A DNA stretch of 64,000 nucleotides, from assembly GCF_964204645.1 (NCBI RefSeq), contig NC_134029.1:15866950-15930949 (forward strand). The letters are read 5' to 3'. How positions within the stretch are numbered: position 1 is the first letter of the stretch; each line of letters opens with the position of its first letter. The position numbers were made by a program, and so were the translations under genes. The notes under the pieces are model-generated. The model saw only the letters and a list, made by a program, of their open reading frames with translations. It had not been told where the DNA came from and ran no database searches. The stretch is from Tubulanus polymorphus. Taxonomy: Eukaryota; Animalia; Nemertea. Of this stretch, positions 1 to 64,000 are shown in pieces.

Positions 1-1691
1 AAATGATTGATAACATTTTCATTTCTATAATGATAATATTCACTTTCAATTAGTTCTGGATAATCAGATTTAATATATAAACCGAAAGCAGCAGCTGATT
101 GATGAATCTTTTTAATAGTATTTGTTATTGGCGGTTCATCTGAAAAATCATTTTCATTAGAATTTAATTTCTTTCTTTTATAATATATTTCTTTTCTATC
201 GTGATCAGTTAGTTCCTTATTTAATGATTCAAAATCTCCATATATAACAAATGGAACTTTATTTTTGTAATCATATTTTTTGAATTCTAATATTTTATCT
301 TTTTCATTTGGTAAAACTAATTTACAATAATCATGATTTTCACATAATTGTTTATGATTTAATAATGTACTTTCATTACTGAATTTATGTAAACATTTTC
401 TACATAGATATATTTTATTATGGTGATCACTTTCTGTTCTAAAGAATAAATCTATTTGTTTAATCCACATATAATGATTCTCATAATATAATATATCTAT
501 AACATCGTTTGAATCATAATCTTTTGATAGGTATAAAGGTTCTAATGTATAATGTTTTATATTGTTACCTTTTGTATTTGGTAATTTGATTAAATCAAAT
601 ACATTTATCTTTATATTATTATCTCTTTCTATTTTTGGGATGTTTTTAATTATAACAGGATACTTATCTATCTTATAATTATTTTCAAATTGTTTATAAT
701 TTGTTAATCTATAAGTATGTTTATTATAGTCTTCAACTGGGTGTAAAGAACTTATTATAGCCCATAGAAAACATTTATCATCTTCATTTTGTACATTTAT
801 TACAGCATTAGTTTTAAATGGTAGTTTAATATAACTTGATGCTTCAATATCTGGTTCTTTATAATATGATACATTATTTTCATCAATTGGTTTTGATTTA
901 GTTAACTTATTATATTTTGTGTTATAAACATGTAAAGTCATAAATATTATCTCATCAAATATTAAACCAGACCCTTCAAAATATTTCTCTTCTATTTTAG
1001 TTTTTACATCATTATAACATTTATCTAATTTATCATCTATATGTTGTTTATATATAATATGTTGTGAATGAGAATTTATATTATATATTGGTTCATCTTC
1101 AGATTTTATGAATTTAACTTTAGAAAATATACTTATTTTAGGATATTCAACATCAGTTATTATTTTTATTATTTCTTTCATATTTTCTAAATGTTTTTTA
1201 TTTTCTTCTAATGTTTTTCCTTTATGAAATTTAAACTCAATAGCTGCTGGACCAATATCACTTTTAAATGCTTCGGTTATCTCTATATCTTTTTTATTAT
1301 CTAATGAATTAATATATTTTCTTACATCTTCCATGTATGGTCTTTTATTGTTTAATTTATTTGTTATGCTTTTAATTGTCTTCTCTTTCTTATCATTATC
1401 TTTATCGAAATAATCTTCACCTAAAATATCATTATTCTTATTTCTAATATGACTTTTAGATTTTAAATGTTCTTTATAATATCTTTTATCACTGAATGAT
1501 TGATTACATGTATCACATTTATATATTTCTTTTTCATTCTTTAATTCATCTAATTTAGTTTCTAATATATCATCTTTATATTCTAGTTTCAATTTATTCT
1601 CTAAATGTGTTTTAGTTTTATTGTGTCTTGCTTTTTGGGATTTATCTATATTGATATTACATGTTGGGCAGTAGTACTTATTCGCTTCCAT
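1..1691 (-). CDS. Protein-primed family B DNA polymerase (pPolB), N-terminal part; continues beyond the window start
   Basis: Manual translation from ATG at 1691 (MEANKYYCPTC...), open to base 1 and therefore missing from the ORF track. Contains two N-terminal C2H2-like fingers, EGSG, INVQNEDDKCFLWAI, CRKCLHKF...HKQLC and the ExoI motif VPFVIYGDFES typical of Polinton PolB. Confidence 0.88.
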   Translation of the reverse strand, partial: MEANKYYCPTCNINIDKSQKARHNKTKTHLENKLKLEYKDDILETKLDELKNEKEIYKCDTCNQSFSDKRYYKEHLKSKSHIRNKNNDILGEDYFDKDNDKKEKTIKSITNKLNNKRPYMEDVRKYINSLDNKKDIEITEAFKSDIGPAAIEFKFHKGKTLEENKKHLENMKEIIKIITDVEYPKISIFSKVKFIKSEDEPIYNINSHSQHIIYKQHIDDKLDKCYNDVKTKIEEKYFEGSGLIFDEIIFMTLHVYNTKYNKLTKSKPIDENNVSYYKEPDIEASSYIKLPFKTNAVINVQNEDDKCFLWAIISSLHPVEDYNKHTYRLTNYKQFENNYKIDKYPVIIKNIPKIERDNNIKINVFDLIKLPNTKGNNIKHYTLEPLYLSKDYDSNDVIDILYYENHYMWIKQIDLFFRTESDHHNKIYLCRKCLHKFSNESTLLNHKQLCENHDYCKLVLPNEKDKILEFKKYDYKNKVPFVIYGDFESLNKELTDHDRKEIYYKRKKLNSNENDFSDEPPITNTIKKIHQSAAAFGLYIKSDYPELIESEYYHYRNENVINH

Positions 1692-1923
1692 TTTAATATA
1701 AAATTTTTTTTTAAATTGATTTTAGAAGTTCAATGATTTATATCATGTATTATTTCAATCATACTTTACTAACACTTTTAATGTTTAAAAATCTAACTCA
1801 TACAAATATGAATATTGAAATAATGTTGTAAATATATCTATATATCTATTCTATAAGAGCTTACACTTTTATATTGAATAATCTGTCAATTTAAATGTTA
1901 TTCGTGTATATGTTTATTTTAAG

Positions 1924-2147
1924 AGTAATAGGGGTAATAGGCTTTCAGGTTAAAGGTTGAACGGGCGGGTGAGTAAAAATGAAAAACATGAAAATAATTA
2001 AAATAATTCGAGCGTGTGAGAATTTATTTTTCATTTTTATGAGTTTCGCGAGTAATTCAAGTAGAAATTGTAATTATTTTCATGTTTTTCATTTTTACGA
2101 GCTCGACCGTTCGACCTTTGGCCTGAAAGCCTATTACCCCTATTACT
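1924..2147. mobile_element. Palindromic MITE (about 220 bp)
   Basis: Terminal inverted repeats AGTAATAGGGGTAATAGGCTTTCAGG...CCTGAAAGCCTATTACCCCTATTACT, extending imperfectly for about 75 bp; no coding capacity. Confidence 0.8.
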
Positions 2148-2859
2148 TAGTTGGACGTAGTATTGTTGGTATTACTTCATATGAGAGATACAAATCAAGA
2201 AATCTAGCAGTGTTTCTGTGGGTTTCAGATTTGATGAGGTCCAAGTTTTGGTCCATCCCAATGATTATATCTTTTCTTTCATGATTTATTTTTTCTAGTA
2301 TGCCTTGATAATCTAACAAAAAATCAGATTCGCTAGTTCCCGGTATTCTATATAGTTCTCCAACAATAATATTTCTAGCGTTTTTCCCGGTTTTAGAAAT
2401 TATTTCTATAAAACAGGATTCGAATTTACCCTCTTTAAATACGCTTATGTCATTTCTGATCTTATAGGAAAGTCGCTTGCTTGCACAAATCGCCACCCCA
2501 CCTTTCATTGAGTTAATTCTGTGTTTTTCTATTAAGTTATAGCCTGGAATTTCACAAAGGTTACGGTTAATATCAGTTATAAAAGTTTCACATAATAAAA
2601 TTAAGTCTAAAGCAGACTTCCTATTGTCGAATTTTGTTGTCAAAGTTTTAAGTTCATCCAGTTTACTAGGAATGCTGTGTATATTCAAATGAAGAATGTT
2701 CAATTTCGATTGACAATCAGGATAATCCAGTTCATTAATTTCAACATAAGGAGAGTCATTGTTGGCTATTGGTTGATCGCCGAATACATTTACTAATAGA
2801 TTGGGATTGTTTCTTATGTTTGTAATGCGGCTCTCTGGATCTGTATTACCTAAACACAT
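2143..2859 (-). pseudogene. LINE ORF2 apurinic-like endonuclease domain, truncated
   Basis: Motifs LHLNIHS, LLCETF, GGVAI, LYRIPG, IIGMDQNLDL, PTILRPTK; ends at the MITE with no RT domain. Confidence 0.85.
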
Positions 2860-4500
2860 TTCTTTTTGCTAAGATTTTCAAAAATAGAACTTTAGCTAAG
2901 ATCCCCAGGTACCAATATAATTCATATTCATGTATTACAGGACAATTTGTAATATTGCTTGTATTGAGTTTCATTGAACTTTTCATATGAGTTGAGAATA
3001 GATGATATATATATAGCAAAAGCATTTAGCAAAAACATAATAATTTAGTCTGGTTACCCAGAAAAGCATTTTGGTTATTATTTAAACCAAACTGATACTC
3101 TATATTAGGATTGGTAATTTGATATGTACATATCAATAATTTGGTAATTCAGAAAGTTTGACCAAATGTTTGAATTATTGGTAAGATCCATTTAGAGATA
3201 CCTGTATTTCTAACAATGTGTAACGCATAAACGAATGAAGAAAGGAAAAAAGTTAGTTATTCACAATTAGCTAATTACCGGTACTGCTATTACTTCGGCA
3301 GTGGTTTGAAAATGTTAATTTTTTTTTCTCACCATTCTCAGTGCAACCGAATACTTCCCTATTGATTGTCCACACTTTGGTATATAGTCTCGAGTTAACC
3401 GCGCGATTAACTAGTTTCGCAATTTCAGGGCAAATATCTTCGCGTATTATAATCCCTGAATCCTTTAATGTCGCACGTTTCCGAATGATAAAATCCCGCC
3501 TATTACGATCGAAAAAGCGCACAATTATTCCGTCCGGTTGTTTAACTCCTTTCTCGTCGTATTTTAGTTGTCTTGGAGGCACTCGGTGTGCTACCTCTAC
3601 ATCGCTTAGTTTTGATCGCTCCTTTTCGCTTAAGTGTAATTTAGTATTCAATATATTCACAATTGTATCTATACAGTTTTCATCTTTGGACTCGGTGACA
3701 CCAAAAACTCTTATATGATTTCGTCGCGAATTTTGATTATTTTTCATTGCTAGCGTTTTGCTCTCGGAGAGCTGGGCACGTAGTTCGCCGATTTCACTTT
3801 TTAGATATATCTTCGGAATGTTGAGATTTAATTTCAGCGATTTCGGTTGTCTTCGTATTGTTCGATTGTTCAATATCGTATAATCTCTCTTCGGTTCGGT
3901 AGACAAGGTTGTCAATTTTCTTAGTATGGTTCTCTAATTTACGATCAATGGTATCTAGTATTTCTGTTTTCATTCCAGCTAGTGAATCAATTTTTTTATT
4001 CATTTCTTCTATAGATTTTGTAAGCTTCATTATGCCCTCTTCAACGGACATTTCAGAATCCACCGTCGAACTTCTTTCCTTCCTTTTTTTATTTGGTGGG
4101 CCTTGTTTACGACCCTCTTTAGTTTTTAGTTTCTGAGTAGTCTTTCCGTTTGAAAAAACTTCGACTTCAGAATCCGATTTCTCTGAGTCGCTTATGTTTA
4201 CATTTTCGCCGCCCGCTGTCATATCTGTTGATCTCTTTGTTTACTGACAACTGAGTGAGCTTTTGACAGTTGACACTGAACTGATCGCTGATCACTGCTA
4301 TATTATACTGAATATCACACGAGATTTCACCGAATATTCCTTCATTTACCGTTCAAACTTTCAGGAAATGTCAGCTACACATATATCTATTTCCAGTTTC
4401 TGCATTCAACATTGAGTATCGTACATATCAGCCCCAATCCTAATATTTCCAGGAGCGCTTTCAACGTACCAGCCTGTCGTCGGCCATATTCTCGATCATC
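2148..4500 (-). mobile_element. Non-LTR retrotransposon (CR1/L2-group LINE), 5' part only: 5'UTR, ORF1, APE endonuclease
   Basis: ORF1 and EN-domain ORFs below; composition shifts from the Polinton flanks; YY1-like AATATGGCCG near the 5' end (about 4480-4490). Confidence 0.82.
3271..4222 (-). pseudogene. LINE ORF1 (coiled coil plus RRM/CTD, L1/L2-type), frameshifted
   Basis: Two overlapping ORFs (3794-4222, 3271-3915); SRRNHIRVFGV, AHRV, IIVRF, IIREDI motifs. Confidence 0.8.
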
Positions 4501-4645
4501 GGTGTACAATTCAGTACTAATAAAATAAATATTTATTCTTTATGTACTAAAACTACTAAAGGCAATAAAGACACAAGGAGGTATTAATTTGAAATAATTT
4601 AAATTATCTAATTAACATATCTAATACATTAATACTTAAAATACC

Positions 4646-5128
4646 TTATTTTATAAATTTATATTCATATGGAAATTGAAGCCTCAGAAGTAATTTTGAA
4701 CCTTTGTTATTCTTTAATTTATTCATATACTTTTGATTTAAAACCCATGTTGTTATCCCAAAATGTCTCCCAGAGAAAGCTAGATAACATAACTCACTTT
4801 CTCTCACTTTTGAATCATGTAAATTTGCACAATCATCTATAATGAATAATGTATTTGAGCCTTTATAAATATCAATTGCTATTTTAATACAATTATCTAA
4901 ATTTTCTTTTACTGTTTTATGATCTAATATAATAAACTTTTTTATCTTAACTATATCCCTATTGTATGTTTTATTCATTTCATAAGTAGGACAAAATAAT
5001 TTTATATTATCAAAATGATTCTTATAAATAGTTTCTAACAAGTCTAATATGAAATGTGTTTTACCACAGTTGGTTACTCCAGTAACTAACATATTATGCG
5101 GTTCAAATATAAATAAATCTTTATTCAT
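4646..5128 (-). CDS. Polinton packaging ATPase (A32/FtsK-HerA family), probably internally deleted
   Basis: Walker A GVTNCGKT, Walker B LFIIDD, and GRH...VLNQ motif. Confidence 0.88.
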   Translation of the reverse strand: MNKDLFIFEPHNMLVTGVTNCGKTHFILDLLETIYKNHFDNIKLFCPTYEMNKTYNRDIVKIKKFIILDHKTVKENLDNCIKIAIDIYKGSNTLFIIDDCANLHDSKVRESELCYLAFSGRHFGITTWVLNQKYMNKLKNNKGSKLLLRLQFPYEYKFIK

Positions 5129-5131
5129 TTA

Positions 5132-6169
5132 TTATTTTAATTTTACTATACTAGATAAAATCCATTCATTAAATTTATCATCATACCCTTTATATTTCAC
5201 CAAAGAATACTTTTTTCGTTTAAGAGTTTTTGTTTCCAATACTTTTTCTATTTTGTATTCTATTTCATCTGGATTTGGTACAAGTGATAATTCTTGTTCA
5301 GAGAAATAACCTAATATTTCTTCATCTTTTAGATCTTCTAATTGATAAACAAAAGGTTTAGTTAATATTATCTTTTTGATCTTGAATATTTCTTCAGTAA
5401 AATTTGGAGTATAACCTTTATAAAATGTTTTTCGATATCTAGATATTCTAACATGTTGTCCTATTTTAAATTTAGGTTCACCAAAATCATGTGTAACAAA
5501 TGCTCCATATAAATTATTCCAAACTATTTCTGAATTATCTTCTTTTCTAGCTTGTATAGGTTTCATATTTATAGAACTATGTTTAGAATTATTATAACCT
5601 TTCACTAAATCATCTAACACATCGATATATTTATACGTTTCATAAGCAGTAAAATATTTCCACATTCTAGTTTTCAATTAAAAGTTTTTTATTAAATCTC
5701 TCTATAATAGATGCTTTTTTATCTGATTGTGTTGAAAAATAATCTACCTTCATCAAATTGTATCTTACCTGGAATAGCTTCTTTAAATATTGATTTTAAA
5801 AGCATTTGTAACTTCTATACCAGTTTTATTTTTGATAAGAATTGACCATGCGTATCTACGTAATATGTCTACAACATTTAATATCCAGAAATATCCTTTG
5901 TTGTATTCTTCTAAGTTCATCATGTCAATTAAATCAGCTTGACATTGTTGATCGATATATGAAACCATAACTTTTCTTGTTAAATAATTTTTATCCATTT
6001 TCTTATGGATTTGATATGTTGGTTGATTTTGTAACCATAATCTTAGTTCACTATATTTAATATTTTCTTTATCAGATTTAATCTTATCCCATAATTCTGT
6101 ATCACTAGAATGTGATACTTCACTCTCTGGGTTATAATATAAATCTTTTAAATATTGTTCTTTTTTCAT
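5132..6169 (-). pseudogene. Polinton retroviral-like (rve) integrase with C-terminal chromodomain, disrupted
   Basis: ORFs 5783-6169 (LKDLYYNP, QADLIDM) and 5132-5677 (YNNSKHSSI, F+KGYTPNFTEEIF, chromodomain YKIEKVL...VKYKGYDDKFNEWI); ASIIERFN remnant lies between them. Confidence 0.9.
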
Positions 6170-6175
6170 CTTATT

Positions 6176-6800
6176 TTAATCCATTAATAATAATTTAGAT
6201 TTAGTTTCAATGATTTTTTCATTTGACTTATTTTCTGGTATAATAGGTTTATAATCGGAATCATTATTGATATTAAATTTTGATTTATATATTACACCGG
6301 AGAATATAATAACTGTAACTAATCCAATTGTAATATATAATTTGTTATTACTTACAGCAGCATTAGAAGAATTAGATTGATTATCATTCGAATCAATATC
6401 AGATAATTTCTGTGATTCATTTATATCAATTAATTTCTTTTTCTTAGCTTTTTTTAATTCTGAAGATCTGGAAGAATTGGTATTATCCGGTTACATAATT
6501 TAGAGTAACATTTTATAATACCATCCGAAATAGAATCATTTATTCGGGTCAATCTAGCTTCTTCATATATTTTGAAATGTTTGATTACTTCATCTGGTTT
6601 CATGGCATCTAATTCTTGAAAAGTTATTATTTTGCCAATAAACTCTTTAGATTTTCCACCAGCAATCAATAGTTCAAGATGGTGCGTACATGTTGAATAG
6701 TATTCATAATCAATATTATAATCAATATTATTTTCAATTTTGGTTGGAATATCCTTATTATCACTAATGCCCAAATCTTCTAAGGTTTTTTCAATATCAA
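6176..6800 (-). pseudogene. Two small Polinton accessory gene remnants: ELLIAGG-type protein fused by deletion to the C-terminus of a single-TM protein
   Basis: ORF 6454-6774, plus manual translation of 6176-6452 (KKKKLIDINE...LYITIGLVTVIIFSGVIY). Confidence 0.5.
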
Positions 6801-7064
6801 TACTATTCTTATTAGATTTCTTTGAAATTTATATTAGAGAAAAAAGCAAGAAAAATATTATAAGTATTCTTCAAATGATACTAGTTAGTTAAGTTATTGA
6901 TACTAAATTGACTACTTAAAATAAAGAATTTCTATTCTAATCTTATCAAAATATAAAGTATTCTCTTTTTGAAAAGAAATGCAAAAGAAAATATTAAATA
7001 TTAAAATAGAAAGAAGTTGAAGATATGTAATTTTAAAAATATTTTATTTGAATTATATTATTCT

Positions 7065-7839
7065 TTAACCGCTTAATAACGATTCAATATATTGTTCATT
7101 ATTTGAATCATTATTCCATTGATCAATAAATTTCTTTGCCTTTGTTAACTGTTCTAAATATAACTGTAAATCTAGTTTGTCATGTTTAATCATATTTTCT
7201 TTCTTTTCAAGAGGTCTTAAATTCTTCCAATTCCAAATTAGTTTTTTATTGTGTTCATCAATCATGTTAAATTTAGATATTGGTAACACATGATCAATAT
7301 GAAAATAATTGCCATAATTATTTATATTCATTTTATCATCGAATTGATATATTATCCATGATTTAAAAAATTTATCTGAACAATCCAATAAATGTGCTAG
7401 TGTAACTGAATGGTTTTCTTTACTGAATAATTTCGATATTTTAGATCTTAAACATTTTCTCATTTTGAAATTTAAATCTGTTCGACATCTTTTCTTTTGA
7501 ATTGTTAATATGTTCTCGATTATCCTTTGCCCATTCTATCATATATTCTGTTATATAATCTGGATGATTTTCTCGATATTTTTTATTATTTTATTTGCAT
7601 TTTTCAATATTATCTATATAATATTCTGTTGAATAATCTGGATTATTTTTATGGAATTTTTTACAATTTTGTTTATTACAAGTTTTGCAATAATAACTTT
7701 TACCATCTTTCTTATTTTTATCTTTATTAAAATCTGCTAATGATTTATTTATTTTACATTTAGAACATTTCTTATAGTATATATTTATAACCCCAGTATT
7801 ATTGTTTATATTTATAGTTTGTGATTGTGTACTCTCCAT
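7065..7839 (-). pseudogene. HNH-family endonuclease with N-terminal CxxC...CxxC zinc motif, frameshifted
   Basis: KKCSKCK...YCKTC (7591-7839) and FHIDHVLPISKF...WNWKNLRPL...N (7065-7463). Confidence 0.7.
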
Positions 7840-7974
7840 TTATAATACATATTTTTATTAAAATTGATTAACATGTTAGAATCCTCTTCCATTCCTCATC
7901 CTTTTCATTCATCGCTGCTTTTGATAAGTCATTTCGGTTCCTTGATATCAAAATCATACCAGTTACAATATCAA

Positions 7975-8119
7975 ACGCATGCGCACTGGGCAAAAGCGGA
8001 CATCGATGTCCGCTTTTGCTCAATACGCATGCGCTAATCATAATTATATATTTATTGTGTGAAATTGAAACGACCGAACATAGAATATTCAAACGCATGC
8101 GCACTGAGCAAAAGCGGAT
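7975..8119. repeat. Loop-less palindrome/hairpin plus a third direct copy of its arm
   Basis: Perfect 30-bp palindrome GCAAAAGCGGACATCGATGTCCGCTTTTGC (7990-8019), imperfect to about 60 bp; arm repeated at about 8089-8119. Confidence 0.85.
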
Positions 8120-11100
8120 ATATAAAATTTATATTTACAAACATTTTTTCAATTGCCGGTAATTATTTAACTACATCAACAAATGTTAAACTTAATCATT
8201 GGAATTTTTGGAGTAGTCTAAATGTTTTTGAAATTCTTATATAAACACATTATTATTCGAAAATGGAATTATTAAATTCATGGAATCAATTGTAAAGCTG
8301 AAAAAAGAAAAACGGTTATGCTTCGGTCAAAGGAATGATAGAGAAATTGTTACCTAGCAGCGCGGGTTTGCGTAGAACGTGTGATTCAGCTGTTAGCACT
8401 GACCGAGGCTACAATATTGTAACAAAGGTCGGTTCCCTGCACAACTTTTTTTGTAAACACTGACCGAGGCTACAATATTGTAGCCTAGGTCGGTTCACTG
8501 CATGACCTTTGCTTGCGATTACTGGCCCAACCCCAGTCGGTTGTTTTTACAGTATTTGAAGTACTGGCTAATTGGATGTTACCATAAATAAACAGTATTT
8601 TGAAGATGGACAGAGAGAATCTGTTTTTTATTTCGTCTTGAGAAGGTCCTACTGTTCAAAATATGAATTGAAATATAAAGGATGGAGTAAGTTTCCTTTC
8701 CCAATGCTGTATTTATGCTTTTAATCATGAAGGATAATTGTGTTATAGCAATTATAGTGATAACCTACGACAGTTTCAAATTCACGTATTAGAAAACGAC
8801 AATTATCTTTAAATTCCAAATTTCATTTGGAAAGCGGCGTTTATGCGCACAATTCCTAATATGTCAGAATTCCGAAAACTAGGGATTCACACGGTTAGAA
8901 TGTTAACTAAATAAGTTTCGTCCGAGCAACGGCGAAACTTCACGGGTTGGTGCGGTCTGTGCGCTGTATGAACGGGTTTTTGGTATCAAATGTAAAATAC
9001 CGGCCGTGTACATGTTTGGATTTGTACCGATACATTGGGTTTAGTTCAATTTTTGGATCATTATAGTTTAGGAGCTCTGTGTGACGTCACTCAGCGCGCT
9101 GATCAAAAATAGTCTGCACACTGTGAGCATCACATGTTGCTTGGTTTTAAAGGACAGTATGCTAATTGACTATACATGAAAATGGGCTTGACCAAAATTT
9201 TCTTCCTGACAGAGGAATGTATAATCGCACTGATATAGCTGTCTTGCTAGGTTGAAGGGTGTTTGAACTTCGCCGAATTCAGTTAAAATTCAATTAAACA
9301 CAATAATTAATAAAATCATATTGACGGAAATTTACCGCTATATTTAGGTTATTTTTCAGTACGTTTTAAAATTACATTGATTTCATCGTTCGAGAGGTCA
9401 CTGATGGGCGCAAAAGAATTTATATTGAGTCCAGTTGGGAGAATATTCCCTTACTTAAGGGTGATTTAGTATTTTATGAATCAAGAAATTATTTACAATG
9501 GACTAATTTTCCGCTAGCAGCAAAACAACACACTGTTATCTGAACTGTCAATCATTACGTCGTGTCTAAATAAATATGCGTGATTTCCACGCGAGAACCA
9601 AACAAGACGGTTGTTAGTAGACGTACTCAAGTTGGATGGTCAGGAGTCAACAACGGTTTAGATAATTTATAAAAAAGATGTAAGCAGTTGTAAACTTGTG
9701 AACAGAGGAAATATCAACATATATACATAATTGTGTCTAACTTTCTCCTGTCTGGTTTTATGATAAATATATCCCGAACAAAGATTTTGTTTGAATAAAT
9801 ATTCAAATATCGATCCGGAAGAGCAATGCGGCCAAAAACATTTTATTTTGAGTTGAAATAATGACCTGTTGACTCGGTAAGACGGCTGTTCGATTTACCG
9901 GGTGCGCACTACTATGTTTTAAATGGCTATGAAAACGGAGTCGAACCAAGAACAGCAATTAAGCTTGATGTCTCGTTTCCCTCACAGTTGACATATCAGA
10001 ATCAGTTTTCTCAAAATCTGTTTCTTACAGAAGTCCTTGATTCGTGCTTGAATATGTACATAAGATTTTACAAATGAACACAAAGATATAACAAGAATTG
10101 AGGTCTTGGTTATTCGGTGACATGTCGAATCGTTTGGAACTAAGAAAAATCCTAAGATTTAGAAAAGTCTGGCTTAAGTTGATACTCCGAAAAGTACGAC
10201 TACTAATTGTTTCTGTTATCGGAAATTAAATCAACATCTACATCTAATGTATCTATTGATACGAAACGGTTTTAGGAACGTAGATTGATTGAAAGTTACG
10301 GAGAGGGAGAGGTAGCTAGCTCTATCGCATTAAGACATTATTGTTCAGTTATACAGATGGCATTCATCCTTTTAGCTCAAACAACAAACACATTTCTGCG
10401 CAGAAAAATACCAAGGCTATGTATGCTTAATTATGTATTTTATTGATACAGACAATAAAAATCGCTGTCCGCGTTTTGTCCCCTTGCTTAAGTCACTTAC
10501 GTTTGTTGTCTAATACAAATTAATACAGGTCAGCAGAATTTAAGGGCTTTCACCGTTGAGTAGTAGCCTATCTGTCATGAGGCCTGATCAGGCACATGTG
10601 TTATATTAGAAATACAATATGACTTTTCAATTTTTTAGGCGAAACGTTGCCTTAAATATATTCCCCGCGTCTTGATTTTCTTGAGGGATTTCTCGTGATT
10701 GTTAAAACAATATCAAATCATCCTGTCTCAAAAAGTATGAAATCTAGGCTGAAATATGTAGCCCATTTGGAATTGGATGAAATGTTCAAAATAAGCCATT
10801 CGACCCTGTTATCAAACATATCATTGTTCTTTAAAACACTTGTTAAATATCGGAGGATTTTTAAGCCGAGCTTCAAACATTTCGATTCCTGAACTAAAAT
10901 GTGTATCGGCAGGTTATTATCCAAGACTATATGACTATGAATATGTTTTTTAGGTGACTGTTTAAGGTGTTCATTTTATCCGGGAAGGATTTGTTTCAAT
11001 CTCACTTTTAAGATATCAAGTATGAAAAGTAACGGTATCGAGTAATCGCTGGCAGATTTAGCAGTTAAAATCGTCACATTTTTTTAATGTTTGCGTTGAT

Positions 11101-12547
11101 GAAGGTGATTAGAGGGACACATGGCATCCACTGCTCATAAAACAGAAGATAGATTTCTGGAGATTTAAAGTTTGGATGCTCTGATGAACTCTATCAGCTG
11201 TTGGTTGGTTAAAGCATAGCAGTGCTAAATTTCTAAGGTTATAGTACATTGCAGGTAACCCAAATGATTCGCCTGCTGCCTGGATACTATAAACCTGGTA
11301 CCTACGAGCATGGACTCGTTTAGATGGATGTCTGGACGTTATAGTACAGTGTTCATGACTATAGACCCGATTGACCCGAATTCCCCACCTGCCTGAAAAT
11401 CTCGTAGCGGAGGTAACGCGTATATCTTTGCTGCGGTATCCACCCATTTAGTCTTCTGACATATAGTCTCCCGGGCATTTAGTCTTTTCCACTTGGTCTT
11501 CTGACAATTAGTCCTCTTTGATATCACCAACCCAAGACAATTAGTCTTCCTGATATAACTAATTACCTGCTCATAGGACTCAGTCTATGGGTTAAGATTG
11601 TTTAATGTATGCATTGTACTAAGTGTTGATATGGTTGTATGGTATTGTAGCGGTTATAGTGTAAACATATAAAATAGTAATTCAGGTAGTGACTGCTGTT
11701 GTCCATAGGTAGCGTAGTCGTAGTCACTCTGCTGTGCCGGGGCGCTCGCTACACGGGTCCGCCTGGGTCGACCGCACTCGGGTAGTGAATACGGCAAGGA
11801 GACTCTTGTCTTCCCCAGGAAAGTAAATGGTATAAAATATGTAGAATTTGTTCCTCTATTGAAAAAATGTCGCTAAAAAGGGCGCTTAAACAGTACGCTC
11901 TCCTCCAAACAGTCGCCTCCCTACTCCGCGTAGCCTTAATCTGTGTGGCCAATACAGACCCCCCAACCCGCTCTCCTCAGAGTAATCCGCTTTAGGGGCT
12001 TTCCTCGGACGAAACTCGCAGTGTTGATTACTCGGCGGATATGGCTACCCCCATTCCAAGTGCCCTCTCGCACATAGCTGTCCCCCGTCATCTCAGGAGC
12101 TAATTGCGACTCATGCCAGATCTGTCAAACTAGTCGTATGCATAAGTGTTGTCCGTAGCGACGGTCAATAGGGGAACGATCCTCACGTAGAACTAAATGG
12201 GTTCGATGCAGCAGGAAAACAACAGAAATCCTTGTCCTTTCTTCCAGTGCCGGCGAATCAAATAAACGCAAGATTCGAAGTTTGATTGGAATGTAGTACG
12301 AATTATTAAATATATATATTTTCTTATAATACAAAGTTCATCGTTCTTGATGCCAAGGGGACATCATTTCCACACGCAAAACACCTTGATTCTTTACATT
12401 TCGATATATAAAAAGAATGTGCCCTTCATGGCTTGCAAAGCCTTGGTACAGTCAATGTACGGTAGCATACAAAAGAGACGACCGAACGTCAAATAGAAGC
12501 GGTGGCGCGGCGGACTCCGGCGTGTATCTAATATAACTTAGGTCTCA

Positions 12548-12876
12548 GTAAACGAGCATTGAAGCTAATCAACGATTAAGATGTTTACGATGGAGCTTCA
12601 AATAGTTAACGACGAGCGTTGTCGTTAATCAACGATAAGAATTATACGACGGAGCGTCAAATAGTTAACGACGAGCGTTGTCTTCAATCAACGATAAGAA
12701 TTATACGACGGAGCGTCAAATAGTTAACGACGAGCATTGTCTTCGATCAACCAACGATAAGAATTATACGACGGAGCGTCAAATAGTTAACGACGAGCGT
12801 TGTCGTTAATCAACGATAAGAATTATACGACGGAGCGTCAAATAGTTAACGACGAGCGTTGTCGTTAATCAACGAC
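12548..12876. repeat. Tandem array of about 5.5 units of 59 bp
   Basis: Unit AATAGTTAACGACGAGCGTTGTCGTTAATCAACGATAAGAATTATACGACGGAGCGTCA, near-identical copies. Confidence 0.92.
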
Positions 12877-13040
12877 AGCGCGCCAAATTCAAAATGTCGT
12901 TGACGCGAAATTCAGAGGCGACGTCAAGGAGATGAAACGACCGCGTGTTCGTTCGAAAAAGGAGTTACTGAATACAGGCGATTTTCATGGTCAGCAGAAA
13001 TGACATCTCGGAGTAAGATTACGGAAATAGCACAGAAGAT

Positions 13041-13091
13041 ATACTATACTATTATTATTACTATTACTATTACTATTACTATTACTATTAC
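13041..13091. repeat. (TACTAT/TAT)n microsatellite
   Basis: Seen directly in the sequence. Confidence 0.85.
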
Positions 13092-13543
13092 AGCGGCGAG
13101 AGCGTTAAGATGGCATCGTCAAAGGATTGAATTTAAACAGACGATAAATTGATGGAGAATTTACAATATTTACAGGATTGTAAGTGACGAGTTTATCGGC
13201 AGCCCATGGCCGACTGACTACCCGGCCCCCGGGTGCGTCGGCACCCGGGACTCACTGAGGGCGGGATGTCAAAAACCACTGCAGCGATCCCGGGGTCAGA
13301 CGACCCGGAGGCCCGTGTCTTAAATAGAAAGTAAAATTGTCTTCTTACATGATCTGTGCGATTTACAGCGTCCGATTCGTAAAACGGTGAAGAAGCAGCA
13401 AGAATGAGTTTCTAATGTGGCTCTGCCAGAGCCAAGTTGCCAATGAGCGCGATTGCGCTAAATTTATAGTTTTCATGCGGTCAACGCACGCGGTGATTGG
13501 TCAAGCGTGACGAGCAGTGATACGCTCCGCGGACAAAGTAGGA

Positions 13544-14949
13544 TGTAGCGAAACTAGCGGATTTCGCCGTACATTGGCGCTAAATTTAAAATCACCTTCT
13601 CCCAGATTTCACCGCTCTGCTCCTATCTTATAATATATTATCCTGTTAATGTCTTTTAACTGTATTTATTCGGCGAGACCGTGTTGTATCATTTTATAAA
13701 TGTCCGTGTTTTGTAATTGGGTCGATGTTTCGCGACCGGTTGTTCCGGGTCCGCGTTTATTCATTTTATTTAACCCTTCTGGTTGAATTGGATTTGTAAT
13801 TATTACTTATATCTTCCGAGTGCGGGGTTCGAACCCTTTCAACTCATTTATTACTTTAAGAACATTTATCGCTCATGTATATTATAATATTACCTTTGTG
13901 ATGATATTTTAAACTATTCTTTGTATCTCTCGTGTCCGCCGTGACCTTTTGCAGCTGGCGTGCGGTTGCCCGGCTCCGCTCTCATTGTCGCTGGAACTCA
14001 GCCAACCTCGAAGTCACGTGGCACGCGTAACCAATCACGCGTGTCCGGGCTTTTGTTCCAGCCAATGAGAGCGCGGCGGGGACAATCGCGGGCTATAAAA
14101 GGCGCGCGGAGCGCGAGATTCAAGAACAAACCGTTCACTCGGACTGTCCGTGCAACTTAAAGCTTGCAAGCGCCGCAGAAAACGTTACGTAATTCTTGTA
14201 TTGACTGCACATACCAGTAATTATATATAATGTAAGAACCTGCCCGTCCGTGTCCCCGTGTCCACATGCGGGCACCCGGACCGCTCTAATTAGTTGTAAA
14301 TAGTATTTGCCGTTATTGATGTTCAGGGTCGGCGTTGTCCCCGGCGGACGCCGCGTTGTCCCCGGCGGACATGGTTGTTCCCCCTGACGCCGTGTTTGTC
14401 CCGGACTCCGCGTTGTCCGGGCGGGAGCCCTTTTGTATATAGTAACCGTGTTCGGAATGACCGACTGTGTAATTGTAAATAGTGTTTGGAAATTAATTCG
14501 AGGCTTGCATCGGATTTCGGGCGTTTATAGCTGCAAATAAATATATATTAGTTAGTAATTCAAAATTAGCATCGGGCCGTTTCTTTGAGTTATCGTGGAC
14601 TTGATCGGAGTGAGGAAGAGAGTCAGAGGCAAGTAGTCTAACTTGTAGAACACGAGGAATCCGGTCAGCTGAGGAGAGGCCGGAGTCACGCTACCGACAT
14701 TTTGTCCGGCAGAGGATTCCAGCTGAATTACTCGCCTCCAAGAGGAGGACGAGCGGACCCGGACGTACCCACCAACGGTGAAGAGGCACGAAGAGATAGG
14801 GGGCGCCCCGAGAGGATACGGGCCGTGTGTGAGGCCTAAGTTGGGTGGAGGCGGGACAAGCACAGCTGCGCAGGAGTTGCTTGTCCCCCGCGAAATCCAA
14901 ATATTACTGAGAAGCTATTTTGGTTACCGTGTCCACGGAATCCGTTACA
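13544..14949 (+). repeat. 5' LTR (1406 bp)
   Basis: TGTAGCG...GTTACA; CCAAT boxes, TATAAAA at about 14095, AATAAA at about 14536; matches 24504-25904. Confidence 0.96.
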
Positions 14950-14951
14950 AT

Positions 14952-14967
14952 TGGTGGCAGCGGTGGG
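14952..14967 (+). promoter_or_regulatory. Primer binding site, tRNA-Leu
   Basis: TGGTGGCAGCGGTGGG, complementary to the 3' end of metazoan tRNA-Leu (CCCACCGCTGCCACCA), 2 nt after the LTR. Confidence 0.85.
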
Positions 14968-15241
14968 TTATTCGTGTGAAGAACTGATGGCAAGACGATG
15001 TCTACAAGAAACCGCTGGACGCTGGGCGTCGATATATTTTCTTTTCTACTTTCTATTTTTATGACTCTCGTCCTCACTCCGCGTTCCGCGATTGACTCCC
15101 GTTATGATAGGCCGCGTTATATTTGCTGTAACTGATGCACATTGTTATGTGTAATTAATGCTATTTTCTCCCCCCCCCCCCTTCACATATATATCAATCA
15201 TAAATTCCTCGACTACTGATTCAATAGAATAATACGACGAG

Positions 15242-16297
15242 ATGACGGACAATTCTAAAGAGATGACCGTTACGGACGACGGAGAGGTTGAGTTTACGGT
15301 GACCAGCCTTCCTCAAGGTGGAGACGGACCCGAACACGAAGATGATTCGTCCTCGGACGACGGAGAGATGGGCACCGCGATCGAGGACAACGACGAGGTC
15401 GACGATCATCCCGAGAGAGGAGATGGACCCCACGTGCAGTTTAGACTGCCGGCAAGCGCACCACGAGTCAGAAGACCGAAACCATACCGACCAGCGACGA
15501 TGCCAGATAGATACGACGGGAAGGCGAGCTGGACAGAATTCGAGGTCCACTTCGAGTCCGTGGCCAATCTGAACCGATGGGACGACGATGAAAAAGCGAC
15601 TTATCTTGCCGTCAGCCTCAAGGGCGAGGCTCAACAAGTTTTGCGGGAACTGACGATCGAAGAGCGGGAAGATTTTGAAAGCCTGTGTTCGGCGTTGAGG
15701 TTGAGATTTGGACCGCAAGTCCGAGAAGAACTGTATACGGCCGAACTCAGAGCCAGAACCAGAAAGCCAGGCGAAAGTCTCCCGGAGCTGGGACATGGGA
15801 TCAAACGGCTGGTGGCTCTAGCGTACCCTGGTACCGACAAGAAAACCACAGATACACTGGCAAGAGCTCACTTCATGGACGAACTGCAAGACGGCGAAAT
15901 GCGAATGCGGCTCTTTCAAGCAAGCCCGAGAACTCTCTCCGACGCCATCACCGCAGCACTCGAGGTCGAAACGTTCCGTCGCATCGAGGCTCGTAGAGAG
16001 AAAACCCAACTCTCCAGCAAGAAAATAGCGGCCACTCGAAATATTTCAACATCACAGAGTGACGCGGTGGTCCAAGGGATGTCCGACCAGATGGCGAAAT
16101 TGATCGAGGCTTTGAACACCATGAGCACAAAGATGACGTCAGAGGAACAACCCGCTACCGGGAACTACGTCAGTTCGCACCGAACGAATGCTACGTGCTA
16201 TAACTGCGGACAGCCCGGACACTTCGCTCGGAACTGCAGGCAGCGTTCGGGAAACGACAACGCTCCGGTTCCAAGGGGCACCGACCGGAGATATTAA
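15242..16297 (+). CDS. gag: Gag polyprotein
   Basis: 351 aa; PDRYDGKASW capsid-like region and CCHC knuckle CYNCGQPGHFARNC. Confidence 0.93.
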   Translation: MTDNSKEMTVTDDGEVEFTVTSLPQGGDGPEHEDDSSSDDGEMGTAIEDNDEVDDHPERGDGPHVQFRLPASAPRVRRPKPYRPATMPDRYDGKASWTEFEVHFESVANLNRWDDDEKATYLAVSLKGEAQQVLRELTIEEREDFESLCSALRLRFGPQVREELYTAELRARTRKPGESLPELGHGIKRLVALAYPGTDKKTTDTLARAHFMDELQDGEMRMRLFQASPRTLSDAITAALEVETFRRIEARREKTQLSSKKIAATRNISTSQSDAVVQGMSDQMAKLIEALNTMSTKMTSEEQPATGNYVSSHRTNATCYNCGQPGHFARNCRQRSGNDNAPVPRGTDRRY

Positions 16298-16315
16298 GCG
16301 AGATTGATCGGCCCC
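16249..16315 (+). promoter_or_regulatory. -1 programmed ribosomal frameshift signal (slippery heptamer plus H-type pseudoknot)
   Basis: G_GGA_AAC in the gag frame; 7-nt spacer; stem CTCCGGT/ACCGGAG; loop GGGGC can pair with GCCCC (16311-16315); the -1 frame is open into the protease. Confidence 0.8.
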
Positions 16316-19300
16316 AACACGACCCCGTAGGCAACGTGCTGAACTACCATCCGGGGAAGAACTCAGACAACGGACTATATGCAATCACCGATGTTGGTAA
16401 CGTGAAGATGACTCTGCTAGTCGACACGGGTGCTTGTACCCCGATAATCTCAAGCAAAGCATACACCGCTATACCGGAATCATACCGACCTCGGCTTAAA
16501 CCAACAACTCTCAGGCTACTCGGGGCTGACGGTGGCGATCTCTCTGATGACGGAAGAACGACGGTTTCGTTGACGTTCGGACAACGTAAGTTCCGTATGA
16601 GCGTTGTCGTCGCGGGCATCGGAGAAGACGGAATTCTCGGCATGGATTTTTTTGAAGAGAACTAAATCATTCCTCGATGTCGGCAATTCACTTCTAATCT
16701 GCGAAAACGAAGAGATCGTCCTCTATCCGAAGAGATCAATCGAACCAGAAGCAGAGTTCCTCGTGAGAACACTGGACAGCGTAGAGATATCCCCACGTCA
16801 CCAAGCCACAATTCCTATAACCGTTTCGGGCAGCCAGGGGATACCGATGCTAGGCGTCGTCGAGGGAACTACCAGATACGAGGGTGGTGATCTGGCAATC
16901 GCAAGAACATTAATTGACACCACAACAGGGGACACAGCGAGTTGTCTGCGCGTTATGAACTTGGGAGTCGAACCGATTGTTCTCCCTGGATCGACAGTGC
17001 TTGGCCGACTAACCGCCGTTTCTACAATCCGCGCGATGGACTCAAATGAAGAAAACACTTGTCCAGATGACGAAGACCCAAAGACAAGCGTCCCCGATCA
17101 CGTACAACAGCTGTACGAAACCAGCATCGAACGTTTGAACCCGACGGAGGCCACTCGGTTTGCGGAGCTTTTGACCAAACACTCTAACGCGTTCTCCAAA
17201 ACCGACGAGGACCTGGGACAAACGGACCTCGTGCAACACGAGGTGAATACAGGGGACCACGCCCCTATAAGACAACCACCCAGGTTACCGCCGCTCAGTA
17301 AACGGAAAGAGACCGAGGACTTGGTGCACGACATGCACAGACGAGGGTTGATCGAACGATCCCGCTCCCCTTGGTCCTCTCCGATAGTCCTAGTGACAAA
17401 AAAAGACGGAAGCACGCGGTTTTGTGTGGATTATAGGCGCCTCAACGACGTGACTACGATTGAAAGCGTAGCCATTCCCAACATCAATCGGTCGCTAGAA
17501 TGCCTAGGTGGAGCCATGTGGTTCAGTACTCTCGATTTGAACTCCGGATACTGGCAGGTGGGACTGAGTGAAACTGCCAAGGAGAAATCCGCTTTCAGCA
17601 CCCAGAGTGGCCTGTGGCAGTTTACCGTTTTACCGTTTGGTATGTCCGGAGCGCCTGGAACGTTGAACGACTTATGGAAATGGTACTTGTCGGCCTGCAG
17701 TGGGAGGTCTGTCTGATTTACTTAGACGATATACTAATATTCAGCAGTACCGTAGATGAGATGCTCGAAAGGCTGGACTTAGTCCTCACCAAACTGGAAG
17801 AAGCAGGGCTCAAATTGAAACCTCGGAAATGCTCCCTGTTTCAACAGTCTGTGGCTTTCCTCGGTCACGTAGTCAGCGCAGCCGGAATTCAGACGGACCC
17901 ATCAAAAATCGAATGTATCCAGACCTGGCCAACACCCTCCAACGTTAGAGAAGTTCGAAGTTTTCTCGGTCTCGCCACCTATTATCGACGATTCGTCCCG
18001 GGGTTTGCAAAAATAGCCAGCAGCCTTCATCATCTGACTGCTAAAGACCAGAGATTTGTTTGGACGGAGGAACACGAGTCGGCGTTTCGCAATTTGAAAG
18101 ACAGGTTGACTAGTGCACCAATACTAGCTTACCCGAACGCTACTGACCCATACGTCCTAGACTGCGACGCGAGTGCTTTTGCCATTGGCGGCGTCTTAAG
18201 CCAAGTACAGGAGGGCGAAGAAAAACCAATTGCCTACGGAAGTCGGACGCTTAATAGGGCCGAACAGAACTACTACGTAACACGCAGAGAGTTGCTGGCA
18301 GTAGTGTACTTCGTTAAGTACTACAAACACTTTCTGACCGTCCAGAACTTCCTGATACGGACCGACCATAGCGCCCTACGGTGGCTGATGAGCCTCAAGG
18401 AACCTGAAGGACAAATTGCTCGCTGGCTTGAGTCTTTGTCGTCATTCCATTTCCAGATCGAATACCGCAAGGGAACACATCACGGAAACGCAGACGGACT
18501 GTCTCGCATTCCCTGTCGACAGTGCGACAAAATTGGTTACCTCCACATGGTCCAGCACGAAGGATTCGATTCGGAAGACGACTCGACCGACACCAAACTA
18601 CAGGTTGCTTGTTCACCGCAGCATCGGCATATCCGAGTGACTAACCCGACATTCGGCGAAATCCCCGAGCCTTGGGACCTGACAGAGCTTAAGACAGCCC
18701 AATTTTAGGACGAAGATCTGAGGTGGCTCATTGAACTTCAACGCGAAGGAAAATCAAGGCCCCAGTGGCAAGATGTAGCACCAAAAAGCAATCAAGCGAA
18801 ACGCTATTGGTCTGAATGGGACTTACTTCAGATCAAGGATGGTATACTTTTCCGCGAATGTAGACCTCACCGAGGCGGGTTTTCCCAACTGGTCGTTCCC
18901 CCACCACTCCGGCGGATCGTATTCGACCAACTTCATTCTGGTCGTGTCGGGGGTCACCAAGGCATCGAGAAAACACTTTCCAAGGTGCAGCGACGGTATT
19001 TTTGGCCAGAGATGCGTGACGACATCGATCTGTGGGTGAAACAATGCGAGGTGTGTCCCCGGAAGAAACCGCCGCCGAAAAGATATCTGGCGGAGCTACA
19101 GTCATACAATGTTGGATCCCCCATGGAAAGAGTAGCGGTCGATATCATGGGCCCTCTGCAGGAAACCACGGCAGGGAACCAATACATTATAGTCATAATG
19201 GACTACTTCACGAAATGGGTAGAATGTTACGCTGTACCGGACATCGAGGCCAAGACGGTAGCTGACAAACTTGTGACCGAATTCTTCAGCCGTTTCGGAG

Positions 19301-20100
19301 TGCCGAGGGAGCTACACTCAGACCAAGGCTCAAACTTCCAGTCCCATCTCTTCCGCGAAATTTGTATCCTGCTGGGGATCCATCAAACCAGATGCAGCCC
19401 CTACCGTCCCCAAAGCGACGGTATGGTGGAACGCTTCAATCGGAGCCTTAAAACAATGTTGTCTCTAACAACAACTGACGACCCTTTTGATTGGGACTTA
19501 CAACTTCCCTACGTCTCGATGGCCTATCGTTCCGCCCGGCACGCCACTACAGAAGCGTCACCAAACTACCTGATGCTTCTGAGGGAGATCGATCTACCCC
19601 TAGATCTGATCGTCGGACTCCCTCCGAAAGATCGGTATCCTTCCGTCAGCGACTACACGGCCAGCGTACGAACCCGAATAACAACGGCACACAGAGATGC
19701 CTGCAAGGCGCTCCTGAAGAACACATCGCGACAGAAGGCACTATACGACCAAAAACGTCACGGGAAGCCGTACAACGCCAGCGACCGGGTTTGGCTCTAT
19801 CAGCCCAAATTGACCGACGGAAATCCTAATCGCAAACTCCAGTTGAACTGGACTGGGCCGTATACAGTAATGGAACGACTCTCAGATGCCCTATATGAGG
19901 TGCGGGACAAGCTGTCCAGCGCTCCTAAGATCGTTCACTTTGACCGACTTAAGCCGTATTTAGGGGTGCAATACCGATCTCTACTGAACGTCGAGCCCGT
20001 AACAGACAAACTGACGATGACAGAAGATACAGAGAGTAGACGCAAAACCAGCGGCCGTACCTGCCCGAAACGTCAACGCCCAGAATATATCTACTTGTAG
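16255..20100 (+). pseudogene. pol: Pol polyprotein (protease, RT, RNase H, integrase), disrupted by two compensating 1-nt frameshifts and one TAG
   Basis: LVDTGA protease, RFCVDYRRLN, YLDD, CDASAFAIG, HHCC and DDE integrase, WTGPY. Breaks at about 16650, about 17663 and 18706. Confidence 0.93.
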
Positions 20101-20448
20101 GCGTTGTCTACTGTTTAAAACAGCAAAGTAATCAATCGCTCTTTGTTCTTTTATTTTTAGGTCGTCAAATTTCAAATGTCGTGGTTGTCGGGACCATTTC
20201 CGTTCAGTGGAGAACCTGAAGCGCCATGAAACTAAATGCGAAGCGGTGACGCACGAGGGCGTAAAATACGAATGTAAGAAGTGCGGCCAGACGTCACCAT
20301 GGCACTTCTCAGTGCGTAATAAAGATCGCGGAGGAGGGGTGGGACCAGCCGCCTGAGATCAGCATTGAGTGCGCAGGGGACAAGAGAAAGGTGGAGTTGA
20401 CAGGTGCGGTGCGTGAAGAGAAGAGAAGGAAGAAAAAGGTAGAGAGGA

Positions 20449-23282
20449 ATATTTGCTGAATTATCTTATTCAAAAAAAAAGATTATCGTTGGTGTTTTGT
20501 ATCGTGCGCCTGAATCTGATTTAACAAACTTTATTAATGAATTCAATAGATTTACACATATGGTTAACAAGGAAAATTTGAATGTTATATTAATGGGTGA
20601 CTATAATATTGACTTTAGCAAAATTGGAAAAAATTCTTTGTATGAGAGTTTCATAAATATTGCGAGCTCTAATTCATTTTCACCGCTTATTAATTTACCC
20701 ACTAGAGTTACTGAGCAATCTGCTACGGTAATAGATAATATATTAATTAACTTTAGCCAAGAGTCTAAAATTTTAAGTGGAGTCTTCCTTAACGATATCA
20801 CAGATCATTACCCGATTTTTGCTGTGATGGATATTTTAAATGAGAAATATAATCCCAATTCCCCTATAATTCAGATCCGTGATATTAATCCAAGGTCAAT
20901 CGAAACATTTTCCCGATCATTGTTAGCCAGCGATTGGCAGTGTGTTTATAATAGCAATAGTCCAGAAAAGTCTTGTAACGAATTCTATAATATTGTAAAT
21001 ACGTGTTATGAAGCATGTTTTCCGGTTAAGTGTATTACACCCAAACAACACAATAAACCATGGATTACAGCAGGGATCAAAACGTCTATCAAAATTAAGG
21101 ATAAATTATATAGAAAATATATAGGTAAAAGAAGTATTGACAGCAAAGCCAAGTATTGTAAATATAGGAATTTCTTAAACTCTTTACTTAGAAAAAGTAA
21201 AGAACGTTATTACAAAGAAAAATTTTTATCGTGTCAATATGATCCTAAGGAAACCCGGAAAATAATCAATTCATTACTTAATAAGACCTAAAATAAGAAG
21301 TGTAATTCCGAGTTTTTACACAACAACAGGGTTATTACTGATGAACTAGAAATTGCAAACCAGTTCAATGATTATTTTGTAAATATTGCTTCATCTCTTG
21401 AGTCTAAAATTCCAAATTCCACTCACGATTTTAAACAATATCTTGGCGATAAAAACGACGAAAACTTTTTTCTCTCACCTACATACCCCTCAGAAGTGGA
21501 GGAAATTGTATCTAACTTACAAAGTAAACCATCGTGTGGATGTGACAATATCAGCAATAAATTACTCAAATCTATTATTTCCGCTATTTCAAGTCCCTTA
21601 ACTCATATCTTTAATTGTAGCTTTGTCACAGGTATAGTTCCCAATATTTTCAAAATCGCTTACATAACCCCTATTTACAAAATGATTGATAAGTCTTCTT
21701 TTAGTAACTATCGCCCTATTTCTGTTCTACCTTCAATTTCAAAGGTGTTGGAAAAACTTGTTTACAATCGGTTGATAAAATTTCTTGACAAATATAAAAT
21801 CTTAAATGACCGGCAGTTTGGTTTTAGAAAAAAGTACTCAACTTCCTCTGCATTAACGTACATTACTGATAAAATAGCAAACTCTCTAGATAATGGTTTA
21901 ATAACCGCTGGTGTTTTCATAGACTTATCAAAAGCATTTGACACAAGTAATCACAAAATCCTAAATTCAAAATTAGAACATTACGGTATACGTGGCATAC
22001 CATATCTCTGGTTCCAAAATTATCTAACTAATAGAAAACAAGCAGTGAAGTTCAATAACTGTTTATCCTCAACTCTCGACATTAATTCTGGTGTCCCTCA
22101 AGGCTCTATCCTAGGGCCGCTATTATTTTTGATTTATATCAACGACTGCCCTTCCTCCTGTAAAGCATTAGAGTCAATTCTTTTTGCTGATGATAGCAAC
22201 TTTTTCTACAGCCATCATGATCCAAAATTTGTCGAATACACCTTGAATTCAGAGTTGGCTAATCTCTTGCAATGGTTTCGGGCTAATAGATTGTCTGTAA
22301 ATGTAGGAAAAACCCAGTATATCATTTTTGGTAATAATGACCATATTAAACTCACCATTCGTCTGGATGACCAAATTATCAAACGTGTTGATTCTACAAA
22401 GTTTCTAGGTGTTATATTTGATCACAATTTAACCTGGAAGGAGCATATATCTTTTACGTGTAAAAAAGTATCTCGTGGAATTGGTATTATCAATAGATTA
22501 AAGTACATTTTACCTTCAGATATTCTAAAAAATCTCTACTATTGTTTCGTTCACTCACACCTACATTATGCCAATCTCATTTGGGGAAATGCCTGTAAAA
22601 TTTATTTGCAACCATTATACATCCTTCAGAAAAAAGCCCTTCGGATAATCACTCGTTCAGATTGGCTTGAACATACATCCCCGATTTTCAGGAAATTAGA
22701 AATTCTTAAACTGGATGACATTTACAGACATCAAATTGGATCGCTTGCCTTCTTAAGTATCAACCTTTTATTACCGACTATTTTCAAAGATTTTTTCATT
22801 CTCAGGAACACCCAAAATCTTCGTTCTAGTCGCAGGCCTATGGCCTTATCAATAGAATTTGCTAAATCTAAATACAAGTATACATCTATGAAAATTCAAG
22901 GAGCGAAATTCTGGAATAGTTTACCAGAGAAATTAAAATATCTAGACTCGATATCCAACTTCAAAATTCAGCTTCAGCGTTATCTTCGTTCCACTTATTA
23001 ATTATCTGTGTAATCTTTTATAACGTGCCACATTACTTTATCTGCAATTGTCTATGTATATTATGTATATTTGGTTTGTTTGGTAAACTAGGAATGAATG
23101 TGAATTGGTGTATATGTCTGCGTGTATGTGAGAGTGTATGGACGAGGGATTAGGACTAGATTAAGCCAATTATGGCTTCTCCTAATTCCTCGCATAATTT
23201 ATTGGTACATTGTTTTCCATATATTGTGTATTCATTTGTAAACTCTGTAACAATCTTTTATGCAAATAAATCATATCATATC
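20449..23282 (+). mobile_element. 5'-truncated CR1/L2-group LINE (partial EN plus RT) inserted in Gypsy ORF3
   Basis: ORFs 20497-21291 (GDYN, TDHYP) and 21496-23001 (NYRPISVL, DLSKAFD, GVPQGSILGP, FADD); AATAAA followed by a (CATAT)n tail. Confidence 0.93.
21496..23001 (+). CDS. LINE ORF2 reverse transcriptase domain
   Basis: Canonical non-LTR RT motifs; separated from the EN portion by an in-frame TAA at 21289. Confidence 0.88.
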   Translation: MEEIVSNLQSKPSCGCDNISNKLLKSIISAISSPLTHIFNCSFVTGIVPNIFKIAYITPIYKMIDKSSFSNYRPISVLPSISKVLEKLVYNRLIKFLDKYKILNDRQFGFRKKYSTSSALTYITDKIANSLDNGLITAGVFIDLSKAFDTSNHKILNSKLEHYGIRGIPYLWFQNYLTNRKQAVKFNNCLSSTLDINSGVPQGSILGPLLFLIYINDCPSSCKALESILFADDSNFFYSHHDPKFVEYTLNSELANLLQWFRANRLSVNVGKTQYIIFGNNDHIKLTIRLDDQIIKRVDSTKFLGVIFDHNLTWKEHISFTCKKVSRGIGIINRLKYILPSDILKNLYYCFVHSHLHYANLIWGNACKIYLQPLYILQKKALRIITRSDWLEHTSPIFRKLEILKLDDIYRHQIGSLAFLSINLLLPTIFKDFFILRNTQNLRSSRRPMALSIEFAKSKYKYTSMKIQGAKFWNSLPEKLKYLDSISNFKIQLQRYLRSTY

Positions 23283-24326
23283 AAGGAAGAAGGTGTAACA
23301 GCAGAGATTAAGAAGAAAGAAGAGAGGAAGGAAGAAGGTGTAACGACCGAGATTAAGCAGAAAGAGAAGAGGAAGGGTGAAGGTGCGACGACACAGAATA
23401 AGAAGATAGAAGAGAGAGAAAAAGAAGGAGAGACTGAAAGCAAAGAGAAGGAGGAAAGCGTAGCGAACGAAGAGAGAGGAGCCGGAGATGGAACAGAATG
23501 GACCAAGAGAATAGAAGACGACTTGACAGCGGCAGACACTACAACCGTTGAAATCACCCCTGACGGCAGCTCGAACGTCGGCAAACCAGGAGATATCGCG
23601 TCTGCAAAACCCGGAAGAAGTTTGACCGAAAGAATAAGTTATGGAAGAAGGAGAAAACTTATGATAAAAAGGAGCCTGGAACTTAGTCGGCGCGCGAGGG
23701 AAAGAGATGAGTTGGAAAAGAAGAAGATATCGGAAGAGGCGCGCAAGGCGGCAGTAGAACAGCGGAGGAGGGTGGAAGAGGAGGCAAGGGAGAAGAGAGA
23801 GACAGAGAGAAAGAGGCTGGAAGAGAAACGGAGAGAAGAAGTACAGCGTTTGGAGAAAGGACCGAGAGAGCCGGAGAACGTACCCGCGTATTCGCCAGAG
23901 ATACTCGGCTCGAAATTTCAGGATTGGTGGGGGAACCAGACCCCAACATACGTGCCGACCACGATCGAAAAGCCGATACCGAAGGCCGATATCCCGGCCC
24001 CTATACAGCCGGCGATACTCAGTTCGGACGAGCCGCGGCCGGTGAAAGAGAACAGATGCAACCCAGAATCGAGAAGGGTCCTCGCGCATGTACACCCGAC
24101 CGTCCATGGCCGCCCGGCTACTTTCCGGGAAGTTCCGGGAGTGCCCGTTCGATGCCCGTTTTGCCAAAAGATGGCCCGCGCTTCGGGGATTTCCTGGACG
24201 CCACCAGCACGAAGTTCATTGCAGCCGTTTTCGGAAGTTCACGTCCATCCACTCGAGACAGGGGACATGATTATTTTCGGGTTCGACGATGTGCCGATCG
24301 ACTGCATAGCGTGTGTACTGGAAGAA

Positions 24327-24466
24327 CGATGAGCGTCAGTCATCGTCAAAACGTCGAATGATTGTCCGTCCGCGAGTAATTCGAATGTCCATCTATTTAG
24401 AATATTACGATGAGCGTCAGTCATCGCCGAAACGTCGAACGATTGTCCGTCCGCGAGAAATTCGAT
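24327..24466 (+). repeat. Duplicated unit of about 60 bp in the Gypsy 3'UTR
   Basis: ACGATGAGCGTCAGTCATCG...GTCCGTCCGCGAG.AATTCGA twice, 80 bp apart; each copy has a CGATGA/TCATCG hairpin. Confidence 0.8.
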
Positions 24467-24503
24467 TTTTCACGCGGGGCGCGTGAAAGCTGGGAGGGGG
24501 TGA

Positions 24504-25904
24504 TGTAGCGAAACTAGCGGATTTCGCCGTACATTGGCGCTAAATTTAAAATCACCTTCTCCCGGATTTCACCGCTCTGCTCCTATCTTATAATATATTA
24601 TCCTGTTAATGTCTTTTAACTGTATTTATTCGGCGAGACCGTGTTGTATCATTTTATAAATGTCCGTGTTTTGTAATTGGGTCGATGTTTCGCGACCGGT
24701 TGTTCCGGGTCCGCGTTTATTCATTTTAACCCTTCTGGTTGAATTGGATTTGTAATTATTACTTATATCTTCCGAGTGCGGGGTTCGAACCCTTTCAACT
24801 CATTTATTACTTTAAGAACATTTATCGCTCATGTATATTATAATATTACCTTTGTGATGATATTTTAAACTATTCTTTGTATCTCTCGTGTCCGCCGTGA
24901 CCTTTTGCAGCTGGCGTGCGGTTGCCCGGCTCCGCTCTCATTGTCGCTGGAACTCAGCCAACCTCGAAGTCACGTGGCACGCGTAACCAATCACGCGTGT
25001 CCGGGCTTTTGTTCCAGCCAATGAGAGCGCGGCGGGGACAATCGCGGGCTATAAAAGGCGCGCGGAGCGCGAGATTCAAGAACAAACCGTTCACTCGGAC
25101 TGTCCGTGCAACTTAAAGCTTGAAAGCGCCGCAGAAAACGTTACGTAATTCTTGTATTGACTGCACATACCAGTAATTATATATAATGTAAGAACCTGCC
25201 CGTCCGTGTCCCCGTGTCCACATGCGGGCACCCGGACCGCTCTAATTAGTTGTAAATAGTATTTGCCGTTATTGATGTTCAGGGTCGGCGTTGTCCCCGG
25301 CGGACGCCGCGTTGTCCCCGGCGGACATGGTTGTCCCCCTGACGCCGTGTTTGTCCCGGACTCCGCGTTGTCCGGGCGGGAGCCCTTTTGTATATAGTAA
25401 CCGTGTTCGGAATGACCGACTGTGTAATTGTAAATAGTGTTTGGAAATTAATTCGAGGCTTGCATCGGATTTCGGGCGTTTATAGCTGCAAATAAATATA
25501 TATTAGTTAGTAATTCAAAATTAGCATCGGGCCGTTTCTTTGAGTTATCGTGGACTTGATCGGAGTGAGGAAGAGAGTCAGAGGCAAGTAGTCTAACTTG
25601 TAGAACACGAGGAATCCGGTCAGCTGAGGAGAGGCCGGAGTCACGCTAACGACATTTTGTCCGGCAGAGGATTCCAGCTGAATTACTCGCCTCCAAGAGG
25701 AGGACGAGCGGACCCGGACGTACCCACCAACGGTGAAGAGGCACGAAGAAATAGGGGGCGCCCCGAGAGGATATGGGCCGTGTGTGAGGCCTAAGTTGGG
25801 TGGAGGCGGGACAAGCACAGCTGCGCAGGAGTTGCTTGTCCCCCGCGAAATCCAAATATTACTGAGAAGCTATTTTGGTTACCGTGTCCACGGAATCCGT
25901 TACA
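24504..25904 (+). repeat. 3' LTR (1401 bp), preceded by a polypurine tract GGGAGGGGG
   Basis: Near-identical to the 5' LTR; by eye about 5 substitutions and 2 small indels. Confidence 0.96.
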
Positions 25905-28058
25905 AGAGCACGCGAAATCATTCGACCGTGACGAATGATAAAACCCTAAATAAAGACTTCATACGCGCGAAATAGAATTAAGTTCAATAATATTTTAAGA
26001 TTAACGCGAAAAATGACGACTATAAGACCGATACGGAGATATTTACTACAAAATAAACCGGAGTCAACCGCACCACCGCGAAAACGCTCACACGGAAGTG
26101 AGGCGGCGCCAGCGAACGGCGTCGTAAAAACGAGCGTAAACACGAGCAGGGCTGGGGAATTCTCCGGCGACGAGACGGAACCAAAACGGCCCAAAATCAA
26201 AGAAATTGGGTCTCAAATATAAAAAGGTGAACACACACTAATAGGTAGGTGGAGAATAAAAGAATGGCCTGGACAGGCGCCGAAAAATCGCTTATATCAC
26301 CGCGATGCGGCGTGGCAACACCGCGGGGGCCTGCCCAGCCCCAGGTCGTAAAATTGGAATTTTACAGAACCAGAACTGCCAAAAATCTGTCAGATTGAAA
26401 TTGAGCCGAAAAGATCCCGAAACATCGCCGCAGAACACTCAGCCCCGTCCCGGAATACGTACATCTAAAAAGAAACAATGAGAAAAGAACGGCTTAAGGC
26501 CATTCCGAAATACATAATATAATTTCACCAAAAGACCTACATTTTGTGGTCAAACCCACCCCAGATATAGACAATTTTCGCCACAGTATAGTACTAACTT
26601 TGATTGAAAAAAAATTAAATTTACTTCACTTTTAAATGTTTTATTTAGCTGCATATCTACAAGAACCAATATTTACAAGATATTTACAATATTGCAGCAA
26701 CATATTCACAATAATACAAGAAAGCACAATCTTCAGCACAGTTATCATTATTCATTTGTCCACTAATTTCGCAGGTTGCGTCCAACACGACGCAAAAAGT
26801 CAACTATACTTGATTTACCATCGCGTTGCTCACAGAGGTTTTTCAGCCGATTTTGTAGCTGAACGTAATTTCGTTTGACACGTTTTTTCGGTGGATTCCC
26901 AGCTTCCATTTGTGCCAGAACAGTTTCAACAACGCAATTTTCCTGCTGCAAGCATTCGATAGCACGCCAGATAGATGGACGTTTTGTTCCGACCAATATA
27001 CGGAATTTATTGTTCCAAGCCTCTGACAAATTGTTTGTTCTGTCCTCAGAATTTATGGTAACAGTATGCATGTTCCAGGTCTTTGGGGGATACTGTGGGG
27101 GAACACGCTTTAAACGGAACAGCCCACCTGGAGCACGGATTTTACGGTACGTTGAAACAAAGTTACTGCCGAAGTAATCAACAAGCTCAGTTGCCTCTTC
27201 TGGAGCAGTCTCGCGTATATGATTGTATCCGGATTCAACATCATCCACAGGCAAGAAGGCCAGTCCATTTAACTTTCCACAGAATAACTGAAAATCTTTA
27301 TCGTCCCTGTACATAGTAGCAAGTCCAAGGTTTTGAATCTAACGATATATACACTGGGATAAATGATAGAAGCATCCTCTTATTTCAATATCACCAAACA
27401 CAGATTTTGTTGCATTGAGAACTGCCAACTCAAAATCTATCACAACAGTTTTTCGGCGAGAGAAATAGTCCCTTCTCATCGCACTTTTCACATAATACGG
27501 TGAGAAATTCTACATAAGTTTCCTGAGTTTTCCTTTGAAGGAATGCATAAACGGTTGAAATAGCAGAATCAGCCAGAGGGACATGGATTACATACAACTG
27601 TTCGAACAAAGTTGGTGCCATCTGGAAATTTCCGTCCATGAATCACGTATCAGCTTCGCAGAGTTTTTTCAAACATATGTCTGTTGCAAAAATCATGATT
27701 CTTGATGTTGTGCTCGCGTTATCGTACATCAGGAACTCTTCTCCATCCTCTCGGGTTAGAGACCATGTATCTGTAATGAACAGCTCATCATGGGTTGCAG
27801 GATCTTTTGGATATTTCTTGCATCGAACTCTTTGCATTACTTTCTTGCATGTATCAGCGTGAGGTAATCGGCTTTGTACATCTGGACCCGGTTCCACAGT
27901 TCTTAATTAACTTTTAACTCAGAGTTAAATTCCCTAACTCAGAGTTAAAAGTAACTCGGAGTTAAATCCGGTTCCACAGTTGTGAGTTAAATTTAACTCT
28001 AGAGTCAAATTCCTTAACTCAGGGTGAAATTCTAACTCTGGGTCAGACCTGAATTAAA

Positions 28059-29882
28059 ATGCTTAACTCAGAGTTTAAAATGGCGGCATTCTACTTATTA
28101 GCGGGTAGAGAAGCCAAGAATAAAGAATATCGAAGGATTACAAATCAACTCGAAATCACGGATGTTGAATGCTATAATAGATATCGCTTTACAAGAACGG
28201 GTGTGCAGAGAATCGTTGAAATATGTAGACCATTGATGGCAGAAAAAACGTGCAATCCTGGATTGCCTTTGACTGTCGAACTGCAAGTTCTTATGGCACT
28301 TCGATTTTATGCCAGTGGCTCATTTTTGGAGGTAATCGGAGATAGTTTTGGTGTATCGAAATCAACAGTTTCGAGATCTGTTACTCGTGTAACCGACGCA
28401 CTTTGCTCGAAGAAAGCAGATTTTATCAAGTTTCCGAGAGGCCCAGCAGAACTGGCAAAAACGAAATCTGATTTTTATGAAGTCGGAAATTTCCCCGGTG
28501 TTATTGGTTGTGTTGATGGAACACATATACGTATTCAAGCTCCAAGAAATGAAATTGAAAGAGACTTTGTGAACCGAAAAAGTTTTCATTCGATAAATGC
28601 ACAGGGTGTGTGTAATGCCGATGGTAAGTTTAAGGCCGGAAATTAACAGGATACTGTCCGATTTGGCAATGTTCTGCGCGTAGTGACTTTTTTTCTTTTC
28701 AATGCAGTGTACCATCTAAGTAATTTGTCAGAAACAAATGCAAACCCCTCGCTTAGGGAGATTCTCACTGGTGAGAATCAAAAAATTTAACTTACCAGTA
28801 CGGTGCCGGCCCTTGATCCTTGTTTGTGATGTATCATTATTCCCATAAAAACATAAAAAGTGCCCTGCTTCTATCCATTATTGCATGCAGGACCGTTTAC
28901 AGAGTCGAAATGAAGCAATCTAGCGTAGGCCCTGGGCCAAATGCTCATGGATCAATATTTATAAGTACTTATTATCAATATTTTAGTTACATGATTCTTC
29001 AACCCCCATGCTGTGTTTATGCGCGTATGCCCTCTCCCTCTTGCTTAGAGAAAATCTTACGTATAGAAACTGACAAGACAAAAAGAACATATTGTTTGTA
29101 ACATTTAAATTTACCCATTGGAATAAAAATCGCAACTTCCAAGGAAAAGATCTTATTTTCCTGATAGACAGTCTGACCAATCCTAGAATCTCTTTAGTTT
29201 ACACGATGCATTCAAACTTGCACGAGCAGCAAGGCTGTATGCTGTTATTTGGACTTTAATTTAAAATCGAAAATAATTTCAACAAAACTAATTGTTCTGT
29301 CAATAGATTCTTTTTATTTCAGGATTGTTCGTTGATTTTGTCGCCCGTTGGCCTGGCAGCTGCCATGATAGTTTCATCTTTAGATCGTCAAGTCTCGGAA
29401 GGTGAGCAATGCCCCCCAGTACATAACAGAATCCTGCGTCAAAATGTATGTGCACATATATTCATGATTTGATTTTAAGGTTCTTAGATGAAAACCCATG
29501 CAGTGAATACCTGCTGGGAGATAGCGGCTACGCGTTGAAGCGATATCTGCTAACTCCGTATGGCAATCCTATAGGTCAACCGCAGGAAAATTACAATAGA
29601 TCGCACAAGAGGACACGATGCGCCATAGAAAGATCATTTGGTTGGCTGAAACGCAGATTTCACTGTCTACATGGAGAATTACGCCTGGATCCACGCAAGG
29701 CATGCCGAGTCATAACAGCCTGTGCTATACTGCACAACTTAGCAATTCTCATGAAAGAACCAGTTTTTGATGACAATGATATTGTATATGACGAGGAGGA
29801 ACCGCTGCAGCCAATAAACGAACCCGGAGATCTACATGGAGCACACATGAGACGATACGTAACAAACACCTTTTTTAATTGA
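28059..29882 (+). CDS. Harbinger (HARBI1-like) DDE transposase, 3 exons (28059-28623, 29323-29401, 29480-29882)
   Basis: [37 protein letters not shown]; GT-AG introns that keep the reading frame. Confidence 0.92.
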
Positions 29883-29949
29883 ATTTCGAGATCTGTACTC
29901 TAAAATTGCAACAATCTATAAATAATACAACGACATAAACAATCTTCTT

Positions 29950-31296
29950 TACTCTTCCTTCTCTAGTTTTTTAATTTTTAGTTCCAGGAGTCGCATTTCC
30001 ATTTCAACTTTTTTTGCTTTTACTTTCATGTAGTTCACCTGCTCATTGAGAAGATCCTGTTGTGTATAGCGCCTCTTCTTGGCTTTCTCTAAAATATAGA
30101 TGTTTTCATGTGTGATGGATGTTCTATATATGACGTATCGAATGATAGATTATTTTTTATTTGGCATTTAATTCGTTACCCAGATTTATACGTACCGGTA
30201 TTTGGAATTGTTCCAATATTATCGGAAGTGCTTATATCTTGAACATGCATCTCAGAAAAGTTGGTTTCAGTTGCCGGTAATGGCAAAATGATTCGTTGAC
30301 TTCGTATACGGTCCCGTCATCCCCCATTAGAGTAATCGGGTTCGACGGTAACGTCCCAATCTTTGATACTAAAATTTAACAGAAAAAAGTGATTGATTAA
30401 TCAATACATCATAATTTAAAATGCTCCCGACTGTTGTTCAAAATTGGGATTCGAACCTAACGAGTCCACGTCTATGACGGTGCATAAATTAGCCGGACAT
30501 GAGCCATTTTTTCTGCACATGGTGTCTGCTAAACTATCGTTTTTAAGCCGAAATGTGCGGAAAATAATCGCAGCACGAGACCAACTGGATTATCAGAATG
30601 ATGGGATTTATATGTGCATTAGTAATTTGCAACGCTGGTCTGTGATGTAACTGCCAAGCCGTAACATGTAAGTTTTATAATCTTATATTTTCTTGGATTC
30701 GGTTCCAGGAAGATATTTAGACGCCATTGCGCATGTGTGTCAAAGGTCAAAGTGTAGCACGTCATCAAGCTATCATTTGACGATATGCTGTTGGGTGAAA
30801 GCAAAGTTAAAAACAAAAATGATTGACCCTGTCAGTGAATAAAGATATATATTACCTTCTGGACTTAGTGACATGATAATGGGAGGATCTAAGTCAAGTG
30901 TTGCATCTATTCCGACCCAAGCTTCTCTGTTTTCGTTAGCGCTTATAATTTTCTCCATAGTCTCGTCGACGTTCTTTATCAAATTTTCCGGTGGTGGCCC
31001 CCTCCAGTTTTGTGTGCTAGTTTCCTTCTTTCCGAATTCATACACTTTGCTTTAGCGCTCATGTTTTTCCATTTGAATTTAAGTTCATCTGGTTTTCTCA
31101 CACAGTGCCCTAGGCTGTTTACTGCACTAGCCACCTCTCCCCATTTCTTCGCTTTCAGCTTGTTTGTGACATCGTTATTCAACTTTGAAAATAACACATC
31201 ACCATTTTTCATTACAACGTCAGTGAGAACGGCCATCTCGTCTTAAGTAAAGTTAGGACTTTTTTTAAGCTGTTTTTCGTTGCTGCACGTTGCCAT
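29950..31296 (-). pseudogene. Harbinger Myb/SANT-like DNA-binding protein, spliced and disrupted
   Basis: ATG at 31296; SPNFT*DEM (premature stop); KKWGEVASAVN...LKFKWKNM...KTGGG followed by a frameshift; coiled-coil last exon at about 29950-30090. Confidence 0.8.
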
Positions 31297-31873
31297 TTTG
31301 AGAATTACCAATTCAAACTCTGAATTAAGATGGTTACTATGGAGATATGACTTTGACTCTGAGTTAGTAAACTCTGAGTTAAATGAGAACTGTGGAACGC
31401 AAAACTAACTCGGAGTCAGCTAACTCAGAGTTAGTTTCTGACCCTGAGTTAAAAACTAACTCTGAGTCAGATTTAATCAAGAACTGTGGAACCGGATCCT
31501 GGGTTGTTAAATCTTGAAATTATTTCTGAATGTATTTGAATTGGAATTTCTCTCGTATTTTCAGCTCGTTTCTTCATTTGAAATCTTGCTTTAGTTACTT
31601 CAATTTCTGTCACATCTCTACAATGACTATGTTCTGCGGTTTCTCTAGGTCCAGTGATTTCTTTACTCGTCATTAAGCTTCCTTTACAGCCATCGTTTCT
31701 TTTTACACACACCCAGCGAATACAGTAATAACCTTTTTATTTATATCATTTAATACAAACTAATTATGTATTGTTGCAGTCTTAATTAGATTACTATAAC
31801 CAATTATATTTCCCATTTTTAATATTAAATCATCAGAAATAATTAATAGATTAGGACCTATACAATAATTTAA

Positions 31874-32659
31874 TCAGACATGAGATTTATATAGATAATT
31901 TTGGTACCTAACTATATTTTCTGGAATCGATCTATTTTCATCATTATGAATTGAATCTTCAAATAATACTTTGAATTGTTTTTGTGTATCAAATGATGTA
32001 TTTAAATTTCCAATTATTGGGGATCTTTTTTCAACCTGTGATCCTAGAATACATATCAAATAAGTTCTAATTGATTGATTTATTCTTTGTATACCAGTTT
32101 TAGTAAAACCTTCACTATTTTCTAAAATAAAATAAACCCAACCATTATTGTTTTCTTGTTTTAAATTATCATAGAATTTCGGTAATTTATTAAAATTCAA
32201 TGTTTTTAAATCCTTAGTTTCTATTTTACCATAACCTAATTTATTATTATAGATATTGTAATAACTATTAATTGGTAAGGGAAGTGCACAATATACTGCA
32301 ACCATTTTAGGGCAAGGAAGTGATCTTATTGTTCCTATTTTTGTTCTAAAATCAGAATTATTTATATCTATATTAAATTCATTACAAATTTTATAAAACT
32401 TTGATAAATTAATATTATTATCTAATTCTTTAAAATATCTAGATCCTGGTAAAGGAGTCTCTAATTCAATTAATATTAATCTTATTTGAAAATAAGTATG
32501 AAATCTAAATAAACTTTGAATTAATTTATATTTAGAATTATTTAAATGATGATTCCAACTAATTCCACAACCTGTTGTTGCACAATACACTGCAAAATTT
32601 AATTGGTTCTGCCAATACTTCATATTAGATTTTAATAACCATTGTTTTTCATCTTTCAA
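31874..32659 (-). pseudogene. Conserved Polinton/adintovirus hypothetical protein (WQNQLNFAV motif)
   Basis: 261-aa ORF with frameshifted extensions on both sides; motif recalled from invertebrate Polinton-type proteins, not verified. Confidence 0.55.
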
Positions 32660-33278
32660 TTTTTAAAAATCAATTAAGTATACATGAAATATATTTTCCA
32701 TCTTTGCATTAAAATTATCAGTTTCAGTAACATAAATATCTACATTAATTAATGAATTTAAAACTTCATTTCTATATGAAATATCTTTATTTAAAGCTAT
32801 TGCTTATTGCTATTGCTAAAAATTAAAAATTAATTAATTCTTTTAATAATTTATCCTGCTTTTGAATTGTTGTATTTCCATTTTAAACTTATTATATAAT
32901 CTAGTGTATTTTTTAATTTATTGATTTCTTTTATATTAGATTTTACTTTTTCTTTATTACCTTTTATATTTAATTTTGAACTTATTCCAGTTAAAAAACT
33001 TGAACTTAAACATAGCACACCAATTGAGATAGCTAAAGGTGTTAATGGCGAACATATTGCTAAAAATGTTATTACAGAACTCATTGTAACTGAACCATTT
33101 ATAATAAAATAATATATAATTTTAGATTTTAAATATTTTTTCTCTTTTTATCTTTAAATCATTTTCAAATTCTAATATTTGTTTTTCAAAATATAATTCT
33201 AATTTAGTTTTGCTGATATCGTGAGGAATAATATCATTATTATCAACTTTATCACCCATTTATTTAGCAAAGAAATTA

Positions 33279-33632
33279 CTAATTAGTAAATTTATACGCA
33301 ACAAATATAACAACAACTGTTCCACCTAAAATCCAAATTATTTCATATTTCTTCTGTTCACTACTCGGGGTATAATAATCTGATAATTTAGGTTTATATA
33401 GATGCAATTTTTCTTTATTTGTTACTGCGTTATATAAACTCATTGCATCATTAACTGATTGTAAATCTCTATGTGTAATTTTCTGATTATATATTTCTTT
33501 ATTGATGTAATCCATATAGTTAACACTTCCCATTTCAAATACTTTTTTTAATACCATTGTATATCCAACAGTTCCAACTGATAGTAAGGCACCATTATAT
33601 AACCCATTTATTATCCACTTATTATCACTCAT
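33279..33632 (-). CDS. Small Polinton membrane-associated protein(s)
   Basis: Hydrophobic N- and C-terminal segments; may be a deletion fusion of two small genes. Confidence 0.5.
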   Translation of the reverse strand: MSDNKWIINGLYNGALLSVGTVGYTMVLKKVFEMGSVNYMDYINKEIYNQKITHRDLQSVNDAMSLYNAVTNKEKLHLYKPKLSDYYTPSSEQKKYEIIWILGGTVVVIFVAYKFTN

Positions 33633-34007
33633 TTATTAATCAAAAAAAATACTATCTTCAAAATATTTAGTTATCTTAGTTATAATTATTTCAACATTTA
33701 TTTCATTATTACTTTTATGATTATCATATATTTCAGTTATTATTTTTTAAATATCGATGATGAAATCTTCATCTAATTCATAAAATCTTAAAGATTCTCT
33801 AATTAAATCAGTAATCTTTTCTACATTATAAGTTTCTTTACCTATTGTTGTTTCATATTCAAATGTTGTTTCATTAAAAAATGCAATATTTTAATATGTG
33901 TTATTACATCATTAATATCAAATTTCATTTCTATCTCACGTTGAAAATCAAATCCAAAACATATACTCGGTCCTACTGTTATATTCTTACTTTATATAGT
34001 GGAAAAA

Positions 34008-34753
34008 TTATTCTCTACATCCTATAACTAATTCATATATCACAGGAAAGTTATTCAAATCAATTAAGTATCCATTGTGATTTCTTATTTCTAATTTAAA
34101 ATTCTTGAAATGTGGAATACAAGGCTTAAAATCATATTCTGTTAAATTATAATTAATTTGCTTCCAAATTGTTTAACATTTTTTAATGGTAAAATATTTG
34201 ATATACTAGAATTACAAGTTGTATCTTTAGTTGCTTCAAATGTTCTTGTAGGATCAATTAAATTGCAATAAATATGAAAATGTGTGTAAGGTATTAAGTT
34301 TGTTGTAGCATCAATATTTGTAAAAGATCTATCTGGAGGAATTCCTAACAGTTTAGCTATAGGTTTTTTACCATAAATTTATGTTTGTCACATTATCTTT
34401 ATTTTATCAGAACTCTCATTTTTTAAAAATCTAATACTAAACCCGGAATTACTACCTAACTTGTGCCGGGTTTTTCTATTAATTTCTTTTGATAATGTAT
34501 CTAAATTATATAACCCTGGTTTTAAATATATATAGGACCATTCTTTTTTATTTTTATCAAAAACTAAAAAGGCTCTATGTTCAAGAGTTCTATTCGATAT
34601 ATTATAAAAAGAATTACATAAACTTATATTTACTAATTTTATATCTACACAATTCTTAAATTCTCTATCTAGTTGTATCAATAAATTATGAGATTTATAA
34701 TTTGTAAGTCATCTTGAATCAACAAATATTCTTTATTCTTTTAATTCTACCAT
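34008..34753 (-). pseudogene. Penton/minor-capsid-like protein, frameshifted
   Basis: SLCNSFYNIS...LKPGLYN, followed by fragments HFHIICNLI and KLEIRNHNGYLIDLNNFPVIYEL, resembling Polinton single jelly-roll minor capsid proteins. Confidence 0.55.
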
Positions 34754-34773
34754 TTATTTAAAATATTTTTATA

Positions 34774-35115
34774 TTATTCGAAATCTATATCATGGTGTCC
34801 TTTTTCATTCTTACCTTTGTATATGAAATAGAAATCACCAGAACATAATTCTTCTAAATCTTCACTAGATAATCTATGAAATCTATCTGGTAAATATGTT
34901 CTGAATTTATATTTATTTCCTTTTAATCCTTCATATTCTAAGTGAATAACTAATTTATTACCATATTTGTTAGAAACTGTATCAATATTTGTAATTAAAT
35001 ATTTCTTATGAATTGTTAATTCTGCTAACTTCTTAAATTTATAATATACAGATTTGACATTGGTAGTATCTTTAATTCTATCTAAGAATTCACTGTGTAT
35101 TTGTTTACTTTCCAT
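34774..35115 (-). CDS. Polinton small protein, possible OB-fold/ssDNA-binding type
   Basis: 113-aa intact ORF (FKKLAEL...SNKYGNKLVI...YLPDRF); the fold assignment is inference. Confidence 0.5.
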   Translation of the reverse strand: MESKQIHSEFLDRIKDTTNVKSVYYKFKKLAELTIHKKYLITNIDTVSNKYGNKLVIHLEYEGLKGNKYKFRTYLPDRFHRLSSEDLEELCSGDFYFIYKGKNEKGHHDIDFE

Positions 35116-35618
35116 TTCAATATCAAATGTTTTTATTAAAATTGATTTTAGAAGTTATTCATTTATATATGTTATTCATTTATACGTTATTCATATATAT
35201 GAATATTAAAGTAATTGGTAATGTGTTTGTTCAAGTCAAAATGTTGACGCCACGTTTCGGCTCTCGTAGTTTAAAATTTGTATGGTTACTTCAGTTCGAA
35301 GTTTATAACTTCATGTGTCTGTATTGTGCTGCCACCTATCATTCTTATAATTTTTTCAGCTCTTAACGTCATTGTGTGGTAGCCATATTTGAACGCAGCT
35401 GGTTTTTGGTTTAGCAATATCTTGTCAAAAAGGCTCAATTGTTCCGTAAGTTTAATTCAAGATAATTCGTAACTTTATTTATCAGTCTGTATACTGAATC
35501 ACAAACTTGCAAAGTTTCATTTCATATTGTAGAAACGTCTTTTCGTCTTGGTCGCGATATGGTCGAATAAAGTCAGTTTGGAACTTGAGAACAAAATTCT
35601 TGGTTGTCAGTTGCAACA

Positions 35619-35704
35619 CAAAGGTCGAGAGGTCGAGTGAGTAGAAAATTAAATTCTCGCACGCTCGAATTTATTTTTCTACTCACACGACCTCTCGACC
35701 TTTA
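35619..35704. repeat. Short hairpin element related to the 1924-2147 MITE
   Basis: AAAGGTCGAGAGGTCG.GTGAGTAGAAAA arms around the core AATTCTCGCACGCTCGAATT, which is the near reverse complement of the MITE core. Confidence 0.7.
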
Positions 35705-36069
35705 GCTTGAACAAACACATTACCAATTACTGAAATACTGTAACTTATATCGGTCACATTACTAGACAGGTTCAGATATGTCGGCCCGTGTCCAAGAACG
35801 GGTTAATCCTATCGCGGTTACGAGCTCGGTGTCGCGTGAAGCGCTTGCCTTTCCTTTCAAAAGATCATTTACATGCACCGCCGAGATTTTTACAGTCCCG
35901 TAGCGTTATAACGAGCTTTGACCATAGTATGGGCGTGTGTTTGAAATGTGACCATTTCGTTTCGTATTTCGGTTCGTATTTTAGCACTACTTTCTTAATT
36001 TCGTAGTTTCGTTTCGTAATTTCGCTTCATATTTCGTAATTTCGTAGTTTCGTACTTTAGCAGGACCCG

Positions 36070-36830
36070 TTCCTACTAGCATAACAGAAGTTCGGATATT
36101 TGTTGGAGCGGTGAATTATTTATCTATGTACCTTCCTAGTTTACAGAAACATCTCGAACCATTTTACGCGTTAACAAAGAAGAACAAGCCTTTCGTTTGG
36201 ACTGAACAGCATGAAGAAAACGTTGAAGTCATCAAGAATATGTTAACTAATCCACCAGTCTTGTGTGCTCCTCAAGGTAATGGTGATTTTTCGCTATTTT
36301 CAGACACTAGTCGAAGCATGACAGGAGGTGCACTTTATCAGAAGATAAAAGGAAAAGACAGATTGGTTGCATATCACTCCAAGGTTCTTCCTAAAGCGGC
36401 TAAATCCTATTCCGTCAGTGAATTGGAATTGTATGGATTATGGTTAAACATTCTTGCATTTAAAAATATTTTGAGATCAATTTCGTTTCAATGTTATGTC
36501 GATCATACGTCATTGGTATACATTTACAGGTCGATTTTTAGGATGCAAAAGTTACTCGAACGTCTTTCACCATATTCATTTGATCTTTCCTATTGCAAGG
36601 GTTCAGACATGGTTATCGCAGATTTTCTTAGTAGAGCACCTCGCGATAATGACAGAGAATTAGATCGAGTTAAGCCTGTTGCGCTCGCTACTCAAGATAC
36701 TGATACTATTTTTCCATTTCAGATTGGTTCGATCGAGAGACCAGTAACAAGACGATTTGCGAAAGAAAAGAATATTAATATTTAATCGATTTTTCCAGAA
36801 AAACAGGAGAGATCTACAGTTCGACAGGAT
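36070..36830 (+). pseudogene. Gypsy pol fragment (RT C-terminus and RNase H)
   Basis: FVWTEQHE, LFSDTS, YSVSELEL, VDHTSL, ADFLSR. Confidence 0.85.
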
Positions 36831-38191
36831 AGTAACGGTTCCTGAACTTCGCAGAAAAAGCTGAATCCCTGAAATTTCAGGGAATTTCTGAAAAACGCCG
36901 AAATTTCAGGGAATTCCCGAAAAACGCTGAAATCGTGCTAGGTACCAACAATACACGTTTTGAAATATTTTCCGGGCCGGTGTCCGCTGCTGAGTCCTGA
37001 ACCGTGTTTTAGGTCTACCTTCGTTTACAGAGACATGCGTGGACAGTATGTGTGGAGTATACTTCTAGAGGGCCACTTGTTGGACAAATTAATTCGCTTG
37101 AATCCGGATTTTTAATGCATACAGGCAGCATAATGAGGAAAACCCATTCACAAACCGTGCAAGCCAACACTATGCTCAATATTCCCTGCAAGACGCAAAA
37201 TATCTTATTTGAACGTTCATGTATAAAACATGGAGCAACTTTTCTTTTGTCAACACGTTGATGGGCGACGGACTATACTATGGTATTCTCTGAAGGAGGT
37301 AAATTAAATTTGACAGCTAGTTATATAAATGATGCAGCTTTTGGACAAAAGGGATCTAACTAAATTTCTTTTTAATTCACTGACACTGTGGAATGGAATG
37401 GATTGACGCCAATGGCATGCAGTAGGCCCCTACGTATGGGTCATACTGATTAGCGTCAACCAATTAATCTAAATCGGGCGAACCATTCAACAACTGTGAA
37501 TAATTTATTTGCTGTGGCGTGATAATAATTAGTTTTTTTTTGAAGAAATGACATACCAACTGTTAGGAAAATGTACCGATTCTTATTTTTAGACTACTAC
37601 TGAATCTATAAAAGGAGGAGTCATAGACAAAGTTGCTTAGCTGGATACACTTCTTGTCAAGTACATCATCTCAAGTACTGGGTGTTTTGTAAGTTTAATT
37701 TCAGTATTTATTTATTAAGTGCTGTTCCCTCGGACCGCAGTGCTTTCAAACTAGGCCCACCCCATAGGCTATATAGTCCAGGGTGTATTAGCCACTATTC
37801 TTTTATATCCTACTAAAATGCACCTTTTTCTATTTTTAGATTCAGGCTTAGAATGTGCAAATTCTTTGAGATACTGAGAAATCAGATGGCACCAGTAAAC
37901 TTCAACTGCGAAATTTGCAGCAGGATAGCTGAACGACACAATTTTTAAAAATAAAATGGCTATTCGAATGCTATTTCAATAATAACTTGATTCAACCAGA
38001 GAGAAATAAGTCAATTGTGGATGTACAGTACACGCACTTTTCTTCCCTGTTTCCTGGTACCTAATTTTTAGTCTTAAGCTAAGCGATATTCTAAGGTATG
38101 CTAGTGGATTTCATTAGAATATGAAGCAATGGAACCAGAATTCTAGCCAGAGTTATTTTGCAAGCCTCTAGAAACTGGTTTCAAATGCATT

Positions 38192-39310
38192 ATGAGATCA
38201 TGGGATGCTTCCTCTAGAACTGATATAGCCAATTCATTTATTAGTTTTATTGAGAATGATATTTCTTTAGACCTTATGTCGCAAGATACAAAAACATTTA
38301 TTGATTACCTAAAGAAGAATTGGTTTAATTCCCAAATTTGGTCTGATGCATTCAATGCTGAATCAATTTATCAGTCAGACCAATCTAACAGAAATAACCC
38401 TTTGCTATTAACTGATAATATTACTGAGCGCAAATTCAAACAAATAGATGATGTCTACTTAAGTGGACACCTAAATAAACTGATATCATCTTTTGTACGA
38501 TTACTGTTTGAAAATGTTTTTAATGATGAGATCAAAGCGACAAATATGAACAATCTCCAATTTAAGCAACTTGACCAACGAGTTAAGAATATACGTCACC
38601 TTGAAAAGATAGAAAAGTGTTGCAAAAGAGCCTTTGATTTATTACAGAATAATGAGATTTTAAAATATGATGAAGAAACTAATTGGTTTGTTGTGAAGAG
38701 TTCTTCACGAAAGAACTTAAATAGGTTAGAAGATAATGATAATTTTTTCAATGGTGATACTCAATATACATTCAATCAGCTTGATGTTTTAGAAGAAAGA
38801 TTCCCCGATAAAGTATCAATATCCGAGGAACATTCATATGACATTTCAAAAAAATGCCGAAGGTACATAGGAAATTTAGATTCAATATCCAGTCGTATCT
38901 TATTCAATTACGTTATTACAATCGTTCCTGAAAATTGTCTTTCATACGTAGATGGTAATTGCCATTTAATCAATTTGAAACTAGGTATATGTACTTGTGA
39001 AGCTTTTATAATGATTGGACAACCATATTTTTGCAAACATCTTTTTGCCTGTTTTGCCCAAAAAAACAATATAACCACAACGAAGGCTTTAATTGATGCA
39101 TATAAATTCCACATTGTGGAGCCTCTGCCAACTTACAATTTTACTCGACAAAATAGTTCTGTTTCATCTACCCTCATTGATAAGTTAAAAGATCATTCCC
39201 ACATTGCTAGCTCGAATGATATCAATGCTGCTCGGAAAGGGCACATTCTAAGTATTTTACATAATGAAAGCCACTGTGGAATTAAGTTAATAAGCGGACG
39301 ACCTGCCAAA
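38192..39310 (+). pseudogene. MULE-like transposase C-terminal region with SWIM zinc finger
   Basis: FIDYLKKNWF, TDNITER, CTCEAF...FCKHLFA; the ORF tail after about 39310 runs into a different repeat. Confidence 0.65.
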
Positions 39311-39829
39311 CGACAACAATTCAATATTTTGTTTTTGTCGTCCGCGACAATACATTATTTTGGTTTTATCGCCCGTGACAATTCAATATTTTGGTTTTGT
39401 CGCCCGTGGTTTTGTCGGAACATTAAGTTTTTTGGTCGAACAGTGTGTTAAGGTCGTTTTGGAAATTTACTCGGTCTGGTATATTTTGGATTACTGTGTA
39501 TGTCATTTGTCAGGACATTAAACAGAAGACGACTTAGGATACTACCTTGCGTGACTCCACTAGTTAGACCTTCTCATTCCAAGATGATGCGTTCCGTTGA
39601 TTTCGGTTACAAGTTTCCGCTCAGAGATAACTGCTGAGCCATTTGGGCGACTTATCATTGATACTGTTTCCTAATAGCCTGTTTAGTAATAGCTGATGTT
39701 GAGCCTTATCAAATGCTTTGTTGAAATCCACCGTTGAACAGGATTCTAAGACTGTGCAGAAAACCCGTTATCGCTGCTTTGCAGCTATATTTCATTAATT
39801 ATTTTTCATAGTAATCGTAAACAATCAAT

Positions 39830-40345
39830 GAATTGAGCCCAGAAATGAAAATTCCAAAACAACTTCTGGTGACATTGACCTTTGACCTACAGGACCCAAC
39901 ATCTAATCAGTTATCTATTTGCTCTAGGACAATCCATCAATTTAATTTCACCAAGTTATCTCAAACCATTTATGAGTTATAGCCCAGAAATGAAAATAGC
40001 AAAATAACTTCTGGTGACCTTGACCTTAGACCTACAGGACCCGATATCTAAGCAGTCACTGAAGGTCCCTAGGGAAACTCATCCATAAAATTTCAGCAAG
40101 TTATCTTAAATCGTTCATGAGTTAGAGCCCGGAAATCAAAAATACAAAACAGCTCCTGGTGACCTTGACCTTTGACCTACAGTTCCAAAATCCAATAAGT
40201 TACCCACGGTCACTGGGATAACCCATCCATAGAATTTCACTGAGTTATCTCAAATCGTTTATGAGTTAGAGCCCGGAAATTAAATATACAAAATGGCTTC
40301 CTGTGACCTTGACCTTGGACCTACAGGGTCCAAAATCTAATCAGT
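39830..40345. repeat. Tandem repeats of about 145 bp with a GACCTTGACCTTTGACCT core (HINE/satellite-like interspersed repeat)
   Basis: About four diverged units starting near 39836, 39981, 40126 and 40269. Confidence 0.75.
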
Positions 40346-40520
40346 ACAACCTCATCTAGTACAACACAATGTTTCCTATTATCCATAGTACTCAGCCTTT
40401 ATGTGGTATTTTTTAAGATATAATTTTTGCGATAATCACACCATTGGATAATGTAAAGTTACTACAATTCCACAGTTAAGTTAAGTGATACAAGTGATAG
40501 CGGAATCGTATGAGACAGTT

Positions 40521-42722
40521 TTATTTGGTTTCTAAACACCAGATATAAGCATTCTTAAACATTCGTAACCAAGGAGACACTTTCATTGTTTCTTTCCAAT
40601 GGGGGGGCATCCAAGCCAATTGCCATGGTAACACACATCGTTCGGGGTGAGGCATCATTCCGAGATGACGTCCATTCTCAGAACAAACTCCAGTAATACC
40701 ATTTACACTACCATTAGGGTTGAAAGGATAAACATCAGTAGGCTGACCATAGTCATCAGCATAAGACAAAGCAACAAGTCTTTTTTGTATTATACTCTGT
40801 TCTAACTCCGCATTTTTGAAAACCATTCGACCTAGAAACAATGAAGAATTAAAAGAACATTTCAATATCAGGAGTATGACATAGTAGCCTCCTGGAACAG
40901 CCTAGAATTGGTTCCAATATTTGAGTTATTAGCATTAAATCATAATTAATGGAACACAATACTACCAAGGATGATTGAGATAATGACAAACGTGGGACAA
41001 AAATCCTACCTTCACCATGCGCTACCCATATACCGAGTACAGATTCATCCATTCCTTTAAACATTATTGATGGTGAGCTGTGTACCTTAACTGTCACAAA
41101 TCTAGACTCAAAACGTTCAGAAACATTAGCATCTAGGAGCAAGCCTTGCCGTTCCACTCCTGAAAAACATTGGACACATTTGTATATGAGTTTATTGAAC
41201 CAAACCTATCCAGTTGGCACGGAGCTTAGAATTTAGGGACTGCTATCAGTTACTTAACCCATTAGCACTCAGGAATTGCACTATGTAGTGCCAATTACTC
41301 CTTAGAAAATTCGAGGTAAAATCTTAGTTCATCACGATACCAGATAGCTCATTTACTGTTTATGTCATGAAGAACTAGAGGACCAAAGGTACAGTTTATT
41401 TTATAATATTAATGAAAACATATAAGTTACATTGTTCATTCTACTACTCTTTTAATAATGCAGATCTGTTGACTTAAACAAGTGTCCTGGGCACTACGGT
41501 GAAGCCTCAGACAGTGTGGTAGGCAGGAACAAATACGTCAGATCGATTTGTTTTGGCCAGAGAGTTTAAAATAATTGACAGATACAACAGCCTACCCGAG
41601 ACTTTTCAAAGACTTAATAATTAGACCGACAACTTAAATGAAAATCTAGGATCATGTTTATTTCATTCAAAAATCTTATTTCACTGTATGATTACCGATC
41701 GCGCCGGACCAATTGAGTGAGATCATCACCCCCCCCCCCCCCCCATACTTTTACAGTATTTTTGGACTATTTGGAAAATTGATATTTTTCAATACCGAAA
41801 TCCGCGGGGAATTCTCATCCCTGACGTCTGCAGTAAATGAATAAACGCGCGACACACCGCCATACAACTCAGCGATAATTTCGGTCTAACTGTAAAAATT
41901 GGAGGCTTTCAAGGACATTGTCCGCCAACCTTTCAAATTTAAAGACTCCAACTGACTTTCCCAGCACAAAACAAGGAATTTAAGACCACCACCGACCCTT
42001 GGTGCAAGGTGCCCGTTCACACCAAGTGATGTAGTCATCCGTACATTAATTCATCTGGTAAAATAAATTTATCCAACTTGTTTAATAAATTTATTCGAAA
42101 GAATTATTGATAAAATACACGTTATACACAGTGTGTATGACATTTGAAAACTTCATGCAACGGATAGATGAATGAAAGACAAAAACAGAACGCAACTGGC
42201 CAAAGTGGGGTAAAAAATACTGAACAGAAAATCGAAATAATTGGAAAAAGTACCTTCAATCACATCAGGAGCTATCCATCCTAATAACGCCATTAACTGG
42301 CAACCGTTACAAACTCCAAGACTAAATGTATCTTCTCTCTGTTTAAATGCATCAAACTCAGCTTGCACCTCTGGATGATATAGAATAGTGCCTGCCCATC
42401 CTGTTAGCAATAAATACTCCATGACAATGAGAGCAAGAATGTATCAAGTATTAACTTACATACGCATGTTCATAAATCGTAACTAAAATACCTTTCGCTG
42501 ATCCCAAAACATCCGCATAACTAAATCCACCGACAAACACCACACCTCTGAACTGCACCAGTGTCACCTTTTTACAACAAAGATCTTGCATGTTAACATC
42601 CCAGACTTCAAATCCTACCATATGCAATGCTGCTACCATTTCTCGGTCTCCATTACTACCTTCTTCACGAATAATGGCAACTTTTGGTTTATTTTCACCT
42701 GAAATTGGTTTTAAACTCTGTA

Positions 42723-42817
<95 letters not shown>

Positions 42818-45800
42818 GTATATACGTATACGCGTACACGTATACACGACACGCGTGCACATACACATACATATATATATATTTAACTAATGCACCCGTC
42901 AGTAAAATGTTTCACCCTGAGAGGGGGTTGATCAATTAGTGAAGGCGCTAGGATCTCTAAAAGGGGGTTTTTGGCGTCACTATTGGCATCACAATTCCAG
43001 AACATACTCATGCGCTGAGGATCTGACACCCCTCCAAGTGGGATGGTTTGTACTTTGATTGTGGTGTGCAAACACAAATTTATTTCATTGAAACCCTTTT
43101 ACAACATACATAAGTTTTATTACCGTATTTTCCGGTGTACAAGTCGACCCGGTGTATAAGTCGAGGTCAAATTTTCAGTTTAAAAAGTTGTGCCGCGCGC
43201 CTGTAGTCTAGTATTAGACTGCTGTGTATTGATTATTGGCACCCTGCCACAGCATCGCGGCTTATATAAACACTGTACAATGAATATACGCAGTTTTCTT
43301 TCTTTTTTGATTTTTAACATTAGTTAATTTTGAAACATTTCCAAACTATAAGAAACTATTTTTATCACCATCCTAAATTCAATTACACGTACACGTACAC
43401 ATACATACACATACACATATATATTTAACTAATGCACTTGCAGTAAAATGTTTCACCCTGAGAGGGGGTTGATCAATTAGTGAAGGCGCTAGGATCTCTA
43501 AAAGGGGGTTTTTGGCGTCACTATTGGCATCACAATTCCAGAAAATATTCATGCGCTGAGGATCTGACACCCCTCCAAGTGGGATGGTTTGTACTTTGAT
43601 TGTGGTGTGCAAACACAAATTTATTTCATTGAAACCCTTTTACAACATACATAAGTTTTATTACCGTATTTTCCGGTGTACAAGTCGACCCGGTGTATAA
43701 GTCGAGGTCAAATTTTCAGTTTAAAAAGTTGTGCCGCGCGCCTGTAGTCTAGTATTAGACTGCTGTGTATTGATTATTGGCACGCTGCCACAGCATCGCG
43801 GCTTATATAAACACTGTACAATGAATATACGCAGTTTTCTTTCTTTTTTGATTTTTAACATTAGTTAATTTTGAAACATTTCCAAACTATAAGAAACTAT
43901 TTTTATCACCATCCTAAATTCAATTACACGTACACGTACACATACATACACATACACATATATATTTAACTAATGCACCCGTCAGTAAAATGTTTCACCC
44001 TGAGAGGGGGTTGATCAATTAGTGAAGGCGCTAGGATCTCTAAAAGGGGGTTTTTGGCGTCACTATTGGCATCACAATTCCAGAAAATATTCATGCGCTG
44101 AGGATCTGACACCCCTCCAAGTGGGATGGTTTGTACTTTGATTGTGGTGTGCAAACACAAATTTATTTCATTGAAACCCTTTTACAACATACATAAGTTT
44201 TATTACCGTATTTTCCGGTGTACAAGTCGACCCGGTGTATAAGTCGAGGTCAAATTTTCAGTTTAAAAAGTTGTGCCGCGCGCCTGTAGTCTAGTATTAG
44301 ACTGCTGTGTATTGATTATTGGCACGCTGCCACAGCATCGCGGCTTATATAAACACTGTACAATGAATATACGCAGTTTTCTTTCTTTTTTGATTTTTAA
44401 CATTAGTTAATTTTGAAACATTTCCAAACTATAAGAAACTATTTTTATCACCATCCTAAATTCAAATTGGTATATGAGTGTAGCCTAACATAAATTAATA
44501 TTCCATTTCATCATGGCGACCTTGAACTCTAAACATCGTCCGTTTAAAACGATTTCGAAAGTGTAGCCGGTGTATAAGTCGACATACGTTTTTTGGACAT
44601 GATTTTTGGTCTCAAAAACTCGACTTATACACCGGAAATACGGTAGTCATTTTTAATTTGAAACAGAACCTGTATAAGTTTCTTGCTGAGTCTCATTCAT
44701 ATCAAATGTTGTGACATATCGCGGAGATATCCTATTCTTTAGTGATGATTGTTCTTGTTCCACACAGGAAGGATTCGTTTGCAATTTTTCTAATTGAAAA
44801 CTAGTCTCTTCCCAAATATCACGCAGCAATACCATTTTCTCACTCAAAACAAGTTGACCATTCATCATAATTTCCACCTATAAAAGGAAATGTTAAATAC
44901 TGTACAATGATTTCACGCGGTTTTCATTCTAGCTTGATTTTTATCTGTGCATACCGATGAGTTTTGCTGAAGTTCACTAGAGTATCCAATGATATGACAA
45001 GGGACATTCACAGCATGAAACTGATGAAGAACTGCAGTCAGATTATCACTACTAACTTCTAACACCCAGCCTAATTCTTCTGAGAACAGATATTCAATTG
45101 CTGATTCTGTAAATATCAAAAACATGAAATGATGAGGAAATTAAGGCAGTATCAGCATCACATTTAGCATATTGGTTCACTGACTTTGATCACTGTGTTT
45201 GATGTCTAATCTCAGTCCAACATTTCCTGCAAAAGCCATCTCTAATACACAAGTAACCAATCCACCATCACTTATATCATGACCAGCACAGATTTTCTTA
45301 TCTTTTGAAATAAAATTCAACTAACTTTACTACTTAGTATGTTCAGCCAGTATGTGTCAGATGATTTGAATTAACATATGAGTCTCCATATATTTCAAAT
45401 TGTAAATAATACCTTTGATGAGCTTTTGTAAAGCATTAAAAGCTTCAACAAATAAAGCTGGATTATCTAGATCAGGACAGCTATTTCCTATCTGTTTAAA
45501 ACATTGAGCTAAAGCACTGCCACCTAATCGTCGCTTTCCTTCAGCTAAATCCACATGAACTAAAATACCTAAATACATACACATTAACATCAAAAATACA
45601 TCATAAAAATCATCATCTGATGAAATTATACAACATACAATCATCATCTTATGAAATTATATAGTACCTCTGTTATTTGGTGCTTCAGCATCAGGAGTGA
45701 CAGTAAGTCTGATATCCTGGCACACGACATAAGCACTAACAACCAATGTCCCTGCAATGAAAAATTGACTAATAGATTTCCAGGAATGCATCACCGAACT

Positions 45801-48800
45801 TAACAATAGGGTTTTCTGCAAAAGCAGCAGAAAACCCTGATAATAATTCATGTTACCTGGTGATTTTACTGTTTCCCCATTAACTCTTGCAGCCATACTA
45901 AGTGAATCTTTACCACCATCCACTGCAATCCCTAGTACTGACATAGCTTCACACATAGCTTTACAAGCATCATATAGCAGAGCACCTTCACCTGGTAATT
46001 TGGCCGCCCACATCCAATTAGCACTACATTTAATATCCTTAAAAAAACAAAATAGCAAAATATACAAGAGCCGCTTTCAACAAACCTTACTCGACCAATG
46101 AATTATCTCAGTGGCAAGCAAATTCCAGAGCACTAAAGCGTGATAATAGTTATTCATCACACACGTTATGTATTTCAAACAATATTTCTGGGGCTAAATA
46201 TTCCATGACTAGCGGAGTCTAGGGAGATAAAGCAGTCCCTTATCATTCATATGGAGAATAAAGGGCCGTAAAAATACCCGGAATTCAAGTGGTATGTACG
46301 GCCCTTAAAAGTATTGTTTGGATGACGAGTGAAGATGTACCTTGATGTCAGTAATGTAGGCAAAGACGATGTTAGTTAAAGCTTCAGCGACAGACATTCT
46401 CGCTCCAGCACAAGCATGTACAAGTCCTTTCATGGGCTGTTCCCCAATAGAAGTAGCTGAACCAATCTGCAAGAAAGTATTCTGTGTAATTTCCATGAAT
46501 GACCCAAACCAGAGTATCGTATGCAAGTATCTAATACGCACAGTCTCAAGATGTGATAAAGCAGTTACAGCTACATCAGCGAGCGGTGTATGTAGAGGAC
46601 CAACGCACTGCTGTTGAGCTACAAGACCACTTACAGAACGATCAACCTGATAGAAATGAGAAAACATGTCAAATTTAATATACATGTATCATTATATGCA
46701 TGAATTTTCTACCCTTTATCTCATTACAATTAATGGGAACAAAAATGTAAAGATGGAATGATAGCAAATCATTAAGGGGGATATCAACATGGCTTTGGTT
46801 TACTGAATTAGAAGAGTACTTGTGTACATCTTATTCTTATTCATCAGTCCTGACCTAAAAAATGTTTTGTTTGTAGCTCATGGGATCGATAGTAATTTGC
46901 TCGGGTTTCAATGAAATATTCATAAAATTTTGAAAGACATTTTGCATCTGCTATCAGAAATCAGTCAATATGGCAATATGGTCTTCTGAAAACGCTAAAG
47001 TCTTTAATAAAGGGATAACTAGACAGTGCTTCTACAGGCTTCTCGCTGGGAAAAAAGTTTTAGGTCCGTTTTAGTTACATTTGGAACAAGAAACAAAATT
47101 CTTTATGACGAGAGATATCCCACAATAACGAAGCCAAGATTGAAAAATTCTATATCAGAATGATTGTATTTGAGGAGCGACGTTTCGGCTAACAACTGTT
47201 AACCATCAACAGGCGTACTGGGAACAAAATCAAATACCAGGATATTTATACAAGAATATGACAAATGATTGAGATTAAAGTAATTAAATAACAAAAACTG
47301 GAACACTAAGGACGAAAACAAAGAAGGCAAACGACAAACTAAGGGGATGTAGTGCGAAATTAAAGTAATCTAAAAACAAAGCCCAGAGGGTTCAAAGGCA
47401 GACAAACTAAGGGGTAATCGGACAAAAACAAAATGCAAGAACATCAAAAGGATAATGAAGGAATGAGTGAGGGAGTGAGTGAGTAGAAGTGTCAAATGGA
47501 GGAAAACAAGCTAACGGGATTAGAATAATGGGGGTACAAGTGAAGCGAGAAATTTAGAGATCAAAATATTGTGAGGAGAAAATAAGTTAATCAATTCAAT
47601 GGACTTTTTAAAATAATGACTTCTTTATAAGGACTTTCTTAAATTGATATGATGGTGAATGTTTAAACCAGTATCAAAAGTAAATGTTAGTAAAATAGAA
47701 TCACTTGAATAGAACAGTACAGTTTAAGCATTTGTAATTCAGTAAGATTTCATTAAAGGTCTACTCCTTATTTCAAAGATTTAGAAAATAACCCTAGCCA
47801 AGTGCAGCAGCTACAATTTTGGTCGTTAGTAAATAAGTATAATAGTAAAACCAACAAAAATCATCGATATACAGTCAACCTCGGTTAATCAGTCTCCAGT
47901 TAAACCGTTTAACCCTTACAATACCACTACCGTATGGCATACGGTACAAATTGACAAGCTAGCATACCCGTACCGTATGTGCTACGGTATCACTTAACCC
48001 TTCTTCTAGAAGGACATATATATCAGTATCAGCCGGTGCTGCCATCTGCATAAAATCCAAGATGGCAACAGCCAGGAAAAAACAATTTTGCTGGATGAAA
48101 CGGTTCAGCAGCTCGTATATGATGCTGAGTGATGCTGGTGACTTGGGATTTGGTAGTGAACAAACTGAGAGTGACAACGAATATGACAGAAGCAGTTCAG
48201 ATGATGAGACTTAGTCAGAAAATAGGTTTATAGTGCCGGCTATGATTTTGATGATGAAAATGAAATCAGTGACAATTTTTTTAGACCTTGTTGATACGGT
48301 TGTCATGGCAACGGACACCAAAAACAATAATGAAGAACCAGAAACTGTCCATCCTCAAGGTCACATATATCCAAATAATTTGTCTTATTTGTAAGCCCAA
48401 TGGTTATCAACACCATGGTATACAATGTATCAGTGTCAAATACAAAGGTAACAATTTTCTGAGGCCTGAAATTATACCCCAATGAAACCCCTTACATCCA
48501 GTTTTCCAACATATCATGGTAAATGAGTGGAAAATTAAATATTTTAGTTGTTCTATTGCTTTGAAATTTTTATTACATAAAGTAAGGATATATGGCATAC
48601 AATTTCAGTTGGAATTGAATAGATCAGTGCATTTTGCTGGGAGAGAGAGCAGTTTATCTGAAACTTATCGTGAATTTTTTTCATGGCGGCCATCTTGGAG
48701 TATGTGACCTTGACCTCAAGTTCACTTATATCCAAATTATTTATGTCTACATTGTTGGCCCAAAAGTTATCAACAACATGCTATATAAATTTTCTGTGTC

Positions 48801-51800
48801 GGATACCTTGGTAACTATTCTATGAAGTTTCAAATATACCCCTATAAACCCCTAAATTATAATACAGCAGCGGAGACACTATGTGGTATTGAAAGGGTTA
48901 AGTGCTTATTCTGTATAATTAAATTAGTCCCGTTTTTCATAAACATTCCCTTTAAAATTCTAATTAAAATCAAAATAATCATGATGCATGATGGCTTCAG
49001 CAGCGAATAAACTCTCTAAACTACTATGAAACGAGGGGGATGTTTTCTTTTCATGTATAAAGGATGTCAAGTGGATCTAATGAACCATCGGATGCTATGA
49101 ATTATCTGTTATCCGTATATTACTTAATCCGTACTAAAAAGCTCAGTCGCTAGTGATACGGATTAACCGAGGTTGACTGAAGTTAATTTAAACAACGCAT
49201 CATCCTTTTTCTATTCTCAAGCAGTTTCTTGAAAAATCATGATTGCAGAAGGGTTCGCACCTTGTTTGTTAAATATCTTTTACTCGCGACAGATGGAAGT
49301 CTGAGAACTCTATTGAGAGCTGACATTACATCGATATCATCCGGAAGTGTCAGTGGAATAGCTGCTTCAGCAATATGTTCCAAGTGAAATAACTGAAATA
49401 TACAGTACAAGAATTACAACTTTTATCTACCAAATTCCTAAATAAACCAGCAAATTTTAATGTTTATGCATTCTGAATACAGATAATGAAATACCTTTTG
49501 AGGCATTTTTCCAAGACAGAGTTCCAAATCTAAATCAACAGGATACTTAATATTAGGACAAACTTCCTCCTTCGCAAGCTGGCCCTGTCCGCTAGATTCA
49601 CCAGATTCAATACACTCAGACTCCAAGCGAATCTAAATTATACAATTAACACACAAAATACATGCCAATAAAATGCAAATTCTGCGAGAATCTTACCTTT
49701 CCATCTCCTGTTATATTTCCAACAAAGCTCACAGGACATTTCTCACGCAAACAGATATTCTGCAGAATCTCAGAATCTGCTGGTTTGGCTAGAATAGCAT
49801 TACTCTCTTGGTATTCAGCACCCCACAGTTCAAGAACATTAATTGTTGGATCAGCAAATTGAAAAGCTTCCACATGAATCAAGGCCCCAGATGGATCGCA
49901 AATCTCTTTGAGAACATTACCTGAAACAGATGACATAATCTTCAGAATCAATGAGTGTCACATGCATCAGACATGTAAATTAGAAAATAAAGGATTATTT
50001 GGTCTTGTAGCTCACTTGCAATCGATACCTGAAGTTAAAATACAGCAATTTAATACCCAGGGCATTTAGTCCACTCGTAGTCTATGTACTTCGTAGCATT
50101 GGTGTCTTGAATCAGGGCAAAGTTTCTAGAGTTAATATGCAAGGGGCACTATGGCCAGACTATAAAAGTCGCTTTGATGCAATCTGTGGGTGGGTAATTT
50201 TTGTCGAAATACACTCCCTGTTCAATATAATTAACAGTACAATCCTATTTCTAAAAACAGCAGGAACAAATAACTCAGACCATTTTTTCCCCTTGCTTAT
50301 ATGCACTTCCAGTCAGATCCGAATAGAAAAATTAAGAAATTATTGACAAAACCCATAGGTAGATGTACCTGCTACCATTTCATAGAATGACTAAATACGG
50401 CTATAAAGGCCAATCCATTCTAATAACTCAAGTTAACACTTGGAACATTTATAATCAAAATAATCATAATTATACTTGACCCCCTGCTGGGCGACAGGCA
50501 GACAACGCTAATATTGCAATTCATTCTTACCATTACCACCTGCTCCCTGGTCGTGAATACTTCTAATAGGATTATTTTCTCCAAGCTCGATACATGCACG
50601 GATTACCCGATTTAATTTCTGTTCCATTTCTGCATCACCTCTTTGAACAGCCCCTAAATCAAGCTCAGATTTATTGTCACCTTGCACTGATACAGAGCTT
50701 GCTGCACCTCCACCAACTCCAATTCTATATACAGGACCACCAATCTTCACAACATCATATCCTGTAAAAAAAAGGTTCATTCATATCAAATGCCTTTTCA
50801 TATGTATAGAATAACACAATCTAAGAACTATCATAGGAGGGGGAAGGGGCCCTTACTTGTTGGTCAATATGCAACCCTTTATCCCAGCCGACATCGTAAT
50901 TTTCTGGACCCATTTATAAAATTTACCCGTTTTTTAGGTTAGAAATTTGACTTTTACACATATATATATGGGTTTATTCTAATTTAGCCAGGACCTGTGG
51001 CAATCTTCTGAAGGAATTTCTTTAAACCAGTTATTCGAAGTCTTCAGGCCACGCAGGAGTCTTCTGAATAGGGAGTACATGCTTTTTAGAAGCGATTCAA
51101 CCCTGTAAAGCAGAACTCGATATACATACCATTGCCTCAAGACAATGGGATACTGGTCACATTACTGAGGCAAGCGAGGATTCAGCGAAAATCCACCTGG
51201 ACCGCTTGTGAGTTACCGCACTTCAATTTCATCTACTTCTCTATTAAATTTGAGTCAGCTTTTCTCATCATTAAATCAAATTTCAGGGAAATGTTTACCA
51301 TACACCGAATCTTATATCTATCAAATGACATGTTTGATAATTTTCGGGTTCGGAACCCTACGAATCAAGTACAAATTTCATTGAAAATGGACTGATTTTC
51401 ACGTGTTGTGTCATCTGGTGGTGCAGGTATCCCATTGATCTAAGTATGCATAAGTGTTGATTTTGCTGAACAATAATGACCGCCAGTCGGTCATCTTTGA
51501 TTCCATCTCAGTCCATTTGCGGGCTGCAAATGCCAATATATAGACCATGCATCTTAAGTCAAATCAGTCTAGGCTTACAGACAGGCAGATGGATATTTTT
51601 AGAGACAAGGGGTGAAAAGTGAATGCAATAGCCCCTCGTACTTAATTCCCAAGTGGGCCAATAAATATGTTACCTATAATTGGTTCACTTTTCTGAATAT
51701 GTCCATCCTCAATGTAGCCAATTCCACCGCTGAACATGATTGGTTTTATCCATTCTCGGCGAGTACTCTGATGCAACAAATTCCCAAAAGATCGAGCAAA

Positions 51801-51934
51801 TCCAGCCAAGAGAGGTTCACCAAATTTATTACCATAATCCGAAGCTCCGTTACTAGCCTCTATAGCAATCTGAACTGGGCGTGCAAAATTATCAGGATAT
51901 GAAAATGATGAGTCTTCCCAAGGCAAATCGTATC
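40521..51934 (-). CDS. PFAS: Phosphoribosylformylglycinamidine synthase (FGAM synthase), 3' about 17 exons; 5' exons lie beyond the window end
   Basis: Exons with [82 protein letters not shown] (catalytic Cys) and MMPHPER; GT-AG boundaries; stop at 40521. Confidence 0.96.
42727..42880. repeat. (TA)n/(CA)-mixed microsatellite
   Basis: Seen directly in the sequence. Confidence 0.95.
42881..44462. repeat. Near-identical tandem triplication, period about 541 bp, in a PFAS intron
   Basis: ATCTGACACCCCTCCAAG at 43021, 43562 and 44104. Confidence 0.95.
44206..44643. mobile_element. Tc1/mariner-type MITE
   Basis: TIR CCGTATTT(T)CCGGTGTAYAAGTCGA with TA flanks; its left half is also copied in the two upstream repeat units. 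Confidence 0.8.
47100..47700 (-). mobile_element. Penelope-like element 3' fragment with a degenerate hammerhead motif
   Basis: Minus strand reads CCTGTTGATGGTTAAC...GTTAGCCGAAACGTCG at 47177-47215; upstream ...DTGLN resembles the end of a GIY-YIG ORF; boundaries approximate. Confidence 0.55.
47872..49179. mobile_element. Tc1/pogo-type MITE containing a nested piggyBac derivative
   Basis: TIR CAGTCAACCTCGGTTAATC at both ends; TA on the left flank. Confidence 0.8.
47913..48897. mobile_element. Non-autonomous piggyBac element
   Basis: TTAA TSDs; TIR CCCTT(A/T)CAATACCAC; acidic N-terminal transposase-like relic at about 48062-48280. Confidence 0.8.
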
Positions 51935-52483
51935 CTATATTCAGATATAAAGCAAAAATAATGTGTTTATCTTAAGTGACAAAGGGCACTTTTATGACAA
52001 TTGTTCTAGCTTCGATGATTTCCAATCTTATTTAATTTGTTCAGACTTCAGATATCTATCAAGCACCTAATTGGCATACAATATATTGTACACAGAGATG
52101 AAGGCAAAATTGATACCGGGTAAAAGATTAATTTTTAATTTCATGCAACAGTTATGTTGAACGTTCATTGAATCCAATAATTATATCCAGGAAACAAGAC
52201 GCAAGTTGTTTTGCAGTTGTATGCAGTGTGTGCCAGAAAATAGTTCCTCCAAAATGATTGAATATTCATAAGTTAATCCATATGAATAAACAAATTTTTT
52301 GGATGGATTAGTAATCAGTAGGATGTCTTCATTACATATTGAGGATAATGGGTCTAGTAGACCACACCTGGCTGGTTTTCAAAGACTAATTATGAATCGG
52401 CCTATTATACTGCAAAACCAAACTTGATTAATGAAATTAAGCTGTTTACTAATGATGATATCACTTAAGGGCAGGTATTAGTT

Positions 52484-53285
52484 GTGTGATAGAGTGAAGT
52501 TTATTTACTGTAAGCTGGCGCACCTCTTTGGGTGTTGGTGAAATCACAGTTGACTTCCTGGAGGTGTTGTCAGTCTTTAGAATTCTGCCATGTAGACGGG
52601 GATATTCTGTGTTTTTGAAATAAAGTTTCCTGTACGTATACAAAAAACTTAATCTTAATTAGGTAAGTTGTTTTATGTAGATATCATATTATTAATGTTG
52701 ATGCTGTATTTGTAGGCCTTATCATTGAAATTAGATGTGTTTAATGGAATTGTTGAAATTCCTTTATGAAATCAAATTTCCCACCATTTCTGTATGCTAG
52801 TCGAGTAGGTTAGAAAGTGGTCGAATCTTCAAATTGTCTCATCAGAATATTGTAATGTAAATATTTATCTAATGTTTGAAAATAGTGTTATAAATTAGTC
52901 GAAAAAGCTGATTAATAAGTGTGATATATAATATGTAAGTTACTTTATTGTTTCGAGGACAATTTAGTGAAGATGTTGTGAGATAATAAAATGTATATAA
53001 GTTAAATAGATACTGGAGGTTGTCAGTCTTTAGAATTCTGCCATGTAGGCAGGATATTCTGTGTTTTTGAAATAAAGTTTACTGTTCCTGTAACTTTTTC
53101 TTATTTAGATTAACTTAAGCGATCAGTTCCTGAGAGAAGAAACGGCTGATCAACCGCCACGGCAGTTGGTAGTTGTCTGATGGCAGCAGTCTCCCTTGCA
53201 AATTGGTTCTTAAATCTCAGTTGCTGAGTGGGAATCACAACGAATGGTAATCGTCCGACGATCGGAGAGATCCAACGCTGTGACA
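52484..53285 (+). repeat. 5' LTR of the second Gypsy element
   Basis: Homologous to 63271-64000; contains an internal duplication of about 70 bp (52558 and 53013). Confidence 0.85.
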
Positions 53286-55959
53286 TTTGGCACCCGGTAT
53301 GGGACCCAACAAGGAATGATTGCCGACACCAACCAGCCAAAGAATATCATGATCTCCTGTGTCGTTAATACGATCGTAAATTTAGCGACCTGAATAGTTT
53401 TCGGGGATCATTGTGGGAAAGAAATTGTGAGTACGGGATGAATTGCGTATTCTGGAGTTTGATTGGAATGAAAATATCAAATATATATCAGCCATATCGA
53501 ATCGATATAACGCCACTCTAGAGTCAGTGGTGTATATTCGTTTGTGGATTGTGTTGTCCTGTGATAAATCAGTCGTATTGTTGTCATGTGTTGTACTGTG
53601 TACGTATTTGTGTGTTGAGTCCTGGTTTAACAAAACAAAATCGGGAAAGGATAAGTTTTGGTGTTTCGTTTACATTTTGCATGGAGAATTCATACACGTT
53701 GGGATCGTATTGCCATCGAATAACCGCAATATAGTTCAGCTACGGAGAGTTCGATCTATACAAAAATTTCAATAGCGCTTGAATATCTTAAGAAGCGAAC
53801 TGAAGTGATTTTCTTTGAAAAAAAAAACTATCAAGGAAGTTAATTTTCTCTCGTTTTTGGATTGAAATGATTAAAGAATAGCTTTGATAATTCATAGAGC
53901 TGATTTTTAGTGAATGATTAATTAACAACAATATAAAAGAGGTAACAACGAACAAATGTTAAGTCTTGGACTCAGACCTGATATTCTCGAAGCATTCCTC
54001 TTTTAGGTCGCTGAGTCGCCGGTCTAGAATAACGTTCGACTACATTCAGACAATTCAGCTTCAGAGAGAAAAGAAACAACAGAAAAGTATCAGGTGATTA
54101 TCGATAGTTTACTACGGAACACACGGTTGACAAAAAGTGTTAGGCATGTGCCGTTTGGTGCGTACTGGGACAAAAATATACCGGTTGGTCAGTTGGTTAG
54201 GTTGTGAAGTGTGGTTGAAACTAAGAAAGCCTACCAGTATTTATTTGTCTATCTTGTTGATCTTGATCGTGGGCCTATTATAGTAGTCAATACCATTTTA
54301 AGTACAAAGTTGTTACCCGTACATGACTGTACGGTGATCTCCACAGGTTAACCGTATGTGAGTTCCCTACATACGCCATACGTGAGTTCCTATATTATAA
54401 TCTACGTATGCACATGCGTGAAAGAATAGGGTTTGGGTTAGGTGAGGCTATATGTAAATTTACTATCATCAACCTTGCAGTTGCGTTCTGTGGCTCAGTT
54501 GGTCTGCTGGACTACTGCTGGATTTTTTTTTTCATTTGGTATCGAAACCCAATATTGCAAGTCAGAGCGTCAACGTACTCACATGGCCCTACACCGATGT
54601 TACTATAATTGGTGCCATTATCATATGGATATGATTTGGCCAGGACTAGCCTTAAGTCAGTCTATGCATTATTCAATCGATATCATTAAAACAATACGGT
54701 GAAGTATTCACATGCAGAAAGGCTAATTGATTTGAGCCCTGCGATTAAATTTTGCTAAGGCCTTGTGACCTGCTGACATTTATATTCAAGCCTAGATCCA
54801 AAACCTTCATGTGGTCACAGCTTGTATACCAAAAATCATGATGTAGGCCTGTACATTTTGCTGTACGTTGGTTTGGTATACCGATTTCTCCTTGACTGAT
54901 AAGTGTACGGTACAGCTGTACGCATTATACCAATGGGGATAGGGCATATTGTTTGGGCGTATTATTTCCTGCTTTAGAATATTGAAATAAGCCTAACGTT
55001 CATTCAAATATCCAACATCGGTGAAAGTTTGAATACTGTATACATGTACTGTTTACAATATAGGTTTTCATGTTCTATGAATATTTTGCAGTTCAAATGG
55101 GTTAATGCGGAATCCAATGAAATTAAATGCTGGTCAAGGTCAGTCAACACCAAGAACTCACTTCGACCGATGTTGCATCATATGATAGGAGATCTGATTC
55201 TTTCAAGTCAAGCAAAGTGATTCGACATGATCGACATAACACTGGAATAGGTTTGCATGACTAACAGTTCATTTCATTTAGTCCTATGTAATCTTTAGCC
55301 AATTTGGATTTGATTGTAATTGAAGCTCTGGAACTGTTGTCAAGAGACATGTAAGACAGGTGGAAAGAACACAAGTTATGCTTGATTCTCATATTCAAGT
55401 AAAATTCAAATTCAAATTTATTTCATTACATCATATTAACAAAGCATATCATTGGTTCATAGAGTAATTGAAATTAGGACGGAACAAATATTATTATAGA
55501 ATTTTCAAAAAGGTAATGAATGTCTATAATGAAATGAACATTATTTTTCTAATAACTAAGAGTGACTGTTCCGTTTATTTGGAAACACACATAACTAGTC
55601 GAATAGGTTTGATATTTACTCACATGTTGCAGGTATAAAATTGTTTATCAGTATAGAATTTGTAATCCATAAAACCATAAATCAACATCGGCCTGCCACC
55701 CAGACCAAACCAAATCATAATTTATTGATTGAATCTACACTACAATATATGTATTCAAATATTTCAATAGAAAGATTAACTCCTTAAATCTATTCAAAAT
55801 CATAATACATTCTTATCTGTAAATTCACTCAATCGACTCAGCAGATTCTTAAGATGAGTTCTTTAGAAAAGATCCATCTTTTAAGCGTGTTGATAATACA
55901 GTATCATAAACTTTTAATGCCAAAATGAATGCCTGGTCAAATAAATTCATATTTCAGAG

Positions 55960-58900
55960 AAAACTGTCTCCGTGGAAAATTTACCATTTGAAGGGTATAC
56001 TGAATTGGATATAGAAATTGACGGTAAAAGTATGAAAATTTTAGCTCTCGAAGCCCCGCCCACAGAATATTATAACAATGTGCCGGTATTAATTGGAACC
56101 AACATTTTACGGCGTTTGCGGAACCAGTTTGTGTATAGGGACAAAGGCTCTGATCCTTCGGTTTGAACCACGCAATCCTCTTTTATTCCGCCCAATTCGG
56201 AAGTAACTCTTCATGTCATTGTCCGTAATTCAGTGATAAATAGTCTCGTGATGTCAGATGCTACGGATGTGAGGGTTCCAGGAAGCCTGACTATCATTCC
56301 TACTGTCCCCTATCTTTCTGAGACTCGATGTTGCCGCGTTGCGATAAGAGTGCGGAATTCAAGCAGCAAAGGGGTAACGATTCCAAGTAAGTCTTAGTTG
56401 TGTAGGTTAATTTCTGTTAATGAAGTCGCAAACTGTTCTACCATTCCAGATGCAAGTGCTTTTTACACTAGTGCTTTTGCACTACTTTTTACGTTATATA
56501 TATTACCTATTGGAGAGATTATCCGTCAGCTTTCTACTCTGTATCATATATATGCTGATGACCAACAGCTTTATAAGTTTGTCAATCCTAAATGCTTCGT
56601 TGAAATTTCAAGTACACTCAATATGTTAAATAAACTAGTCACTTTCATTTTCAATTGGCTAACCATAAACAAACTCAAAGCTAACCGTGAAAAGACAGAA
56701 TTTATCATACTTGGAACTCCGCATTTTAAGAGTCTTCTGCCTAATGATATTTTTCTTACTATAGATGGTGCAAAGATCTATCCATCTCAATGTATTCGTA
56801 ATTTAGGTGTTTTATTTGATGATTCTTTGTCACTCGTTGACCATGTTAGTAATGTATGTAAAGCTGCGAATTTTCACTTATATACTATTGGTAAGATACG
56901 TAACCTACTTGATGATAAATCATGTAAAACTGCTGTAAATTCTCTGGTCACATCTCGTTTGGACTACGCAAACTCATTACTTGTTGGATCCAATAACACA
57001 CTAGTTAATCGCCTACAACTAATTCAAAATAATGCTGCAAGGATTATAACAAGAACTAGAAAGTCTGAACATATTACACCTATTCTAATGGATCTACATT
57101 GGCTGCCAATTGCTGTTCCATCAGAGTTCAAAATTCTTTTAACTGTCTATAAATGCCTTAATGATACTGCCCCTCAGTATTTAAAATCTCTTTTAACTGT
57201 TTACACTCAATCACGACAACTTAGATCCAATTCAGTAACCAATAATCTAGTCATACCTCAGTCAAATCGGAAATTTGGTGAGAGGGCTTTTAGGTGTGCG
57301 GCGCCAGCATTATGGAATGGGCTTCCTAGTCACGTTAAAACTAGTCCTACTGTTCAATCTTTTAAAACTAGTCTCAAAACTTTTCTTTTTAATCGAACAT
57401 GTTTGTCATAACTTCTAGTCAAGTATTCCACTTAATATGTAAATTTTTTTTACATGTGTCTCTATTTTATGTATGTTTTCTTTTTTAATGTCAAGCACAA
57501 TGATTATGTTTTAGACTTGGGCTTTATAAGAAAATAAATTATTATTATTATAAGTGGGGTCAACGAAAACAGAATCGATGAAGTCTCGGATGACGAGTTT
57601 CTAAAGAGCATCGATCTCACAGGCGTTCAAACGTAAAGGGAAAAAGGAATGCTCCGTGAACTTTTACTAAAATGGAAAAGATTTTTGCTGTCTAAGACTT
57701 GGATCTGGGAATGACTAAAGTTTACGAGCATCGCATTCGTCTCACGGACGACACACCTATAAACCAGAGATATCGGCGTATACCACCTGGAATGGTGAAT
57801 GAAGTGCAGGAGCATATCCGTTTAATGTTACAAGCAGGGGTAATTCGCCATTCGGTTAGTCCAGTAGTCTTGCTTCGCGAAAAGAATGGGGAACTCCGTT
57901 TCTGCATTGACTATCACGAACTTAACAAAAAGACCATACCCGATCGATACAGTCTGCCTCGTATCGACGAGGTATTTAACAACCTCGCGGAATGTGATCA
58001 GTTCACGTTGATCCACTTAAAATCTATTGGGATATTGGCAACTAGAGATGGCCGAAAGGGATCGTGAGAAAACGGCATTCAATGCAGGACCAGGATTCAG
58101 ATTCTACAAGGTTGAAAAAATGCCGTTCGGGCTTACCGGCGCAACTGCTTCATTTCAACGACTGATGGAACGAGTCCTTGGGGAATTAAATCTACGGACA
58201 TGTATTGTCTACATAGATGATATAATTGTATTCTCCAAGGGAGCGAAACAACACATCGAAAGGTTAGTGGAGGTATTCGCTTGCCTGGAGAGAGCTGGTT
58301 TGAAAGCTAAGCCCTCTAAATGTATCTTCATGAGACCCGAGGTTCTTTTTTTAGGTCACAAGATATCAAATAAAGGTATAGAGATAGATCCTTCCAAGAT
58401 AAGAATGATTCGCGAATGGAAACGACCGGAGACCGTGAGGGAATTGCAGCCTTTTCTGGGATTCGCAGGGTTCTATCGGTGATTTGTACCTGATTTCTCT
58501 CGGAGTGCAAAACCTCTCACAGATCATTTGAAGGGAATCCCGAAGGGTTGCCATCGAAATAAAAAAGTCGATGATCGACTCGTATGGGGTGATAAAGAAG
58601 AGGTAGCTTTCAATTCATTAAAAGAATCGTTAATGAATCCTCCTGTTCTAGGTTTCGAAGATTACTAAAGTCCTTTCATACTTCACACGGACGCTTCAAC
58701 AACGGGTCCCGGAGCCCTCCTTTATCAAGAACAGAACAGTGAGCATTGGGTGATTGGTTTCATGAGTCGGTCTCTCAAGGAGTCTGAGGCAAGATACCCA
58801 ATTCATAAGCTGGAGTTTCTCACCCTCAAATGGGCTGTCACCAATGAATTCCATGATTATTTATATGGACATTTCTGTACCGTGGAGACTGACAATAATC

Positions 58901-59130
58901 CTCTGACCCGTGTACGGCGAGCTGTGAAATTAGATGCCATCAGTCACCGTTGACTGCAGGCACTGTCGGTGTACCAGTTAGAAATCATCTATAAGCCAGG
59001 GAAGAGCATGAAAGATGCTGACATTTTTAGCCATCCCGTGGAGGCTGAGGTAGTCCAAGCATTCTGCACTTCAGCTCATGTAGAGTCCATTCCTCCATTG
59101 AGAGATGATACAGGTGACCTTGGAGAATTC
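55960..59130 (+). pseudogene. pol: Gypsy pol remnants (protease, RT, RNase H)
   Basis: VLIGTNIL, RFCIDY, MPFGL, YIDD, HTDAS, KLEFL, TDNNPL; many frameshifts and stops. Confidence 0.88.
56463..57551 (+). mobile_element. 5'-truncated L2/CR1-type LINE (RT C-terminus)
   Basis: LFTLYI...YADD, RNLGVLFD, SRLDYANS, LHWLP; AATAAA followed by a (TTA)n tail; splits the Gypsy PR-RT linker. Confidence 0.9.
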
Positions 59131-59219
59131 TGACTCAGTACTCGGGTACCAATGAAAAAAATGCTCACATAAAAAACATACAATTTTACACGAATTGGTT
59201 CAATGGCAACCTCATACCG

Positions 59220-60300
59220 CTGACAAAGGTAAACCAAAAATCACTGTACGGTTTGAAGCAATCTCCGAAATGTTGGAATACGGAATTCAAATCGTACATC
59301 GAATAGTAAGGATACAAGCAGAACGCTGCTGATCCATGCGTGTATGTGAAATTGAAAGTGTCAGGATATATTATTATTATTGCAGTGTATGTCGACGATT
59401 CGATTATCGTTGCTCAAGTTCTGTGTGCGTTGATTAGGTCGAAAGGTAATCTTTCGACAAAATTCGAAATGAAAGATATGGGTTAACTCCATTTCATTCT
59501 GGGAATAAGTTTTGTGCAGAAAATGGAGCGATAATGCTGCATCAACAGCAGTATATTCAACATATGCTCAACAAATTCGGATTAAGTGCTTGTAATCCTG
59601 TGTCTACGCCAATGGATATAAATATAAAATCAGTGAAATCTGATGGCGTGAGCAAACCTGTGATGAGATTATGTATCAATCAATGGTCGGAAGTTTGCAG
59701 CTATATGCAGCTATTGCTACACGACCAGATATGTCAAGCTTTGAGCTAAATTTCTAAATACTGCGGTGAGCCGTCAGAATCTCATCTGACTGCGGCTAAA
59801 GGAGTGTTTAGTTACCTGGAAGGCACAATGGATTTAGCGCTTGTGTACAAACAAAATGATGACGCCACTTAACAAGGATACTGGGATGCTAACTGGGGCA
59901 GTGACCTGGATGATAGAAGGTCAGTTACTGGAAATGTATTAATGTTAGCCAGCAGGGCAATTAGTTGGTTAAGTAAGGGTCAACCAACTGATGCGTTGTC
60001 TACAACGGAAAGCGAGTATATGAGTTTTAGTAGTGCGACGCAAGAAACTATCTGGTTGCGAAGATTATCATATGATCCTGGCGCGAAACAAGAGTCACCC
60101 ACTGTAATTGCGGAGGATAACCATGGTGCAATAGCGTTATCTAAGAATCCTGTAGGTTATTGCAGGACAAAACATATTGACTTACGACACCATTTCATAC
60201 GCGATGTGGTTACTGATGGAACAACAATGATTGAATACTGTAATACCTTGGACACGGTAGCGGATATACTCACCAAACCATTGCGTTGAAATGCACGTTG
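59220..60300 (+). pseudogene. Copia/Ty1 RT-RNase H fragment
   Basis: KSLYGLKQSP, YVDD, DANWGSD, STTESEY, RTKHIDLRHHFIRD, ADILTKPL. Confidence 0.9.
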
Positions 60301-60559
60301 AAATGTAACATTAACTGCATCGTTACTGCTGAACTTTAGTTGACTTGTTATTGATATATAACACATGGTGTCTGGGTTTTTTGATAGTATACACGTGTTA
60401 GTTTGTAATGTCTCATTCATAACCTAGTTTTCACACAATACAGAACGTTATATCTTATATGCCTTTTCTTGTCGTTATTTCCTAATCCACTGGTGATACG
60501 CTCATCTTTGCAATATGAGCGGGCATGTGGATGTGAGAATCTACTGGTACTCACTGACC

Positions 60560-61742
60560 ATTTTCAAAATTTTCAGTGGTGGTGGCAACGAAAAACCAAT
60601 TAGCTAATACAACTGCCAAAGCTATTTACGACAATTTCATTTTAAGATATGGCATACCAAAGATATATAGTGATCAAGGACGAAATTTCTAAAGTCAGAT
60701 AGTGAAAGAATTGTGCCAACGGCTAAAGATTGAAAGAAGCCGTACGACCCGGTACCACCCTCAAGGAAATGGGTGTGTAGAAAAAATGAATGGAACGCTT
60801 TTACGATGCTTGGTTCTACTTGAACCACATCAGAAAACTAAGTCGAAGGACTCTCTTCAGACGGTCGTTTGGCAGCACAACTGCACACCGCACGCTACGA
60901 CAGGGTTATGGCCGTATCAGCTACTCTTTGAAGAGAGCCTCATCTTCCACTGGACAGTATTTTCAGAGTGGATAAGCTGAGATGTCGTAAGAAGTTTGGG
61001 GAACAGTTACAAGAGGAAATCGCTCATGCGTGGAAGACTGCTCGACAACGAATGGAGAATGCTGTTGACAGATCGGGATGGTATTACGACGCAAAGATTA
61101 GGGGTGGGGTACTTCAAATGCAGGACTTGGTTTTGATTAAAAACGTTGGACCCTCATCTCATGGCAAATTATCGGACGATGATTTTCCTGTTTACACCGT
61201 CGAGAGTAGAAAGACCAGCAAACAAAGAACGCTACATCGTAATATGCTGTTTCCCTTGGCTTGTCCCCTTCGAGAGACTACGGAACATAAAGAATCGGAA
61301 AAAGGCAAAAAGATTGGTCAGTCAGATAAACGCAGGGCGAACGGAGGTGGATTGGAACAGGATGAGTCGTATTCCGATGACTCTTTCGACAGAATTGAGG
61401 AAATGGACCTTTTGATAGCTGTGCCTGATGAGAAAGCAGAGACAATTCTTGGAGGCCGATGTGCCTAATCAACTGGAACAGTACAGGATTGAGAAGGAAC
61501 AGGCCGAGATCGCGGAATCAGACGGTCGTGAATTACCTGTAGACGTTGCTGTGGAGGATCATGGCGTTGGAGCAGACAACGCCTCTGATGACAGAGTTAA
61601 AGAACAGCCGCCTCGTCGATCGAATCGAATACGTCAAGTGCCTGCTCGTTTCACGAACGGGGATTTTGTGTTGTCAGGTGGAACAGTGAATGAGAGTTCC
61701 AGATTGGCAGAGATGAATCGAAACCCTCATGGAAGCGGCTAG
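60560..61742 (+). pseudogene. Gypsy integrase and C-terminal remnants
   Basis: SDQGRNF, RTTRYHPQGNG, HNCTPHATTG, RTLHRNML, RRSNRIR. Confidence 0.85.
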
Positions 61743-61939
61743 AGATTTCATCAAATCCTTTGCTACTCTCGTCACTGATAAATATGATTCAAAATGGTTG
61801 ATAATTAATAAAAAAATAAGGGTTTTAATGCATATGTATATCTTGAAGTTGTTTTATTGGATGCCTCTTTATTGGATGATCCGAAAGAGATGAAAATTCT
61901 GCTATAAGGAAAGATTCAACTTTTAAGGAAAAAAAAAAA

Positions 61940-63198
61940 ATTAGGGGTCCAGGGACACCATGCATACTTGGGAAGTGGTTTCAAATGCTCAACAATCAAA
62001 CAATTTCAATATTCGACGCCCCCTGGTGACCATATACAAGAACCAATGACCTTGAAACTAACCACAATCATAGAACATGTCAGCAGCTACGATTTTATAG
62101 TTGATTGTGATAAAAAAATATGCCTCGTTACCAATTTAATATGGAAATACTAAGTAATTCTACTATTCAACGCCCCCTGGTGACCATATTCAAAACCCAA
62201 TAACCTTGTCACTCATCACAATCAAAGAACCTGTCATGAACAACAACTTTGCAATTGATCATGGTAACAAAATATGCCTAGGTACCAATATAATAAGGAA
62301 ATACTAGGTAATCCTACTATTCAACGCCCCCTGGTGACCATGTAGAAAACTTATTTCCTAAAAACTCAACACAATCATAGACGATGTCATGAGCTACAAC
62401 TTTGCAATTGCTCGTGGTGACAAAATATTTATTGGTACAAATATAATTTAGAAATACTAAGATATCGTATTATTCAGCGCCCCCTGGTGGCCATATTAAA
62501 AAACCAATGAACTTGAAACTCACCACAAACATAGAACACGTTACATTATAAGCTACAACCTTCTAATTCATTGTTGTAACAAAATATGCTTAGGTATCAA
62601 TATAATGTCGAAAAACTTATTCCCACCTACGAATGAGTACTAATGACACCAAGATGGCCACCAATTGCATCATAATTGGCTGATCAAAAAATACCTGTCT
62701 CAGGTATTTAACATCCCTTTCCAAAGAATACACATCAGCAATTGCAATGAGAAATGGCAAACCAGTAGGAAGCTACAGGACTCAGAATTCGGGCCAAAAT
62801 TGACATTTATGGGCACTTAAAAGGTCCTAGGACAACCATCTTGAGTCCGGTCGACCCAATTTGTGTTATGCTGATGGGCCCTGGGAGGGGTCAAATATAC
62901 ATAAAAGATCAAGGTTATTGATCAAAGCGTCTTCAAGCTTTCCCTCAAAAAGTTCAAAAACGTGTAAAAAGTGCTGATTTTGACGAACAACAATGGCTGC
63001 CAGTCGGCCATCTTGATTCTGACAGGGCCGGTTTTTGGGCTGAAGATGTGTCTAGGGTAGATACATGTATAACCCAAATATCAAGACATTACCTTGAAGC
63101 GTCTTCAAAACTTCCCAAAGTCTACGGCCAGACGGACGAACGGGCGGACGAAAAGTGAACGCAATAGCCTGCTGGGACTAAAGTCCAAAGTGGGCTAA
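61940..63198. repeat. Interspersed repeat with 4 tandem units of about 155 bp (CGCCCCCTGGTGACCAT core), HINE-like
   Basis: Core at about 62017, 62171, 62324 and 62478; its 3' end resembles 51610-51660. Confidence 0.7.
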
Positions 63199-63212
63199 AA
63201 AGGGGAGGGGCT

Positions 63213-64000
63213 TGTGTAAAAAAAATGTGTCCATGTCTTTTGTGTCAAGGCTTCATTCATCAAGATGAGAGTGTGATAGAGTGAGAATTATTTACTGTAA
63301 GCTGGCGCACTCTTTGGGTGTTTGTGAAATCACAGTTGAATTCCTGGAGGTGTTGTCAGTCTCTAGAATTCTGCCATGTAGACAGGATATTCTGTGTTTT
63401 TGAAATAAAGTTTCCTGTACGTATGCAAAAAACTTAATCTTATTTAGGTAAGTTGTTTTACGTAGATATCATATAATTAATGTTGATGCTGTATTTGTAG
63501 GCCTTGTCATTGAAATTAGATGTGTTTAATGGAATTGTTGAAATTCCTTTATGAAATCAAATTTCCCGCCATTTCTGTATGCTAATTGAGTAGGTTAGAA
63601 AGTGGTCTCCTATCAGAATATTGTAATGTAAATATCTATCTAATGTTTGAAAATAGAGTTATAAATAAGTCCAAAGAGCTGATCAATAAGTGTGATATAT
63701 AATATGTAAGTTACTTTATTGTTTCGAGGACAATTTAGAGAAGATGTTGTGAGATACCGTTGTTTTAGTATCGAGATAAAACGTATATAAGTTAAATAGA
63801 TACTGGAGGTTGTCAGTCTTTAGAATTCTGCCATGTAGGCAGGATATTCTGTGTTTTTGAAATAAAGTTTCCTGTATATATACAAAAAACTTAATCTTAT
63901 TTAGATTAACTTATGCGATCGGTAACTCGAGAGAAGAAACGGCTGGTCAACTGCCACGGCAGTTGGTAGTTGTCTGTTGGTAGCAGTCTCCCCGGTCAAA
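63213..64000 (+). repeat. 3' LTR of the second Gypsy element (incomplete, window end)
   Basis: Follows the PPT; matches the 5' LTR with visible divergence. Confidence 0.85.

Follow-up and report, generated by a model that had tools for sequence, protein, structure and literature searches.

We analyzed a 64,000-nucleotide stretch of the Tubulanus polymorphus genome (hereafter the window) and found that pol of a Ty3/Gypsy LTR retrotransposon is followed by a third gene, ORF3, which encodes zinc fingers; the pattern of differences in its finger exon indicates that this gene is real and under purifying selection. Splicing from a donor inside the LTR is the likely route to ORF3. Finger genes after pol in related elements suggest that a zinc-finger ORF3 is a trait spread over many Gypsy lineages, with a layout common to the relatives.

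The element, all of whose features lie on the forward strand, has two LTRs bounded by TG and CA, a primer-binding site and a polypurine tract (read from the sequence), and gag followed by PR-RT-RNase H-IN (Pfam). Comparison of the LTRs placed the 5′ LTR at 13544..14949 (1406 nt) and the 3′ LTR at 24504..25904, with 5 mismatches and 2 indels between them (99.6% identity). The primer-binding site TGGTGGCAGCGGTGGG at 14952..14967, which we take to be of the tRNA-Leu type, is near-identical in three related elements (L032, L039, and L052), and the polypurine tract occupies 24490..24503. The gag gene (15242..16297) has one CCHC knuckle (Pfam zf-CCHC: 2.6e-8; Retrotrans_gag match weak), and pol (16204..20100, from ORFs and Pfam) is split into four pieces by two frameshifts and one stop, the integrase stop TAG ending at 20100. 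A 5′-truncated LINE with endonuclease and RT (20448..23282, Pfam), presumably CR1/L2-like, interrupts the region after pol; it is missing from sibling contigs and is foreign to the Gypsy element. The copy in the window is thus decayed. The element was inserted within another repeat, where contigs of the empty site differ, and the flanks do not match as a target-site duplication (TAGGA at 13539-13543 vs. AGAGC at 25905-25909). The missing duplication, together with the near-identical LTRs and the disablements, may be due to insertions in the host repeat having recombined with each other; alternatively, a defective copy may have been mobilized, or the assembly may be in error. Two 66-nt direct repeats (89%) lie at 24326-24472, across the ORF3 stop and the 3′ UTR.

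ORF3 in the window consists of three pieces with at least 445 residues in total. The first (20161..20287) holds a C2HC finger and the first half of a C2H2 finger and ends at a deletion; the second (20289..20447) holds the His end of finger 2, an acidic linker, and a basic KRRKKK run, a candidate nuclear signal; the third (23283..24332, 349 aa) holds three 45-nt repeats, an E/K/R-rich helix, a Pro-rich linker, and a CxxC...CxxC end (CPFC...CIAC). An initial annotation of this DNA, made from the letters alone, had the frame continue past the LINE to CPFC...CIAC and a stop at 24332, and the frame is indeed open over 23283-24332. The same annotation put the break near 20317, which is incorrect: it lies at about 20287, within finger 2, and the His pair follows just past it in another frame.

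Three sequencing runs on the same species, all of one study and covering no more than two samples, supplied the sibling contigs; contig depth is not a measure of copy number. The deepest contig of each run has neither break: it is identical to the window around the break where aligned, is longer at 20287, where the longer form puts the frames on either side in register (judged by eye), and does not contain the insertion at 20448-23282. Because the sibling contigs lack both the deletion and the LINE, the two breaks belong to the window copy. Near the break, two diverged contigs carry indels of their own, which possibly shift their frames, and one diverged contig alters the first Cys of finger 2; these may be decayed copies. 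Over 20162-20280, 8 of the 13 differences in a diverged contig are silent in the finger frame (P = 0.008 against a neutral share of 0.26, omega ~0.2), compared with 4/13 and 2/13 when the same differences are read in the other frames. Of 16 differences in the linker of the second piece, the expected frame makes 7 silent (P = 0.08). The claim of a third gene in the env position is therefore confirmed by selection on the finger exon and by the break-free sibling contigs, and the comparison of sibling copies that had been proposed as a check came out in its favor for the finger exon, the region of the predicted splice acceptor being unchanged as well (20151-20180 is identical in a diverged contig with 31 other differences over 20151-20449).

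Both of the fingers claimed initially are present, the first being of C2HC rather than C2H2 type. They fit C-x2-C-x12-H-x3-H/C with weak scores, finger 2 being broken in the window copy; Pfam gives the first piece finger families only, all weak (zf-C2H2: 0.0079, below the cut-off), and the third piece no family. Classical C2H2 transcription factors carry at least three fingers with TGEKP-type linkers, and protein or RNA is a frequent target of C2HC fingers; ORF3 has two fingers joined by a longer linker unlike TGEKP. No credible homolog of the C-terminal 150 aa was found in two large searches, and a word-indexed search with the C-terminal domain returned no match. A HMMER search returned two matches, which we rejected as repeat-rich and unrelated. 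This domain also has no credible fold (best Atlas value 0.85 with low recognition; single-sequence fold pLDDT 41). The supposed E/K-rich coiled coil is real as a charged stretch, which by eye resembles a single α-helix more.

The highest 19-residue hydropathy values in the three pieces were -0.79, -0.07, and 1.5, and the scan revealed no signal peptide or transmembrane segment in ORF3. Hydropathy and Pfam thus agree with the earlier claim and indicate that the product is not Env. That claim also held that there is no furin site, which is inexact, as one R-x-K/R-R match exists in the C-terminal piece; it is irrelevant because there is no signal peptide. We predict a soluble nuclear protein.

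The best relatives of the window integrase are 42-47% identical to it, and the few named ones belong to bivalves, spiders, a sea cucumber, a coral, and a fish. Related elements were sought in metagenome contigs with an integrase alignment, and the best 80 of 558 confirmed stretches were taken. Among those of the 80 with at least 500 nt after pol, a loose finger pattern within 1.2 kb occurs on the sense strand in 22/54 and on the other strand in 8. In other relatives from the same best 80 of 558, pol directly adjoins the 3′ LTR with no third gene between. Before a profile was built, inspection by eye removed three of the 22, namely L030 and L078, which were short or doubtful, and L082, which was later recovered at E = 4.9e-5; L050 was added. 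Purifying selection is also visible in the L061/L075 pair (omega = 0.17 over 303 codons), dN/dS being saturated in most pairs of relatives. On a quick integrase tree built from the fetched loci only, with no reference clades, the ORF3 label requires 4 changes (shuffled mean 13.6, with 0/500 shuffles as low) and spans deep branches, the backbone and the position of the window being poorly placed; the nearest rows to the integrase of the window include elements without ORF3.

Searched with a profile built from relatives only, the finger frame of the window is the best of its 1082 ORFs (E = 2.3e-5), only slightly ahead of a finger ORF elsewhere in the window that is unrelated (1.8e-4 on the same profile). 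None of the relative loci was matched by tblastn with the ORF3 pieces of the window, which match the relatives solely via the generic finger profile. ORF3 of the window and the finger genes of the relatives probably share descent, a reading against which stand the generic nature of the finger match and the poorly placed position of the window on the tree. In leave-one-out tests, only L039 and L052 retrieved their own ORF3 with a clear score. We rejected the idea that the C terminus of the window corresponds to the C-terminal hairpin of the relatives, as the two do not match. Tandem repeats in the LTR (possible binding arrays) were likewise rejected as a feature linked to ORF3, since 7/9 elements with ORF3 vs. 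5/11 without it is not discriminating.

Several relatives carry other ORFs after pol. At L071:5420-7342 a TatD DNase domain (Pfam 8.8e-31) is fused in the post-pol ORF to a region resembling fingers, and our literature search on TatD in Gypsy elements returned nothing of relevance. A short charged helical ORF without fingers follows pol in L044 (5830-6255), L045 (2040-2453), and L048 (5936-6323), whose sister L054 carries a finger. A viral collection yielded 0 loci with a single protein query and 2 with an alignment; in an IMG/VR contig (L001, from 6572 onward), a Gypsy-like integrase precedes an ORF of 668 aa whose leader is hydrophobic and which by eye is probably env-like.

Searching with a profile of five relatives gave 24 proteins (P0123-P0146). 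The best match is 99% identical to the post-pol ORF3 of L032 (L032:5954-6793) and bears, in Pecten maximus, the database name 'zinc finger protein ZFPM2-like isoform X3'. Near-identical copies of this subfamily exist at many loci in Pecten, Argopecten, Mytilus, Crassostrea, and Magallana, where RefSeq files such 'ZFPM2-like / HIVEP2-like' models (e.g., XP_033763094.1, 99% identical to the L032 ORF) as host genes. Dozens of 'ZFPM2-like' and uncharacterized bivalve gene models appear, from their sequences, to be retrotransposon genes, the pol context having been checked at the metagenome loci. The bivalve subfamily has the same C2HC + C2H2 pattern as ORF3 of the window; it is distinct from it, and the two are linked only by slot and finger type. 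Members of the L032 type have a conserved M-x-x-TK-x-TP start and a C-terminal β-hairpin, and AlphaFold gives an intact relative two confident fingers, a low-confidence middle, and the C-terminal hairpin. Most top fold matches of this relative are C2H2 proteins bound to DNA, and no match reaches E ≤ 0.001. The sequence [TVIA]QT, which we take to be an LC8-type motif, occurs in 13/24 members of the subfamily, compared with 3.4 in shuffles (maximum 9).

The sequences given in the initial annotation for the TATA box, LTR donor, and acceptor are all present. A promoter-like stretch at 14030..14101 contains two CCAAT boxes, a GC-rich box, and TATAAAA at 14094, and we infer from spacing that transcription starts near 14122. 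The first ATG after the TATA box lies in the predicted splice donor AT/GTAAGA at 14230..14237 (context ...TATAAT/GTAAGA, with GT at 14232-14233). The unspliced RNA reads ATG-TAA there, a start followed by a stop; after splicing, the AT would supply two letters of the ORF3 start codon. By a rough matrix of donor-site frequencies, this donor ranks 4 among 640 GT/GC sites in 14100-20100 and first within the LTR, its score being moderate on that crude matrix and T at -1 counting against it. No other donor in the top 25 produces a message whose first ATG is in the finger frame, and with none of the 25 would the start codon of gag be joined to that frame. A second, donor-like site of the GC type at 14629 (GAG/GCAAGT, 14626-14634), ~90 nt past the LTR AATAAA, has a similar score and yields no in-frame ATG.

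The predicted acceptor, a polypyrimidine tract followed by TAG/G (20137..20161), reads TTCTTTTATTTTTAG/G at 20160/20161, 60 nt after the integrase stop. It is the most pyrimidine-rich of the 207 YAG sites in the Gypsy element outside the LINE (rank 1, 16/18 pyrimidines). The frame from 20162 reads SSNFKCRGCRDHFRSVENLKRHETKC...YECKKCG without a Met, so the start codon must derive from upstream. LTR RNA would probably be either left unspliced or spliced from 14231 to 20161, building AU/G and giving ORF3.

The relatives bear on this prediction in several ways. Close examination of 20 loci from the best 80 of 558 showed a Met ahead of the fingers in 18 and none in L077 and L038. A strong acceptor, i.e., at least 13/18 pyrimidines within 45 nt before the Met, precedes 11 of the 18, where three backgrounds lead one to expect 1.45, 1.95, and 3.1, some of the 20 loci being kin and hence not all independent. 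L077 has a 15/18 acceptor 9 nt ahead of its first Cys and, having no Met, is a second case needing an upstream start. A donor-like site lies ~75-90 nt past the LTR TATA box in L039, L052, and L032, compared with a donor score of at best 0.6 in four loci (three families) with a TATA box and no ORF3; L071 and L031 have no donor-like site, and most loci are without a usable LTR.

The LTR AATAAA (14537..14542) follows the donor by 305 nt, and the donor would lie in R as delimited by the TATA box and AATAAA. A long R-region stem-loop with ~4.8 copies of a 21-nt repeat (14275..14520; fold and TRF) falls within the predicted intron (z = -2.9, with 2/200 shuffles as good, for a segment chosen after a first fold). 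A hairpin that might mask the donor was rejected, being no better than shuffles (z = -0.5) and also absent in three relatives. Foamy viruses are retroviruses with env and an internal promoter, and their Tas acts on its own element. As in those viruses, the donor of the Gypsy element precedes the LTR poly(A) signal and an accessory gene lies at the 3′ end. The available text on foamy virus describes a major donor that lies in the LTR and precedes its poly(A) signal, and demonstrates U1 suppression of 5′-LTR polyadenylation (PMC3694450); by analogy, the donor-AATAAA geometry would fit such control here, in which RNA structure would free the 3′ site.

We propose that a single LTR transcript would have two fates. 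Left unspliced, its LTR ATG would meet a stop immediately and the RNA would serve for gag-pol and as genome; spliced, it would give ORF3, predicted to be a nuclear two-finger protein. As a guess, this protein would bind the LTR DNA of its own element and promote or protect transcription, and self-association, again a guess, would compensate for just two fingers. That ORF3 is LTR-spliced, nuclear, and acts on its own LTR DNA is our leading reading, held tentatively, at somewhat under even confidence. Slightly more tentative is the extension that a large and old Gypsy group of marine invertebrates consists of 'complex' elements with an LTR-spliced zinc-finger regulator that oligomerizes through LC8 or the charged helix and feeds back on its element as a Tas- or Rev-like switch, its genes possibly serving as a source of host genes.

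The same gene and splice could instead act on RNA, like Cer1 CERV or HIV Rev, by exporting unspliced genome RNA, perhaps via the R stem-loop. The strong acceptor would make the 5.9-kb gag-pol region an intron needing retention, the long stem-loop is downstream of the donor, and CERV does export RNA in another Gypsy element (PMC10309623, available text). According to that text, CERV of C. elegans is a spliced non-Env nuclear regulator in the post-pol slot that is encoded by five exons, part of them read in the gag frame, and contains G and M domains with a C4 loop (PMC10309623). In contrast, ORF3 has a single predicted LTR-to-ORF3 splice and N-terminal C2HC/C2H2 fingers, and in a comparison of layout the gag-shared exons and G and M domains were not seen in it. 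Moreover, the stem-loop was chosen post hoc, both RNAs carry R at their 3′ end as well, and the fold of the relative matches mostly DNA-bound C2H2 proteins. The function of CERV is demonstrated (PMC10309623, available text), whereas that of ORF3 is a guess from its sequence. We therefore prefer action on LTR DNA to CERV-like RNA export, which we consider unlikely; the choice is one of architecture.

ORF3 could also be real and start elsewhere, by way of a different donor or of an internal promoter close to where pol ends, the AT before the donor being coincidental. Five other top-25 sites (19900, 19421, 15524, 15452, and 17707) yield some in-frame ATG, AT is expected ahead of a donor by chance ~1 time in 16, and 18/20 relatives have a Met of their own. 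Each of these five sites, however, has 17 to 74 upstream ATGs in LTR-started RNA, and donor 14232 is both the first and the best in the LTR, which makes a start elsewhere quite unlikely. Less plausible still is that ORF3 steers integration or nuclear entry by tethering to chromatin or to a hub such as LC8. The fingers and basic run, the excess of LC8-type motifs in the related subfamily, and the position of the window copy within another repeat are consistent with tethering, but the protein of the window has no LC8-type motif, and a product spliced separately would not have to enter particles. That ORF3 is a functionless captured host or transposon fragment, as the missing homologs of its C-terminal 150 aa might hint, is most improbable and already largely refuted by the silent-site excess in the window family and relatives and by the same slot and layout in deeply diverged elements.

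Part of the proposed LTR splice to ORF3 has precedents. In the springer subclade of Drosophila, the available text reports env spliced from an upstream AU dinucleotide, with the start codon built at the junction (PMC12992720), which makes the split ATG less surprising. That env is an F-type membrane fusion protein, whereas ORF3 is without signal peptide or membrane segment. Of the interpretation offered initially, the non-Env third gene stands, and splicing from an LTR donor is the likely route to it. Our literature search turned up CERV as the sole demonstrated self-encoded regulator in an animal Gypsy element, as far as the available text of its sources goes. LTR elements of bdelloid rotifers have swappable non-Env ORF3s that encode esterase, exonuclease, coiled-coil, and TM proteins (PMC5408684, available text), and the words 'zinc' and 'finger' have 0 occurrences in the main text of that paper. 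No zinc-finger ORF3 is mentioned in the available parts of PMC13524379, PMC8220671, PMC6238403, PMC2774666, and PMC11952523, and no report of a widespread one in Gypsy elements was found by a search outside which lay Repbase, subscription journals, and supplements. The split AU/G start and a spliced non-Env regulator were therefore known already; what would be new is the spread and mis-annotation of the zinc-finger ORF3.

Simple LTR retrotransposons are usually taken to depend on host regulators. If zinc-finger genes under selection recur in the env slot of many lineages, element-encoded regulation would be common and not a nematode oddity, and scallops, oysters, and mussels offer intact natural ORF3 genes as test cases. 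The mis-filed bivalve models bear on counts of C2H2 expansions and, if the reading is true, ORF3 genes, listed as multi-copy 'host' transcription factors, may seed new host C2H2 genes. Elsewhere in the window, outside the Gypsy element, we observed an AT-rich ORF with two finger-like motifs (1122-1721, reverse strand), a DDE transposase fragment (28053-28646, forward strand) that is presumably Harbinger-type, and a second LTR-element RNase H fragment (36048-36785, forward strand).
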